A stretch of DNA of 64,000 nt. It comes from Candidatus Aminicenantes bacterium (GTDB lineage: Bacteria > Acidobacteriota > Aminicenantia > Aminicenantales > JAFGBC01). Positions 1 to 64,000 of this stretch are shown one piece after another (the first letter of the stretch is position 1; each line of letters begins with the position of its first letter). The notes beneath the pieces are model-generated. The model was not told the DNA's origin. It ran no database searches and saw only the letters and a list, made by a program, of their open reading frames with translations. Where the stretch lies: the NCBI GenBank assembly GCA_963702005.1, contig OY969696.1, positions 3,168,001 through 3,232,000 of the forward strand, in the 5' to 3' direction. A program made the translations under genes and the position numbers.

Positions 1-2
1 TG

Positions 3-551
3 GAGGAAGTTTTCTGCGCCAACGATTGCTGTTGCCTGTACCGCCGAGAAATGTTGAACGATATCGGTCTCTACGATCCCGATTTTTTCATCTATGCGGA
101 TGAGACCGATATGGGCTGGCGGCATCAGTTGGCCGGATGGAAATGCATCTACACGCCGAGGGCGATCGCCTACCATGCTCATTCAAGCGCGGCCGGGACC
201 TATTCCGATTTCAAGGCCTATCATGTCGAGCGCAACCGCATCTATCTGTGTTTGAAATACTTTCCAATTCGAATGCTGATCGCCAGTTTCTTCGCGGCCT
301 ACCGTTACGGCTGTCAAGTCTGGGCGGCGCGCAAAGGGCGGGGTTCGCTGGCGAAATATCGTGAACACTCTTCCCTGGGCCGCGGCTTGAGGCTTCTTTT
401 CAAGATCCATCTTGACGCATTCCGAATGGCGCCGGTGATGCTGCGGCGGCGGCGAGACTACCGGTCCATTCGCCGCATATCGAACAACGATATTAAGGCC
501 TTGTTCCGCCGTTATGGAATCACGGCGCGTGAAGCGGCGCGTTATGAGTAG
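3..551 (+). CDS. Glycosyltransferase family 2, C-terminal part (5'-truncated by the window edge)
   Basis: The frame is open from the window start: EEVFCANDCCCLYRREMLNDIGLYDPDFFIYADETDMGWR...YHAHS...ERNR, a typical GT2 (WbbL/RfbF-like) 'G.FD..FF.Y.E..D' region. Confidence 0.85.
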   Translation, partial: EEVFCANDCCCLYRREMLNDIGLYDPDFFIYADETDMGWRHQLAGWKCIYTPRAIAYHAHSSAAGTYSDFKAYHVERNRIYLCLKYFPIRMLIASFFAAYRYGCQVWAARKGRGSLAKYREHSSLGRGLRLLFKIHLDAFRMAPVMLRRRRDYRSIRRISNNDIKALFRRYGITAREAARYE

Positions 552-569
552 GCCGAAGGAGTTTGGAGG

Positions 570-1712
570 ATGGCCATGATCCAGATTTTCTCGAACACGC
601 TGGGGGAGGAAGAGCTCCAAGCCGTCGCGGAAGTATTCAAGACCAAGTGGGTCGGCAAGGCCAAGCAGAGCGACGAATTTGAGCGCGAATTCGCGGCGCA
701 TCTGCGCGTGCCCCAAGTCCTGCTGCTCAACAATTGCACGGCGGCCATTTACGTGGCGCTGCGCGCCCTGGGCATCGGTCCCGGCGACGAAGTCATCATC
801 TCAACCGTCAATTTCGTGGCCTGCGCCAACGCGGTGATTGATCTGGGCGCCAGGCCGGTGTTTGCCGATGTCGATCCGCGGACCCTCAACATCCTCCCCG
901 GCGAGATTGAGCGGTTGACGACCAAGCAGACGAAGGCCGTGATCATTCTGCACTACGGCGGGCATCCCGGCCCGATGGATGATATTCGCGCCGCCTGCAA
1001 GGAGGGCATCGCCATTGTCGAAGACAGCGCCAACGCGATCAGTTCTTCCTACAAAGGCAAGATGTGCGGGACGCTCGGCGATGCGGGATTCTTCAGTTTC
1101 GATGCCATGAAGATTTTGGTGATGACGGATGGCGGCGCGCTCTACCTGCGCGATGAGGAAGCGCTCCAGCGAGCGAAGATTTACCGCTACTTAGGGCTTG
1201 CCCCCAAGACGACGTCGGGCAAGGATGCCCTGGGGCAAAAGGAAACGCGGTGGTGGGAGTATGAATTGGCGTCCACCTCCGGACGCTTTATTTCGAACGA
1301 CGTCATGGCGGCGATCGGACGGGTCCAATTGAAAAAGCTGCCCGGTTTCATCGCGCGGCGCAAGCAAATCTGGGAATACTATCAGCGCGAACTCGCCCGG
1401 GAACCGGGTCTCGTCTGCCCGCCCGAGCCGCTGCCGGATACGACGGCATCGTATTATCTGTACTGGGTCCAGCTGTCAAAGGGCAGGGACGCGCTGGCAC
1501 AGTATTTGGCGGACAACGGCGTGTACGCGACCTTTCGCTATTTCCCCCTGCATCTGGTGAAGTATTACGGCGCCCGCTGCGAATTGCCGAACTCGGAGTG
1601 GGTCAGCGAGAGTACGCTCAACCTGCCCTTGCATCAAAACCTGTCGGACGATGATGTCCAAAAGATCGTTGAATTGGTCAAGCGCTTCTTGACGTCCGGG
1701 AGGCCGCGATAA
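570..1712 (+). CDS. DegT/DnrJ/EryC1/StrS family PLP-dependent sugar aminotransferase
   Basis: Motifs NNCTAA, GPGDEVI, VEDSA, FSFDAMK (PLP lysine) and LNLPLH; GGAGG RBS. Confidence 0.93.
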   Translation: MAMIQIFSNTLGEEELQAVAEVFKTKWVGKAKQSDEFEREFAAHLRVPQVLLLNNCTAAIYVALRALGIGPGDEVIISTVNFVACANAVIDLGARPVFADVDPRTLNILPGEIERLTTKQTKAVIILHYGGHPGPMDDIRAACKEGIAIVEDSANAISSSYKGKMCGTLGDAGFFSFDAMKILVMTDGGALYLRDEEALQRAKIYRYLGLAPKTTSGKDALGQKETRWWEYELASTSGRFISNDVMAAIGRVQLKKLPGFIARRKQIWEYYQRELAREPGLVCPPEPLPDTTASYYLYWVQLSKGRDALAQYLADNGVYATFRYFPLHLVKYYGARCELPNSEWVSESTLNLPLHQNLSDDDVQKIVELVKRFLTSGRPR

Positions 1713-2323
1713 TGACGGTTCCCGACGTCAACAAGGCCGAAGCGGCTCTCCGTTCGGAGGGATCCGGATGGGTCAAGAATGAAGGCGAGGGATTGCGCTG
1801 GGCGCGGCATTCCGACCTTCCGTGTATCGTCGATATGGCGATCGAGGCATTCGAGTGGTCATACGATGCCGCGCGACTCCAACATCTGTGGAGCGAAAAG
1901 CCGGAATTGAATATTTTTGTCGTTCTGGAGCACCAACAGGGGGTCGTGGGCTTCATGGAAGTGTTTTGGAAAAAAACCAAATGGCGCCCGCCGACGGGAA
2001 TCCCGATGAAAATATGGTTTCACGAATGGCTGGCCCACAAGCTGCTTTGCGACCGGCGTTACAGCAAGGATGGCCCCTATATTTTCCTGATCGCACGCCA
2101 TTCCGCTGCGCCAAGAGGCGTCGGCGCCATGATGGTGAGAGAGCTTCAGAAGCACCATGATGTTGTCTCGGTTATGTACGACCGTAGGAATAGACAGTTG
2201 GACGTCTACTATCGGGACTTGGGATTCTCCGAACGAAGAAATCCTCTTCCGTTGGCCCTGGGGCGAATGATCGATCGCAAGTATGTTTATGCCCAGTGGC
2301 GCGCAAACGCGAATCCAAAATGA
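1712..2323 (+). CDS. Hypothetical protein, divergent GNAT-like acyltransferase
   Basis: Start overlaps the upstream stop (TAATG). VVGF strand, RGVGAMMVREL (acetyl-CoA motif A-like) and N...YYRDLGF (motif B-like). Confidence 0.55.
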   Translation: MTVPDVNKAEAALRSEGSGWVKNEGEGLRWARHSDLPCIVDMAIEAFEWSYDAARLQHLWSEKPELNIFVVLEHQQGVVGFMEVFWKKTKWRPPTGIPMKIWFHEWLAHKLLCDRRYSKDGPYIFLIARHSAAPRGVGAMMVRELQKHHDVVSVMYDRRNRQLDVYYRDLGFSERRNPLPLALGRMIDRKYVYAQWRANANPK

Positions 2324-2378
2324 CTTTGGATTGGAACCGTCTGTTGACTGGAGGACTGGAATTTCAAGGAGGAAGACC

Positions 2379-2909
2379 ATGAAAAAGCTGGCGACTGTAC
2401 TGGGAATTTCTTTTTTAGCCGTCTTGACCGCGGCCCTGGGGTGCGGCCTTTTCGCTCAAGCTACAACGAAATACCTTTCGATCAGCCCCGGAACCTTTAG
2501 GCCCATCAATTGGGACCAGATGGCCGTGCTGATGTGGTCCGGCACGGACGACGAATTCAATTTTGATACCGGCGCTACAGGAGTCTTCGAGGCCGTCGCC
2601 CCCGTATATCTGCCTCAGGGGGCCATCATCAAAAAGTTGACGGTTTACTACACGGTCAACGGCACGCACTCGAATGACTTTTTTGATGCCGTTCTCACCC
2701 GCCGTAAATTGGCCACGGGGGGGAATGGAGCCTTAGCCAGCATGACAACGCAAGCGGTCTCGCCTTCAAACGTAAGAAAATATGCCGAGGTTTTGATCAC
2801 AAAGAATAACAAAGTCGACAATCAGAACTACAGCTATTCTATCAGGCTGTTCTTCCATTCAGGAAACATTTACGTAAGATTCAACGGGGCTGTGATCGAA
2901 TACGAATAA
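2379..2909 (+). CDS. Secreted hypothetical protein (beta-rich)
   Basis: AGGAGG RBS before the ATG at 2379; signal peptide MKKLATVLGISFLAVLTAALGC. Confidence 0.75.
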   Translation: MKKLATVLGISFLAVLTAALGCGLFAQATTKYLSISPGTFRPINWDQMAVLMWSGTDDEFNFDTGATGVFEAVAPVYLPQGAIIKKLTVYYTVNGTHSNDFFDAVLTRRKLATGGNGALASMTTQAVSPSNVRKYAEVLITKNNKVDNQNYSYSIRLFFHSGNIYVRFNGAVIEYE

Positions 2910-2928
2910 TCTTTCAAAAGAAAAAACC

Positions 2929-5067
2929 TTACTTCATAAGCTTCGTGACGAAGCCGTCCCAGTAGCCGCCCGCGTAGCCGGCCTGGTACGGATTCAAGAG
3001 AGGAATGTCCCGGCTGTTCGTATAGCCGGCCAGATAGATCCCGCCCTTGCCGTCGATCGCCAACCCGGAAATGGCGTCCGAGTAGGATCCCCCGAAGAAC
3101 GTTGAAAGGACGAGGCTCCTCCCGTCCGGCGTGAACACGGTCAGGAAACCGTCGGTCGTCCCGGTCCTGACGCTTTTATAGGCGTCCTTGACCGGGAAAT
3201 ACTGGCTGTAGGTCTCCCCCGCCACGTAGGCCCTTCCCTCCGCGTCGACCGCGAGGTCGTAAGGAGTGTCCCAGCCTTCCCCTCCCAAATACGTCGAGTA
3301 GACGAAATCTTTTCCGTCCGGGGCGATCTTAGTCAGGAAGGCATCAATCCCGCCCTTTCGGGTTTTCCTAAACGCGTTTTTAACGGGGAAGTTCCCGAAG
3401 GTATAGCCCGTCAGATAGGCGGCGCCCTTGCCGTCAACAGCTACCCCGGTTCCGGAGTCCATGTTGGGTCCCCCTAGGTAGCTGGCATAGATGAAGGAGT
3501 CCCCGGCCGGAGCCAGTTTGACGATGAAAGCATCCATCCATCCGCCCCCGTATTTTTTCTGAATGGCGTTCTTGACCGGGAAATTCAGGTCCGCCGTCGT
3601 GCCGACGGCGTAGACGGCTCCCGCGCTGTCGACAGCCAAGTCGGCAATATTATTCATCCGGCCGGACAGGCCGAACTTCTTGGAATAAATCTTGTTCTTT
3701 CCGTTGGGCTCAAACTTCGAGATGAAGATATCGCCGTTTCCTCCGATAGCCGGCCTATTGACGGGACTATCAGCAATAAATCCGAAGGTGCTCACCCCTC
3801 CTCCCAGGTAAATTGTTCCCTGGGAATCCAGAGCAACGGCCGACAGGGTTTCCTCTCCCGTGCCGCCATAATAGGACGAGAAGACCAGGCTTTTTCCGTT
3901 GGGAGCCAGCTTGAGGAAGAAGCCGTCCTGCCATCCGCCGCCGTAGGTATCCTGATAAGCGTTTTTGACGGGAAAATGTTCGCTGCTGGTGCTGCCGACG
4001 AGGAAAGCGGCCCCCGAGGGATCGACCGTGAATCGGCCGGCTCCCCCTCCCTCGGACATAATAACCACCAAGAAGGAATTGAGAGCGCCCCTGCCCGCGG
4101 AGCCCGCCTTGGCAAAGACGCCTTGATTCCCGGCGTTATTTCTCAGGATCATCATCCCGAAGCCGACGGGGAAGAAGGCGGAATAGACCAATTGCTTGCC
4201 GTCCGGAGAGAACTTGGTGATGAACGCGTCCCCTCTGGGAAATTGGGCCCTGACAGGGGGAAAATCCATGCTGTCCGTGTAGCCCGCAACATAGACGGCT
4301 CCGGATGCGTCCACGGCGACGGAATTCGCCTCATCGTAGTCTCGCCCGCCCAGGAAGCTCGAAAAGACGAGGACCAGGGGGTCGATGACAAGCTCGCAAT
4401 TCCTGTCATACGGCCCCAGCTTGAAGCCGTAAACGCCGTCGCTAATCGGAATAAAGTTTATCGCAACGTCCGCTTTCCGCCCCTGGATGACCTGATAAGC
4501 CGTCGGCTTCCGGTGCTGGATCTCCCCCTTGTCGGTCTTGACCACAAGATTCCCGTTCCCATCCAGCCTCGTCACCGTGTCTGCCGCATACCCGAACCGG
4601 ATCAAGGTCGGATCGGCGCCGGCCTTGACGATCCAGTCGTACTCCACAACCTTACCGGTGCCGTAGAGCTTGAGGTCGATCCCCTCGTAGAGCCCTTTAT
4701 AAAGGGCCGCCTTCGAGGTCGGGATCCCGGTATGCCAGTCCCGCTCATCTCGTCCGTAGAAGTAGCTTACGATATAATCCGTCGGGTCCAACGCCGATAC
4801 TTCGGCATCGGACCGGGCGCCCGGAAACGTCATCCCGGTTTGGTCGAACCGGAGCCCCTGTCGAGTCAGCCACAGCGTGTACTCGGGCGTCTTGGCGTAG
4901 AAGAGAGCTTCCGGGTCCGCCTGCCCTTGGTTGGCGATAAAATAGAGCGGAACCTGACCGAATCCGGTCTCGGGCCTGACCTGGGAGGCCTGTCCCCGCC
5001 CCGCCATTGAAACGATAGCCGCCCAGAGCGCAAGGCCGACCACGGAAAAGACAACGATTTTTTTCAA
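2929..5067 (-). CDS. Secreted SBBP-repeat beta-propeller protein with conserved N-terminal domain
   Basis: Signal peptide; PLYFIANQGQ...LYEGIDL...EYDWIV...LVIDP N-domain; repeated YSxYLGG...AVD..G..Y..G.T.S..FP units; AGGAGG RBS before a TTG start. Confidence 0.9.
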   Translation of the reverse strand: MKKIVVFSVVGLALWAAIVSMAGRGQASQVRPETGFGQVPLYFIANQGQADPEALFYAKTPEYTLWLTRQGLRFDQTGMTFPGARSDAEVSALDPTDYIVSYFYGRDERDWHTGIPTSKAALYKGLYEGIDLKLYGTGKVVEYDWIVKAGADPTLIRFGYAADTVTRLDGNGNLVVKTDKGEIQHRKPTAYQVIQGRKADVAINFIPISDGVYGFKLGPYDRNCELVIDPLVLVFSSFLGGRDYDEANSVAVDASGAVYVAGYTDSMDFPPVRAQFPRGDAFITKFSPDGKQLVYSAFFPVGFGMMILRNNAGNQGVFAKAGSAGRGALNSFLVVIMSEGGGAGRFTVDPSGAAFLVGSTSSEHFPVKNAYQDTYGGGWQDGFFLKLAPNGKSLVFSSYYGGTGEETLSAVALDSQGTIYLGGGVSTFGFIADSPVNRPAIGGNGDIFISKFEPNGKNKIYSKKFGLSGRMNNIADLAVDSAGAVYAVGTTADLNFPVKNAIQKKYGGGWMDAFIVKLAPAGDSFIYASYLGGPNMDSGTGVAVDGKGAAYLTGYTFGNFPVKNAFRKTRKGGIDAFLTKIAPDGKDFVYSTYLGGEGWDTPYDLAVDAEGRAYVAGETYSQYFPVKDAYKSVRTGTTDGFLTVFTPDGRSLVLSTFFGGSYSDAISGLAIDGKGGIYLAGYTNSRDIPLLNPYQAGYAGGYWDGFVTKLMK

Positions 5068-5303
5068 GCGATCCTCCTATTCCCGACTCAATTCCTTAAT
5101 GTTTTATCTTATATTGATTTTCTCCTCCCTGTCAAGCGAAAGCCCGTTTGGGACGTCGCCAAGCCCGGACTCGGGAATTCGGTCCAAAGACGCGACGATA
5201 ATGTATTGCCAATTTCCCGCTTTTTTTGGTATCGTATGATACTCGAACCGAGCGGACGACGCGCCGCGGCGGAATTCGTGGAAATATTTTGCAGGGAGTG
5301 CCG

Positions 5304-7358
5304 ATGAAAAAGACGCTGGGCGAGGCTTTCACCAAACCCAAGATGTTTTCCAGGAGCAAGCTGTTCCGGACCAAAACCCTGGACCAGTGCATGGAGGACT
5401 CCGAACGCCCCGAGTATCAGCTCAAACGGGTCCTGGGCCCGTTCCAGCTGATCCTGTTCGGGATCGGCGCCATCATCGGCGCCGGCATTTTCGCCACGAT
5501 CGGGACGGCCGCGGCCGGCGACGCCTACCGGCCGGGCGCCGGACCGGCCTTGATGGTCTCCTTCGTCATCACGGCCATCGTCTGCAGCTTCACGGCCCTC
5601 TGCTACGCCGAGTTCACCTCGATCGTGCCCATCTCCGGCTCGGCCTATACCTATTCCTACGCGACGCTGGGCGAGATCGTGGCCTGGATCATCGGCTGGG
5701 ACCTGATCATCGAGTACGCGGTGGGCAACATCGCCGTGGCCATCTCCTGGGCCAACTACTTCAAGACCTTTCTCAAAGGGTTCAACATCATCGTCCCCGA
5801 CTGGCTGTCGATGGACTATCGGACCGCGGCCAAAATCGTGGACTCGGCCGGGGTCAAGATCGTCTACCGCAACGCCCCCCACGTCTTCGGCTTCCCCATC
5901 ATTTTCAATTTGCTGGCCGTCGGGATCGTGACCGTCATCACCATCATCCTGGTCTGGGGAATCCGGGAGAGCGCCCGCTTCAACGCCATCATGGTCGGGA
6001 TCAAGATCACCGTCCTGACCTTCTTCATCATCATCGGCTTTTTCTGGGTCAAGCCGGCCAACTGGACGCCGTTCGCCCCCAACGGCTGGGCGGGCATCAG
6101 CGCCGGGGCGGCCATCGTCTTTTTCGCCTATATCGGTTTCGACGCCGTCTCGACCGTGGCCGAGGAGACACGGGACCCCAAACGCGACCTTCCCATCGGC
6201 ATCATCGGATCGCTCATCGTCTGCACGATCTTCTACATCGTCGTCTCGGCCGTTTTCACCGGCCTGATCTCCCATCCCGAACTCAAGCTCAAGCTGGCCA
6301 CCGAACAGGCCGAGCCCCTGACCATGGCCCTCCAGCACGCGGCGCCCAATTTGGGCTGGGCGGTCGGCATCGTGGCTTTCGGTTCGGTCATCGCCCATAC
6401 GGCCGTCCTGCTCATCTTCCAGCTGGGCCAACCCCGTATTTTCTTCAGCATGTCCCGGGACGGCCTCCTTCCCAAGACCTTCAGCCGGGTTCACAAGCGC
6501 TTCCGGACTCCCCATGTCGCCACCATCCTGACGGGCATATTCGTGGCCGTGTTCGCGGCCGTGGCCAGTATCGACGAGATGGTCGACCTGACCAACATCG
6601 GAACGCTGTTCGCCTTCATCCTGGTCTGCGCCGGGATCATCGTCCTGCGCAAGACCGACCCGACGAGACCCCGGCCGTTTAAGGTGCCGAGCGGTTGGCT
6701 CTGGAGCGGCCTCATGTTCGCCGCCCTGGCCGTGGCCATGATCTTCTTCATCCCGGGGTCGCCGATTACTAAGATCATTGTCCTGGCCGCGGCGGCCATA
6801 GGTTTCTCCGTATTCCGGAACCATCTCTTCCCCGTCCTGGGCATCCTGTCCTGCCTGTATTTGATCTTCTATCTCCCGCCCACCTCCTGGTTGAGGTTCG
6901 CGGCCTGGCTCAACTTCGGCTTCCTGATTTACGTCGCCTTCGGTTCGATCCACAGCCGTCTGATGTCGAGCGACATGAAAAAGCGAAGCCCCGAACATCT
7001 GGCCTATACGGCCCGGCTGGGAGTCATTCTCCTCATAATCGGCGACGCCATGCTGTTCCTGATGCGCGGATTCGACCTCTACCGCACGGCCCAGAGGAGC
7101 CTTGGACAACTGGCCGGCTGGGAGCGGTTCACGACGGCCCTCCACCAAACTTTGCAGGCCAAGCTCTGGCTGGAGATGTCTTGGTTCCTGGTCATCCCCC
7201 TGGCCTTGAACGCCCTGGTCCTCTGCCCGCTCATCATACGACGGGCATCCCAGGCCAACAGCCAATCCGAAGCCGATCAGCGCTCCCGGGGGGCTTATTA
7301 TGTGGCCGCCGTCGTCGCGGTGCTGAGCCTCATCTACCTGGCCGCCGTGATTTTTTAA
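5304..7358 (+). CDS. APC-superfamily amino acid permease (cationic amino acid transporter-like) with C-terminal membrane extension
   Basis: Motifs GIGAIIGAGIF, GSAYTYSY, FFAYIGFDAVST and PRIFFSMSRDGLLP; GGGAG RBS before the ATG at 5304. Confidence 0.93.
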   Translation: MKKTLGEAFTKPKMFSRSKLFRTKTLDQCMEDSERPEYQLKRVLGPFQLILFGIGAIIGAGIFATIGTAAAGDAYRPGAGPALMVSFVITAIVCSFTALCYAEFTSIVPISGSAYTYSYATLGEIVAWIIGWDLIIEYAVGNIAVAISWANYFKTFLKGFNIIVPDWLSMDYRTAAKIVDSAGVKIVYRNAPHVFGFPIIFNLLAVGIVTVITIILVWGIRESARFNAIMVGIKITVLTFFIIIGFFWVKPANWTPFAPNGWAGISAGAAIVFFAYIGFDAVSTVAEETRDPKRDLPIGIIGSLIVCTIFYIVVSAVFTGLISHPELKLKLATEQAEPLTMALQHAAPNLGWAVGIVAFGSVIAHTAVLLIFQLGQPRIFFSMSRDGLLPKTFSRVHKRFRTPHVATILTGIFVAVFAAVASIDEMVDLTNIGTLFAFILVCAGIIVLRKTDPTRPRPFKVPSGWLWSGLMFAALAVAMIFFIPGSPITKIIVLAAAAIGFSVFRNHLFPVLGILSCLYLIFYLPPTSWLRFAAWLNFGFLIYVAFGSIHSRLMSSDMKKRSPEHLAYTARLGVILLIIGDAMLFLMRGFDLYRTAQRSLGQLAGWERFTTALHQTLQAKLWLEMSWFLVIPLALNALVLCPLIIRRASQANSQSEADQRSRGAYYVAAVVAVLSLIYLAAVIF

Positions 7359-7408
7359 ACGGGATCGCAGCCCCTCGACGGTTAGACGGTTAGAAGGATA
7401 GGGCGATA

Positions 7409-8845
7409 ATGTTCAGAGATACGGTCTATCTGATCCTCGGCCAGTCCGTCCTGGTCGGCTCGAGCTATGCCGTCCATATCCTGGTCGCCCGGACCCTCGG
7501 CCCGGCCGATTACGGCTTGTTCGGCGTTGTTTTATCCATCCTGGCCGTTTTCGAAGTCTTCCTGGCCCGAGGCGTCCGCGACACGGTCACCAAGTACGTC
7601 GCCGAATGCCCGGACCGGGCCGGAACCATCCTCAAAAAGGGATTCGCCCTCGAGTCCGTCCTGGCCGGCGGCTTCTTCGTCGTCTTCCTAGCCTTGGCCT
7701 CTCCCCTGGCGGCCCTCTTCCATGACCCTCGTCTCCTGACTCCGCTCCGGATCGCTTCCCTGGCCATTCTGGCCATGTCGGCTTTTTCCCTCTTTATCGG
7801 CTATCTGAGCGGGGTGGGCCTATTCGGTAAAAACTCCCTGTCCATGATCGCCCACGGCGCAGCGAAAGTGGCGGCCGTCACGGCCATCCTCTTCCTGGGC
7901 GGCGGGATCAACGGGGCCATCGCCGGCTACATTCTATCCTTTCTGATCGGCACCGCCGTCGCCGCTTGGTTCGTATCCGAAACGGAACGGCCGGGCGGCT
8001 TCTTCCCGATTTCGCTGATGATCCGGTTTTCGACGCCTCTCATCCTGTTCGCGGCCGCCTCGACCCTCCTCCTGAACCTCGACATCCTGTTCGTCAAGGC
8101 CCTGGTCAGGTCGGCCGATGAGGTCGGCTACTATATTTCCGCCTCCTCCCTGACCAAGGCGCCCTACCAGGTCCTGTTCGCATTCAGCTTGACGCTCCTT
8201 CCGGCCGTATCGAAGTCCAGCGCGGCCGGAGACGCGGAGCGGACGGCCCTTCACATCAGGCAGTCCTTGCGGTTCCTGCTGCTCCTCCTCATCCCCCTCT
8301 GTTTTATGATGAGCGGGCTCGCCCGTCCCATCGTCGAAATCGTCTACTCGGACGCGTTCCGGGCGGCCGCCGGCCCGCTCCGGATCCTCATCTTCGGGAT
8401 CGGCTTCATCTCCCTTTTCTACAACCTGGCTTCGGCCATCACCGGGAGCGGCCGCCCCAGAGTCGCCTTGGCCATCGCGATCGGAGCCCTGCCCCTGGCC
8501 GCGATCCTGAACATCCTGCTCATCCCCCGCTATGGATTGGAGGGGGCCGCCATGTCCACGACGGTCGCCTGCGGAGCGGCCCTGGCCGCAAGCGTCATTT
8601 TCCTAAGAAGGACGGTCGGGCCGGTCCTGGAAGTCCGGACTTTGCTGAGGATCCTCCTCGCCGCCTCGTTCATCCTGCCGGCCGGAGCGCTCTGGCCATA
8701 CACGGGCTGGATCTCCGTACCCTTCGCCCTGGCTCTCGGCGCTATCTACCTTGTACTTCTTCGAGTCTTGGGCGAGGTCGGGCATGAAGACTGGGTTCTC
8801 GTCAAGGATGTCCTCTCCCGTCTCCGCCTCCGGCGAACCTTCTAA
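7409..8845 (+). CDS. Wzx-like oligosaccharide flippase (polysaccharide biosynthesis/MOP family)
   Basis: ARTLGPADYG, VGYY.SA and LNILLIPRYGLEGAA motifs; about 14 hydrophobic segments. Confidence 0.88.
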   Translation: MFRDTVYLILGQSVLVGSSYAVHILVARTLGPADYGLFGVVLSILAVFEVFLARGVRDTVTKYVAECPDRAGTILKKGFALESVLAGGFFVVFLALASPLAALFHDPRLLTPLRIASLAILAMSAFSLFIGYLSGVGLFGKNSLSMIAHGAAKVAAVTAILFLGGGINGAIAGYILSFLIGTAVAAWFVSETERPGGFFPISLMIRFSTPLILFAAASTLLLNLDILFVKALVRSADEVGYYISASSLTKAPYQVLFAFSLTLLPAVSKSSAAGDAERTALHIRQSLRFLLLLLIPLCFMMSGLARPIVEIVYSDAFRAAAGPLRILIFGIGFISLFYNLASAITGSGRPRVALAIAIGALPLAAILNILLIPRYGLEGAAMSTTVACGAALAASVIFLRRTVGPVLEVRTLLRILLAASFILPAGALWPYTGWISVPFALALGAIYLVLLRVLGEVGHEDWVLVKDVLSRLRLRRTF

Positions 8846-8866
8846 TCGCCGCCGGGACCGCGATGC

Positions 8867-8895
8867 TTTACACGCCCCCGACCGGATGTTAAGAT
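8867..8895 (+). promoter_or_regulatory. Putative sigma70 promoter, near-leaderless
   Basis: TTTACA-17-TAAGAT with an extended TG; the -10 ends 9 nt before ATG 8905; no Shine-Dalgarno. Confidence 0.45.
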
Positions 8896-8904
8896 GGCCG
8901 TCGG

Positions 8905-11049
8905 ATGTTGTTGAGGATTGTTTTATCCTTATCTCCGCTGTTGCTGCTGGCGTTCCGTCCCTTGACCTCCCATATCTTCTTGGGCGATATCCGGCCTTGG
9001 CTTTTCCCTTTGGCCGTCGCGGGCGTCCTTTATCTCCAGGCCGTCCGGCTCTCGCGTCGCGCCGCGACATCCTCGATCCCGGCCCTCGGCAAAGCCCAAG
9101 CCGTCTGGCGCCGCTTCCTGGACGCGCCGCCCCAGAAAACGGCCTTTCGTCTCTTCCTGATCGCCCTCGCCGTTTATTCTCTTCTGCTGTCCGGCGCCGT
9201 GGCCCCGGTCCAGCCGTTCACCGGGGACGAGCCCCACTATCTTCTCATCGCTAAGAGTATGGCCCGCGACGGCGACCTTAATCTTTACCAGGACTATGAG
9301 GAAGAGGCTTACCGGGAGTTTTACCCCGGCCCGCTTGACTCGCACGCCTCCCCCGGGAAAAAAGGGCCCGATCATATTTATTCCAGGCATTTCCCCGGGA
9401 TCTCCTTGATCGTCGCGCCCTTTTACGCCCTGGGCAGGCTGACGGGAAATCCGCGCGCCCTCATCGCGATTGCGCGCTTCCCGATCGCGCTCCTGAGCGC
9501 CCTCCTGGCCGCACTGTTCTTCCTATTCGTTCTCGACCTCGTGCGGGACCGATCGATCGCGCTCCTCGGCTGGGGTCTGTTCGCCCTGACGACCCCCTTG
9601 ATATTCTATAGTCAGGTCATTTACTCCGAGGTTCCGGTGAGCCTGATCACGCTTTTTATCCTGCGCAAGGTCGTCCTGAACAAAGACCTATCCGCGCTCT
9701 CGCTCGGCTTGGCCGGCGCCGGGATCGGGCTTCTGCCTTGGTTCGGCATCAAATACCTCGTCCTGGCCGCCGTCGTTTTTCTCGCGGCCATCGCATCGAT
9801 CTGGACGTGTTCGTCAAGAAGGATGAAGGACGCCGTCATCTTCGCGGCGCCCGCCGCCGTCCTGATGCTGCTCCTGGCCGCCGGGCTCTGGTCGCTCTAC
9901 GGAAGCGTCTCCCCCGCCGCCGTCTATCATGGGAGTCTGGCGGGCCAGGGCGTCCTGAGAATCCGCCTTTTCAAGACTCAAGGGTTGGAGTTCTGGAACC
10001 ATCTTTTAGGCATTTTTATCGATCAGAGGATGGGAATTCTCATGTTCAACCCCGTCCTCCTCCTGTTCCTGCCGGGGATCGTCCTCGCGGCCAGGAAGCG
10101 GCGGGCCGAGACTCTCTTGCTCCTGACGCCGTTCTTCCTGTGGACGATCTTCGAGTCTGCCGTCCGCCCCTGGGGAGGCTATTGTCCGCCCGGCAGGCCG
10201 CTCCTTCCCGTCCAGGGAGTGATGGCGGGATTCGCGGCCGTAGCGCTCGCCCGCCGTGACGGAAAAACTCGCCGCATTCTGGGAGGCGCGCTGATCGCCG
10301 CCACGGTTCTGATCACGCTCGTTTGCTTGAGGAACCCGATGCTGATGTACCACGCCAACCTCTCGGAAGAGGGCGGACCGAGCGGGACTTACAGTCAGAT
10401 CCTCTCCTCGGCTAAAATCCTTTTCTTCGACGCGACGCCTTTCGTCCCCGCCCTCTCCAACCGGACGGGCCGGATCTGGCTTCCGGTCCCGTTCTGGCTC
10501 GTCGGCTTGGGGTTCGCGACCTGGCTCTGGCTGAGGCGGGGAAGACGTCCCGCCCGCGGCCCGCGGCCTCTTTTTGTCCACGCGGCCGGAGCCTTTCTCT
10601 TATCCCTGTTCGTCCTGGCCTTCTCGTTCTTCCGGGCCGGCCTCGACGCCGACCGCTCGTTCGAGATTCCGGGCGGTCGCGTCTTCTTTCAGGACGATAA
10701 TACGCAGGGGCCCGAGCTGGGCGGATTTTGGACCAAGGGACAAAGTCGGGCGGCCGTCATCGTCCGGACGCCAGCCCCTGCGACGGAGATCTCGGTCGAG
10801 GTCTCGAGCGCCGTCTCCGGGTCCGTCGAGGTGGAGGTCGGGCCGACCCGGAAAACGGTCCGGCTCGAGGAAGGAAAGCTCAAAGCGGCGCCGGAGTCGC
10901 AGCCGCCGGTCGGTTTTCCCTGGAGGGGCGGATATCTCTACAAAGTGCGCATCCTGGCCGGAAGGACATTCATCCCCCACGAGCTCAATCCGGCCAGCTC
11001 GGACGGCCGGACACTGGGCGTTTTTGTGCGGATCAGCGTCGTCCGCTAG
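8905..11049 (+). CDS. Polytopic membrane protein, probable GT-C fold glycosyltransferase
   Basis: GDEPHY acidic motif in the first extracytoplasmic loop, a YSEVP motif, many TM helices, and a C-terminal beta domain ending DGRTLGVFV. Confidence 0.65.
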   Translation: MLLRIVLSLSPLLLLAFRPLTSHIFLGDIRPWLFPLAVAGVLYLQAVRLSRRAATSSIPALGKAQAVWRRFLDAPPQKTAFRLFLIALAVYSLLLSGAVAPVQPFTGDEPHYLLIAKSMARDGDLNLYQDYEEEAYREFYPGPLDSHASPGKKGPDHIYSRHFPGISLIVAPFYALGRLTGNPRALIAIARFPIALLSALLAALFFLFVLDLVRDRSIALLGWGLFALTTPLIFYSQVIYSEVPVSLITLFILRKVVLNKDLSALSLGLAGAGIGLLPWFGIKYLVLAAVVFLAAIASIWTCSSRRMKDAVIFAAPAAVLMLLLAAGLWSLYGSVSPAAVYHGSLAGQGVLRIRLFKTQGLEFWNHLLGIFIDQRMGILMFNPVLLLFLPGIVLAARKRRAETLLLLTPFFLWTIFESAVRPWGGYCPPGRPLLPVQGVMAGFAAVALARRDGKTRRILGGALIAATVLITLVCLRNPMLMYHANLSEEGGPSGTYSQILSSAKILFFDATPFVPALSNRTGRIWLPVPFWLVGLGFATWLWLRRGRRPARGPRPLFVHAAGAFLLSLFVLAFSFFRAGLDADRSFEIPGGRVFFQDDNTQGPELGGFWTKGQSRAAVIVRTPAPATEISVEVSSAVSGSVEVEVGPTRKTVRLEEGKLKAAPESQPPVGFPWRGGYLYKVRILAGRTFIPHELNPASSDGRTLGVFVRISVVR

Positions 11050-11081
11050 AGAATCGCCCGCTGGCGGGTCGCCCGCGATTT

Positions 11082-11495
11082 TCAGACGATGAGAGTCCGC
11101 GTGATCTTGGCCACCAGGTTCGCGGTCGGGTCGGGGCAGCGAACGTACTCGGTCGTCACGCCGTCGGGATCGATAACCTTCTCATAGGGAGTCCCTTCGT
11201 ATTTCCAGGGAAGGATGACTCCGTATTCGAGAATCCGGACGAACTCGTTGAGGCTGGCTCTCAGCCAGGGACAGATCTTCCCCCAGTCTTCGGGATACTT
11301 GAAGGTGTCGCCCTTCTTGTGGCACCAAGTGTCGGGGCGAGCTTCGTAGATCTCGATATCGATCTTGTACTTTTTCCGCTTGGGCGGCGGAAGGGGCGGG
11401 GTTTTATCCGTTTGCTGGGGCCTGACCAAACCCGGCGCGGCGGCCAAGCCGGCGACGCCGCAGAACGCCCGCTTGAAGAATTCCTTACGTTTCAC
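11082..11495 (-). CDS. TIGR04076-family small Cys-containing protein with Tat-like leader
   Basis: C-H-KKGD, ICPW and VRCPDP motifs; GAGGAGGAG RBS before a GTG start. Confidence 0.7.
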   Translation of the reverse strand: MKRKEFFKRAFCGVAGLAAAPGLVRPQQTDKTPPLPPPKRKKYKIDIEIYEARPDTWCHKKGDTFKYPEDWGKICPWLRASLNEFVRILEYGVILPWKYEGTPYEKVIDPDGVTTEYVRCPDPTANLVAKITRTLIV

Positions 11496-11532
11496 GGCTC
11501 CTCCTCTGATGAAAACGCTACTGATTCAAGGA

Positions 11533-11728
11533 TCAAAATGAAATCTTCAGCGCGAAGGCGTATTCGCAGGGTTTCCGGACGGGGAGATCGATGCGGAGTC
11601 CGTCCTTGCCTCGGCTCCATTTGAGCTCATCCGACCGTCTTTTCATCAGTCGCGCCGGACCCGAAGCTCGGCATGAAGGCCAAAAGCGCGAGCGCCGGCC
11701 AGACCCGATTCGACTGCCATTTCGCCAT
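11533..11728 (-). pseudogene. Internally deleted relic of an exported gene, probably alpha-L-fucosidase (GH29)
   Basis: AGGAGGAGG RBS plus a signal-peptide ORF (11728-11627), joined out of frame to DELKWSRGKDGLRIDLPVRKPCEYAFALKISF* (11631-11533), which resembles GH29 C-termini. Confidence 0.6.
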
Positions 11729-11773
11729 AGAAACCTCCTCCTGACGATGCCGATCAGAAGGATTTTTCTTCGG

Positions 11774-12154
11774 CTATTTCTGTTGGGCGAGTTCCAGGGA
11801 TCCGGACTCGCCGCTGGGATCGCTCCAGGTGCCGACGAGCTTGCCCTCGGTCAAGGTCAGCTCGATCGAAATCTCGGAGCCGTCGTTGATGGCGAAATTG
11901 AAGGTCACTTTGTTGTCGTTGAAGGCGAAGCCGTAGATCTCGGCTTCGGTCACCAGACCCAGGCTGTCGGAGATCTTGCCCTTATAACCCGCCTCGGCCT
12001 TCTCCAAGGTCATGGTCACCTCGTCCGTCTCGCCGGACGGGACGACGGTCTTCCCGCTCCAGGTGCCGCTGAGATCGGCCGCCTGGGAGGCCGAAAAGAT
12101 GAGGGCGCACAGAAGCACTGCGACCGCCACAAACAGGAGAATGAACTTCTTCAT
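11774..12154 (-). CDS. Small secreted beta-rich hypothetical protein
   Basis: AAGGAG RBS; signal peptide MKKFILL...SQA; ADLSGTWSG start motif. Confidence 0.8.
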   Translation of the reverse strand: MKKFILLFVAVAVLLCALIFSASQAADLSGTWSGKTVVPSGETDEVTMTLEKAEAGYKGKISDSLGLVTEAEIYGFAFNDNKVTFNFAINDGSEISIELTLTEGKLVGTWSDPSGESGSLELAQQK

Positions 12155-12213
12155 CCAAAGGCTCCTTTCCAAGCTTCAATTAATATATAAGACGGATCTC
12201 CTTCCCAAAAAGT

Positions 12214-12229
12214 TGCGAGTTTCATGCCA
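12214..12229 (-). promoter_or_regulatory. Putative sigma54 (-24/-12) promoter
   Basis: Minus strand TGGCATGAAACTCGCA, GG-N10-GC spacing, about 60 nt upstream of start 12154. Confidence 0.45.
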
Positions 12230-12318
12230 AGCTCTGACTCCGTTGGGGGGATGCGGCGATAATAATCTTTACACTCCCCTATCTGATCCTTTACGCCTTT
12301 CCTGACGGGGTCCGCGCT

Positions 12319-12349
12319 AAAAAAGGGGACGGCCTCCTCGGCCGTCCTT
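12319..12349 (-). terminator. Rho-independent terminator
   Basis: Minus strand GGACGGCC-gagga-GGCCGTCC followed by CCTTTTTT, downstream of the beta-barrel gene. Confidence 0.75.
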
Positions 12350-12383
12350 CGTCGGTCAAGGCAAACAGAAAAGGTCGTCCTCG

Positions 12384-13397
12384 TTACAGGTCGAAATGGA
12401 AGCGGATGGTGAAAACGGCGCCGATCCGGTTCAGGTTGATCGAGGCTTTGCGAACGCTATTGACGCCCGAGCCCGAGGGCGCGTTTTCGCTAATACCCAG
12501 GGTCGCATAATCATGGTTGTAGTAGTTCGAATGCCATTTCCAGTAATAAAGATTGCCCTTTTCACTGTCCGAGCTGGTCGTCGTCTCGTCGTACCACCAG
12601 CCGAGGAGCTCGTGCCAATAGCGCGTGTGGGAGCTGCCCTGGTAGTTCATGTCGCCGTGAAAGCCGTTGAAATTGACCATCCGGCCGTAAACCTCGAAAC
12701 CGACCGAGATCATCGGGGTCAAGAGCATTTCGAGCCCGGCGCCGCCCTGAAATCCGATCTTGTTGCACTTGGCATCGTCGGTCGTGGTGGCGGTCGCGTC
12801 AATGGTTTCTTTTTGATTGTAGTAGTACCAGCTGTCGTAGCTGTAGGAGTAACTTAGCGTTTCATTGCCGCTGTGTTTGAGCTTGGCCATGTAATAGCCG
12901 AGCCCCGCGTACGCGACGAAATTGAACTTGGGCGAGAGCGGCGTCTGGAAATGAAAATTTAAGGTGATCGGGACGGCCGAACCCTTAAAATCGTGCTTGA
13001 TCGTGTACGTTTCTGTCTCGATGTCGGTACCCCACCAGTAACTTCCGCTGCTGCTATAATTGAGGGTGTAGTCGCCCTTCTTGTTGGCGATGACATAGCC
13101 GACGCCGAGCCCGACTCCCAGTTTGGGGGTGAGGTTGAGGATGACTTCCCCTCCGAACTCGGGGACCAGGGACAGCTTTTTCCAGTTGAAAGTCGAGGAG
13201 GAATAATCCTCTCCCGCCCAATCGTCGGCATAAGCCTTTTCGCCCAGCCGATACTTCTCGAGGTCTCCGGCTCCGTCGAGAAGCATGGCCGCTCCGCCGC
13301 TGAGCTTGAGGCTTAACTTAAGGGCCGCCGCGCTCGGGGACGCCAGGACCGCGACCAAGAAGGCCGCCAGACAAACACACCCTAATTTCTTTTTCAT
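12384..13397 (-). CDS. Outer-membrane beta-barrel protein
   Basis: GAGGAG RBS; signal peptide; alternating strands (GVGLGVGY, YAGLGYY, GFQGGAGLE); C-terminal FTIRFHF; long Tyr/Trp-rich loops. Confidence 0.8.
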   Translation of the reverse strand: MKKKLGCVCLAAFLVAVLASPSAAALKLSLKLSGGAAMLLDGAGDLEKYRLGEKAYADDWAGEDYSSSTFNWKKLSLVPEFGGEVILNLTPKLGVGLGVGYVIANKKGDYTLNYSSSGSYWWGTDIETETYTIKHDFKGSAVPITLNFHFQTPLSPKFNFVAYAGLGYYMAKLKHSGNETLSYSYSYDSWYYYNQKETIDATATTTDDAKCNKIGFQGGAGLEMLLTPMISVGFEVYGRMVNFNGFHGDMNYQGSSHTRYWHELLGWWYDETTTSSDSEKGNLYYWKWHSNYYNHDYATLGISENAPSGSGVNSVRKASINLNRIGAVFTIRFHFDL

Positions 13398-13471
13398 CCG
13401 CTCATTCTCCTCACAAAAAAAGGCGCCCAAACTATATAAAAAAACGGAAGAATTTGTCAATACAAACTCGT

Positions 13472-13500
13472 TTGACCGGCTGCCCGGTTTTGCATACGAT
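13472..13500 (+). promoter_or_regulatory. Putative sigma70 promoter, near-leaderless
   Basis: TTGACC-17-TACGAT ending 9 nt before ATG 13510. Confidence 0.5.
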
Positions 13501-13509
13501 GAATGCGTC

Positions 13510-15210
13510 ATGCCGATCGCACGTCCGGATTTCTACGACATCCAGGAGTCGCAACGGGCCAAGACGTTGGGCCTGTTCGCGGTCCTCCTCCTCTTCTATG
13601 TCTTTGCCATCGGCCTGAGCGCCCTGGCCCTTCTCTTGAGCTTCGGACTCCTCGTCACCGGCGCCGTGTCCCTGTCCGGACCGTTCCTGGTCAAGTTCGG
13701 CCTGGCCGTCCTGGCCTTCTCGTTCCTCATCGCCGTCCTTCATTTTCGGGACGCGCGGCGTTCCGGGGCGGCTTACATCCTCAAGCGTCTTCAAGCCGCT
13801 CCCCCCGAGACCGGCGACCGCTATCATGTCCGGTTCGCCGATACCGTGGACGAGATCAGGATCGCCGCGGGACTCGCCCGGGTCCGGCCCTACATCCTCC
13901 CCGCCTTCGCCGTAAACTCGCTGGCTCTCATCGAGGCCGACGGAACCCCGGCCGTCGTCGTGACCGAGGGACTCTTGGCCGATTTCGCGCGGGACGAGCT
14001 CCAAGCCGTCGTCGCCCACGAGCTGGCCCACATCGTCCGCGGGGACGCCTTCTATCTGACCTTGGTCTGTTCGCTGGCCAACCTGTTCGAGCGTTTCCGC
14101 GAGTCCCTCGAGCCGGACCTCGACGAGCCCCAAGACGGCCGCGACGGCTCGGGGCGGGGCGCCGGACCCCCCATCCTCATCTATGTCGTCGTCGTCATCT
14201 CTTCGATCATCATGAAGCTGCTCAGCACCCTCATCAGCCGGGAACGCGAGATCCTGGCCGACGCGGCGGCCGTCGAATTGGGGCGCGATCCCGCCTCCCT
14301 GGCGCGCGCCATTTATAAGGCCCATCTCAAGAATTCCTTCGTGGGCGATTTCTCGGCGAGCTACGGCCCCCTCTTCATCGTCCCCCCCGCGCCCGAGCCG
14401 GAGTCCGAGGGCTTCTGGAGCCGGCTCTTCTCGACCCACCCTCCGGTCATGAAGCGCGTCAGGCTGCTGGCGGCCATGGCCCACAAGAGCGGCGCGGACA
14501 TCATCCATCAGGTCACGGAGGAAGCCGGGGAAATGGCGAAAGCCAGGACCGAGCTCCATGCGAGCGGCGGCGGGACCCCGGAGAGAGGGCCGGATGACGC
14601 CGGGGACAAGGTCTGGCTTATCCGAACCCCGCGCGGCCTGTGGGAAGGCCCGTTCAGCCTCGAGGAGCTTTTATTTCAGCCCGGCTTCACTCCGCTGGTC
14701 AGGATCAAAGACGAAGCGGAGGGCATCGAGGCCCGCGCCCGGGAATTCCCGGCCGTCCGCGACGCCCTACGAAACCTGAACCGCCGCCGGCCGGTCCGGG
14801 AGGAGCGAGCCAACGCCTGTCCGCGCTGCCGCACCCCGCTCGGCGAAGTGTTCTACGAGGGCGTCGCCGTCAAAGCGTGCCCATCCTGCGGAGGGAAGCT
14901 TGTCGACTCAGGGGCGATGGACCGGATCCTGGCCAGGCGTGAGGTCGCGTTCGGAGCCGATCTTGTCTCCAAAGCCCGCGCCTTCCAGGAGCGTTTCATC
15001 GAAAATCCGACGGGGACCCGGAAGATCGGCGAGGCCCAAGCGCGGCCGGCGTTCGTCTGCCCGGGATGCGGGTACCGAATGGCGCCACGGCCCTACAACT
15101 ATCAGTACTTCGTCCCCGTCATTAAATGCCTCTCCTGCCGAAAAATCTGGTTCGACGCGGACGAGCTCGAGATCCTCCAGATCCTGGTTGAGCGAAAGGG
15201 CCGGCCTTAG
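13510..15210 (+). CDS. M48 (HtpX-like) membrane zinc metalloprotease with C-terminal GYF-like domain and two zinc ribbons
   Basis: HELAH, SREREILAD and STHP motifs; WEGPFSLEEL; CPRC..CPSC and CPGC..CLSC..WFDADEL. Confidence 0.88.
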   Translation: MPIARPDFYDIQESQRAKTLGLFAVLLLFYVFAIGLSALALLLSFGLLVTGAVSLSGPFLVKFGLAVLAFSFLIAVLHFRDARRSGAAYILKRLQAAPPETGDRYHVRFADTVDEIRIAAGLARVRPYILPAFAVNSLALIEADGTPAVVVTEGLLADFARDELQAVVAHELAHIVRGDAFYLTLVCSLANLFERFRESLEPDLDEPQDGRDGSGRGAGPPILIYVVVVISSIIMKLLSTLISREREILADAAAVELGRDPASLARAIYKAHLKNSFVGDFSASYGPLFIVPPAPEPESEGFWSRLFSTHPPVMKRVRLLAAMAHKSGADIIHQVTEEAGEMAKARTELHASGGGTPERGPDDAGDKVWLIRTPRGLWEGPFSLEELLFQPGFTPLVRIKDEAEGIEARAREFPAVRDALRNLNRRRPVREERANACPRCRTPLGEVFYEGVAVKACPSCGGKLVDSGAMDRILARREVAFGADLVSKARAFQERFIENPTGTRKIGEAQARPAFVCPGCGYRMAPRPYNYQYFVPVIKCLSCRKIWFDADELEILQILVERKGRP

Positions 15211-15944
15211 CGGCCCGATCCGTCGAAGATCAACTCCAGGGCTTGGTAGCGGGAGTGAACCAGCTCGACTCCTTTCTCGATGGCCGGTCCGGACCCGGCG
15301 GCGCAAGCTTCTTCGAGCTTTCGAGTCGCCTCCAGGAGCTTACCGGCGGCTTCCTTGTAGACGTCGGCTTTGGATTCCAAGCGCTTGGAGAGAGTCGCCT
15401 TGGTCACGGCTTCGGCTTTGAGCCTGAGGTCGGCGGCCACGGCCTTGATCTCGCCGTATTTTTTATCCGGCAGGTATTTATGGACGATGACGTAGAGGAC
15501 CTTGTGAAACTCGTCGACCTCCTTGAGGACGGGACGGATGTCCCGGACGAGCATCTCGTACCTGGCGTGAAGAGTTTCGGCCGCGTCGAGAAGGGCCTGA
15601 TCGTCGGTCCCGGCGGCCGCCGTTTTATAGGCCTCGACCGATTTCTTGAACTCGGCGACGCCGGACGTCCACTTGGACTCTTTATCCCTCAAGATGCCGG
15701 GGAGTTTGGCGGTATAAATTTTTCCGGCCAGTGTCTCGATCTCTCCGACGAAACCGCGTAGGGCCGCGACGTCCTTGCGGGGATAGGCCTCGTGCCAGAT
15801 CGGATAGATGATCTCATGAAATGAGTCGAGCTCGGGGACGATGCTCTCCGTTTCCGAGGATTCCTGCCCCCGTGCGAATCCGGGCGCGTAGACGGCGAGG
15901 ATTAAGAGGGCGGCGGTCGCTGCGATGACGGCTTTTTTTACCAC
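15207..15944 (-). CDS. Secreted all-helical hypothetical protein with internal duplication
   Basis: AAAGGAG RBS before GTG 15944; signal peptide; two homologous halves, each with FH-x7-H and a later H-x2-Y. Confidence 0.8.
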   Translation of the reverse strand: MVKKAVIAATAALLILAVYAPGFARGQESSETESIVPELDSFHEIIYPIWHEAYPRKDVAALRGFVGEIETLAGKIYTAKLPGILRDKESKWTSGVAEFKKSVEAYKTAAAGTDDQALLDAAETLHARYEMLVRDIRPVLKEVDEFHKVLYVIVHKYLPDKKYGEIKAVAADLRLKAEAVTKATLSKRLESKADVYKEAAGKLLEATRKLEEACAAGSGPAIEKGVELVHSRYQALELIFDGSGR

Positions 15945-16130
15945 AGGCTGACTCCTTTCAGCAATTCCCGAAAAAGGGAATACTTTATACACTATTCCTT
16001 TTCTAAAAATCAAACGATGGTGCCGGCGGCAGGGCCGTCGCCGCCAAGGCAACCCCAAACGTAATCGCCGCTCAAATTCTTGCGCTCCGTATGGCCTGAC
16101 CGGGAGACCGGAGAATCCCGTTCCCCGCCG

Positions 16131-18692
16131 CTATTGCTGTTTAATATAGAGCTTGACGGTCTTGATCTCGTAAGGCTCGAGGGTCAAAGACAGCGAGGTC
16201 CCCGAGCCGAGCGACTTCCCGCCCCCGGCCGGCCGCTCGATGAGGTCGGTCTCGACGGCCTCGACCGGCCAGGGGAACTCCAGCCGGGCCTCGGTCTTTT
16301 CCCCGAAGGTCTCGTAGAGCCTGACGACGATACCGCGTTCGGCGTAACCCATCTCCTTCTTGAGCGCCGAGAGGACGACGTTATCGGGCCCGACCCGGAT
16401 GAAGGAATGGACCGGGGGGAGCGGGCCTCCGTGGACCAGGGGCGTCCGGACGATCAGGGGATTGTTGAGCTCCAAGGCCCGCCGGATCGTCCCGGCCTCC
16501 TTCCAAGTTCCCGGGTGGGGATAAAGCGAATAGAGGAGCTCATGCCGTCCCCGGTCAGCCTCCGGGTCGGGCGAGGTCGCGCCGTGGATGACGGAGAGCC
16601 TCAGGACATTGTCCTTGACGTCGAATCCGTACTTGGAATCGTTGAGGAGGCTCAGGCCGTATAAGTCGGACGCGTCCGAAAGGTCGATCCAACGCAAAGC
16701 CGGCACTTCGGTTCCGTCGGTCGGGCGGCCGACCGAACCGTAGGGAATCTCGAAGCGGGCCGTCCCGTTCCGGACGTTGGCGGGAAAAGCCGCCTTGATC
16801 ATGAGGTTGCGCTCCTGCCAGTCAAGCCGAACCCGGCAGTCGAGGCGCGCCAGGCCCCGGTAGAGGATGAGGTCCTGCTCGAACAGGGAGTTCCGGAAAG
16901 GGCTCCGGACCCGGACGACGGCCCGGACCGGCCCTTGCTCGACGACCTCGACCAGGGCGGCCGTCTCGCCGATCCTCCCGACCGTCTCCTTGAGGCCGAG
17001 CTCCCAGGCCGACATCGACTCGGGCTCATCGCGGATCGCTTCCAGGACGTTCCCGGCTCCGCCCAGGACTTCGCGGCCCGAGCGCTTGTCGATCAGGCTC
17101 GTGATCCAGCCGGAGGCCGGATCGAGGGCGACCTTGAAGATCTCGTTCTCGAGCTCGGAGGACGTCGCCCGAACGGCGGGCGCCGCCGCGCTCTCCGAGG
17201 GCGACACATGATAGAGCCGGTACCCGAAGGACGGAACGGATTCGGCGATGAAGACAATGCGGAACACCGTGAAGTGGTCCTCGGTGCGCTTGTCGAGGAC
17301 CTGGACAGGGACGTCCTTTCCTTCGCTGTCCGTGATCCGAACCGTGCCGGGCCAAGCCTGGGTGGCCTTGGCGTCGGGAGAAATAGCGACTTCGGCGAAA
17401 ACCGGGTCGGTCCTCTCCCAAAAGAGAGGGTTGGCGACGAGAAGCGGGCTTCCCGCGCCTCGCGTGTCGATCGCGTTCGAGATCGTCTCCAGCGAAAAAT
17501 CGAGCGCCCTTTGGGCCCGGGCTTGGGCCTCGGAGTAAAACTCCCGGACCTCGTCGTAGACGGGGCCGATGCTCGACCCGTCCAGGATGTCGTGGAACTG
17601 GTTGCGCAACACGATCTTCCAGGCTTCATCCAGGTCCCGCTCCGGGTAGTAATCCCGGTAGCCGGACGCGACGGCCAGGGCCGAGAACCGCTCCGCGGTC
17701 AGCAGGAGGCTTTCGGAGCGGCGGTTGTTCTTTTTGACCTCGGCCTGGGTCGTATAGCAGGCCGGAAAAGCGAAGTTCAGCTCGCGGCTGACGACGGGGA
17801 AACCCGCCGCTTGCGAAGCGATCTTCTTGAAATAGGCCTCGGGGACCACGAATTCGAGCCGGGGCTGGCTCGGGTCCGAGCGGAGCCTTTTAATGGCCCC
17901 GACATCGCTGTCGCGGGGGCCGCCGCCGTGATCTCCCGCGCCGTAAAGGAGCATGAAGTCTTTGACGGGCGTGTTTCGCGAGGCGTCTCCAAGGATGTCC
18001 CGGACGCCGTCCTTGAGGTCGACCAGATACCAGCCCGGAGGCACATAGCCCAGGACCCGAGACCCGTCTTGGCCCTCCCACCAGAAGAAGTGAGTGGGCC
18101 GGGGATCCGGAGGGCAACGCTCGAAGACGTAGGAATCGAGGCCGGCCCTTTTAAAAATCTGGGGCAGCTGCCAGTTATGGCCGAACGAATCGGGATTCCA
18201 GCCGACCTTGACATCGATCCCGAACTTGTCCAGGAAATAGCGTTTCCCGTAGAGAAGCTGGCGGGCCAGGGATTCGCCGTCGGGCATGTTAAGGTCGGGC
18301 TCGACCCACATTCCGCCGACGGGCGCCCAGGTCCCTTCCTTGATCTTGGCGGCGATGCGGCGGAAGAGCTCGGGATCCGTCCTTTCGACGGCCTCATAGA
18401 TCGCGGCCTGGCTCTGGGCGAAGGTCAGTCCGGGAAGCTTGTCCATCTGGCCCAGCGTCCCCTGGAAGGTGTGGGTCGCGATGTCGGCAACCGTTTCTTC
18501 CCAGCGCCAAAGCCAGCTCAGGTCGATATGGGCATGGCCGACGAGATGAGCCGTGTAGGAACGGGGATTAACCAGGGCGGGGGGAGTTTTTGCCGCCTTC
18601 TCGTCCTGTCCGGCCCCGAGGGGGGTCAGGACGGTTAGGACGGCGGCCAAGACCGCGCAGAAAGAGAAGATTATCGGATTGCGGGGCTTCAT
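16131..18692 (-). CDS. Glycoside hydrolase family 38 alpha-mannosidase (exported)
   Basis: HAHIDLSWLW, WNPDSFGH (nucleophile Asp), GDHGGGP and QFHDIL motifs; signal peptide. Confidence 0.93.
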   Translation of the reverse strand: MKPRNPIIFSFCAVLAAVLTVLTPLGAGQDEKAAKTPPALVNPRSYTAHLVGHAHIDLSWLWRWEETVADIATHTFQGTLGQMDKLPGLTFAQSQAAIYEAVERTDPELFRRIAAKIKEGTWAPVGGMWVEPDLNMPDGESLARQLLYGKRYFLDKFGIDVKVGWNPDSFGHNWQLPQIFKRAGLDSYVFERCPPDPRPTHFFWWEGQDGSRVLGYVPPGWYLVDLKDGVRDILGDASRNTPVKDFMLLYGAGDHGGGPRDSDVGAIKRLRSDPSQPRLEFVVPEAYFKKIASQAAGFPVVSRELNFAFPACYTTQAEVKKNNRRSESLLLTAERFSALAVASGYRDYYPERDLDEAWKIVLRNQFHDILDGSSIGPVYDEVREFYSEAQARAQRALDFSLETISNAIDTRGAGSPLLVANPLFWERTDPVFAEVAISPDAKATQAWPGTVRITDSEGKDVPVQVLDKRTEDHFTVFRIVFIAESVPSFGYRLYHVSPSESAAAPAVRATSSELENEIFKVALDPASGWITSLIDKRSGREVLGGAGNVLEAIRDEPESMSAWELGLKETVGRIGETAALVEVVEQGPVRAVVRVRSPFRNSLFEQDLILYRGLARLDCRVRLDWQERNLMIKAAFPANVRNGTARFEIPYGSVGRPTDGTEVPALRWIDLSDASDLYGLSLLNDSKYGFDVKDNVLRLSVIHGATSPDPEADRGRHELLYSLYPHPGTWKEAGTIRRALELNNPLIVRTPLVHGGPLPPVHSFIRVGPDNVVLSALKKEMGYAERGIVVRLYETFGEKTEARLEFPWPVEAVETDLIERPAGGGKSLGSGTSLSLTLEPYEIKTVKLYIKQQ

Positions 18693-18766
18693 GGCAGAGC
18701 CTCCTTGGAAGGAATCGGTTCAGGCCGGACCATATCCCGATTATACTCTGAATCCCCCGGCCCGCT

Positions 18767-21700
18767 TCAACAGGTCGTGACGGCGAGGCCTTCGTCGCTG
18801 ACGCGGAAATCGAAGAAGCGGGCACGGTCGTTGGGCGGTTCCCCGTCCAGGCCGGCGCGGATGGAAGCGGCGTCGGCGGCCGACTTAGCTATGAACAGCA
18901 GGAATCCCCCGCCGCCGGCGCCGAGAATGGTAGCGCCGTGGGAGCGGGACCGAGTCCGGTCCAGAATCCTTTCGATGACGTCGTTGGTCGAATCAGGGTC
19001 GATCTCCTTTTTGAGCGCCCAGGCCGCCTCGATGAGTTCGCCGAAACGGGCAATGTCCTTGGCGGCCATGGCCTCGACCATCCGGGGCGGAAATCCGTGT
19101 ATCTCGCGGAGGACGGCCAGCCCGGTCCGATCGCGGTCCAGGTAGCGGCCGACGACTTCATGGAGGATGTTCTTGGCGAGCCGGCGCAGGCCCGTATAGT
19201 AGAGCAGAGTCCGGCCGCCGTTCAGGACCGGATCCAGGACGTCGGGAGGAACGAAATGGAGGCGGGGGTCGGGGACCATGCCCGGCCCGGTCGTGATCAT
19301 CTTGACGCTTCCGACCGCGCCCCCGACCTGGTCTTGCCAGCCGCCCCCGGTCGTCAGCTCCTGCTCGAGCCTGAGGACCTCATGAAAAAGTTCCCGGGAG
19401 GTCAGGCTCCGCCCGATCATCCGCCGGATGACCGCGATCAGGACGGCCCCCATGATGCTCGAGGTTCCCAGTCCGCTCCCGCTCGGGATGGCGGCCAGGG
19501 TCGTTATTTCGATGCCGCCTCCGAACAGGCGGAGCATGCCGTCCAGTCCGCGGGCCGACGCGGGCCAATCCGACGCGTCGGGGGCGAATCCGGAAAGGGC
19601 CAGCGCCGCCTTGGCCAAGCCGAACGCGCTGGTCGGCTTCCGGTAGTCGAGAAGCTCGTCGAGACCGCGGATGACGATCCGCTGGCCGTGGTCGATCGAT
19701 CCGATCCGGATCTCCGTTTCGGGAATGACGCGGGCGTAGGCGTGGATGGGAGGCTGCCCGTTGAGCGTCACGGCCGCATTGAGGACGCATCCGCCGTTCT
19801 CCAGCGTATAGGGCGGCGTATCCGACCAGCCGCCGCAGAGGTCGAGGCGTGCCGGCGCCCGGCCCCAGATAATTTCATCGGAGCGGAGGGCGCTCCGCGG
19901 AGGCCCGGTCCGCTTGTCCCTGCTGAGTACGATGGCGCGGCTCATATTCTCGAAAGCCGCCTCCCGGGCCGAAGCCCCCCAAGCGGAGGGAGTCGGCGAT
20001 CCCTCGAACGCCAGCCCCAGCGAGACGAGCCAAGCCTTCTCGGCCTCGGTCAGGCCGGCCCCAACGTCCGCGAGGAAGGCTGCTCCGCCCGGAGCGTTTC
20101 GGAACGCTGCCAGGACCGCCGATCCCGCCGTATGAAGGATCCTGGACAGTTCGAGCCGCTCGACGTCGGTCCGGCGCTCTTCGCCCCCGAAATGGCGGAA
20201 GGCCGCCTTCAGCAGCTCTCGGAACCAGCCGCTGCGCTCCTCGGGGGGCAGGTTGGCGAGGATCCAGGCCAACTCGAGAGCGGAAAACCCGCTATCGGGC
20301 CTGAAGATGCGGTCCAGGGAGCGCCGCAGCCCCTCCGATCTCGCCACCAGCCGCCGGGCGTGAAAATCCTTCTGGGAGACGAGAAGGGCCATCTCGGAGA
20401 AACTGAAGCGGTCCGCGGAGCGCCAGGCTTTCTTTTGCTCCGGGGTTGCGCCGGACGGATCGAACATCCACAGCCATTCCCGGAAATCGGCGTGGCTGAG
20501 GACGGCCGGAAAGAAACGGCCGTTCCAGACCTGGCGCTCGGCGTCCGGAATGGCCGGGTCCCAGACATCTCGGACGGAGGCGTCCAAGGCGGTCAGCCAT
20601 TCTTCAAGGAGGAGGCCGGCCAGACGGGCACCGGCCGCGGCGGGAACATGGAGGACGTCGTTCGTGCCGTAGGCGCGCACGAACCAGACCTGATCCCCAT
20701 TCCGGTCGCGGCCCGGAAGGATATCCAGGACGGCCTTCTCGGGAAGCTCGAGATCTTCATCCACATCAACGCCGCAGACAACGTCGTCCCCGCCCAAGCG
20801 GAGGGACGCCCGGACCCGGCAGCCCTCGACCCAGGAGTTGGAACCAACGACCTCTCCTCCGTTCCGGATGTCGGTGTTGACGGCGAGGCAGGTCTGGCCG
20901 GCCGAGAGCGCGCCGTCGCGGCGGAGAAGGTCCAGGCCGCTGGTGATGAGCTGGCGCGGCGTCCCGAAATGAAGGAATCCGCAGCGGGGCAGAAGCTCGA
21001 CCGAAAAAGGGACGCGGGACATGATATCGAAGATACGCTCCAGGACGGGCGTCTCGAGGCGGGCGCCGCAAGCCCGGACGGCCCGGATGTAGTCCCCGCG
21101 GTTCGCCTCCGTTCCCATGGCGCAGCAGACCTCACGGTAAAAATCGAGCCCGTCGGCTTCGATCGCCCGGGCAGCGGGTCCGCCCCAGACGAGGACGCCC
21201 GACGGATGGGCTTCGACGTCGCAGAGCCCGATAAGCGCGACGGCCGCCGCCGCATCAAGGCTCATGACGCCGATATCGAGGACGGACTGGCCGTGGCGTT
21301 GGATGGCCCGCTTGGCCTCTTGCTCGGCGGGGCTAGGCTTCTGAAGGAAAAGCCTTACGTGCCTGCCGTCCGGGTCGAGGCAGAAGACGCCGTGGCGGCT
21401 GGCTAAATCGGGCGATGCGTAGCAGCCCAGCCCCGTCGTCCCCGCGCGGGACAAGTCGACCAGGGCCGCGTCGAAATCGAGGAGGACGTCTCCGCTGGTG
21501 ACGACGACCTGGCCCCGGCCGGACTCGCCGGCCGGAAGGCTCAGGTAGACGGGAAGCAGCCTATCGAGAAGCGTCAGCCCCAGGGCCCGGTCCGACTCGC
21601 CCGGTACGGGTATAAAGATTTTTCCACAGGCTCCATAGGCCGGGATCCGCTTGGAATCCCCCCCGGCATGAACGATCAAGATCCGGAGGCGCCGAAGAGT

Positions 21701-21955
21701 CTCAAGCCAGGCGGCGGGATCGAGCCGCCGAGCATCCGAGAGGACGATCTCACGGCCCAGGATTTCCAGGAGGCAGTGGATTGTGCTCCCGCCGCTCCCC
21801 ACCCTCCGTCCGTCCGGATCGGGTACGGCCAGGACCCGGGTCGTGCCCGGGATGAAGCCGAGCTCTTGCCGGAGCCGAAGCTCTTCGCGGTAGGCCGAGG
21901 CTTGGCGCTCGTTCGCGGCCGTGACGAGGAGATAGTCCCAGGCGCCGGTCCTCAC
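18767..21955 (-). CDS. fkp: Bifunctional L-fucokinase / L-fucose-1-phosphate guanylyltransferase (Fkp-like)
   Basis: N-terminal VGSGGST, HAGGDSKRIP and HGVF..FLQKP; C-terminal GHMP kinase PARLDL.GGWSDTPP, PSGSGLGTSS, GGGWQDQ and GAGGGG. Confidence 0.9.
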   Translation of the reverse strand: MRTGAWDYLLVTAANERQASAYREELRLRQELGFIPGTTRVLAVPDPDGRRVGSGGSTIHCLLEILGREIVLSDARRLDPAAWLETLRRLRILIVHAGGDSKRIPAYGACGKIFIPVPGESDRALGLTLLDRLLPVYLSLPAGESGRGQVVVTSGDVLLDFDAALVDLSRAGTTGLGCYASPDLASRHGVFCLDPDGRHVRLFLQKPSPAEQEAKRAIQRHGQSVLDIGVMSLDAAAAVALIGLCDVEAHPSGVLVWGGPAARAIEADGLDFYREVCCAMGTEANRGDYIRAVRACGARLETPVLERIFDIMSRVPFSVELLPRCGFLHFGTPRQLITSGLDLLRRDGALSAGQTCLAVNTDIRNGGEVVGSNSWVEGCRVRASLRLGGDDVVCGVDVDEDLELPEKAVLDILPGRDRNGDQVWFVRAYGTNDVLHVPAAAGARLAGLLLEEWLTALDASVRDVWDPAIPDAERQVWNGRFFPAVLSHADFREWLWMFDPSGATPEQKKAWRSADRFSFSEMALLVSQKDFHARRLVARSEGLRRSLDRIFRPDSGFSALELAWILANLPPEERSGWFRELLKAAFRHFGGEERRTDVERLELSRILHTAGSAVLAAFRNAPGGAAFLADVGAGLTEAEKAWLVSLGLAFEGSPTPSAWGASAREAAFENMSRAIVLSRDKRTGPPRSALRSDEIIWGRAPARLDLCGGWSDTPPYTLENGGCVLNAAVTLNGQPPIHAYARVIPETEIRIGSIDHGQRIVIRGLDELLDYRKPTSAFGLAKAALALSGFAPDASDWPASARGLDGMLRLFGGGIEITTLAAIPSGSGLGTSSIMGAVLIAVIRRMIGRSLTSRELFHEVLRLEQELTTGGGWQDQVGGAVGSVKMITTGPGMVPDPRLHFVPPDVLDPVLNGGRTLLYYTGLRRLAKNILHEVVGRYLDRDRTGLAVLREIHGFPPRMVEAMAAKDIARFGELIEAAWALKKEIDPDSTNDVIERILDRTRSRSHGATILGAGGGGFLLFIAKSAADAASIRAGLDGEPPNDRARFFDFRVSDEGLAVTTC

Positions 21956-22917
21956 TTGCGGGGGGCCTCGACCTGGGACTTGATCCAGGGGTAGGTCCGG
22001 GACAGCCCGTCCCGGAGGGAAAACCGGGAATTCCAGCCGACGGCGGCGATCCGGTCGGCCCGGAAATTGCGGGCCTTGACGCCGACCGGACCTTCAATAT
22101 GCTTGACGGAAACGGTCTTCCCGGCGATCGAGGCGATCGTCCGGACGAGATCGTTGACCGATACGTACTCGCGGCGTCCGATGTTGACGCCGTCCTCAAG
22201 GTCCGAACCCATGAGCAGGATGATGCCGTCAAGGAGGTCGTCGATATAGGTGTAGGCCCGCATGGCCGTTCCGTCCCCCCAGATCTCGATCGTCCCGCCG
22301 TCCTCGACCTCGGCGATTTTGCGGCAGAGCGCGGCGGGCGCCTTTTCGCGGCCGCCCCGCCAGGTCCCCTCGGGACCGTAGGTATTCTGGAAGCGAGCGA
22401 TCCGGACAATCATGCCGGTGCGCCGCCCATAGGCCATCGCCATGCGCTCGGCGTAGAGCTTTTCCCAGCCGTACTCGTTGTCGGGTAGCGCAGGGTAGGC
22501 TTCCGCCTCGCCGAGCTCGGGTTCGTCGGGCCGCATATCCCGGTAGACGCAGGCCGAAGAGGAAAAGAAGTAGCGTTTGGTACCGGCGTTCGCCGCGGCC
22601 TGTGTCATATGGATGTTGATCAGGGCGCTGTTCCGCATGATCTCGCACTCGGCGGCGTGGATGAATCCCATCCCGCCCATGTCGGCGGCGAGCTGGTAGA
22701 CTTCGTCGAATCGTCCGCCCCGGGGCGCCGCCAAGGCGGCGCGACAGTTCGATTCCTCCCGGAGGTCGAGGAGGAGAAACTCATCGGCCGCCGTCGCGGA
22801 GAATTCGGGCCGCTTGATGTCCGCGCCGCGGACCCAAGCCCCGTCTTTCTTGAGACGCTTGACAAGGTGACTTCCGATGAATCCGCCCGCTCCGCAAACA
22901 AGCGCGTTCTTGCTCAT
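21952..22917 (-). CDS. GDP-mannose 3,5-epimerase-like extended SDR
   Basis: GAGGFIG, QLAADMGGMGFI, SSACVY (catalytic Cys), YGWEK and GGREKAPAA.CRK (catalytic Lys). Confidence 0.9.
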   Translation of the reverse strand: MSKNALVCGAGGFIGSHLVKRLKKDGAWVRGADIKRPEFSATAADEFLLLDLREESNCRAALAAPRGGRFDEVYQLAADMGGMGFIHAAECEIMRNSALINIHMTQAAANAGTKRYFFSSSACVYRDMRPDEPELGEAEAYPALPDNEYGWEKLYAERMAMAYGRRTGMIVRIARFQNTYGPEGTWRGGREKAPAALCRKIAEVEDGGTIEIWGDGTAMRAYTYIDDLLDGIILLMGSDLEDGVNIGRREYVSVNDLVRTIASIAGKTVSVKHIEGPVGVKARNFRADRIAAVGWNSRFSLRDGLSRTYPWIKSQVEAPRK

Positions 22918-22953
22918 GCTTGCAACCTTCCGTCAGGGATGAATGCGGAAGGT

Positions 22954-22982
22954 TTTATACCACAGACGAGGGGCGAGTTCAA
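22954..22982 (-). promoter_or_regulatory. Putative sigma70 promoter of the GME-fkp operon
   Basis: TTGAAC-17-TATAAA with an extended TG. Confidence 0.55.
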
Positions 22983-22988
22983 TAAAGC

Positions 22989-23441
22989 TCATCTCAGCTG
23001 AGAGGTGCACTGGGGACAGCGCCTGGCCTTGAGGGCGATGACGGACAGACAGAAAGGGCACTCCTTGGTGTCGGCCGGGGGCGCCGCGGGGGCCTCCTGC
23101 TTCCGGCGCAGCCGGTTCACGCTCTTGATGACTAGGAATAGGGCAAAGGCAACGATCAGCAGGCTGATGATTTTGTTGACGAACAGGCCGTAATTGAAGG
23201 TCACGGCGCCCGCCGCCTGGGCCTGGGCGAGCGAGGCGTAGGGTCCGGCGATTTTGCCCGCAGCCAGGGTGACATAGAGGTTGCTGAAATCGACGTTGCC
23301 GAGGAGGAGCCCGATCGGCGGCATCAGGATGTCCGCTACGAGCGACTGGACGACGACGCCGAAGGCCGCGCCCAGGATGATGCCGACGGCCATGTCGATG
23401 ACGTTCCCCCTCATCGCGAATTCCCGAAATTCCTTAAGCAT
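22989..23441 (-). CDS. mscL: Large-conductance mechanosensitive channel with C-terminal zinc ribbon
   Basis: [24 protein letters not shown], and a tail CPFC...CPQC. Confidence 0.96.
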
Positions 23442-23637
23442 GACGGTCTCCTTTTTTCAAAGTTGGTTATCAGGCGACTATTGTAAATATAGACCTATCC
23501 AATGTCGGAAGTCCATCCTCAGAAGTTGCCCAGGTCGTCGACGGCCTTCGGTCAGCGGTTCCGGGCTTGCGCCGGGGGTGGCCTTCCACTATATTAATAG
23601 GCTCGATCCTAGAAGGAATCTTAGAGAGGAAACGCCC

Positions 23638-24552
23638 ATGTCGAACAGCCGCCTGCGAAGATATTTGATAATGCCGGCCCTGTGCCTCTCGCTGCTGGGC
23701 ATCGGCCGGGCTCGGCTCTCCGCCCAGGACCTGCCGGGCAAGGTCGTCACGACCGGATGGCTGGCCGCGAACCTCAATGCCGCCGACCTCCGGGTCCTGG
23801 ACCTGCGGACCGACATCCGCGACTACTGGGAATCCCATATCCCGGGCGCGGTCTATATCGATCCGATGGTCTTCCGCTGGACGGAAAAGGCCGTCCCCGG
23901 CAAGTTCATGCCCGCCCAAGCTTTCGCCATGCTCCTCGGCGAGCTGGGGATCAAGGAAACGACCAAGGTCGTGATCTACTCGGAGAGGAACAACTACAAG
24001 GCCACCTACTTGATCTGGGCCCTCGATTATATCGGTCACCAGAACGCCGCCCTGCTCGACCGCGGTTTCGACAATTGGCGCAAGGAAGGCCGGGCAACGA
24101 CCCAGGATTATCCTTCGATCTCTCCCCTGCCCTACCGCTTGCCGGCCTCGCTTAACGAAGATGTCCGGGCGACCCTGGACGACGTCCGGAAAGCCCTCGA
24201 CGGAAGCGCCGTCCTCATCGACGCCCGGCCGGCCGAGTTGTTCTCGGGGGATAAGGGAACCTGGAAACGGAAAGGCCACATCAAGGGCGCCCGGAACCGG
24301 GGCTGGGCGGCCGACCTCAACGAGGACGGTTCCTGGAGGCTTCCGGACGAGATCCGGCAGGCCTACGAGGGCCTGGGCGCGACGTCCGACAAGCTCATCA
24401 TCGTCTATTGCGGCCAGGGCCAGATGGCCTCTATGACCTATGTGACCCTCAAGTATGTTCTCGGCTTTCCCCGGGTCCGGCTCTATGACGGAAGCTACAG
24501 CGAATGGTCCAGCCGCGCCGACCTTCCGGTCGAAGCCGGGCCGGACCGCTGA
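23638..24552 (+). CDS. Tandem-domain rhodanese / sulfurtransferase with signal peptide
   Basis: HIPGA, LIDAR, GHIKGA, active-site YCGQG and LYDGSYSEW; GAGAGG RBS. Confidence 0.9.
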   Translation: MSNSRLRRYLIMPALCLSLLGIGRARLSAQDLPGKVVTTGWLAANLNAADLRVLDLRTDIRDYWESHIPGAVYIDPMVFRWTEKAVPGKFMPAQAFAMLLGELGIKETTKVVIYSERNNYKATYLIWALDYIGHQNAALLDRGFDNWRKEGRATTQDYPSISPLPYRLPASLNEDVRATLDDVRKALDGSAVLIDARPAELFSGDKGTWKRKGHIKGARNRGWAADLNEDGSWRLPDEIRQAYEGLGATSDKLIIVYCGQGQMASMTYVTLKYVLGFPRVRLYDGSYSEWSSRADLPVEAGPDR

Positions 24553-24573
24553 TCGTTCCGGGGATCGGCGGCC

Positions 24574-25584
24574 ATGGATGCCATCCGCGTCGAAAACCTC
24601 ACCAAGAGGTTCGACGACGTCACGGCCGTCGACGGGGTATCGTTCAGCGTCCCGGTCGGGGAGCTGTTCGGCTTGCTCGGCCCGAACGGGGCCGGCAAGA
24701 CGACCATCATCAACATGCTCTCGACCCTGCTGGCGCCGACCTCGGGCCGGGCCGAGGTCGCCGGCTATGACGTCGCCGCCCGCAAGGACGAGGTCCGGCG
24801 CAGCATCGGGATCGTCTTCCAGGAGCCGGCCCTGGAGAATAAGCTGACCGGCCGGGAGAACCTCGAGTTCCACGCCATGATGTACGGGATCGGCAAGGCC
24901 GAGCGGCGGGACCGGATGGCCGAAGTCCTCGACCTGGTCGAGCTCGGCGATAAGGCCGGAACCCTGGTCGAGAAGTATTCGGGCGGCATGAAGCGCCGCC
25001 TCGAGATCGCCCGCGGCCTCATGCACCGTCCCCGCGTCCTCTTCCTCGACGAACCGACCCTCGGCCTCGACGCCCAAACCCGCCGGCACATCTGGGACTA
25101 TATCCGGAAGCTGAACAGGGAGGGCGGCGTCACCATCATCCTGACCACTCATTACATGGAGGAGGCCGATTATCTCTGCGGCCGGACCGCCATCATCGAC
25201 CACGGCAAGTTCGTGGCCCTCGACGCGCCGGATCGGCTCAAGGACATCCTGGGCGGCGACGTCGTCTCGCTGGAGATCGAAGGCGATCCGTCCCGCCTCG
25301 TCGAAGCTCTCGACCGGACGCCCTGGATCAAGACCTCCAAGCGGCACGACGGAGTCCTGAGCCTGACCATGGAGAAGGGCGAGCGCCGTATCCCGGAGCT
25401 TATCAACAAAGCCCAGGCCCTGGGCCTGACGGTCGCCTGCGTACACCTCCACAAGCCGAGCCTCGAGGACGTTTTCATCCACTTCACGGGGCGAACCATC
25501 CGCGACAAGGAAGGGGGGGTCGAGGAACGGAATCGGATGATCATGCGGAGCCACCGCCGAGAGCCGCGCGGAGGACGATCGTGA
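24574..25584 (+). CDS. ABC exporter ATP-binding protein (DrrA-like)
   Basis: GPNGAGKT, YSGGM, LFLDEPT and LTTH motifs. Confidence 0.95.
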   Translation: MDAIRVENLTKRFDDVTAVDGVSFSVPVGELFGLLGPNGAGKTTIINMLSTLLAPTSGRAEVAGYDVAARKDEVRRSIGIVFQEPALENKLTGRENLEFHAMMYGIGKAERRDRMAEVLDLVELGDKAGTLVEKYSGGMKRRLEIARGLMHRPRVLFLDEPTLGLDAQTRRHIWDYIRKLNREGGVTIILTTHYMEEADYLCGRTAIIDHGKFVALDAPDRLKDILGGDVVSLEIEGDPSRLVEALDRTPWIKTSKRHDGVLSLTMEKGERRIPELINKAQALGLTVACVHLHKPSLEDVFIHFTGRTIRDKEGGVEERNRMIMRSHRREPRGGRS

Positions 25585-26345
25585 CCGGCGCCACCGCCGT
25601 CTACGTCCTCTGGCTCCGGGAGATGAAGCGCTTCCTCCGGGCCAAATCCCGGATCGTCGGCGCCCTGGCCATGCCCCTGTTCTTCCTGGCCTTCCTGGGG
25701 ATGGGGTTCAACCGCATGGCCATCCCAGGGTTGGGCGGCGGCGTCCGCTACATCCAATTCCTCGTGCCCGGAATTCTCGGGATGAGCCTGCTCTTTTCCT
25801 CGACGATGGCCGGGCTGTCCGTTCTCTGGGACCGCGAGTTCGGGTTTCTCAAGGAAATCATGGTCGCGCCGGTCAGCCGGGTCTCGATCGTCATGGGCCG
25901 GATCGCCGGGGGGATGACGACGGCCCTCATCCAGAGCGTCCTCATCCTGGCGATTTCGTTCCTCCTGGGGTTCAAGGTCCTCAGCCCGGTCAAGCTCCTG
26001 CTCGGCCTCATGTTCATGCTTCTCATCGCCGTGACCTTCATCGGATTCGGCCTCATCTTCGCCTCCAGGATGCGGGACATGCAGGGGTTCAGCATCGTCA
26101 TGAATTTCGTCATCTTCCCCCTGTTCTTCCTGTCGGGCGCCCTCTATCCTCTGGCCAACCTCCCCCGCGCCGTCAGGATTCTCGGCTACGCCGACCCGCT
26201 GACCTACGGCATCGACGGGCTGAGGGGGACGCTGGCCGGCGTATCGTCCTTCCCGGTCGCCCTGGACTTGGCGCTCATGGCGGGATTTTCGGTGGTGATG
26301 ATCGTCCTGGGCGCCTACTTCTTCGAGACGAGCAAGAGCGTCTAA
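25581..26345 (+). CDS. ABC-2 type permease (DrrB-like)
   Basis: GTGA overlap; DREFGFLKE, FFLSGALYP and PLTYGIDGLR motifs. Confidence 0.93.
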   Translation: MTGATAVYVLWLREMKRFLRAKSRIVGALAMPLFFLAFLGMGFNRMAIPGLGGGVRYIQFLVPGILGMSLLFSSTMAGLSVLWDREFGFLKEIMVAPVSRVSIVMGRIAGGMTTALIQSVLILAISFLLGFKVLSPVKLLLGLMFMLLIAVTFIGFGLIFASRMRDMQGFSIVMNFVIFPLFFLSGALYPLANLPRAVRILGYADPLTYGIDGLRGTLAGVSSFPVALDLALMAGFSVVMIVLGAYFFETSKSV

Positions 26346-26388
26346 ACAGATCCCTTCGCATCGCGGCCTCCGCTCAAGGCCGCCGAGC

Positions 26389-26447
26389 TTGACAAACGCC
26401 GATTCCCTTCCTATCCTTTAATATAGCCGCGTGGCAACTCGCTTGCT
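26389..26447 (+). promoter_or_regulatory. Tandem putative sigma70 and sigma54 promoters
   Basis: TTGACA-17-TATCCT (26389-26417) and TGGCAACTCGCTTGCT (26432-26447, GG-N10-GC). Confidence 0.5.
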
Positions 26448-26483
26448 CTTCGAACCGCCGGCCTAATAAATAAGGAGGGAGAG

Positions 26484-28616
26484 ATGAAAAAGATTGTCCT
26501 GATTCTGGTCGTCCTTTTGAGCATCGCCCTATTCAACACGACGGGACCCGCCGCGGGCCGATATCCAATCCCGGCCGCCGGTTCGTCTGCCCCTTCTCTC
26601 GGCCGTCCCAACCTCAGCCCGGAATTCGGGACGATCCCGCTCTACTTCATACCCAATCAAGGCCAAGCCGGCCGCGAGGTCTCGTTCTACGCTAAGACAT
26701 CCCGATACATGCTGGGGATCAGCCCGGAGGGATTTGTCTTCTCGGACGGCCGCTCTTGCTCCAGAATGACATTCCCTGGGATCGGCCGGAATGCCAAAGT
26801 CAGCGCCGTCGACCCGGCCGATTATACGGTCAATTACTTCATCGGGAACGATCCGTCGCGCTGGCGAACCGATATCCCGACATCCAAGGCCGTTCTCCTG
26901 GACGGCCTCTACCCGGATATCGACCTCAAGGTCTACGGGATCGAACGGCAAGTCGAATATGATTGGATCGTCGGGCCGGGCGGCCATCCCGAGGCGATCC
27001 GGATGGAATACTCGGGCGCCGGACAGGCCCGATTGGACGAAGACGGGAATGTGAAGATTCCGACTCCCTCCGGGGTTCTGATCCAAAGGAAGCCCATCAG
27101 CTATCAGGTCATCGATGGGCGTAAGATCCAGGTCGACTCCCGTTTCCGAAGGACGGGCCCGGAATCATTCGGAATTGAGGTCGGAGATTACGACCGAGGC
27201 CATCCCCTGATCATCGACCCCGTCGTCCTGGTCCAATCGAGCTATCTGGGAGGAAGCCAGTATGATGACGCCCACGCCCTGGCCGTCGACGCCGACGGAG
27301 CCGTCTACGTCGCCGGATCGACGGAATCCCTGAATTTCCCGACCAAGGCGGGGTTTGATAAATCCTTCGGCGGCTCTTATGACGCTTACGTCACCAAGTT
27401 TGCTCCCTCCGGGACGTCCCTCGTCTATTCCACATATCTCGGAGGCGGTCTCAGCGAACATCTCTATGGAATCGCCCTGGACGGGACCGGCGCCGCCTAC
27501 GTCACGGGCTCGACTTTGAGCCCCGGCTTTCCCACCAAGAACGGATACGATGATTCGTTCAACGGTTTGGAAGACGGCTTCGTCACCAAGCTAAACGCCA
27601 AGGGCAACGGCCTCGTCTTTTCGACTTTTATCGGGGGGTCCAACACGGATACTCCCTTTGATATCTGCCTCGACAGCCATGGCGCCGTCTACATCGTCGG
27701 CTGGACCAAGTCCTCCGGATACCCGACTAAGAACGCCTTTGATGCAACCCACAACGGGACTTATGACGCTTTCCTGACCAAGCTCACGCCGGAGTGCGAC
27801 GACCTGGTCTATTCGACTTTTCTGGGCGGGACTTGGCAGGATTGGGCCTACGATGTCGCGGTCGACAGCCGCGGATATGCTTATGTAGTCGGATCGACGG
27901 AATCCAAGAACTTCCCGGTCAAGAACGCTTATGACGCGACCCAGAACGGCCAGAACGACGCCTACCTGACGAAATTCTCCCCGACGGGGAAATCGTTGGT
28001 TTATTCGACTTTTATCGGCGGCAGTAGAAATGATTCAGCCTTGAGCATCGCGATTGACGCAAGCGGCGCCGCTTATATCACGGGAGAGACGGTCTCCCCC
28101 AATTTTCCGATCAAAAAGGCTTATAAAAGCGTTTACGGCGGTAGCTATGGAGACGGCTTCGTCCTCAAAATGGCCGCCAACGGAAAGGACCTGGTCTTCT
28201 CCACCTTCCTCGGCGGATCCGGCTACGACAGCGGGATCAGCCTCGTCTTGGACAGCGCGGGGAATATCTTGGTGACGGGCCAGACCGAATCCCGGGATTT
28301 CCCGATCAAAGACGCCTATCAAAGCACTCACCGGGGGGGCGTGGTGGATGCTTTTCTTACCAAGCTGAATCCCCAGGGCAACGCGCTTGTTTATTCCACT
28401 TTTCTCGGCGGCGGCGGGAGGGATTGCGGGATGGACGTCGTCACGGATTCTTCGGGCGCAGCCTATGTCACCGGATTTACGAGCTCTCCCAATTTCCCGA
28501 TTCGCGGCGCTTACGATCCTTCCTTAAACGGCAAATTCGACGCCTTCGTCGCCAAGTTGACCGATTCCTTGACAGAGGCGAAAAACACCAAACGGAGCGG
28601 CCCGCCGGAACGGTGA
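26484..28616 (+). CDS. Secreted SBBP-repeat beta-propeller protein (paralog of 2929-5067)
   Basis: Same N-domain and seven roughly 63-aa YSTFLGG...G.T.S.NFP repeats; TAAGGAGG RBS. Confidence 0.92.
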   Translation: MKKIVLILVVLLSIALFNTTGPAAGRYPIPAAGSSAPSLGRPNLSPEFGTIPLYFIPNQGQAGREVSFYAKTSRYMLGISPEGFVFSDGRSCSRMTFPGIGRNAKVSAVDPADYTVNYFIGNDPSRWRTDIPTSKAVLLDGLYPDIDLKVYGIERQVEYDWIVGPGGHPEAIRMEYSGAGQARLDEDGNVKIPTPSGVLIQRKPISYQVIDGRKIQVDSRFRRTGPESFGIEVGDYDRGHPLIIDPVVLVQSSYLGGSQYDDAHALAVDADGAVYVAGSTESLNFPTKAGFDKSFGGSYDAYVTKFAPSGTSLVYSTYLGGGLSEHLYGIALDGTGAAYVTGSTLSPGFPTKNGYDDSFNGLEDGFVTKLNAKGNGLVFSTFIGGSNTDTPFDICLDSHGAVYIVGWTKSSGYPTKNAFDATHNGTYDAFLTKLTPECDDLVYSTFLGGTWQDWAYDVAVDSRGYAYVVGSTESKNFPVKNAYDATQNGQNDAYLTKFSPTGKSLVYSTFIGGSRNDSALSIAIDASGAAYITGETVSPNFPIKKAYKSVYGGSYGDGFVLKMAANGKDLVFSTFLGGSGYDSGISLVLDSAGNILVTGQTESRDFPIKDAYQSTHRGGVVDAFLTKLNPQGNALVYSTFLGGGGRDCGMDVVTDSSGAAYVTGFTSSPNFPIRGAYDPSLNGKFDAFVAKLTDSLTEAKNTKRSGPPER

Positions 28617-28665
28617 TTGATCGGCGGACAAGGGCTCGGATGCGGGTGGCGGCGTTTATGGCCGG

Positions 28666-29463
28666 TCAAGGCTTGCGGACGGCGCAGGCGATGAGATAGC
28701 CTTGTCGCTTCAGGAGGCGGCTCCGCCGGTAGAGCCAGGCGAAGGGCGCGATGAGAGGCCACATCAGGACCGAGGCGGCCGGCCACTTCACATGAAGGGC
28801 GAGGTCGAACATGCGCAGCCAGCCGGGCATGAACAGGATCCCGGTCCGGGCCCGGATTTCGAAACCGGCCGCGCGAAGCATGGCCTCCAATTGGGCCATG
28901 GTGTAGGAATCCTCGTAGCCGTAAGCATAAAGGCCCAAGCCTTGCAGGACCGAGACCATGAGCGGCCTCAGGAAGACGTCGGCGCGGTTGGGAACTCCGA
29001 TGACGGCCAGGCCTCCCGGCTTCAAGACCCTGAAGCACTCGGCGATGGCCGCTCGGGCCTCAGGGACATGCTCGCAAGTGCCCATACTGTAGAGGGCGTC
29101 GAACGTCCCGTCTCGAAAGGCGATGGCGCGCACGTCCGAAATGACGGACTTGAGGTCGACTCCCCTCGATTTGAATTGGCGCCGGGCTTGGTCGAGGATC
29201 GGCAACGAAATGTCCATCCCGACGGCCTCGGCTCCGCGCCGGGCGCCGGCCCATTCTAGGATGCGGGTATTCTTGGCCTCGTCCCAGAGGTCGGTCTTGA
29301 GGATCTTCTTTCCGCTTAAATCCCCCAGATAATCATCGAACAAGGCCTGTTCGCAGTCCCGGTAGTATCGCGTCGAGGGCGCTCCGAAAAAGGGCGGGAT
29401 ATCGCCGCCGGCCGTCTCCCAAAAACGACGCTGGGAGCCTCGGCCTCCCTCGCCTGCCTTCAT
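28666..29463 (-). CDS. Class I SAM-dependent methyltransferase
   Basis: GMDIS, SDVRAIAFRDGTFD and ECFRVLKPGG; motif I is atypical (LKTDLWDE). Confidence 0.85.
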   Translation of the reverse strand: MKAGEGGRGSQRRFWETAGGDIPPFFGAPSTRYYRDCEQALFDDYLGDLSGKKILKTDLWDEAKNTRILEWAGARRGAEAVGMDISLPILDQARRQFKSRGVDLKSVISDVRAIAFRDGTFDALYSMGTCEHVPEARAAIAECFRVLKPGGLAVIGVPNRADVFLRPLMVSVLQGLGLYAYGYEDSYTMAQLEAMLRAAGFEIRARTGILFMPGWLRMFDLALHVKWPAASVLMWPLIAPFAWLYRRSRLLKRQGYLIACAVRKP

Positions 29464-29569
29464 AGACCGAGGAGTATCAATTTCGGGTCGTTGCTGTCAA
29501 GGCCAAAATGGCCCTCCTTCCGATTGACCGCGCCAGCGGCGCTCCATTACAATGGCGGCGGCAACAACC

Positions 29570-30805
29570 ATGGCCATCAGGGATTTGATCGATCACTCCA
29601 CGCGGCGCCGGTCCGTCCTCAAGGCCCTTCTGGCCGGGGCGGCACTCCCCTTCCCCCTGATCAAGATCGCTGAAGCCCGGCAGGCCGAGCCCTTCCGGAT
29701 TGTCAAGGACGGCATGGCCTACCGCCGCTTGGGGAGGACCGGGCTCAGGGTGTCCGAGATCGCCCTGGGCGGAAGTCCCCTTCCGGATTGGGACCTCCTC
29801 CTCCGGCTTGCCGAGCGCGGCATCAACTACATCGACACGTCCCATGCCTACGACAACGGGAACAGCGAACGCATGATCGGACGGCTGTTCAAGGCCGTCG
29901 GACGGGACAAGGTCGCCGTTTGCACGAAGTTCCACGTCGAAGGGGCTTGGAGCGAGAAAAGCATCGTCGCTTCCGTCGAAGGCAGCCTGCGCCGTCTCGG
30001 CACGGACGTCATCGATGTCCTGGCCATCCACGGAGCGGAGAATGCGGACGACCTGACCGACGAACGGCTTCTGGCCGCCTGGGACAAGCTCAAGTCCGGA
30101 GGCAAGTTCCGGTTCCGGGGATTATCCTGCCACTCGAACCATCAAGCCGTCATTTCCCGTGCGATCGACTGCGGGCTCTATGACATGGTCCAGCTGGGCT
30201 ACAACGTCTTCGACATCCAGGAAACGGAGAAGGATGTCAAAACCTACGGGGACTACGCCGGGGAGAGCGGTATCGGGGCGCTCATCGAACGCGCCCACGG
30301 CCGCGGCGTCGGCGTCATCGCCATGAAAGTCCTCAAGGTCGGAGGTCGAAGGCAGGACTTGGCCGCGATCCAAACCGGAGGCATCTCCCTCATCCAGGCC
30401 ATGCTCAAGTGGGCCTTGGCAAACGAAAAGCTGACAGCGGTCGTGACCGAGATCCTGAACTACGAGCAGATGGAGGATGACCTGAACGCCATCGGCCGTC
30501 CCCCCACGGCCGCAGAACGTGCGACCCTATTCGCCCACCTGTCCGCCTCAAAGAAGGATTTTTGCCATATGTGCGGGCTGTGCCGGGCGGTCTGCCCGGC
30601 CGGCATACGAACCACCGATATCCTCAGGGCGCTGGCCTACGCCGAAAGCTACGGCAAGGACCAGCGGGCCCGCCGGGAATACGGGGAGATACCCTCCGGC
30701 AAGTCCGCGCCCGCCTGCCGGGATTGTGGAGCCTGCGAGAACGTCTGCCCCTACGGACTTCCCCTCAGGCAAAAGATCCGCCGGGCCGAAGCCCTTCTGG
30801 GCTGA
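29570..30805 (+). CDS. Aldo/keto reductase with C-terminal 4Fe-4S dicluster domain and Tat-like leader
   Basis: RRLGRTGL, IDTSHAY, SLRRLGTD and IAMK; CHMCGLCRAVCP and CRDCGACENVCP; TRRRSVLK. Start 29570 preferred because ATG 29552 overlaps the -10 box. Confidence 0.9.
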   Translation: MAIRDLIDHSTRRRSVLKALLAGAALPFPLIKIAEARQAEPFRIVKDGMAYRRLGRTGLRVSEIALGGSPLPDWDLLLRLAERGINYIDTSHAYDNGNSERMIGRLFKAVGRDKVAVCTKFHVEGAWSEKSIVASVEGSLRRLGTDVIDVLAIHGAENADDLTDERLLAAWDKLKSGGKFRFRGLSCHSNHQAVISRAIDCGLYDMVQLGYNVFDIQETEKDVKTYGDYAGESGIGALIERAHGRGVGVIAMKVLKVGGRRQDLAAIQTGGISLIQAMLKWALANEKLTAVVTEILNYEQMEDDLNAIGRPPTAAERATLFAHLSASKKDFCHMCGLCRAVCPAGIRTTDILRALAYAESYGKDQRARREYGEIPSGKSAPACRDCGACENVCPYGLPLRQKIRRAEALLG

Positions 30806-30812
30806 GACCGGC

Positions 30813-32843
30813 TTAAGACCCCGTGACCCGCGGAAAAACCGAGATGCGGAGCCGGGCGCATCCCATCGGAATGAGCGTCACCTCCTCGGCCGGCTCGGCG
30901 GAAAAGACCGGCCCGGCAGGGAGCTTGCCGACCATTTTGCCTTCCGCTTTCCAGCCGGGAAGCCGCCGCGCGGTGGCCTTGAGGACGAGAGGGGCGGAGT
31001 CCGGAGTGAACGGCTGATAGGCCGGGGCGGCTTCTCCGGCGACCCGGATCGAATCCTCGGGCCGGGCGGGATCGACGATGAGCCCATAGTTCCAGGGCGT
31101 GGTCGGAAGGATTTCCCAGGCCGGCCAATCGTCCGTCCCTCCATAGCGCTTCCATTCCTCTCCGATTTTAAGGGAATACCAGAGCGGGCCGCGCCTGACC
31201 GAGACGGCGTTTCCGAGCGTCTCCCAGACCTTGACCTCGATCCTCTGCGGGAATTCGAGGCCGACCCGATCGCCGTTCTTCCATGTCCGGTTGACGACGA
31301 CATAGCGGCCGGCCTGGGCGTCGGCCGCCAGGTCCCGGCCGTTGAGGGTAAGCTTGGTCCCGCCGGCCCAGTCCGGGATCCGTAGGTAGAGGGGGAAGGC
31401 GACGGGCTTCGCCGTCCAGAGCGTAAGATCCACCGCCCCGGCGAAGGGATAACCCGTATCTTCGGCGATGGTGACCTCGGTTCCGTCTCCGGCTTTGGCC
31501 CGAACCTGGCAAGGCGCATAGAGAGCCGCGGCCAAGCCGTCGTCGAGGGTCCCCATCCAAAGATGCTCGGCGTAATAAGGCCAGCCGAAAGCGACGTTGT
31601 GCTGGCAGCAGCGATAGCTCCAGGGGTCGTAGGAGACGAGCGTTCCTCCGTTCTGAAAATCATGCTCGCCGCTCGCGTCGCAAGAGATGAGGTTGGGCGC
31701 GGTCAGGTAGTGGAGCGCCTTGAAGTCGGGCGTGAGCGCCGCGGGCAGGGAATTGAAGGCGATCTCCTCGGTCCGGTCGAGGTAGCGGCCCTCGCCCGTG
31801 ATGCGGGCCAGGGATTCGTCGCTGAACATAAGCTCGACCATCGTGCAGGTCTCGGCGCCTTGGCGGGGATCGCCGTGGCCGGGCCTGATGTTTTCGTCGG
31901 CGCCGAACATGCCGCCCGGTTGCCGGCCGTAAGCATCCATGATCGAACGGTAGTTCCGCTCGACGGCAGCGAGAAGCTCCGGGTCCTGCGACTGCTGAAA
32001 GAAGACGCCCGGCTGGCGGATGCCCATGGCGATGTTGACGCCGTGGTAGAATTCGCTCTCCACCCAGTTTTGATCCCGCTCGGCCGAGAGGATGGGCGAT
32101 GTCCAGTCCGAGGTCCGCTCGAAGAGGCGCTTGCCCAGGTTGAGGAGCCAGGCTTCCCCCGTCCTGTTGTAGAGCCAGTAGACGCTTTCGAGGTTGTCGC
32201 CGCCGCGGAGCTTCTGCCAACTGCCGGGCAGGAGCTTGTCGACGGGGAGGTCGAACTCGTAGCGGAAGTACCCGGTTATCAGGGGGAGGACGCGATCGTC
32301 GCCGGTCGCCTCATAATAGCTCTGAAAAGCGAACAGCATGACCATGTTGGGCCACAGGTCGAAGTTGGCTTTGTTCCCGGCCGGCCCGAAATAGCCGTCC
32401 GGCTGCTGGGAGCGGAGGGCCACCTCCAGCCAGCGCCGGGACCGGGCGATGATATCAGGATCCTTGAGGACATAGCCAAGGTCGCCGTAGCCCTTGAGCC
32501 AATAGGGCATCTCCTCCCATCCCTTGCCCTTGGGATCGATCCAGCCGCTGTCGGACTTGAGGAACCGGCTGATGTCTTCGAGCCGGCCCGTGAATCCATC
32601 GCGCATGAGCTGGAGCTGGCTCGCCAGCCAGCCTTTGGGATCGATCGCCCCGATCGGAAGCTTGATGAGCGGAGCGGGCCGGAGCGGCGGCCGGTTTGAC
32701 ACATAGAAATGGCTGGCCCCCTCCAGGGGAGGGGTCGGGACGCTCTTAACGGTCGAGACCATGGTTGCCTCCATGGAAGCGGAATAAGACAGGATGAGCA
32801 GGACTAAGAGAACTCCGAAGATCGCTTTGTTTTTTCCGGTCAT
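30813..32843 (-). CDS. Beta-L-arabinofuranosidase-like glycoside hydrolase (GH127/GH146)
   Basis: WEEMPYW, HGVN, ETC and RCCQHN Zn/Cys motifs, YPF, LRIP.W and LIPMGCARLRIS; signal peptide. Confidence 0.88.
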   Translation of the reverse strand: MTGKNKAIFGVLLVLLILSYSASMEATMVSTVKSVPTPPLEGASHFYVSNRPPLRPAPLIKLPIGAIDPKGWLASQLQLMRDGFTGRLEDISRFLKSDSGWIDPKGKGWEEMPYWLKGYGDLGYVLKDPDIIARSRRWLEVALRSQQPDGYFGPAGNKANFDLWPNMVMLFAFQSYYEATGDDRVLPLITGYFRYEFDLPVDKLLPGSWQKLRGGDNLESVYWLYNRTGEAWLLNLGKRLFERTSDWTSPILSAERDQNWVESEFYHGVNIAMGIRQPGVFFQQSQDPELLAAVERNYRSIMDAYGRQPGGMFGADENIRPGHGDPRQGAETCTMVELMFSDESLARITGEGRYLDRTEEIAFNSLPAALTPDFKALHYLTAPNLISCDASGEHDFQNGGTLVSYDPWSYRCCQHNVAFGWPYYAEHLWMGTLDDGLAAALYAPCQVRAKAGDGTEVTIAEDTGYPFAGAVDLTLWTAKPVAFPLYLRIPDWAGGTKLTLNGRDLAADAQAGRYVVVNRTWKNGDRVGLEFPQRIEVKVWETLGNAVSVRRGPLWYSLKIGEEWKRYGGTDDWPAWEILPTTPWNYGLIVDPARPEDSIRVAGEAAPAYQPFTPDSAPLVLKATARRLPGWKAEGKMVGKLPAGPVFSAEPAEEVTLIPMGCARLRISVFPRVTGS

Positions 32844-32861
32844 GACGCCTCCGGCGAATCG

Positions 32862-33332
32862 CTAAGACAGCCTCTTGATGATATGCCAGCCGTATTTGGA
32901 ATCCTTGGGATCGTGTTCGGCGAGGCCGATGCCGCCAACCTTGAGCCGGAAAGAGACGTCGCCGAAGGCCTTGACCATCTTGGCCCGGGCGTATTCCTTT
33001 TTGGCGGCGTCGGGAGCGATCCCGAAGTTGGACAGGCTGTAAACCCCGGGATACTCGTCGTCCGTGAATTGTTTGACGAGGGCGTCGAAGTCCTCTCCCT
33101 TCCTGGCCCGGGCGTAGAGCGCGAAGGCGAGCTCGCGGGCCTCCCGGAGGGACCGGGTGACCTTGGCCTCGGGGATTGACCCCTGAAAGGCGATCAGGAT
33201 GTGCTGAACCGTGACCCGGTCGGGGGCCTTCCGGGAACAGGCGGCCGGACCGAGAACGGCGGCGGCCAAAAGCAGGGCGGCCGGAATCGCTTTTCGGAAA
33301 ACGGAAGAGCTGATCATTTCAACCTCTCTCAT
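32862..33332 (-). CDS. Parvulin-type peptidyl-prolyl isomerase (lipoprotein)
   Basis: QHILI, GEDFDALV, MVKAF and SKYGWHIIKR; AAC lipobox. The start may be slightly downstream. Confidence 0.88.
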   Translation of the reverse strand: MREVEMISSSVFRKAIPAALLLAAAVLGPAACSRKAPDRVTVQHILIAFQGSIPEAKVTRSLREARELAFALYARARKGEDFDALVKQFTDDEYPGVYSLSNFGIAPDAAKKEYARAKMVKAFGDVSFRLKVGGIGLAEHDPKDSKYGWHIIKRLS

Positions 33333-34263
33333 CGAATCCCGGGGATCCGGGGTTTGGAAGCATCAGGCGGCCGCGGATATAGCGAATAATGGCGGCCGCG
33401 ATATTACGGACGAGCGCGTCCGGGACGCCGTCGATCGCCCGGGATTGGAGCCGAACGTCGCAGGATTCGTTGACGTAGTCGATGACGATGAACCGGCCGT
33501 CGGGCGCCAGGGCGATCTCGGTCGAGAAGAAGCGGAGCCGCGAAACCCCGGCGATCCGGGACACGACCTCGAACAGCGGCAGGAGGCCAAAGCCCTCGAC
33601 GTCTTCCGCCGAGAGCTCCCGGTAGCGGTGGGTCAGGTCGTCCCACCAGGCGCACTGGACGAGCCCGCAGCTGTAGAAGCCCCGGAACCAGAAACGGCGG
33701 CCGTCGCGCTCGAGGGGCCTGACTTTTTCCTGGACGAGGTACTTGTCGTCTCTGTATTCGCGCCTGGCGCCGAGGACGTCCTCGATTGAGACGGCGTTCT
33801 TGATAACGCCGATGCTCCCGCCCGTCGTGTTGGCGGGCTTGATGACGAAGGGCCGACCCAGGCGTTCGAGGTTGTCCGCGGCGATCTCGACCGCCTCGCT
33901 TCGGCTGAAGGGCGGGAGGATGACCGTGAACGGGGTCTGCAGGCCGGCCGTGATGAACTCGAGATGCATGGTCGCCTTGTCCGACGCCCAACGCAGGCTC
34001 TCGATCGGGTCGATGACGTCGATGCCGCGCCCGGCCAGGATTCTTTGGAGCGGGAGGAAATCGGGCGTCGTCGACGACGCGCGGTCGAACAGGAACCGGA
34101 CGGCGAGCTCGCCGGACTCGAGGCCGGCCAGGACGGCGCCGAGTCCGGAGGGAGGGATGGTCAGCGTCGAGAGCCCGAAGCCTTGAGCCTCTTCCCGGCA
34201 GAGGGCGATGAAATCCGCGTCGTATTCCCAGTCGTAGGCGAAGGCCAAGTCGACCGTAGTCAT
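33319..34263 (-). CDS. ATP-grasp fold protein of unknown function
   Basis: DKA, PFVIKPA..GGSIGV, YLVQEKV and IDYVNE; an extended -10 (TGcTATAAT, 34274-34282) lies just upstream of ATG 34263. Confidence 0.75.
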   Translation of the reverse strand: MTTVDLAFAYDWEYDADFIALCREEAQGFGLSTLTIPPSGLGAVLAGLESGELAVRFLFDRASSTTPDFLPLQRILAGRGIDVIDPIESLRWASDKATMHLEFITAGLQTPFTVILPPFSRSEAVEIAADNLERLGRPFVIKPANTTGGSIGVIKNAVSIEDVLGARREYRDDKYLVQEKVRPLERDGRRFWFRGFYSCGLVQCAWWDDLTHRYRELSAEDVEGFGLLPLFEVVSRIAGVSRLRFFSTEIALAPDGRFIVIDYVNESCDVRLQSRAIDGVPDALVRNIAAAIIRYIRGRLMLPNPGSPGFDERG

Positions 34264-34291
34264 GTTCGGGGCCATTATAGCACAGGCGGCT

Positions 34292-34915
34292 TTAGCCCAG
34301 GACCCGGACGAGACCCAGGCTGAGGTACAGGACGCCGGCGATGACGGCCGCGAGCTGGGCGATCGCCCGCAAGACGGGGTCCCGGGCCAAGCCGCCGGCT
34401 CCGGCGAGAGGAAGCAGAAAGACCGACGTGACCAGGAAGAAGACGGCGAAAAAGACGAGGCCGTAGCCGGGTCGTCCCGCCGCGATGACGTCGGTGAGCG
34501 CGGCCAGAAAGGGCGGGCAGAGGTTGAAGCCCATGAACAGGCCGAGGACCAGGGGCGTTCGCGCCCGGCCCAAAAGCGGGCCCAACCTCCGGCACAAGGC
34601 CAAGCCGGGGAAGCCGCGGACGAGTCCGAAGATGATCATCATCAGACCGATCCCGATATAGGGAATACCTGCCAACCCCGGGGGGAAGCGGCCCTGCAGA
34701 AGCCCTCCCGCCGCGCCGGCCGCCAGGCCGACCAGGAGATAGGCCGCCAACCGTCCGGCCACGAATTGAAGGAACGGGGCCCAGCGGGCGGCCGCGCCCT
34801 TCCTCTCCTCGGCCAGCAGGACCGGGAGGAGGACCGGGGCGCACGTCCCGAGGCAGAGGAGCCCCGTCGAAAGACCCAGGACAAAAGCGCGAGCGGCCGC
34901 CTCGAATAGGTTCAT
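34292..34915 (-). CDS. DsbD_2 / TauE-SafE-like membrane protein
   Basis: CLGTC and later CPP motifs; GRLAAY; six TM segments. Confidence 0.75.
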   Translation of the reverse strand: MNLFEAAARAFVLGLSTGLLCLGTCAPVLLPVLLAEERKGAAARWAPFLQFVAGRLAAYLLVGLAAGAAGGLLQGRFPPGLAGIPYIGIGLMMIIFGLVRGFPGLALCRRLGPLLGRARTPLVLGLFMGFNLCPPFLAALTDVIAAGRPGYGLVFFAVFFLVTSVFLLPLAGAGGLARDPVLRAIAQLAAVIAGVLYLSLGLVRVLG

Positions 34916-34940
34916 CGGTCAGCCCTTCGGAGCCGAACCG

Positions 34941-35153
34941 CTATTTCCGGACGTCGCTCCTGTCGAGCTGGAGCTCGCCCGTCGCGCTGAATCGGCCTTC
35001 GCGGAGCGGGATCTTCCGTCCGACTTTTTCCACGAGGCCGGATCCAAAGGCGAAGAACAGGATGGGGACGAGCAAAACGAGCAGGACGGCGATGAAATAG
35101 ATCAGCCTGATTCTGGCTGTGACGAGAAACGCGCGGATGTTGGCCATGACCAC
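34941..35153 (-). CDS. Small single-TM hypothetical protein
   Basis: AGGAAAGGGGA RBS; one hydrophobic helix; fills the gap in the operon. Confidence 0.55.
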   Translation of the reverse strand: MVMANIRAFLVTARIRLIYFIAVLLVLLVPILFFAFGSGLVEKVGRKIPLREGRFSATGELQLDRSDVRK

Positions 35154-35162
35154 TCCCCTTTC

Positions 35163-36356
35163 CTATCTCAAGAGCAGCGAGCCGGTCCTGATGAAATGAA
35201 GAAGCCTGAGCAGGCTCCCGGCGACCATCCCTCCGGAGATGATCCCCCCGAACAGGAGCGCGGCGAAAACGAACAGGCTGTCCGGCCTGAAGACCTCCCG
35301 CCAAAATTTCCCTTTGGCGGCCGCCCCGGCGTCCCCCCGGAGGGGCACGCCCAGCAGGGAGTACTGGATGGCGCCGCGCGGGCAGACCTCCATGCAACGG
35401 CCGCAACGAGTGCAGCTGATCGAGACCTTGTGCTTGGCCAGCGTTTCCTTGGTGATGGAGAAGGTCGGACACTCGCCGACGCAGGCGGCGCATTGGTTGC
35501 ATTTGTCCTTATCGACCCGGACCCGATAGGGATTGATGAGGCCGGCCAGGGATTGGAACGCCCCGAACGGGCAGAACAGCCCGCATTGAGTCCTCCGCTT
35601 CATGAGCAGGGGCAGGATGACGACGAGTCCCAGGAAGAGGCTGATGAAAAGCCCGGTCTGGATCCAGATCAGGAAGTTGACCGGCTTGACGAACTCGGTC
35701 ACGGCCTTGAACGGACAGAACCAGGTGCAGTAGACCGGCTCCAGGGCCAGGAAGGCCCACAGGACGATGACGGAAAGGAGGGCGAAGGGAAACCAGCGGA
35801 GCTTGGGGTTGAAGTTTTTGGAGGACAGTCGCCGTTTGGGAAGAAGCTTGGAGAAAAATTCGTCGAGCCCGCCGTAGAAGCAACCCCAGCTGCACCAGCC
35901 CTTGCCGATCGTCACGGTCGCGCCCAGCCAGAGGAAGAGCATCGGGAAGAAACCGAGGTTGGAGAAGAGCTTGGTCGGAAAGATCAGGACGCCGTAGACG
36001 AGGCCGGGAATGACGAGCATGGGGATGGTCAGGTGGCAGAGCGGCGTCGAAAGGTTGGCGATGTCCTGCCCGGTCAAGGCCAGGTGGCCTCGCTCCTCCA
36101 ACAGCATCGGGATGAATCCGACGACAAAGGCCAGGCTGTAGACCGAGAAGAACAGAGACCGGTAGCGGGAAACGAAGCCGGTCCGGAAGATGAGATAGCC
36201 CAAAGTGGTCAAAAAGACAAGATAGACGGCGCTGGCCGCCATCATCCGGGGATTCCTCTGGTTCCCGCCGATCAGCATGAAGGCCAGGAACAGAAAGAGG
36301 AGGGCTGTCAGGAAGATGGACGCAGCGCGCGAGTGAGAGTTGATGAGGTCTCTCAT
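35163..36356 (-). CDS. Membrane-bound 4Fe-4S binding protein (NapH/MauN/polyferredoxin-like)
   Basis: WCSWGCF, CTWFCP and CGLFCPFGA; two ferredoxin motifs CNQCAACVGECP and CTRCGRCMEVCP; ATGA overlap with the upstream gene. Confidence 0.9.
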   Translation of the reverse strand: MRDLINSHSRAASIFLTALLFLFLAFMLIGGNQRNPRMMAASAVYLVFLTTLGYLIFRTGFVSRYRSLFFSVYSLAFVVGFIPMLLEERGHLALTGQDIANLSTPLCHLTIPMLVIPGLVYGVLIFPTKLFSNLGFFPMLFLWLGATVTIGKGWCSWGCFYGGLDEFFSKLLPKRRLSSKNFNPKLRWFPFALLSVIVLWAFLALEPVYCTWFCPFKAVTEFVKPVNFLIWIQTGLFISLFLGLVVILPLLMKRRTQCGLFCPFGAFQSLAGLINPYRVRVDKDKCNQCAACVGECPTFSITKETLAKHKVSISCTRCGRCMEVCPRGAIQYSLLGVPLRGDAGAAAKGKFWREVFRPDSLFVFAALLFGGIISGGMVAGSLLRLLHFIRTGSLLLR

Positions 36357-37528
36357 GGTGTTTTGACTCCTTCCGCACCGAAACTCACTCGGATCAGGAC
36401 GATCTCGGGGCGGCTCCCGGTCCGGATCGGCGGGCCCCAGGTCCCGACGCCGCAGGAAACGTAGTAGTGGGTCGCGCCCCTCCGCCAATAGCCCCAATTC
36501 TGTTCGTAGACGCTCTTGTTGATGAGGTTGAGCGGGAAGAGCTGGCCGGCGTGGGTATGGCCGGAAAGCTGCAGGTCGACCCCGTTCGCCTCGGCCTCCT
36601 CGAGGCGGAAGGGCTGGTGGTCGAGCAGGATGACCGGCCGCCCGCGGTCCGGCGAGCCGAGGACCTCGGCCAGGCTCTTCCGGCTCTGGCCGAAGCGGAC
36701 GGACGTCGGATCCTTCCGTCCGGCCAGCAGGAACGCGTCGGCAACCAGGACCGTTTCGTCCTCGAGGACCCGGACCCCGGACCGCCTTAAGTATTCGATA
36801 TTCTTGACGATCCCCCCGTAGTATTCATGATTCCCGCTGACGGCGTAGACGCCGAGCGGAGCTTGGATCCCCCGGAGCGTCGCCGTCATCTTCTCTTCTT
36901 CTTCGGCCGGGACGCTTTCGTCCACGACGTCCCCCGGCAGGAGGACGATGTCGGGACGGAGGCCGTTGATCATGGATACGATCTTGGCCAGCCTGGAGTT
37001 CCGGATGATCGTCCCCAGGTGAATGTCCGAGGCCATCACGATCCGGAGGCCTTGGAGGGCGCCGGCCGGCTTGGGGATGGCAACGTCCAACGTCCGGATC
37101 CGCGGCCGGAGGGCGTTGAGGTACCCCCAGACCGCGATGAGGAGCACGGCGGCGGCGACTCCGGCCAGCACCCCGGCGCCGGCCCGGGCGGGATGACGGC
37201 GGACGAAGGCGGGAAAGATATGGAGGAGGCGGTCGGCGAGCCTGAGGATATCGACGAGGAGAACGAAGAGGAAGCCGTAGAGCATGATGGCGAAGTAAAA
37301 AGACCCGACTTGGAGAAGGACGCCGCCCGCCGCCGCATGGAGACCGCGCTCCAGGAAGCGGCCGAGCGGATAGGCGAGGACGAGGATCAGAAACACGCCA
37401 AGAAAACTCCAACCCGGAAGTCCGGCTCCGCTCCAGGCCTGCCAGCCTCTCCGGCCGATATAAAAATTGACCAGCGTATAGATCGTCAGGGCTACAGTCA
37501 GGAAAATGATCAAAGTCAGACTCCTCAT
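36353..37528 (-). CDS. Membrane-anchored metallophosphoesterase (YkuE-like)
   Basis: SDIH, GDVVD, GNHE, HQP and SGHTHAGQ; N-terminal TM helices. Confidence 0.93.
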   Translation of the reverse strand: MRSLTLIIFLTVALTIYTLVNFYIGRRGWQAWSGAGLPGWSFLGVFLILVLAYPLGRFLERGLHAAAGGVLLQVGSFYFAIMLYGFLFVLLVDILRLADRLLHIFPAFVRRHPARAGAGVLAGVAAAVLLIAVWGYLNALRPRIRTLDVAIPKPAGALQGLRIVMASDIHLGTIIRNSRLAKIVSMINGLRPDIVLLPGDVVDESVPAEEEEKMTATLRGIQAPLGVYAVSGNHEYYGGIVKNIEYLRRSGVRVLEDETVLVADAFLLAGRKDPTSVRFGQSRKSLAEVLGSPDRGRPVILLDHQPFRLEEAEANGVDLQLSGHTHAGQLFPLNLINKSVYEQNWGYWRRGATHYYVSCGVGTWGPPIRTGSRPEIVLIRVSFGAEGVKTP

Positions 37529-37541
37529 TGGGCCGGACGCT

Positions 37542-38093
37542 TCAGTAATCGGGGCGGTTGAACCAAGCGATCTCGGCGAGCGGCAGCCTTTTCTTCTCCT
37601 TGGGCGGCTTCGGCTCATGGTAGCCCATCGCCATCAGCGCCATGACCTTGTAGGATCGCGGGACCTTGAGAAACCTGCGGGCCTTTTTATAATTGAACCA
37701 GCCGATCCAACAGGTTCCCAAGCCGAGCTCCCGGGCTTGAAGGGCGATGTGCTCGCCGGCGATGCCGATATCGATGGAGAGGTAAGGAATCCCTTGGAGG
37801 ACGCTCCCGATCCTGTCGGCCAGGAGATCCGGCTTCCCCAGAATCACGATCAGGACGGGGGCCTGGGCGGCGAACATGGTCGTCTTGTAGATGCCGCTGA
37901 AGACCTCTTTGGCGAAACGGTCCTTGAGTTCGGGATCGTCGATGACCAGAAACCGCCCGGGCTGGGCGTTATGGGCGGAGGGCGCCATCCGGGCGGCCTC
38001 GAGACAGGCCGTGATCTTTTCCCTATCCACCGGCGTCGGAAGATAGTGGCGGACGCTCCTCCGCGCCTCGACGAGATCGCGAAAAGCTCCCAT
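37542..38093 (-). CDS. Nitroreductase family protein
   Basis: RRSVRHY, APSAHNAQP and GLGTCWIG. Confidence 0.93.
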   Translation of the reverse strand: MGAFRDLVEARRSVRHYLPTPVDREKITACLEAARMAPSAHNAQPGRFLVIDDPELKDRFAKEVFSGIYKTTMFAAQAPVLIVILGKPDLLADRIGSVLQGIPYLSIDIGIAGEHIALQARELGLGTCWIGWFNYKKARRFLKVPRSYKVMALMAMGYHEPKPPKEKKRLPLAEIAWFNRPDY

Positions 38094-38151
38094 GGTCCTT
38101 CTCCTGATCAGCTCATTTTTGCGGTCCCAAACGCGCCGCCCGGTTCGTCGC

Positions 38152-39465
38152 TCATTTAATAAGGAAGAGGACGGTCTGGCGCCCGTCGAGGAACCAGGGA
38201 CCGCCTCTCGTGAAAGCGGCGTCTTCCTCGAGCGCGATGGTGACCTCTTGGCCGCCCCAACCCGGAACGGAGACTTTCGTGTTGAGCTCGATGGAATAGC
38301 AGGTGTCGAAGGCGAGGGGGTAGTCGCCTTGGCCGGGGACTCCGCCCTGCTTATCCCAAAGCCCGATCGTCGGCCCCGCCGCGTGGCCGTGGACGCCGAG
38401 CGGGTGGGTGTAGATGCTCGGCTTGAGGCCGGCCTCCTTGGCTCTTTTCAGGGCGGACGCTAAAACCTCGTTGCCGGTCCGGCCTTCCCCGAACTCGGCG
38501 AGCAGAATGTCCTGAAGGCGGTTCCCGGCCGCAAGAGCGGTCTTCAGCCCCTGGGGAGCGTCCTCCTCGCCGGGTCTCAACACGTAGGCGTGCTCTTGCT
38601 GGTCGGTCTTCAGGCCCAGGTAGTCGATGCCCATATCGCAGTGGAGGAGGTCGCCGCGGCGGATGACCGGGTCCTTGCCGTCTTTGTCCTTGGGCCGCTG
38701 GATGGAAATGGAGGGCGGGAACCAGGTTTCGAGCTTGAGGGCTCGGATCCGTTCCCACATCCACCACTCAACGTCTTCGGCCGTCGTGACGCCCGGCGTG
38801 ATGACGTCCGGCGAGAACGCCTCGGCGATGATGGCGTGGGCGATGGCCGTGATGTGGGGATAGACCTCGAGTTCCTCGGCCGTGCGCCGCTCGAGCCAGC
38901 CCACGGCCAGCCTCTCCGCGGAACCGATCCGGCCCGCCCATTCGGGACCGAGAGCCTTCAGGAAGCGGGCTTTCAGGGAGGCCGTCAGCCCGTCGCCGAA
39001 GGCGAAGATCTCCGATTCGTCGATTCCGATCCGCTTCGGGTTCCTGTCTTTGACGACCCGGGCCAGGCACTCCCATTGATCCTGCTTGTCCTTGTCCGGC
39101 TGCCAGGCCGCCGTATAGAGAGTCCCGATCGGGTAGCGGCCGACCACGATCTTCTCCACCCCCTGGGCGCCCCTGTCGAAGAAGACGAGCATGGACAACC
39201 GCCGGGCCGAGAGCGAATTGGCCGGGACCAGGGTCAGATAGACGGGGTCTTCGTTATACTCCTGGCAGATGACGACCCACATGTCGAACTTCTCCCGCCG
39301 CATAATCTCGGGAAGCACGGTATCGAGGCGGGCTTTGAGCCATCGGTCTTGGACGGCCGCCCGGTCCTTGAGGGGCAGGATGGAGGGCGTCCACGCTTCC
39401 GCGCGAGCGGACTGAAGCCCGGCGCAGACGGCCAGGATGACGAGAATGGGAAGAAATTTTCTCAT
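38152..39465 (-). CDS. M24 family (Xaa-Pro aminopeptidase-like) exported metallopeptidase
   Basis: HCDMG, TD, THPLG.HGH, SIE and LEED metal ligands; signal peptide. Confidence 0.88.
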   Translation of the reverse strand: MRKFLPILVILAVCAGLQSARAEAWTPSILPLKDRAAVQDRWLKARLDTVLPEIMRREKFDMWVVICQEYNEDPVYLTLVPANSLSARRLSMLVFFDRGAQGVEKIVVGRYPIGTLYTAAWQPDKDKQDQWECLARVVKDRNPKRIGIDESEIFAFGDGLTASLKARFLKALGPEWAGRIGSAERLAVGWLERRTAEELEVYPHITAIAHAIIAEAFSPDVITPGVTTAEDVEWWMWERIRALKLETWFPPSISIQRPKDKDGKDPVIRRGDLLHCDMGIDYLGLKTDQQEHAYVLRPGEEDAPQGLKTALAAGNRLQDILLAEFGEGRTGNEVLASALKRAKEAGLKPSIYTHPLGVHGHAAGPTIGLWDKQGGVPGQGDYPLAFDTCYSIELNTKVSVPGWGGQEVTIALEEDAAFTRGGPWFLDGRQTVLFLIK

Positions 39466-39578
39466 CGGGTCCTCCGTTAACCATAGAATATAGACTAAAA
39501 CGCGGTCCCCGTAAACTCGGGATTGAACTTAGCGCCCAAAATTTCGTATACTAAGAAGAGTCAAGGAGGCGTTATACC

Positions 39579-40595
39579 ATGAAAAAAATCGTCATCTTCG
39601 TCCTGGCATTGACCCTGGCCCTCATCCTGCTGATGTCCTGCGCCAAGAAAGGCGGGGGGGTCACGGGCGAAGGGCTGTTGGCCTATCTCCCCAAGGCCAC
39701 CAACGGCGTCATCGTCCTGGATCTCAACCGGATCATGAACACGGACGCCGCCAACAAAGCCATCAAGGAGGACAAGGCCGTCCAGAAGTATCAGGAATTC
39801 ATCCAGAAGACCGGGATCGACCCCCAGAAGGACATCCACTTTGCGGCGATCGGTCTGGCCGGCGACCTGACGGCCAAATCGGCGGAGGCCGCGGTCGTCG
39901 TCAACATGACTTACAAGAAAGACGACCTCATCGCCAAGATCAAGGCCGAGGCCAAGAACCTCCAGGAGTCGACCTATAACGGCGTCACGCTCTACACGGT
40001 CCCCGAGGGCGAAGGCAAGAAGCAGGCTTACCTCGCCTTCCTCGATGCCTCACTGGTCGCCGGTGGCAGCGAGACCTCCATCAAGTCCGTCATCGACGTT
40101 TTCCAGAACAAAGGCGAGAGCGTCCTGAAGAACGAAGCTCTGGCCGGAATCCTCAAGGGCGTTCATAAGGACGCCATGGTCTGGTGCGCTTTCTCCATCC
40201 CGCCCCAAGCCATGGAGATGGCGACCTCCCAGAGCCCGATGCTGGCCAACCTCAAGGGCCTCTACGGCCTGACCATGTTCTTCGACTACAAGAACAAGAG
40301 CCTCATCGCCGAAATCAAGGGGCTCAATAAGGACGAGGCCAAGAACAAGGAAATCGCGACCATGCTCGACGGGCTCAAGGCCATGGGCGCCATGGCCTCG
40401 ACCAAAGACCCGAGCCTGGGCGAAGTCCTCGACAAGATTCAGATCGCCTCGGGCCCAACCGACATCACGATCTCGGCCGACATCCCCGAAGACCTCCTCA
40501 ACAAGCTCAAGGCCAAGGCCGAGGAAAAAGTCCAGGGCATGATCCCCAAGAAGCCCGAGGGCCAGCCAGAGACGCCGAAGGAAGAGAAAAAATAA
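39579..40595 (+). CDS. Hypothetical lipoprotein
   Basis: AAGGAGG RBS; LMSC lipobox; strongly biased codon usage. Confidence 0.85.
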   Translation: MKKIVIFVLALTLALILLMSCAKKGGGVTGEGLLAYLPKATNGVIVLDLNRIMNTDAANKAIKEDKAVQKYQEFIQKTGIDPQKDIHFAAIGLAGDLTAKSAEAAVVVNMTYKKDDLIAKIKAEAKNLQESTYNGVTLYTVPEGEGKKQAYLAFLDASLVAGGSETSIKSVIDVFQNKGESVLKNEALAGILKGVHKDAMVWCAFSIPPQAMEMATSQSPMLANLKGLYGLTMFFDYKNKSLIAEIKGLNKDEAKNKEIATMLDGLKAMGAMASTKDPSLGEVLDKIQIASGPTDITISADIPEDLLNKLKAKAEEKVQGMIPKKPEGQPETPKEEKK

Positions 40596-40640
40596 TCGAC
40601 TGAAGAGCGGATCAACGGTTCGTTAGATATCGAACTCGGA

Positions 40641-40672
40641 GGGCGGCTTTCCCTCGAAGGCCGCCCGTTTTT
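40641..40672 (+). terminator. Rho-independent terminator
   Basis: GGGCGGCTTT...AAGGCCGCCC stem followed by GTTTTT. Confidence 0.7.
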
Positions 40673-40827
40673 CTGAATATCCCCATGACCTCCCTCAAGA
40701 ACAGTGAATAAAAGGGGCAAGGAAGCAGCCGCCTCCTGTCCGCCGGTCACCATCGAGACTGATTATCCTCGCTTGTCAAAATTCATTTTTTTCAATATCG
40801 TATCAAGCATCAGAAAATGAAGGAGTA

Positions 40828-42936
<2,109 letters not shown>

Positions 42937-42995
42937 AATCCCGGGCAGGATATAAGATCGTCCTGCCGGCAAGGAATATCGGGAGGCCCGCTCAG

Positions 42996-44543
42996 CTACC
43001 AGGCCTGACCGAGGCCGGAGAGGAGAGCGGCGAATACAGCAATACCGTCCCAAAGGTTCTTAAGGCGGATGTTTTCGTTCGGGCCGTGCTGGTTGTTGTC
43101 GTAGTTGGCGATCGGAAGCCCCAACACGGGGATGCCCAGCACGTCGGCAAACATCTTCATCGGCACGCTGCCGCCGAGCGCCGGCAATCGGAGCGGCGGT
43201 TCGCTCAGGGCGCTTCCCAGAGTCCGGGCCACCGCAAGGCCGAAAGGATCGTCGAGCGCCAGCCTGTAGGGGGGATAACCGTCCTCCCACTCTAGCTTGA
43301 TGAGCTTAGGGAGCTTGATGCGCTCATCCGGATTCGGATCTTTTCGAATGATGTGAAAGCCTCGGGCGGCGATGTGCGCTTCGACCAGCTTTTTCACGGT
43401 ATCGGGGTCCTGGTCGGGCACGAGCCGGAAGTCGATCGAAGCCCGCGCCTGGGCGGGAACGGCGTTGGCAGCCTTGGCGCCGACGGCGCCGGCCTCCAGC
43501 CCTCGAAAGTTAAGGGCCGGCATCAGGATGCGGCTCGCCAGGCGGGCATTGCCGGCTTCGCTCCAAGCCAGCCCGTACTCGCGCCGGAGCCTGGCATCGA
43601 TGTCGGGCAACTCCGCGATGGCCTTTTGATCGGCCTCGGAAATGGGGCGGACCCTGTCATAGAATCCTTCGATAAGGATGGCGCCTTCTTCGTTGCGCAT
43701 GCCGGCCAGCAAGCTCGCCAATAACGAGATCGGGTTGGGAGCCCAGTTTCCGTAGTGGCCGCTGTGGAGGGGATGGTTCGGCCCATAGACGGTCATTTCC
43801 AAGCCCATGCTGCCCCGGGCCCCGAAAGTGACCTGCATCCGGCCGGTCTGGTCCACGGGTCCGTCGCAGATAAACATGGCATCGGCGCGCAAGAGCTCTC
43901 GGTATTTTCGAAGTAGCCCTTGGAGATGCGGGGAGCCGGCTTCTTCCTCGCCCTCGAACAATAATTTCACGTTGATCGAAGGCAAGGATGATTCGGACTT
44001 GAGGAAATCGACGGCCGCGGCCAGGGCCATAATGGGGGCCTTATCGTCGCTCGTCGAGCGCCCATAGAGACGATAATCACGGCCCCTATCTAAGGTGACG
44101 GCCGACGGGTCGATGATCTTTCCCCCATCCTCGAGCCGCCCGTCTCTCAGCGCGGGTTTCCAGGGATCGTCTTTCCATTGGGCGGGATCGACCGGCTGGC
44201 CGTCGTAGTGCGCGTAAAAAATAACGGTCCTCTTCGCCCCGGGCTGCGCTATTTCTCCATAAACAAGCGGCGGGCCCCCCTCCCCTTCCAGGAGCCGCGC
44301 CTCGACTCCTCTCCGCCGGAGCATCACCACGATGGCCTCCGCGTTGCGCCGAATGTTCGGTCGGTCGGAAGCGATGTTGGGGATCGATAGAAGCTCGGAA
44401 TACTCCTTGAGAATGGACGCGCAGTTTTTATCGATGAAGGCTTTGACCATCAGGCCTTGATCGGGGAAAGCCGGCGGCGCCGCGAGAGCCAGAGCCAATA
44501 ACGAGCACAAAGCCAAAGCGCGAAACAGAGCCGGACGTTTCAT
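42996..44543 (-). CDS. M20/M25/M40 family metallo-hydrolase (exported)
   Basis: YAHYDGQP, GRSTSDDK, EGEEEAGS, LHSGHYG and QHGPNEN. Confidence 0.92.
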   Translation of the reverse strand: MKRPALFRALALCSLLALALAAPPAFPDQGLMVKAFIDKNCASILKEYSELLSIPNIASDRPNIRRNAEAIVVMLRRRGVEARLLEGEGGPPLVYGEIAQPGAKRTVIFYAHYDGQPVDPAQWKDDPWKPALRDGRLEDGGKIIDPSAVTLDRGRDYRLYGRSTSDDKAPIMALAAAVDFLKSESSLPSINVKLLFEGEEEAGSPHLQGLLRKYRELLRADAMFICDGPVDQTGRMQVTFGARGSMGLEMTVYGPNHPLHSGHYGNWAPNPISLLASLLAGMRNEEGAILIEGFYDRVRPISEADQKAIAELPDIDARLRREYGLAWSEAGNARLASRILMPALNFRGLEAGAVGAKAANAVPAQARASIDFRLVPDQDPDTVKKLVEAHIAARGFHIIRKDPNPDERIKLPKLIKLEWEDGYPPYRLALDDPFGLAVARTLGSALSEPPLRLPALGGSVPMKMFADVLGIPVLGLPIANYDNNQHGPNENIRLKNLWDGIAVFAALLSGLGQAW

Positions 44544-44564
44544 CCCGCGACTCCTCTCTTAAAA

Positions 44565-44634
44565 TGGGGTCAAACCTACACTTTGGTAAAAAGTACAAAT
44601 TTGCACTTAGTGACAAAGTGTAGGTTTGACCCCA
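44565..44634. repeat. 70-bp AT-rich palindromic element with 21-bp perfect terminal inverted repeats
   Basis: TGGGGTCAAACCTACACTTTG (44565-44585) and CAAAGTGTAGGTTTGACCCCA (44614-44634). Confidence 0.9.
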
Positions 44635-44641
44635 AGACTCC

Positions 44642-45424
44642 TCAGTCTTCGTAGATGTATTCTTTGTAATGGAAGAAGAGGGCGGCCAGGGTCAGGAATC
44701 CGGCCGTGATTAGGATCAGGGTCAGGATCGAGACCGGCCAGGCGGTCGGCTCGAGGCGGAAGGTCAGGAAGGAAAAACGGCCCCGCGAAGTTATAATCCT
44801 GGGCAGGAGCGACTTAAGATAGTGGGCGATGGCGAAACGCTGGGTCGAGCCCGGAAAATATTGAATGACGTTCTCCCAGCCAAACGAGAACAGCAGCCCG
44901 ACCATGATCGACTTTTTAAGGAATGTCCCCAGGAAGGTGAAGAAGCCGCCGTAGGCCAAAATCCCCAAGGTCAGGACGCCGAGGTAGCGGAGGAGGACCA
45001 GCCAGGTCTGGGCCTCGCCCAGCCTTTCGAAATTCAGGATCAGAAAACAGGCGATGAGGCCGGTCCAGACCATAGCCGTCACGATGAGGGTATAGGCCGC
45101 GTATTTCCCGATCAGGATGGCCGACTTGGGGACGGGACGGGTCACCAGATAGGTCAGGGTCCGCCCTTCGACCTCCTCGGACGTCACCGACGTCCCGAAG
45201 AAAAGCGTCAGGATCAGGACCAGGAACTGAAGGAAGAAGGTCATGATGACGTTGGTGAACAGATGCATCCCGTTGAAGCTGCCGTCCCCGCCCACGGCCT
45301 GGTTGAAGCGAAAGACGGTGGCGATGACGACCGGGATGAGCGAGATCAGGAGGAAGGCCTGGGTCCGCCGCGTTTTGCGGCCGTAGAAGGCGAAAAAACC
45401 GAACACCTCCCGGATCGTTTTCAT
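44642..45424 (-). CDS. ABC transporter permease
   Basis: EEVEGRTLTYLVTRPV..IL.GK motif; six TM segments. Confidence 0.9.
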   Translation of the reverse strand: MKTIREVFGFFAFYGRKTRRTQAFLLISLIPVVIATVFRFNQAVGGDGSFNGMHLFTNVIMTFFLQFLVLILTLFFGTSVTSEEVEGRTLTYLVTRPVPKSAILIGKYAAYTLIVTAMVWTGLIACFLILNFERLGEAQTWLVLLRYLGVLTLGILAYGGFFTFLGTFLKKSIMVGLLFSFGWENVIQYFPGSTQRFAIAHYLKSLLPRIITSRGRFSFLTFRLEPTAWPVSILTLILITAGFLTLAALFFHYKEYIYED

Positions 45425-45425
45425 C

Positions 45426-46352
45426 TCACGTCCCCACCAGATAATCGAAGACGGCCTGGAGGTTGTCGTCGGGCGAGGTGATCTCCTCGACGCCCGCCGC
45501 CGGCTCGGCCGCGTAACGGGTCAGCCGCTCGAAGAAGCGCTCCCGGTTCGTCGTCTCGAACAGGACCATATCCCGGTTGTTCTCGAAATGGACCTTGAGG
45601 ACGTAATCCTCCCCGACGAAATGGGCGGCCAGCGCCCGCGGCGCCGCCGACCGGACGGCGATGATGTGGGGGTGGGCGTCGATGAGGTCCCGGATGTAAT
45701 GGATATCCCCCACCGCCAGGATCTTGCCCTGGTGAATGAGGACGATGTTGGCCGTCAGGGCTTCGATCTCGGGCAGGACGTGGCTCGAGACCAGGACGGT
45801 CCGGCCTTCGCGGCCGAAGTCCTTGATGAGCCGGATGAGCTTCCGCTTACCGAGCGGATCGAGGCCGTTCAGGGGCTCGTCGAGGATGACGACCTCGGGG
45901 TCGTGGGCGATGGCCTGGGCGAACTTGAGCCGCTGGCGCATGCCGCGGCTGTAGCTCCGCACGACCCGGTCCTTATCCGAGAGCAGCTCGACGATCCCCA
46001 GAGCTCGCTCCGTCCGCGCGGCGATCTCGGAAGGATTATAGCCCTGGAGGCGGAGGAGGTTGGTCAGGAACTCCCTGCCGCTGAGCTCTTCGTAGAAGGC
46101 GTCCTGCTCGGGGCAGAGGCCGATCCGTCCGAAGGCCCGGCTGTTGTTGCGGACCGGCTCTCCGAACACGGACACGGACCCGATCGACGGCTTGAGCTGG
46201 CCGGTCAGGAGCTTGAAGAAGGTCGACTTTCCGGCGCCGTTCGGCCCGAGCAGGCCGGTGATGCCGGGACCGATCGAGATCGTGACGTCGCTCAAGCCGA
46301 GGACGTTCCCATACCACTTGGAGAGCTTGGAGGTCTCGACCACGGCGCTCAT
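45426..46352 (-). CDS. ABC transporter ATP-binding protein
   Basis: GPNGAGKS, YSRGMRQR and ILDEP; true start at the ATGA overlap 46349-46352. Confidence 0.93.
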   Translation of the reverse strand: MSAVVETSKLSKWYGNVLGLSDVTISIGPGITGLLGPNGAGKSTFFKLLTGQLKPSIGSVSVFGEPVRNNSRAFGRIGLCPEQDAFYEELSGREFLTNLLRLQGYNPSEIAARTERALGIVELLSDKDRVVRSYSRGMRQRLKFAQAIAHDPEVVILDEPLNGLDPLGKRKLIRLIKDFGREGRTVLVSSHVLPEIEALTANIVLIHQGKILAVGDIHYIRDLIDAHPHIIAVRSAAPRALAAHFVGEDYVLKVHFENNRDMVLFETTNRERFFERLTRYAAEPAAGVEEITSPDDNLQAVFDYLVGT

Positions 46353-47218
46353 TTGATGACCTCGACGCCCTTGACGCGCTGGCGGAGGACGAGGGCCGAC
46401 ACCGCGCAGATGGCCAGCAGGATCAAGAGGGAATAGAGCCAGGGGACGGCGTAGGGGGCTTTGACGTTGAAGAAGGCGGCTCCGACCTGCTGGAGGTTGG
46501 CTTTGATCGAGAGGAGGGCGAAATAGGGGCTCCGGAACGATTCGTAAAAAATTCCGAACAGGACGTCGGAGAAAATGTAAATCGTGAAGAGCAGAATGGC
46601 CGTGTAGCGGCGGTTCTTGCTGACCGAGGAGATCATGAGCGTGTAGAAGGAGAAAAAGGCCGTGACTAGCGCGCTGTAGCCGATGACGGACAGGGGAATC
46701 CAGGGATAGGAGGCCAAAAACCGGAAGCTCCCCGCAAAGATAAGCTTGCAAAGGACGAAGACGAGGCCGGGGACGACGGTGACCAGCGACAGGAAGAAGA
46801 CGAGGATGGCCGCCTTGCCCAGGAAGTAATCCTTCTTGGTCAGGGGACGGGCGAAGTAGAGCTGAAGGGCGTTGTGGCGGAGCTCGTCGGCGATGAGTCC
46901 CGACCCGGCCAGGACCATGAGCATGAGCATCATGAACAGCAGGAAATCGCCGGCGAAATAAGCCCGGAAGAAACCGGGATTGACCTCGAGGAAGGTCGGG
47001 GTCCCCTTGATCATGACCTTGAAGTCCTGGATCTTCTCGGAGGCATAGATGCCGACGAGAAAAGCGAAGGCCGGGGCCAGGGAGACGAAGAAGGAGAACT
47101 TAAAGAATTTCCGCTTGAAGGCGAGCCGGATCCCCTGCCGGGTGATCGGCGACCAGGGGCGGCGCCGCTCGAGGAGCTCGCCGTCCCAGTGGCTGTAGCC
47201 TCGTTCCGCGATCCCCAT
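46349..47218 (-). CDS. ABC transporter permease
   Basis: ADELRHNALQLYFARPLTKKDYFLGK; TGATG coupling to the upstream gene. Confidence 0.9.
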   Translation of the reverse strand: MGIAERGYSHWDGELLERRRPWSPITRQGIRLAFKRKFFKFSFFVSLAPAFAFLVGIYASEKIQDFKVMIKGTPTFLEVNPGFFRAYFAGDFLLFMMLMLMVLAGSGLIADELRHNALQLYFARPLTKKDYFLGKAAILVFFLSLVTVVPGLVFVLCKLIFAGSFRFLASYPWIPLSVIGYSALVTAFFSFYTLMISSVSKNRRYTAILLFTIYIFSDVLFGIFYESFRSPYFALLSIKANLQQVGAAFFNVKAPYAVPWLYSLLILLAICAVSALVLRQRVKGVEVIK

Positions 47219-48129
47219 CAGTCGACTCCGACGGCTTTGGCGAAGACGTCCTCGAGGGACGTCTGGCTCTTCAGGAATTGGCGGACCTGGAGGCGCTCCT
47301 CGGCCGCGGCCTGGAAGATGACCCTCCGGTCGAGGCCGGGCGGCATGTAGACCTTGAGGATCATGTCCTCGGTCTCCTCGACCTTGCAACCGAACCCTCG
47401 GATACGGTCCAAGAAGCGGGCCGGTTCGCCCTTGACCTTGAGCTCGAACAGCCGGAAGCTCGTTTCGCGGAGGTTGGCCAGCTCGCCCTGGGCCGCGACC
47501 CGGCCCTTGTTGAGGATGACGACGAAGGCGCAGATGGCCTCGATGTCGGACAGGATGTGGGACGAGATCAGGACCTGAATGTCTTTCTTGGAGGAAATGT
47601 CCAGGATGAGCTCCAGAATCTCCTTCCGGCCCTGGGGGTCGAGGTTGCTGGTCGGCTCGTCGAGGAAAAGAAGCTTCGGATCGTGGACGATGGCTTGGGC
47701 AAGCTTGAGGCGCTGCTTCATGCCGGACGAGTAGGTCTCAAGCTGGCGGTAGCGGGACTCCCCCAGCCCGACGTAGAAGAGGACGTCGTGGGCCCTCTTC
47801 ATGGCCTCCTGGCGGGGCATGCCCGAGAGCTCCCCGAAATAGGCCGTGAAGGTGACGGCGTCCATGCCCGGGATGAAGCAGTCGTTTTCGGGCATGTAGC
47901 CGACCCGGCGCCGGATGAGGGGCTGTTGGGTCCGGATGTCGTAATTGAGAACCCGGCCCTCGCCCCGGTCGGGCCGGAGGAAGCCGAGCATGATCCGGAG
48001 GAGCGTGCTCTTGCCGGCGCCGTTCGGACCGAGCAGGCCGACGGCCCCTTCTTCGAGACGGACGTCGACGCCGTCAAGGGCCCGGACCTTGCCGTAGCTG
48101 AATCGAATATCTTTGAGCTCGATGCTCAT
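47218..48129 (-). CDS. ABC transporter ATP-binding protein
   Basis: GPNGAGKS, YSSGMKQR and FLDEPT. Confidence 0.94.
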   Translation of the reverse strand: MSIELKDIRFSYGKVRALDGVDVRLEEGAVGLLGPNGAGKSTLLRIMLGFLRPDRGEGRVLNYDIRTQQPLIRRRVGYMPENDCFIPGMDAVTFTAYFGELSGMPRQEAMKRAHDVLFYVGLGESRYRQLETYSSGMKQRLKLAQAIVHDPKLLFLDEPTSNLDPQGRKEILELILDISSKKDIQVLISSHILSDIEAICAFVVILNKGRVAAQGELANLRETSFRLFELKVKGEPARFLDRIRGFGCKVEETEDMILKVYMPPGLDRRVIFQAAAEERLQVRQFLKSQTSLEDVFAKAVGVD

Positions 48130-48174
48130 GCTATAACCGTCTCTAATAAACTACGGGAATCGGGCCGGTAAAGT

Positions 48175-49779
48175 TCAAGGAAGGACCTTGGTCCCCGCTC
48201 CCTGGACGAGGGCCCGGAAGGTCTTCTCGACCCGGTCCCAGTTCTCCTCCCGATCCAGGGCCCAGAACCGGCCGATGACGGTCACCAGGTCGCCCAGGCC
48301 GATCCGGCGGCATTCCTCCTCGACCTTCTCGACATAGAAAGCGCCGCTCTCGGGCTTTTCGCCGCGGCGGCCGATCAGGGCATGGATGTAAATGCGCTTC
48401 ATCCCCTGTTCGCGGGCCATCCGGAGCAGCGCGAACAAGTGGCGGAGCGTGCCGTGCGAGCTGTAGAACGAAACGATCCCCAGCAGGTGGAGGGCCGCGT
48501 CGCGCCGGCGGGCGCCTTCCATGGCCCACAGGAACGCTTCGTTCTTGAAGAAAGATCCGTCCTCGATGGACTTGTCGATCTTGACCCGGTCGAGGAGGAT
48601 GCGGCGGCCGGCGCCGATATGGAGGTGGCCCGCCTCGGAATTCCCGACCGTGCCGGCCGGCATCCCGACGGCTTCCCCGAACGATTCGAGCAGGGCGTGG
48701 GGGAAACGGGACCAGAGCCGGTCGAAGTTCGGCGTCCGGGCTTCGGCTATCAGGTTCCCCCGCCGATCTTCGCGCATCCCCCAGCCGTCCATGATCAGGA
48801 GGAGGACGCGTTTGGGGGAGGCGCCCGAAGGACTGGCCGCATCCGGAAGGATCATGGTGCGCCCTGTCATCTCGGCCGCGGGGTCAATTCCGACGAGACC
48901 GAGGACGGTCGGGGCGATGTCGGCGAGCTCGCCCCGCTCCCGCGTCATGATCCGTTCGGGCTCGGGGACGGCGAAATCGCAGAGGATGAAAGGGACGGGA
49001 TTCTTGGTGTGGCCCGTGTTGACGGCGCCGTCCGGGTAGAGCCATTCCTCGACCGTGCCGTGGTCCGAGGTGACGATGAGAGTCAGGCCGGCGGCGCGGG
49101 CCGCGGCCTCGATCTCGCCCAGCGCCGAATCCACAGCCTCGACGGCCCTGAGGACGGCGGCTTTGTCCTCGATGTGGCCGATGACATCGACATTGGCCAT
49201 GTTGGCGATGATGACCCGATAGGCCTGGTCATGGATCTTGGCCAGGACGGCCTCGACGACGTCCCGAACGCTCATTTCAGGCTTCTCGGCATAATTGGAG
49301 ACGCCCTGCGGCGACGGGACGACGACCCTCTCCTCGCCGGCGAAAACTTCGTCGCTCTTGCCGTTCAGGAAGTGGCCGACGTGGATGGCCTTCTCCGACT
49401 CCGAAACTTTGACCAGGCGGAGGCCGGCGCCCGTTACGACCTCGGTCAGGGTGTTCTTGACCCTCCCTTCGGGCGGATAGGCGACTTTAACGGCCAGGCG
49501 CGGCGCGTACTCGATCATGGTCGCGAAATCGAGCTCAGGCCTGGGATGGACGGGAAAATGGCCGAACGCCGGGTCGGTCAGGGCTTCGGTCAGCTCGACC
49601 TCGCGCTCCCCGCGGATATCGTAGAAGATGACCGCATCGCCGGCGCGGAAACGGCCGATCGGCCGGCCCGTTTCGTCGCACTTAACGATGGGTTCGAGGG
49701 CTTCGTCCTCCTGGCCGGCCGCATAGGCGGCTCGGATGGCCGGGGCGAGGGAACGATACTTGATTCCGCTATTGTCCAT
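48175..49779 (-). CDS. gpmI: Circularly permuted 2,3-bisphosphoglycerate-independent phosphoglycerate mutase homologue
   Basis: The canonical C-terminal motifs (ESEK..H, ANVDVIGH, SDHG, GHT..PVP, DIAPT, EMTG) precede the canonical N-terminal motifs (LLIMDGWG, GNSEAGH, GRFWALDR) in one ORF. Confidence 0.88.
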   Translation of the reverse strand: MDNSGIKYRSLAPAIRAAYAAGQEDEALEPIVKCDETGRPIGRFRAGDAVIFYDIRGEREVELTEALTDPAFGHFPVHPRPELDFATMIEYAPRLAVKVAYPPEGRVKNTLTEVVTGAGLRLVKVSESEKAIHVGHFLNGKSDEVFAGEERVVVPSPQGVSNYAEKPEMSVRDVVEAVLAKIHDQAYRVIIANMANVDVIGHIEDKAAVLRAVEAVDSALGEIEAAARAAGLTLIVTSDHGTVEEWLYPDGAVNTGHTKNPVPFILCDFAVPEPERIMTRERGELADIAPTVLGLVGIDPAAEMTGRTMILPDAASPSGASPKRVLLLIMDGWGMREDRRGNLIAEARTPNFDRLWSRFPHALLESFGEAVGMPAGTVGNSEAGHLHIGAGRRILLDRVKIDKSIEDGSFFKNEAFLWAMEGARRRDAALHLLGIVSFYSSHGTLRHLFALLRMAREQGMKRIYIHALIGRRGEKPESGAFYVEKVEEECRRIGLGDLVTVIGRFWALDREENWDRVEKTFRALVQGAGTKVLP

Positions 49780-49813
49780 GGGAACCTTCAAGCCTGGCGA
49801 AAATCGGTCTATT

Positions 49814-49842
49814 AATATATGAGCCCGGCCGTCTGAAGTCAA
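49814..49842 (-). promoter_or_regulatory. Putative sigma70 promoter whose -35 is the end of a repeat element
   Basis: TTGACT (49842-49837)-17-TATATT (49819-49814). Confidence 0.55.
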
Positions 49843-50038
49843 ATCATCGACACCCATACTAAGCCGTTTCCGGCTTAGTATGAGTGCTGCAAGGCTGCTC
49901 CCCGGCCGAAGCTCCACGGACTAATGCTCATTGGAGCGCCAGTACTCATGAACCGTTTCCGGTTCATGAGTACTGCAAGGCTGGGCTCCGATTTTTAGCC
50001 CCGCTTTCAGAGCGGGGTAGCGTCGGCGAACGGGTCAA
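49838..50038 (-). mobile_element. Non-autonomous IS200/IS605-like miniature element carrying two nested hairpin modules
   Basis: Shares both ends (plus strand GTCAAATCATCGA... and ...CGGCGAACGGGTCAA) with the elements at 59632-59821; CCCCGC-tttcaga-GCGGGG hairpin. Confidence 0.7.
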
Positions 50039-50100
50039 CTCGGAGTGACCGCCTCCCCCCGTTCTGTTATAATTTATTCATTATTACCAAAGGAGGCGCC

Positions 50101-50997
50101 ATGAAACCAAAAATCGCGGTCGCGGTCCTGAGCGGAATCATCTTGGTCACTGCGGGGGCCATCGGAATCCTCCAAGGAGGATCGCCCTCCCTCCAACAAG
50201 AGAAGGTCCCCCTCGTCAAATTCGCCGGGGTCCGGTCCTCGGCTTATGGCATCAAGCCCTTTCCCGAGCCCCAGGAATGGATCAAGGCCATCTCGACCAT
50301 GGGCGGCTATTTCCCGGGATCGACGCCGTGCGCCGTCTGGATCGTCGGCCATCTCAGCCAGCGCCGGAACTGCAAGCTCGATTTCCCCTCGGAGGGAAAG
50401 AGCTATCCCAACGTCGAATTCCTCGACTTCGAGAAGCATGAGCGCTTCCTGAGCGAGTTCGACAAGGCCGGCATCAAGATCTTCCTCCAGGTCGAGCCCG
50501 CCAACGCCGACATGAAAACGCTCATCGACCTCGTCCTGGGCCGCTACAAGAGCCATTCCTGCGTCATCGGCTTCGGGGTCGATGTCGAATGGAACAAGGA
50601 GGCCGATTTCCCGGAAAGAGGCGAGAAGGTCAGCGACGACGTGGCCCGGCAATGGGAAGCCTGGGTCAAGTCTCACAATCCCAGCTACCGGCTTTTCATC
50701 AAGCATTGGGATCAGCTCTGGATGCCGCCGACCTACCGGGGCGACCTCGTCTTCGTGGACGACAGCCAGATCTTCAAGGGCTTCGACGAGATGGCCGCGG
50801 AGTTCGAGGCCTGGGGGAAGTCCTTCGCGTCGAATACGGTCATGTTCCAGATCGGCTACAACTCGGACAAGCCCTGGTGGCAGAAGATTCCCGACGCGCC
50901 CAAGACGATGGGAGAGGCGATCGCGCGCCGGATCTCCCAGGAGTGCGGGATCATCTGGGTCGATTTCAGCCTGCGCGACGTCCTCCCTCTGAAGTAG
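50101..50997 (+). CDS. Exported hypothetical protein, possible TIM-barrel glycoside hydrolase-like
   Basis: AAAGGAGG RBS; signal peptide; GFGVDVEW (DxE) motif. Confidence 0.75.
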   Translation: MKPKIAVAVLSGIILVTAGAIGILQGGSPSLQQEKVPLVKFAGVRSSAYGIKPFPEPQEWIKAISTMGGYFPGSTPCAVWIVGHLSQRRNCKLDFPSEGKSYPNVEFLDFEKHERFLSEFDKAGIKIFLQVEPANADMKTLIDLVLGRYKSHSCVIGFGVDVEWNKEADFPERGEKVSDDVARQWEAWVKSHNPSYRLFIKHWDQLWMPPTYRGDLVFVDDSQIFKGFDEMAAEFEAWGKSFASNTVMFQIGYNSDKPWWQKIPDAPKTMGEAIARRISQECGIIWVDFSLRDVLPLK

Positions 50998-51031
50998 GAA
51001 CGGGACGATGCCGTTTCGTCAGGATGTTCGA

Positions 51032-52144
51032 ATGAGGGCCGTTCGCGCCCTCTTCCTCTTTCTGCTCGTCGGCGCAATCATCGGCGGTACGGCGGCCGAA
51101 GCGCGCCCGACCGGGAGCCCGGACCTTATGATCGGGGTCAAGATCTATGAACGCGCGGGGGACTTCCCCGAGCTCTTCCGGGACTGGCGTTCGCTCGGGA
51201 TCAACACGGCCTTCGTCAGCGCGGCCCTGGCCTCGAACCCCGAATTCAGGGGACTGGCCAGGACGAACGGGATCGCCTTGTTCATCATCCTGCCCACCTT
51301 CCAGAACCCCGAGGCTTTGAAAGAAAGACCCGACCAGGCGGCGATCACCTCCGAAGGGAAACCCGCCCGCGAGGAATGGGTCGAGTTCGTCTGCCCGTCG
51401 CGAGAGGATTATCGGACGCGCCACGTTGAATACGTCAAAGGCCTGGTCCGCGATTGCGACCCGGAAGGCATCAGCCTCGACTTCATCCGCTATTTCGTCT
51501 TCTGGGAGAAGGTCTATCCGGACCGAAGCCCCGGCTCTCTGCCCCAAACCTGCTTCTGCCCCGTCTGCCTCGAGCGGTTTCAGAAAGAAACGGGCATCCG
51601 GATTCCCGGGGATCTTGCCGGAACGGTCCGCCAAGCAGAATGGATTTTAAGCCGCCATCTCCGGGAATGGACGGAATGGAAGTGCGGGATCGTTGCCTCG
51701 CTGGTGGAGACCTTGGCCGGCGAAGCGAGGCGGATCAAGCCGGGGATCAAAATCAACCTCCATGCGGTTCCCTGGAGGCGGCGGGATTTTGACGGCGCCC
51801 TCCGGACTATCGCGGCCCAGGACCTGGCCCGGATCGGCCGATCGGTCGACTATATCTCGCCCATGTGCTACCACCACATGGTCCTCCGGACGCCGGACTG
51901 GGTCCATTCGGTCGTCGAGGATTTCGCGGGCGAGGTCCGAGTGCCGGTCATCCCCAGCATCCAAGTCGGCGAAGCTTATATCGATAAGCCTTTGCTTCCG
52001 GAGGAATTCGAGGCGGCTCTCGCCGAAGCCCTGAAACCGCCCTCGCGCGGGGTCGTCTTCTGGAACTGGGATGCCCTGGCCCGGTCTCCCGAAAAAAGGG
52101 AGATCGTCAGACGATTCGGAACTCCCGCGAAGTCGCCTCGATAG
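51032..52144 (+). CDS. Exported putative glycoside hydrolase (GHL10/DUF187-like TIM barrel)
   Basis: FVCPS, GISLDFIRY, CFCPVC..RF, QD and DYISPMCYH. Start could be 51008. Confidence 0.75.
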   Translation: MRAVRALFLFLLVGAIIGGTAAEARPTGSPDLMIGVKIYERAGDFPELFRDWRSLGINTAFVSAALASNPEFRGLARTNGIALFIILPTFQNPEALKERPDQAAITSEGKPAREEWVEFVCPSREDYRTRHVEYVKGLVRDCDPEGISLDFIRYFVFWEKVYPDRSPGSLPQTCFCPVCLERFQKETGIRIPGDLAGTVRQAEWILSRHLREWTEWKCGIVASLVETLAGEARRIKPGIKINLHAVPWRRRDFDGALRTIAAQDLARIGRSVDYISPMCYHHMVLRTPDWVHSVVEDFAGEVRVPVIPSIQVGEAYIDKPLLPEEFEAALAEALKPPSRGVVFWNWDALARSPEKREIVRRFGTPAKSPR

Positions 52145-54080
52145 GCTCCAGCTTCCTGGGAAACCGGTCCCAGTAGTGGCCGAAGTAGCGCATCCGGTAG
52201 GTCCCTAACGGCTGGTCCTCGGGAATAAGCCATTCGATCGTGATTATGGAAGCCCCCCCGGCGTTTTTCCAGCGGAACCATGTGCCGGAATCGGCGTCTA
52301 TCGCCATGGTCGACCAGGAGCCTCCCTCCTTGCGATCGACGGCGAGGTAGGTTCCTTCCGTCCTCAAGTCGTTGTTGGGATAGCCTCCCAGGAAATCCAC
52401 TGAGACTCTGTCGCCCCGTTTGTATTGCTTTTTAGCGTCGTGCATGAGATCGCCGAACGTCCAGCCCGGGATCCTCGAGTCCGGAGTCCGGCGCAGATTG
52501 AGGATCTTGAGCTGGTCCCTGCGGATCGGGAGAGGCGCCGAACCCGGATCGACCGGCCGGCCTTCCTTTAAAGCTTCGGCCAACCGGGCGTACTCCTGGA
52601 GGTAGGCTTCGAGCGTCCAAGGCCCGAACAGGGTCGAAGCCCCCTCGTAGTGCTGCTTGGCGTACTCCTCCCGCGTCGTCGTGTAGCTGCTGTAGGCGTT
52701 GGCGTAGGTTGCGACGACCACGGGAAGCTCCGCTCCTGCGCCGAACACCCTGCGGATCTTGACCTTCAGCCTCCATCCCGCCATGGCCGTCATTTCGCCC
52801 GGATGGGCGACCAGGACGAGTCCGCCGATCTTGATGATCTGGAGGGGAAGGATGGAAGGCGCCAGGGGGACTCCCTTGAAGCGGGCCAGCCCCATGTGAA
52901 GGAGAATGGGCTTCTCGGCATGGCCCTCGACGTAGCCGGGCGGCAGCGCATTCTGGTCCGGCCAATCCACGCCCAGGATCAGGGGAAAAGCCAGTTCCAT
53001 GATTTCGTTGATGAGCGCGGCGTTGCCCACAAAATTCGCCCGGGTCGTCCCTTCCCCCCAGGCCTGGATGTTGAGACCTTTGGAATCCTGCTGGCTGCCG
53101 TTGACCATTCCGTAGCCCAGGGCGGCCGGCCAGGTCCTATTGGCCGTCCCGGGGACGGGGCGGTCGCTCATGTCCCTAAAAGCGTGAAGGGATTGGATAG
53201 GTCCGTCCAGCTCGACCGCCACTGATCCGAATAATTCCTCGGCTTTCCGGAATTGTTTCCGGCCCGCCTCCAAAGCCCTGTCGAGGTCGTGGATGCCGTC
53301 GGGAAATCCCGTGAGGTTCGGGGAATTGTCCCCGCAGCAGGAGTTGGCGAAGGCGGCGACGACGCCCGGATGCTTTTTTTCAAAAAATTCTTCGGCGTAG
53401 CCCTTGTTGTCGCCCGAAACAAGATGGTTCGTCTCGCCCAGGTTGGTGGGATGGCAGGCGAACCAGTTGATCGAGCCCAGCGGAGCGCCCGTCTCCCCGA
53501 CGAACTTGAGGAGGACCATCTCGGGATCGATATCGTAGACGCAGGCCCGCCTCTCCTCCTCGGGATTGTTTAAATACGCGGACAGTGAACGGTTGAACGT
53601 GCAATCCAGGAGGTTCCCCCTGGCCAGGAAAACCTTCCCGGGGGCCAAGGACAGATGAGCCTGGAAGATCGATCGGACGATTCCGTCCACGATGGCGTTG
53701 AAATTCATATCGTTGAAGCCGCGGATGGACGCGTTGTAGACGAAATAATGGGAGTAGCCGCCCGGCCCGCTGTGGGTGTGGGTGGCGGCGATCAATAGGT
53801 TCTCCTCGGTGTAGAGCGCCTTCCCGCCGCTCTGGAGAGACGCCTCGGTCTTGAGACGCTCGACCACCGCCGTCTTGACGGCCAGAGAACACATGCCCAG
53901 ATCCGCCGAGACGAGGGCGATCCGATTTCCCCTGTTCGCGTCCTCGATGATGAATGTCCGGGCGTAGAGCCGGCTCTGGAGACCCTCCCCTTTTTGGAAG
54001 AGGTTCGACATGCCCATGAACCCGAGCTCGGCGCTCGGCCCGGTGATGTCGGCTTTCCCGACGCCTATCCTGAAACCCAT
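52107..54080 (-). CDS. Neutral/alkaline ceramidase family protein
   Basis: GKADITGP, RLYAR, THTHSGPGG, SGDNKG, GDNSPN, PGEMT and YEGASTLFG. Confidence 0.9.
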   Translation of the reverse strand: MGFRIGVGKADITGPSAELGFMGMSNLFQKGEGLQSRLYARTFIIEDANRGNRIALVSADLGMCSLAVKTAVVERLKTEASLQSGGKALYTEENLLIAATHTHSGPGGYSHYFVYNASIRGFNDMNFNAIVDGIVRSIFQAHLSLAPGKVFLARGNLLDCTFNRSLSAYLNNPEEERRACVYDIDPEMVLLKFVGETGAPLGSINWFACHPTNLGETNHLVSGDNKGYAEEFFEKKHPGVVAAFANSCCGDNSPNLTGFPDGIHDLDRALEAGRKQFRKAEELFGSVAVELDGPIQSLHAFRDMSDRPVPGTANRTWPAALGYGMVNGSQQDSKGLNIQAWGEGTTRANFVGNAALINEIMELAFPLILGVDWPDQNALPPGYVEGHAEKPILLHMGLARFKGVPLAPSILPLQIIKIGGLVLVAHPGEMTAMAGWRLKVKIRRVFGAGAELPVVVATYANAYSSYTTTREEYAKQHYEGASTLFGPWTLEAYLQEYARLAEALKEGRPVDPGSAPLPIRRDQLKILNLRRTPDSRIPGWTFGDLMHDAKKQYKRGDRVSVDFLGGYPNNDLRTEGTYLAVDRKEGGSWSTMAIDADSGTWFRWKNAGGASIITIEWLIPEDQPLGTYRMRYFGHYWDRFPRKLEPIEATSREFRIV

Positions 54081-54346
54081 TCGTCCCCCCTTTCTTAAGC
54101 CTGGATGTAGGTTTTTCCGGTCGTCCCCTTCAACCCGTTAAGGATCTCGTTCATATCCTGATCGTCCCAGACCGGCTCCCTTTTCTGAAAGCGGAAAGGG
54201 AAGTCATGGCGAAAGGCTGAATTCAGTTTGAGCAGCGGCCGTTGTAGCCAAGAGCGAAAAAGCCAGGACCATCGCAAAAAATTGGACTGACTCGTTTCTC
54301 GTTATTTACCTCCTGAGGCCATTTGAGCCTATTTTCCCGATTTTTT

Positions 54347-54553
54347 TTAGGAAATTGCTTTTTCCTGGGCATGCTGAAAAGCCGTTCCCCGCGCTGAACC
54401 TCCCCTCCTGATCACGATCGAATTATATTTCCAGCCGCGCGGGGATGTCAAGATAGGCCAAAAGCGACACGAACGTCGGCTTGAGGTGACGGATGATCCT
54501 GTCCGCCGCGGCATAATCCGTGATTGAGGACAGACCATCGGGTCGACTTCGTA
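54347..54553 (-). pseudogene. Relic of an IS91-like (Y2, rolling-circle) transposase C-terminus and element end
   Basis: YEVDPMVCPQ (from 54553) frameshifts into ITDYAAADRIIRHLKPTFV (54524-54468); terminal-like AAAAAGCAATTTCCTA near 54348-54363. Confidence 0.65.
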
Positions 54554-54558
54554 AGAGT

Positions 54559-55848
54559 TTATTGAAGATGCAGGCGCCCAAGGGTTGACATCGTCTTGAA
54601 CAGGTTCTGACACAATATCTCCGTCGACGTAAGGCCGCTCGCCTGCGCAGGGGGAAGGGCATAGAGATCGTAGGTATCGGGAGGCACGGGCAAACGGTAA
54701 TGACCCTTAGCATCCGATATAGTAATTAGCCAAACCCAATCGCCCGGCTTGTTGCTGGCAGCCGCACCTATCTTGCTGAAACCGATGGTACCCGATTTGA
54801 CGATCTTCTTCCTCGCATCAGTGACTTTGCCCGAAAGCACCACGCCGTTCTGCGCCACCAGGTTGAACATTTTATCAGAGGCGGGCATCACCAGATCGAA
54901 AGACGTCTTGGTGGCCTTTCCCTTATATCCAGGATTCATTCCTGATAAATAGGGCAAAAAGACGAGTGTAAAACTTCCCTTGAGAAGATAGCCTGAATAC
55001 GTCCCATTCATGACGATAAACTGCATGATGAACATGCCTTTGACATAGGGATTACTTTTCTGGAAGACACCCAAGACGCCGCTCAATCCAATATTTCCCG
55101 AATCTTTAACGGTCCCCCAGATCTTGTAACCTTTTGGCGCTTTGATGTTCTCGACTGTATCCTTGGAAATCGTGACTCCGTCTGTTTTGAAAGTCATGGG
55201 GATGGGTTGCATCGTGCTGCTATAACCCAAAAGCGGCATGAGGATGAGCTTGTAGCTTCCGGCGGGGACCGCCATCGCATATTTCGTCGAGTCGAGGCCC
55301 GATCCGAACTGGGCGGCAAAGATCGTCGAATTCGCGTTGCCTGAAGGGAATGCCATCAACGTGCCCGTGAACATGCGGATCGTCCCGGACGGCGGGTAGA
55401 CCTTTCCGCTCATGAGATAGCCATTCTTGAGTTTGATCTCCCCCATATTCGTGTCGTTAACGATAGAGACGTCCTTGACCGTTGAAGGCACGAGCCGAGA
55501 AAATGTGGTCGGGTCGATGGATGTGCTCAGTGGCGGCGTGATGTGAACAGAGTAGCTTCCCGCCTGGAGGGGTAAAGAAAACTTGCCCGTGGCATCCGTC
55601 GTGGTTTCCCATACGTCTCCGATGTTGGGATTAGGAACTTGTGCAAAGGCATTTTTGAGCGGAACGCCCAGGGCATCTTTTACGATTCCGGAAAGAAAAT
55701 ATCCGTCCGGAAGCGTGATGTTCAATGCCTTGTCACTGATGATCTTGACTTTCAGCTTGTGGAATTCGGTCGTTCGTGATTGAGCCGCGATCCCGAGTTG
55801 CGCGATAAGAAACGTCAGAATGAGCGCACCATAAATGGCCTTTTTCAT
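54559..55848 (-). CDS. Secreted protein with repeated carboxypeptidase-regulatory-like beta-sandwich domains
   Basis: Signal peptide; four repeats of the type G..LSG.V.D.....TDA.G.Y.L....G.Y; lower GC; TAAGGAGG RBS. Confidence 0.8.
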   Translation of the reverse strand: MKKAIYGALILTFLIAQLGIAAQSRTTEFHKLKVKIISDKALNITLPDGYFLSGIVKDALGVPLKNAFAQVPNPNIGDVWETTTDATGKFSLPLQAGSYSVHITPPLSTSIDPTTFSRLVPSTVKDVSIVNDTNMGEIKLKNGYLMSGKVYPPSGTIRMFTGTLMAFPSGNANSTIFAAQFGSGLDSTKYAMAVPAGSYKLILMPLLGYSSTMQPIPMTFKTDGVTISKDTVENIKAPKGYKIWGTVKDSGNIGLSGVLGVFQKSNPYVKGMFIMQFIVMNGTYSGYLLKGSFTLVFLPYLSGMNPGYKGKATKTSFDLVMPASDKMFNLVAQNGVVLSGKVTDARKKIVKSGTIGFSKIGAAASNKPGDWVWLITISDAKGHYRLPVPPDTYDLYALPPAQASGLTSTEILCQNLFKTMSTLGRLHLQ

Positions 55849-56174
55849 TTTTTCCTCCTTAATTATTCCACGCGGCGACCTTATCCCCGCCTCTCGCCTG
55901 ACAACATCACATGATATGACCAGGAATTTCGTTTTGGCCGCTGCAATAATCTTCTTTCTTTCAATCTTGGATAGAAAAAGCTAACTCTCGTATAAAAAAT
56001 AGCACTCTGCATCTGAGGCTGTCAACATAATGCATATCACTCAGGGCAGATCCCTGCCAATATTATAAGAAATCAAAACATTAGGAACGCCTGCAGCGAT
56101 GTATTCGCTGCGCGCTTCGACCATCTGGCGTCAACGCTCGTTGACCATGCCTAAAAGAGGGATTCGGGGAAAAA

Positions 56175-57212
56175 CTACATCGCTCTCCTGTAAACGACGA
56201 GGCACTTTTTGTTTTCTAGGGCGACCCACTTGAAAACGGTGTTTCCTTTTTCCTGGAATACGACGATGTCCAACGGAGAGGGGAACTTTATCCCATCGCT
56301 GAAAGCAATATTCTCGTAGCTGAAAAGGGCGTACTTCTTGCCGTCGGCGCTGGGATAGAAGGAACAAGGATTGATCCAACTGGTTTTAAAAAAGGGCGTC
56401 CCGTTTATATAAAGCTGTCCGCCGACCTCATAATAGAGGTCGTTGCCGTTGGCCGGGTACCAAAACGAACCCGAGTCAAAGTCTTTGTTGAAAGGGCCGA
56501 ACTTCTTTCCATCGATGGTATAAAGAAACGTGGTGTTATCGTTCTCGTTCAACTTTTCGGGAGGTATCGAAGCCGCATTTTCCATTTCGCCCATAGTGAG
56601 AGTTCCCGTGCACACCACGGCGGCGTTCTTGCCGTTGGGGCTGAACTTGAAATCCACGGGGATGCCCCCGAACGAGGTTTTACGACCGTCGCTGTCAGCG
56701 AACCACGCCCGGTCCTTGTCGCTCGCCGTGTAATAGGCCCGAGCTCCGTCCGGGGTGACCCGGCTCGAGAAAATGATGAGATGGGGCCCGAACGTCTTCC
56801 CGCTGAACTGAAGTATCTGTCCTCCTTTACCGTCGGAATCGGTCGAGACAACCATGTCTTCCGGAGCCGGCTCCGGCTTATACTCGGCACAATCGCGATT
56901 CCTTTCACAGGTTTCTTTCTTGCCCTCATAGGCCGCCTTCATGGCGTCCTCCAGCTTGGCGAACGGCCCTTGCTTCTTGCCGTCCCTGAAAACAAAGAAC
57001 GGCCCGTTCTCCCCTTTGCGGATGACCAGGACCACGTCCTCGCTATCGGCACAAACGGCGATCTTACTTTCGGCCAGCATGATCTCTTCCCCCGGCTCGA
57101 GGCAATAGGCAACGCTCCGTCCGACGGGCGGTTGCTGGGCGGACGACACGGCCGCAAGAACGATCAGTCCGGCGAAGAAAACCATGGCCGACGCGGTCAG
57201 TTTTCGATTCAT
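56175..57212 (-). CDS. Secreted hypothetical protein with short beta repeats (DGKKxGPF)
   Basis: AAGGAGG RBS before ATG 57212; signal peptide; FSPNGK and YPSADGK propeller-like repeats. Confidence 0.8.
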   Translation of the reverse strand: MNRKLTASAMVFFAGLIVLAAVSSAQQPPVGRSVAYCLEPGEEIMLAESKIAVCADSEDVVLVIRKGENGPFFVFRDGKKQGPFAKLEDAMKAAYEGKKETCERNRDCAEYKPEPAPEDMVVSTDSDGKGGQILQFSGKTFGPHLIIFSSRVTPDGARAYYTASDKDRAWFADSDGRKTSFGGIPVDFKFSPNGKNAAVVCTGTLTMGEMENAASIPPEKLNENDNTTFLYTIDGKKFGPFNKDFDSGSFWYPANGNDLYYEVGGQLYINGTPFFKTSWINPCSFYPSADGKKYALFSYENIAFSDGIKFPSPLDIVVFQEKGNTVFKWVALENKKCLVVYRRAM

Positions 57213-57228
57213 AATTTCCTCCTTGGAT

Positions 57229-57981
57229 TTATTTGGCGGCGGGAACAAGGTGACTTCTGAAATAATACGCCGCCACGTCCCCGTAATTATAACGAGTCCC
57301 GGCAAAGAGCAACTGGATGTGAAACCTCCTAACCTCCATCATTTTCCGGAGAAACTTTTCACCCTGGGCAAAACCGGCGTTGTAGGCGGTGGCATAGAAA
57401 CGCAGTTTCTCAAGATCCGTGGCGAAGTCAAGCTTCACGTACAACTTGTCCATCACCATCATAAAAAGCCGGAGATAACTCACTTGCCAGCGCAGATCAT
57501 CGAGCCTGAGCACGCGCTCGTTGCGCAGTTTTGGAGTCACCCCGGATTCAAAGGCCGCGATCCCCGCGACCGACTTCTCGTCCTCGGAAAAGAGCAGGTT
57601 GTACTCTCGCTCGACCTGCTCTGCGAATGTCGGCTTCATCTGGAAATGCCCGACTGAGAAGTTTGCGTATTGCTGCCCATACTGGACATATAGAACTTTG
57701 AGTGCTCGCACCTGGATCTCGTCCTCCAGGGCCCGGAAACGGATGATCTCTGGAAACACCACGGCCAGGGCGATCCGGGTCTCTAATAGAGGAAGCCGAA
57801 GCGAGTCAGCGATCCAGGAGTTCCGTCGCAGGAACTGCTCGGCATCCGAGTACTTCGCGCCGAAGATTGAAGCATAGTCTTCTCCCGCAGAAAAAGATGA
57901 TAGAACCAGGACAAGGAGAGGGATTCCGGCGAGTCTCCAGGCCCGCCCCGCCGGGCGGCCTCCAGCTGATAGATTGTCCAT
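57229..57981 (-). CDS. Exported hypothetical protein, lysozyme/transglycosylase-like motifs
   Basis: FPEI, SVGHFQMKP and AYNAG; signal-like N-terminus. Confidence 0.65.
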   Translation of the reverse strand: MDNLSAGGRPAGRAWRLAGIPLLVLVLSSFSAGEDYASIFGAKYSDAEQFLRRNSWIADSLRLPLLETRIALAVVFPEIIRFRALEDEIQVRALKVLYVQYGQQYANFSVGHFQMKPTFAEQVEREYNLLFSEDEKSVAGIAAFESGVTPKLRNERVLRLDDLRWQVSYLRLFMMVMDKLYVKLDFATDLEKLRFYATAYNAGFAQGEKFLRKMMEVRRFHIQLLFAGTRYNYGDVAAYYFRSHLVPAAK

Positions 57982-58125
57982 CAGTTTTCCTGATCTTGTG
58001 GCCAGTCCTTGAGAATCAACGCTTCACATCGCCATACGACTCTAAAGCATCGGGCCGAACGATGTCAATGAACTTATTCACTGCATTAGTGCCGACTTGA
58101 GCGTAGATTCCTTTAGCCAAAGCTG

Positions 58126-58170
58126 ATAGTGCTCATTGGGCGCTGATCATAAAGGGTGCTGCCCAGGCTG
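58126..58170. repeat. Degenerate copy of the nested hairpin module
   Basis: TAGTGCTCATTGGGCGC...GGTGCTGCCCAGGCTG versus TAATGCTCATTGGAGCGC...AGTACTGCAAGGCTG at 49922-49983. Confidence 0.5.
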
Positions 58171-58255
58171 ATCGACAAGTCACGTACCTTTCAGCACGGC
58201 CAGCCGCTTCCTGGCATGCTTAAGCTCGGGATGACAGGGTCGGCATCTTTATTGC

Positions 58256-58309
58256 TCACTTCTCCAATCCGATCTTCTTCAAGATCATCTCAAACCTTGG
58301 GTCGTCCCG
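58256..58309 (-). pseudogene. Orphan C-terminal fragment resembling the tails of TPR-containing Ser/Thr kinase or adenylate cyclase proteins
   Basis: RDDPRFEMILKKIGLEK* with no intact gene upstream. Confidence 0.5.
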
Positions 58310-58381
58310 GCCGCGCAAAGACGATAGACTCCCGCTCCCAGTGATCACGAAATAATATTCCAAGTCACGCCCCAGGCGTCG

Positions 58382-59590
58382 TCATCCCAGTCGGCGTTTG
58401 AGAAGCGAGAAAGACGCGGCCAGGAGGAGTCCGGCCGTGCCGCAGCCGAACCAGAGGGCGCTCCCTCCGAAGCGGCCATAGACGGCGGTCCCGAGCACGG
58501 GCCCGATGATGAAGGCCAACGAGAAAGCGAAGCTGAAGAGCCCCAGATATCGCCCCCGGCTTTCCGGACCGGCGCGGCCGCTGATGAGCGACGTGAACAG
58601 CGGCATGCTCAGCATTTCGCCGAACGTCCAGACGGCCACCGTCATAGCCGCATAAACGAAACCTCGTCCGAGAGGAATCAGGCCGAAGCCAAAGCCCAAC
58701 AGCAGGAAGGAGATGTTGATCATCCGGGTCAAGGGATATTTCCGGATGGACTCCATCAAGGCCATTTCGAGAAGGACGATCATGACGGTGTTCACCGCCA
58801 AGAGCCGCCCGATCGCATCTTCGGCCAGGCCGTAGACGCTTCGCATATAAAGGGGGAAGGTTGACAGGAGCTGGATGAAAATAACCCCAAAGCCGATGGT
58901 GACGAGCATAAGGCCGAGGAAGGGTCCGTCTCGCCAGGGCGAACGGCCGCAGCCGACAGCTCGGACCTCTTTCTTTTCGGCGATCCGGAGACCGCTCTCG
59001 GCCTTCGGCCAGATCAGGACGAACAAGCCTGCCGCGGCCAGACAGGTCAGCCCGTCGACCCAGAACAGGAGCCGGTAGTCCCGCAGGGCGAGTAGACCTC
59101 CCACGGCGGGACCGATTGTCACGCCTAAATTATTGGCGAGACGGTTGAGGGCGAATCCTTTGACCTGGAGTTCCGGCGGACAGACGCGGGACATGGACGT
59201 GGCGTTGGCCGGATATAGGCAACCGGCGAAGAGGCCGAAGACTAAAAGGGCCGGGAGGACTAATGCCGATGACCGGATCTGGCCGATTGCGATCAGCAAT
59301 AATCCGGACGAGGCCAGGCTGAGCTTCTGGACCGAAGTCGAGCCGATCCGATCCGACAGCCACCCTCCCAGATAGGCTCCCCCTAGAGACCCAACGCCAT
59401 AGAGGCTCAGCGCCCGCCCCGCCTTAGCCGCGGAGAAACCGAGCTTTCGCGTAAAGTAGAGGCTCAGGAAAAAGATGACCATGGCCCCCGCGGCGTTCAC
59501 GAGGTTGACGGCGAACAGAATCCAGGCTTCACGCGGGAGCCCGGTGTAGGCCCTGCGGTAGGTGGCGATGAGGTTCTTGAGCGGATTCAT
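58382..59590 (-). CDS. MFS transporter
   Basis: Motif A GGWLSDRIG; twelve TM segments; RGRYLG. Confidence 0.93.
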   Translation of the reverse strand: MNPLKNLIATYRRAYTGLPREAWILFAVNLVNAAGAMVIFFLSLYFTRKLGFSAAKAGRALSLYGVGSLGGAYLGGWLSDRIGSTSVQKLSLASSGLLLIAIGQIRSSALVLPALLVFGLFAGCLYPANATSMSRVCPPELQVKGFALNRLANNLGVTIGPAVGGLLALRDYRLLFWVDGLTCLAAAGLFVLIWPKAESGLRIAEKKEVRAVGCGRSPWRDGPFLGLMLVTIGFGVIFIQLLSTFPLYMRSVYGLAEDAIGRLLAVNTVMIVLLEMALMESIRKYPLTRMINISFLLLGFGFGLIPLGRGFVYAAMTVAVWTFGEMLSMPLFTSLISGRAGPESRGRYLGLFSFAFSLAFIIGPVLGTAVYGRFGGSALWFGCGTAGLLLAASFSLLKRRLG

Positions 59591-59631
59591 GCGATACTTC
59601 GGCCCATTGTATCAAAACTGCATCCGGAGAG

Positions 59632-59743
59632 GTCAAATCATCGACTCCCCGGCCTGAAGGCCGGGGCTTGTTCATGATTAACCCTGAGCCTCGCTCTCAT
59701 CCCCGCCTTGAAAGGCGGGGCTTGGCATCGGCGAACGGGTCAA
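59632..59743 (-). mobile_element. Non-autonomous IS200/IS605-like miniature element (two end hairpins, no ORF)
   Basis: Minus strand TTGAC-ccgttcgccg...AAGCCCCGCCtttcaaGGCGGGG...AAGCCCCGGCCttcaGGCCGGGG-agtcgatgat-TTGAC. Confidence 0.75.
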
Positions 59744-59821
59744 CCCCTCGACACCCATACTAAGCCGTTTCCGGCTTAGTATGAGTACTGCAAGGCTGGG
59801 TAGCGTCGGCGAACGGGTCAA
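59739..59821 (-). mobile_element. Tandem second miniature element containing only the nested hairpin module
   Basis: Shares TTGAC 59739-59743 with its neighbour; 59748-59798 matches 49847-49897 at 50 of 51 nt; same CGGCGAACGGGTCAA end. Confidence 0.7.
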
Positions 59822-60528
59822 GCGCCGCGGGAGGAACCGGGCGCCTTTCGTCCGGCCTTCTTGAAGGTCAGCGAGATGCCGCTCGAGCTCGAACGGTCGA
59901 TCCGCGTCTCGGCGTCGGGCAGTCGCCCGGCAGCGCCCAGGAATTCCCGGATGCCGTGCATGAACTCGAGGTTGAGGACGTTGTGGGCGGCGAAACAGCC
60001 GCCGGGCGCGACTTTGGGCCAAAGCAGTTCGAGATACCTCTTGTACCACTCCTTATCGGCGTCGACGAAGATAAAGTCGAACGGCCCGGCCAGCCGGGGC
60101 ACGATCTCATGGGCGTCTCCGAGCTGCGCGTCGATCAGGCCGTCGAGGCCGGCCTTTTTGAAATTGGCCACGGCCGTTCCGTGACGGCCTTCGTCGATCT
60201 CGATGGTCGTGAGCCGTCCCCCCGTCTTGCTCAGGGCCCAGGCGATCCAAGTCCCGGAACGCCCCGTCGAGGTTCCGACCTCGAGCGCCCTGGTATAGCC
60301 GCGTTCGACGATGAGGTCGAAAAGAGCCTTGCCATCCTCTTCGCGGATGTTCTCATCGTGCCAGCTTCGCCGCTGCGAATCGAGAAACGCCCGGACCTTC
60401 TCGTCCAAGCTCGGCCCGGACTGGATCGCCCCGGCCGGACGGATCATCCCCGTCAATCCCCATCCGAAAAGAACGGCCAACGAACCCGATAGGATTCTCC
60501 ATCTAAGGGCGCCGCGCGTAAACGTCAT
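59818..60528 (-). CDS. O-methyltransferase (Methyltransf_3-like) with N-terminal signal/TM segment
   Basis: LEVGTSTG, TTIE, GDA, FDFIFVDADK and AHNV. Confidence 0.9.
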   Translation of the reverse strand: MTFTRGALRWRILSGSLAVLFGWGLTGMIRPAGAIQSGPSLDEKVRAFLDSQRRSWHDENIREEDGKALFDLIVERGYTRALEVGTSTGRSGTWIAWALSKTGGRLTTIEIDEGRHGTAVANFKKAGLDGLIDAQLGDAHEIVPRLAGPFDFIFVDADKEWYKRYLELLWPKVAPGGCFAAHNVLNLEFMHGIREFLGAAGRLPDAETRIDRSSSSGISLTFKKAGRKAPGSSRGA

Positions 60529-60548
60529 GTCCCTTCCTCGCTTTCCGC

Positions 60549-61451
60549 TCAGAATTGAAACCCAAGAATGGAATCGGGGTCGACCCTGGCATCGCAGATT
60601 TTAACCCCCCAATGGAGATGGGGTCCCGTCGAGCGCCCCGTCGAGCCGACCCGCCCGATCGGGTCGCCCTTCCGGACGGCGTCGCCGCGCTTGACGAGGA
60701 GCCGGCTGAAATGGCAGTAGAAGGTGAACACGCCCAGGCCGTGATCGATGACGACCGTGTTCCCGGCCAGGTAGAGCTCGCCGGAGTAAACGACCGTCCC
60801 GGCGTTCGCGGCCCGAACAATCTCGTTCGGCCCGGCCTCGACGTCGACGCCGGAATGCAGGGATCGGGGCACGCCGTTGTAGATCCGCAGCTCGCCGAAA
60901 TTGGGCAGCGCCTTCCCCGGATGAGGAGGCTCAAACGCGCCTTCTCCCAGCCAGGCGGGCGTCCTGATCCCGTAAAGCTGAGTCAGGAGCTCGGCTTCGC
61001 GACGGATCCGCTCTTCGGCTTCGGGCGGATAGAAGACGTACTCGTCCTTGACCGTGAGCTTTTTCCTGGCGAACCGCTTGGGCAGGATTTCGACCGCCCG
61101 CTTCAGGGAGAGCGGGCCGCGGTCGTCCGTCCGATCCTCGACCTCCAATTCGTAGCGGCCGGGCTTGAGCGCGGCATCGAGCCCGATGAAGGCCAAGCCG
61201 GTCGCGGGATTCCCCTGGACATCGATGGGATAATCCCGTCCCAGAAAGCGGACGGTCGTTTTCAGCCCGGGGGGATTGTCGGCAAGCCGGACTAGGATCG
61301 CTTCGCCCGGCTGCCAGGAGCGGAGCGTCAGTTCGAGATTCGCCCCGGACGGGGTCTGGATAACCGTCGTCTCAGAGCCGGCAAGAACGAACGGCCCGCC
61401 GAGCATTGCGCCAAAGATGAGTCCGGAGACGAAGCAACGCCCTATCCTCAA
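60549..61451 (-). CDS. M23 family metallopeptidase
   Basis: HSGVD, GNTVVIDHG, H and STGPHLHW. Confidence 0.93.
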   Translation of the reverse strand: MRIGRCFVSGLIFGAMLGGPFVLAGSETTVIQTPSGANLELTLRSWQPGEAILVRLADNPPGLKTTVRFLGRDYPIDVQGNPATGLAFIGLDAALKPGRYELEVEDRTDDRGPLSLKRAVEILPKRFARKKLTVKDEYVFYPPEAEERIRREAELLTQLYGIRTPAWLGEGAFEPPHPGKALPNFGELRIYNGVPRSLHSGVDVEAGPNEIVRAANAGTVVYSGELYLAGNTVVIDHGLGVFTFYCHFSRLLVKRGDAVRKGDPIGRVGSTGRSTGPHLHWGVKICDARVDPDSILGFQF

Positions 61452-63157
61452 GCCTGCTCCCCTCGCTTCAGGAGCCGTCCCGGCAGCCGGCCGGTATGCT
61501 CGCCCTTCTCGATAACGACGGCACCGTTGACGACGACGTATTCGACGCCGATCGGATATCGGGCCGGCTCCGTCCAGGTCGCCCGGTCGATGATCTTGGC
61601 CGGGTCGAAGACCGCGATGTCGGCGGCCGCGCCGGGCTTAAGGATGCCGCGGCCCTCCAGCCGAAAGCGCCGGGCCGGAACCGAAGTGATCTTGCGGATC
61701 ATCTCCGCGAGCGGCAGGAGCTTTTCCTCCCGGACATACTTGCCGAGGGCTCGGGGGAACGTCCCGTAGAGCCGCGGGTGAGGCTTGCCCTTCCCAAGAA
61801 TCCCGTAGGGCGCGACGGCAGCCCCGTCCGAGGCCACGCCGACGAGCGGATGGGCCAGAATTCGCCTCAGGTTGTCCTCGCTCATAACGAAGGTGATCAT
61901 CCCGACGCGCCCCTCTTCTTCGATCAGAAGGTCCCTCATGAATTCGTAAGCGTCCTTGCCGGCATGGGCGGCCGCCTCGCGGACGGTCTTTCCTTCAACC
62001 CAGCGGTTCTTCTCGGTGTGAACGGACGACAGGAGAATTTTATCCCACGATCCTAGGCTCTTTTCAGCCTCGGCCAGGGCCGACCGGAGCTTGTCCTGAA
62101 GGGCCGGGTCTTTGAGGCGCGCGATGAAATCCTCGGTCCGGCCTTCCCTCGCCCACATCGGAAAATAGAGGCTGAGGCCGGTCGCCCCCGCGATGTAGGG
62201 ATAGCGATCGCAGAAGACGTCGACGCCCTCGCGCCGGGCCGCCTCGATCTTGGCGATGGCCTGGTCGAGCTTGGGCCAGTTCCGGGGATAGCCGATTTTG
62301 AAATGGGAGATCTGGAGCGGAAGCCCGCCCCCCCGCGCGATCGCGATCGCTTCGTCGATGGCCTTGAGGACCTCGTCCTCCTCGTCCCTCATGTGGGTCG
62401 CGTAGAGGCCGCCGTAGCCGGCGGCGACGCGGGCGAGCCCGATGATCTCGTCCGTATCGGCGAAGCTTCCCGGCGTATATTCGAGGCCGGTCGAAAGGCC
62501 GACGGCGCCCTGCTCCATGGCGCGGGCGGTCAGCGTCTTCATGAGCTCGCTTTCGGAGGACGTCGGTTTCCTGTCGCTGAAACCCATGGCTGCGGCCCGG
62601 ATCGTGCCTTGTCCGACCAGGGTCGCGTAGTTAAGGGCGGTCCCGCGCTCGCGGAGGCGGGCGAAAAAGCCGTCGAGGTCCTGCCAGCTCAGGTCGAGGT
62701 CGTATTCCTCCTTGAGGGCTTTGGCGTCGTCGGCCCGGGTGATATCCGTGACCGGGAACGGGCTGCCCCCGCAATTACCGCTGATGAGGGTCGTGACCCC
62801 CTGCCGGATGGCGCTTTCGGCCCTGGGATTGACCAGGAGTTCGGCCGCGGTATGATTGTGGGCGTCGATAAAGCCGGGGGACACGGCCAGACCGGAGGCG
62901 TCGATGACGATTTTGGCGCGCGCTTGAGCGAGCCTTCCCACCGCCCTGATCTCCGATCCTGAGACGCCGAGGTCGGCCGAGACGCCGTCGGCGCCCGCGC
63001 CGTCATACACCGTCCCTCCGCGGATGAGGAGGTCGAATTCGCCGCCCTTCACGACCTGGGCTCGCCCGATACGGCCTCCCGCGCCCGCCCCGACCCCGGC
63101 CGCCGCTGCCGCCCGGGCCGCTCCCTTGATAAATTCCCGCCGTGTTATTATTGCCAT
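61448..63157 (-). CDS. N-acyl-D-amino-acid deacylase (D-aminoacylase) with Tat signal
   Basis: TRREFIK; PGFIDAHNH, GNCG, THMRDE, SH.K, SDG and HPRLYGTFPR. Confidence 0.92.
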   Translation of the reverse strand: MAIITRREFIKGAARAAAAAGVGAGAGGRIGRAQVVKGGEFDLLIRGGTVYDGAGADGVSADLGVSGSEIRAVGRLAQARAKIVIDASGLAVSPGFIDAHNHTAAELLVNPRAESAIRQGVTTLISGNCGGSPFPVTDITRADDAKALKEEYDLDLSWQDLDGFFARLRERGTALNYATLVGQGTIRAAAMGFSDRKPTSSESELMKTLTARAMEQGAVGLSTGLEYTPGSFADTDEIIGLARVAAGYGGLYATHMRDEEDEVLKAIDEAIAIARGGGLPLQISHFKIGYPRNWPKLDQAIAKIEAARREGVDVFCDRYPYIAGATGLSLYFPMWAREGRTEDFIARLKDPALQDKLRSALAEAEKSLGSWDKILLSSVHTEKNRWVEGKTVREAAAHAGKDAYEFMRDLLIEEEGRVGMITFVMSEDNLRRILAHPLVGVASDGAAVAPYGILGKGKPHPRLYGTFPRALGKYVREEKLLPLAEMIRKITSVPARRFRLEGRGILKPGAAADIAVFDPAKIIDRATWTEPARYPIGVEYVVVNGAVVIEKGEHTGRLPGRLLKRGEQA

Positions 63158-63192
63158 CGGTCCTCGTCTTTCATGAAGATCATAACAAAAAA

Positions 63193-63221
63193 GGTGACGC
63201 TTAACCATGTTAAGCGTCACC
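63193..63221. repeat. 13-bp perfect inverted repeat (possible bidirectional terminator or REP-like element)
   Basis: GGTGACGCTTAAC-cat-GTTAAGCGTCACC flanked by an A-tract and a T-tract. Confidence 0.75.
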
Positions 63222-63257
63222 ATTTTATTAAATCGGGAAGCCGGAGACGGATGGAAT

Positions 63258-63998
63258 TTACCAGGACAAGGTCAGGGTCAGGGAGCGGCGTTGTCCGGTG
63301 AGCTCAAAAGAGAGATCGGCGTTCTCGAGCAAGGTGGGGCTGATCCGAGGCTTGGGACAGTTGAGGCGGCAAATCTTCTTCGCCGTGAAATAACCGAGGG
63401 CCGAACCCAGGAAAGCATCCGACGCCCAGTGCTTGTTGTCGTGGACGCGAGAGATCGCGGCCAGGGCGGCCAAACTGTAGGCGGCCGCGTCGACGACCGG
63501 ACTTTCGCTTTGATCGGCGATCGTCGCGGCCACCGCCCAGGCCGACGCCGCGTGGCCGGAGGGCATCGAGTAATAGGCGCTTCGCGTCGAGAACGGCTTA
63601 AAGCTGCGATCCCCCTCGTGGGCATCGGGCCTGGCCCGGCCGATGGCGAACTTGGAAACAAAAACGATCAACGCCGCGGACCCCAAGCTCTCCAGGCTTA
63701 ACAGGGCCGTCCGACGCCAGGACGGCCGGCCCGCCCCTTCGCCGGCCGCGTAGACTCCGAACAGAACCGTCGTCAGGACGAGGCCGTCCCCGAAATTGGA
63801 GATGAATCCGTAGACGTCGTTCGCGGTATCGCTGCGATGCTTCTGGGTCCATTCCTGGATCTCGCTATCGGCCGCATAGAGGACGAGCCCTCCTCCCAGG
63901 ATCGAGGCGAATGTCCAGAGGTCCCGGCCCTTCCAGCCTGCGGGCGACTTGCAGACCTGCCCGAAATCCTTGAAAAACTTCTTGAGTGTATCCTTGTT
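63258..63998 (-). CDS. PAP2 family phosphatase (5'-truncated by the window edge)
   Basis: The frame is open to the window end; K-x6-RP, PSGH and SR-x5-H-x3-D motifs. Confidence 0.9.
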   Translation of the reverse strand, partial: NKDTLKKFFKDFGQVCKSPAGWKGRDLWTFASILGGGLVLYAADSEIQEWTQKHRSDTANDVYGFISNFGDGLVLTTVLFGVYAAGEGAGRPSWRRTALLSLESLGSAALIVFVSKFAIGRARPDAHEGDRSFKPFSTRSAYYSMPSGHAASAWAVAATIADQSESPVVDAAAYSLAALAAISRVHDNKHWASDAFLGSALGYFTAKKICRLNCPKPRISPTLLENADLSFELTGQRRSLTLTLSW

Positions 63999-64000
63999 GA

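Follow-up and report, generated by a model that had tools for sequence, protein, structure and literature searches.

A natural circular permutation of the iPGM fold encoded in a Candidatus Aminicenantes genome

The gene and its reading frame

The window analyzed in this study is a stretch of 64,000 nucleotides of the Candidatus Aminicenantes bacterium genome (contig OY969696.1, positions 3,168,001 to 3,232,000). A gene for a homologue of the phosphoglycerate mutase (PGM) iPGM is located on the minus strand, which the preliminary description of this DNA had not named, and is preceded by a promoter-like site:

48175..49779, minus strand: CDS of the permuted iPGM homologue, 534 amino acids plus stop (P0002), read from ATG
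49814..49842, minus strand: promoter-like site, TTGACT, 17-nt spacer, TATATT (10 of 12 consensus matches; a consensus match only)

The open reading frame list gave a longer entry, 48175..49917 (minus strand), with 580 amino acids read from GTG, and the frame is open up to the GTG at 49917. Judged from the sequence, ATG 49779 is the likely start. Homologues of the permuted protein are about 535 amino acids long and start where the reading from this ATG starts, GAAGG is found 6 nt 5' of it, and the promoter-like site ends about 35 nt upstream, within the longer GTG frame; the 580-amino-acid start was dropped on these grounds. Two promoter-like sites were seen in the region (shuffle mean 0.3). 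Only sub-threshold chance matches were returned by Rfam over 49700-50150.

Order of the chain

When the protein was compared with PDB chains using phmmer, 11 distinct iPGM sequences were matched and no other protein. The best match, Geobacillus iPGM 1EJJ (E 7.4e-120), was obtained in two stretches. In the 580-amino-acid numbering, query residues 367-576 align ungapped with 1EJJ 2-211 (209.9 bits) and residues 51-357 with 1EJJ 210-510 (196.0 bits); identity to canonical iPGM is about 38% in each half of this alignment. In the 534-amino-acid numbering, used below unless stated, residues 5-311 correspond to canonical 210-510 and residues 321-530 to canonical 2-211, that is, the canonical C-terminal three-fifths come first and the canonical N-terminal two-fifths last. 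The parts of the chain are as follows:

49468..49767, minus strand: transferase domain, second half; residues 5-104, canonical ~210-310 (1EJJ alignment)
48847..49467, minus strand: phosphatase domain (alkaline-phosphatase-like), C-terminal part; residues 105-311, canonical ~311-510 (1EJJ alignment)
48814..48846, minus strand: linker of 11 residues (312-322) from the canonical C-terminus to the canonical N-terminus (coordinates from sequence)
48595..48813, minus strand: phosphatase domain, N-terminal part; residues 323-395, canonical ~4-76 (1EJJ alignment)
48187..48594, minus strand: transferase domain, first half; residues 396-531, canonical ~77-212 (1EJJ alignment)

The domain limits are approximate and follow the literature on 1EJJ.

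It had been proposed in the preliminary description that the ORF encodes a circularly permuted iPGM, broken near residue 210 inside the transferase domain, with the old termini joined by a short linker and the two new termini resembling one canonical segment; a colinear alignment with canonical GpmI was named as grounds for abandoning the proposal. The alignment with 1EJJ is non-colinear. The canonical order (phosphatase N-part, transferase, phosphatase C-part) is absent, the chain is rotated at canonical ~210/211, the linker occupies the place foreseen, and the new termini overlap at canonical residues 210-211. This two-residue overlap would fit a putative tandem duplication followed by trimming; no tandem iPGM-iPGM intermediate was seen among 150 representatives.

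Profile searches gave the same picture. The Pfam families Metalloenzyme (PF01676; 190.6 bits, cut-off 24.3) and iPGM_N (PF06415; 174.7 bits, cut-off 27) each matched significantly in two stretches, so that both domains of the iPGM family are present. The expected swap in match order was also observed: in a profile search of the genome, iPGM_N positions 132-216 were found upstream of positions 1-131 in one frame. The iPGM equivalog TIGR01307 scored 456.1 bits, summed over two stretches, against a cut-off of 330.65, and NF003897 scored 376 bits against a cut-off of 862. Homologues with the same order had been called for, and all 120 of those listed share it, being colinear over 96-100% of the query. 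Chance is excluded because of these E-values and the colinearity of the 120 listed homologues.

Catalytic residues and predicted structure

Canonical and permuted residues were mapped through the 1EJJ alignment. In Geobacillus numbering, Ser62 is the phosphoserine nucleophile and Asp12, Asp403, His407, Asp444, His445, and His462 are the two-metal ligands; the substrate-binding set is His123, Arg153, Asp154, Arg185, Arg191, Arg261, Arg264, and Lys336. The N-terminal part of the phosphatase domain, with the GNSEAGH motif at 48625-48645, supplies Asp331, the nucleophile Ser381, and His385 (canonical Asp12, Ser62, His66). Its C-terminal part supplies Lys130 (Lys336) and the metal ligands Asp198, His202, Asp239, His240, and His257 (403, 407, 444, 445, 462), and Pfam Metalloenzyme spans residues 107-345 of the 580-amino-acid numbering. 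Arg56 and Arg59 (Arg261, Arg264) lie in the second half of the transferase domain, and His442, Arg504, and Arg510 (His123, Arg185, Arg191) in the first; all residues named from Asp331 onward are invariant in 123 permuted sequences. Arg472 (Arg153) is likewise located in the first transferase half. The nucleophile and the two-metal ligands of iPGM are consequently all found in the permuted protein, as is the core of the alkaline-phosphatase superfamily (PF01676, 190.6 bits; PF01663, 28.6 bits; ligands invariant). Seven of the eight substrate-binding residues are kept. The eighth, Asp154, is replaced within an altered loop (residues 469-479), where canonical Asp151, Gly152, and Asp154 have become Gly, Arg, and Gly. 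Length and sequence of the linker differ among homologues (alignment columns ~337-350).

Structure prediction, also called for in the preliminary description, returned a confident iPGM fold: the AF2 model had a pLDDT of 92.8 and a pTM of 0.84, and low confidence was confined to residues 1-6, the linker (pLDDT <50 at residues 317-319), and the 471-480 loop (69 for the block). All 22 Foldseek matches in the PDB at E<=0.001 were iPGM entries. Each was aligned over ~235-316 columns, about half of the chain, as is expected of a sequential aligner on a permuted chain; the solved structures have the canonical chain order in all of the 16 matches listed. AF2 and Foldseek together place the two-domain iPGM fold in the model, and an Atlas lookup with the homologue P0011 returned iPGM-like clusters only.

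The explanation that the gene is a chimera of the assembly, or a pseudogene in decay, we regard as refuted. No support for it was found in this analysis. The 534 codons are open, the catalytic residues are invariant, and the junction is common to the 120 listed homologues, which come from many assemblies, and to 80 of the 80 genome loci listed, which are colinear with the permuted query. The linker, for which missing read support had been named as a possible refutation, is bridged by contigs from two other studies: one of 1873 nt (X2) spans 48100-49842 and the other (X1) spans 48100-49404, both with no indels. Taken with the confident model, these results support the description of the gene as intact and as a natural circular permutation of the iPGM fold.

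Comparison with known systems

In iPGM, two hinges connect an alkaline-phosphatase-like phosphatase domain to a transferase domain (PMC5382265). Canonical iPGM (GpmI/GpmM; TIGR01307; 1EJJ, 1O98, 2IFY, 4MY4) has the same two domains, Ser nucleophile, and two-metal ligands as the permuted protein. In the canonical form, however, the transferase domain is nested in the phosphatase domain, whereas in the permuted form this nesting is inverted, and Asp154, Val122, Asn259, Asp263, and other positions are changed. The archaeal-type mutase ApgM (NF003160/TIGR00306) has the PF01676 superfamily core in common with the permuted protein but carries the inserted domain PF10143 in place of iPGM_N; with 33.7 bits against a cut-off of 320 for TIGR00306, the permuted protein is not a member of that family. 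Phosphopentomutase DeoB (NF003766), another mutase of the alkaline-phosphatase superfamily, shows a weak likeness over the metal-site core (35.6 bits, cut-off 256), but it has no iPGM-type transferase domain, and its substrates are pentose phosphates.

Natural circular permutation is mentioned in PMC2876114 for eukaryotic versus bacterial glutathione synthetase. That family is unrelated; there too homologous folds have a rotated order, which sequence-based annotation can mistake for something unrelated or odd. Unlike glutathione synthetase, the permuted iPGM has an inverted domain-in-domain insertion and possibly arose more than once at one loop. In agreement with the preliminary description, which knew of no account of such a form, our literature search found no description of a permuted iPGM, and it seems to be undescribed in print.

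Spread, origin and changed pocket positions

The permuted form is kept by numerous anaerobic bacteria, and its family reaches across three or more phyla; the labels of its relatives include Aminicenantes, Anaerolineae, and Clostridia. Trees separate a large permuted clade from a small permuted lineage (P0131, P0136, P0141) that falls within canonical iPGMs (FastTree, 158 rows; IQ-TREE, 59 rows, junction columns removed). At least two origins of the permutation at one loop may thus have occurred, as the trees favour; a single origin was not rejected by the AU test (delta lnL 49.6, p-AU 0.081; fast searches, LG+G4).

Signature positions were defined as those at least 85% conserved among 132 canonical representatives. 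Asp154 is Asp in 97% of these; the present gene and 14 of 14 close relatives have Gly at this position, and six of nine others of the large permuted clade have Ser. Val122, conserved in 92% of canonical representatives, is Ser in 23 of 23 sequences of the large clade, where Asn259, Asp263, Met189, Gly409, and Asn447 are likewise changed. A conserved Glu474 follows the lost Asp154 by one position in permuted sequences and may substitute for it. The small permuted lineage has the canonical residue at 22 of 22 signature positions, which shows that the permutation by itself needs no change of the pocket.

Phosphoglycerate mutases in carrier genomes

The genome studied here encodes enolase and one ApgM-type protein above the NF003160 cut-off (553 vs 468 bits); profile searches of the same genome found no dPGM-type gene and no second or canonical iPGM. 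Genomes of its class (121) and of Anaerolineae (151), 272 in total, were sampled. In its own class the permuted form was present in 30 genomes, all 30 of which also have ApgM. Canonical iPGM was present in 19 (ApgM in three of them), and 71 genomes, including one with a single partial iPGM-like match, were without a two-part iPGM (ApgM in 67). In Anaerolineae NF003160 was detected in 28 of the 28 genomes with the permuted form, in none of 11 with canonical iPGM, and in two of 19 with dPGM. Canonical iPGM and dPGM replace ApgM in the sampled genomes; the permuted form does not stand in for it and is the sole PGM candidate in 0 of the 272. ApgM appears to be the housekeeping PGM of these lineages. 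In Butyricicoccus, canonical iPGM and the permuted form occur together.

Across both classes ApgM accompanies the permuted form in 58 of 58 genomes, a count that overstates independent support since genomes within a class are related, and canonical iPGM in 3 of 30. The permuted enzyme therefore probably serves as an accessory phosphomutase that has diverged, rather than as the mutase of housekeeping glycolysis. The preliminary description had called it a variant of a core glycolytic enzyme, which holds for the fold and probably not for the role.

An ordinary 3PG/2PG mutase, that is, a redundant or condition-specific glycolytic isozyme whose altered residues are neutral or make up for the new chain topology, is a possibility to which we give clearly less than even weight. 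It would agree with the invariant catalytic set, the TIGR01307 score above cut-off, the confident predicted fold, Glu474 beside the lost Asp154, the fully canonical signature of the small lineage, and the lack of dPGM and canonical iPGM in the host genome. E. coli has two PGMs, GpmA and GpmM; one organism may carry two real PGMs, so co-occurrence with ApgM is compatible with ordinary PGM activity. Against such an isozyme stand the absence of any sampled genome in which it is the only candidate, the constant company of ApgM, the change of Asp154 and Val122 throughout the large clade, and the non-glycolytic gene neighborhoods.

Gene neighborhoods

Related loci were searched with an alignment of seven permuted sequences. 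Among 80 loci of Anaerolineae and Clostridia, HAD hydrolases were found in 64, a PRK-family kinase in 48, an ApgM paralogue in 42, a LacI regulator in 41, and a UxaE-like epimerase in 23. ApgM adjoins the permuted gene in many Anaerolineae, beside one to four HAD hydrolases, the PRK-family kinase, and the LacI regulator. No neighborhood of the gap-pgk-tpi-eno type was found around permuted genes in the loci examined. The PRK-like kinase of the Anaerolineae operon, used as query, had no match in the genome studied here.

In this genome the downstream neighbors are ABC-2 transporter genes, an order kept in 18 of 20 related loci. A functional link with the transporter was ruled out, as the phyletic patterns are uncoupled: in one family (f2) all 23 genomes carry the transporter and two carry the permuted gene, and in another (f11) none of three genomes carries the transporter and all three carry the permuted gene. 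These neighbors are uninformative on the function of the permuted gene.

Loss of mutase activity, leaving a phosphatase or phosphotransferase of the alkaline-phosphatase superfamily that acts on another phosphorylated metabolite, is unlikely in our view. Several homologues are named "alkaline phosphatase family protein" by NCBI, weak Pfam matches to Phosphodiest (28.6 bits) and Sulfatase (16.8 bits, below cut-off) were obtained, the pocket is altered, and HAD phosphatases and a kinase are neighbors in other phyla. Those Pfam matches are limited to the shared metal-site core, however, and the whole transferase domain is kept, including all the arginines by which iPGM holds its substrate while this is reoriented, and a plain hydrolase would hardly account for that.

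Proposed role

On balance, we consider it probable that the product of this gene is a two-domain metallo-phosphomutase of the iPGM family, folded and competent for catalysis, whose chain is rotated and which is likely accessory and has a remodelled pocket; its activity, substrate, and role we infer. The 11-residue linker between the old termini would make the phosphatase domain contiguous, and this domain would be nested inside the split transferase domain with both inter-domain hinges retained. By the iPGM mechanism, the substrate phosphate would pass to Ser381 (Ser62) on the two-metal centre and from there to a neighboring hydroxyl. Phosphoglycerate, or a phospho-hydroxy-acid closely related to it, would be the substrate, and the ApgM-type mutase, whose gene lies at another place in the genome, would carry out the housekeeping 3PG/2PG step.

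More tentatively, the large permuted clade could be a new phosphomutase partnering NF003160-type ApgM in an undescribed pathway of a phosphorylated sugar acid or polyol, the iPGM fold having been permuted independently at least twice at one surface loop (~210). The partnership is suggested by the 58 of 58 co-occurrence and by the adjacency of the two genes in many Anaerolineae.

iPGM, a textbook enzyme of glycolysis, is also a drug target in both parasites and bacteria. The existence of a permuted clade that is natural and widespread shows that a domain-in-domain architecture can be inverted without loss of the fold. Family names differ by pipeline ("iPGM" at JGI, the phosphatase name at NCBI), and with such inconsistent naming the PGM step may be misassigned in metabolic reconstructions of Aminicenantes, Anaerolineae, and gut Clostridia. 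A phosphomutase activity and its pathway may have gone unrecognised, and the cultured carriers Levilinea saccharolytica and Butyricicoccus pullicaecorum make the role testable.

Gene structure and order of the halves

In the preliminary description, an iPGM (GpmI) homolog in naturally circularly permuted order was placed at 48175..49779, with no strand given. The order was borne out by comparison with known structures, by Pfam and by a profile search of the organism's own genome, and the gene was located on the minus strand. The features of the locus are:

48175..49779, minus strand: permuted iPGM homolog, 534 aa from ATG 49779 (P0002)
48175..49917, minus strand: longer reading of the same frame, 580 aa from GTG
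48814-48846, minus strand: linker joining the halves, P0002 residues 312-322
49842-49814, minus strand: promoter-like site TTGACT-17-TATATT, a consensus match within the longer (580-aa) frame

Eleven distinct sequences were matched when the encoded protein was compared with all PDB chains (phmmer), every one an iPGM. The top match, Geobacillus 1EJJ (E 7.4e-120), was aligned in two stretches: 1EJJ 2-211 with residues 321-530, gap-free (367-576 in the 580-aa numbering), and 1EJJ 210-510 with residues 5-311 (51-357 in the 580-aa numbering). The Pfam Metalloenzyme and iPGM_N profiles were each also matched in two stretches, and in the genome search iPGM_N positions 132-216 were found upstream of positions 1-131 in a single frame, the exchanged profile order expected of a permuted protein. 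TIGR01307 was passed with 456 bits (cut-off 331; the score is the sum of two stretches), and the stricter NF003897 was not (376, cut-off 862). The actual product is likely the 534-aa form from ATG 49779, since homologs are ~535 aa long with a common start position, GAAGG lies 6 nt upstream of this ATG, and the promoter-like site falls inside the longer frame. No terminator-like site was detected between the permuted gene and the gene for an ABC ATPase that follows after 45 nt.

A misassembly was ruled out. All 120 homologs among the matches listed are colinear with P0002 over 96-100% of the query (62-97% identity), and the junction is bridged by metagenome contigs of two other studies, with substitutions alone and no indels reported: one from run X1 (1396 nt, spanning 48100-49404) and one from run X2 (1873 nt, spanning 48100-49842, 57 differences from the window). 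Both the independent support across the linker and the homologs of the same order that the preliminary description had proposed to look for were thus obtained. In one relative (G078:C115:76405-78051) the halves lie 93 nt apart instead of ~24 and share an open frame, pointing to a longer linker. The copy in another relative (G054:C2:182932-184044), with matches to residues 80-216 and 295-532 only in a 451-aa frame, may be truncated or decaying.

A hairpin repeat of ~56 nt was found by sequence search within the window:

49842-49899 and 49935-49985, minus strand: two copies
59781-59797: third copy

The three copies compare with 0.02 expected by chance. The 5′ arm is conserved, the stem is perfect, the loop is GAAA, and no Rfam family was matched. 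The repeat abuts the promoter-like site and is polymorphic just upstream of the permuted gene; in the related strain seen in runs X2 and X3, nine other letters stand in place of 49842-49899. Depth in metagenome contigs was 150-1100x for the repeat and ~5-10x for the gene that flanks it. The repeat has the appearance of a REP-like or small mobile element.

Predicted fold and catalytic residues

An AlphaFold2 model of P0002, built on 123 permuted sequences, reached a mean pLDDT of 92.8 and a pTM of 0.84, with low confidence limited to residues 1-6, 317-319 (in the linker) and a block at 471-480 (69). All 22 Foldseek matches in the PDB at E<=0.001 were iPGM entries; each alignment covered only ~235-316 columns (TM 0.36-0.49), in keeping with the use of a sequential aligner on a permuted chain. 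In iPGMs, the phosphatase domain is reported to be linked to the transferase domain via two hinge peptides (PMC5382265). Both hinges are kept in the permuted chain. Unlike in the canonical enzyme, the transferase domain is divided and encloses an uninterrupted phosphatase domain, an inversion of the nesting.

Canonical residue numbers were assigned to the permuted alignment through the phmmer match to 1EJJ. Counterparts of Asp12, Ser62, His66, His123, Arg185, Arg191, Arg261, Arg264, Lys336, Asp403, His407, Asp444, His445, and His462 are invariant in the 123 permuted sequences; we take their catalytic and substrate roles to be those in the Geobacillus iPGM structures. The intact fold that had been proposed is upheld by the open frame, the confident model and the invariant catalytic set. 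We conclude that P0002 genuinely belongs to the iPGM fold, in a conserved and circularly permuted form, and that it is very probably an active phosphoserine-type metallo-phosphomutase.

Distribution and origin of the permutation

A search of 1.84 billion cluster representatives listed 150 proteins, which were classified by order: 125 canonical, 14 full-length permuted (mutually <50% identical), six fragments, four of which cross the junction colinearly, and five others. One permuted cluster, P0250 (5027 aa), carries a complete permuted iPGM cassette at residues 3853-4375. Close relatives of P0002 are labeled 'Candidatus Aminicenantes' at NCBI. When a motif representing permuted proteins outside Aminicenantes was scanned against GTDB, with each species represented by a single genome, at least 80 loci were obtained, and all 80 of those listed are colinear with the permuted protein P0126 (52-80% identity, mostly over ~500 residues). 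They belong to Anaerolineae, other Chloroflexota and Clostridia, including Levilinea saccharolytica KIBI-1 and Butyricicoccus pullicaecorum ET57. The permuted order was found in 30 and the canonical order in 19 of the 121 genomes of the organism's own class; the corresponding numbers for 151 Anaerolineae genomes are 28 and 11. In agreement with the preliminary description, which knew of no report of such an enzyme, none was found in the open full-text literature.

For phylogenetic analysis, permuted proteins were rearranged to canonical order before alignment. FastTree (158 rows) grouped 23 rows in a large permuted clade (support 99), made up of the P0002 group, P0140 and eight Anaerolineae/Clostridia-type clusters, and placed a small clade of P0131, P0136, and P0141 (support 98) within the canonical iPGMs. 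With junction and terminal columns removed, IQ-TREE (59 rows) also recovered the large clade (SH-aLRT 99), and the small permuted lineages once more fell within canonical sequences. The small lineage is genuine: five relatives of P0141, from four sources, are colinear with it at 75-85% identity and lie on contigs of up to 512 kb. The next neighbors of P0141 are canonical iPGMs, and P0131 is most closely related to those of Geobacter and Clostridia. A single origin costs 49.6 lnL units and was not rejected by the AU test (p 0.081), and the break point in all permuted proteins compared lies within ~5 residues of one site. Two origins at one loop are favored by the trees but not proven.

Substitutions were scored at 22 positions whose conservation among 132 canonical representatives is 85% or higher. 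Val122 is replaced by Ser in 23/23 members of the large clade, and Asp154 by Gly in 14/14 of the P0002 group and by Ser in six of the nine other members. The P0002 group also carries Asp151 to Gly and Gly152 to Arg, and the large clade is further altered at Met189, Asn259, Asp263, Gly409, and Asn447. The pocket change is not caused by permutation itself, since the small permuted lineage keeps the canonical residue at 22/22 positions.

Genomic neighborhoods

Eighty Anaerolineae/Clostridia loci (L006-L085) were compared using greedy ORFs of at least 90 aa, blastp clusters, and Pfam and NCBIfam searches of representatives; 74 loci yielded the permuted gene. Near it are one to four tandem HAD-type hydrolases (64/80 loci), a PRK/uridine-kinase-family protein (48/80), a divergent LacI regulator (41/80), and a UxaE-like epimerase (23/80). 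Directly downstream in 42/80 is an NF003160-type paralog of ApgM, the archaeal-type cofactor-independent PGM, 49% identical to the ApgM of the window's genome. Such a cluster has the look of an operon for breaking down a phosphorylated sugar derivative rather than of a glycolytic one. The cluster is conserved in Anaerolineae and Clostridia (examples are L007:2394-9226, L010:1262-9240, and L054:126-5787), often with a UxaE-like epimerase, aldo-keto reductase or xylose-isomerase-like TIM-barrel gene nearby. The N-terminal half of its PRK-family kinase has no family assignment.

Where the loci of the window's permuted gene and of its relatives were compared, synteny extends downstream to an ABC ATPase in 18/20 loci and to an ABC-2 permease in 15/20; their phyletic pattern is uncoupled from that of the permuted gene, so no functional link to this transporter was drawn from synteny. 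Two adjacent ORFs, divergent from the permuted gene, matched nothing in Pfam or NCBIfam:

50101-50997, plus strand: 298 aa
51008-52144, plus strand: 378 aa

By eye, both N-termini show a hydrophobic stretch resembling a signal peptide or membrane anchor.

Phyletic patterns and possible role

The strongest evidence on the role of the permuted enzyme comes from phyletic patterns. The window's genome, a single 4.31-Mb contig, encodes enolase and a single ApgM-type protein that passes the NF003160 cut-off; genome searches found no histidine-phosphatase-type PGM (dPGM) and no second iPGM. In its class, ApgM is present in 101/121 genomes and dPGM in two. ApgM accompanies the permuted gene in 30/30 genomes vs. 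3/19 with canonical iPGM, and occurs in 67/71 without a two-part iPGM (including G109, with one partial iPGM-like match). In Anaerolineae, ApgM (121 of 151 genomes), dPGM (19) and canonical iPGM (11) exclude one another almost without exception: two genomes (G004 and G181) carry two types and two (G154 and G187) none that was found. The 30 genomes lacking NF003160 comprise 11 with canonical iPGM, 17 with dPGM, and two with none found. Analogous gene displacement is clear-cut here, and the exclusivity implies that the bacterial PRK04135-type ApgM would be the housekeeping PGM in Anaerolineae.

All 28 permuted-bearing Anaerolineae genomes have NF003160 (two matches are partial, at contig ends), and Butyricicoccus has canonical iPGM, ApgM and the permuted gene together. 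By the genome counts in the two classes, which are not independent trials because genomes within each class are related, ApgM, canonical iPGM and dPGM stand in for one another, and the permuted enzyme invariably comes in addition to them. A less likely reading is that P0002 is an ordinary PGM isozyme. Evidence that speaks against an accessory role is that the substrate-residue set is nearly complete in permuted enzymes, a conserved Glu adjoins the lost Asp154, the TIGR01307 score is 456 bits against a cut-off of 331, and two PGMs in one cell have precedent. We lean, by a little, toward P0002 being an accessory enzyme with a modified pocket.
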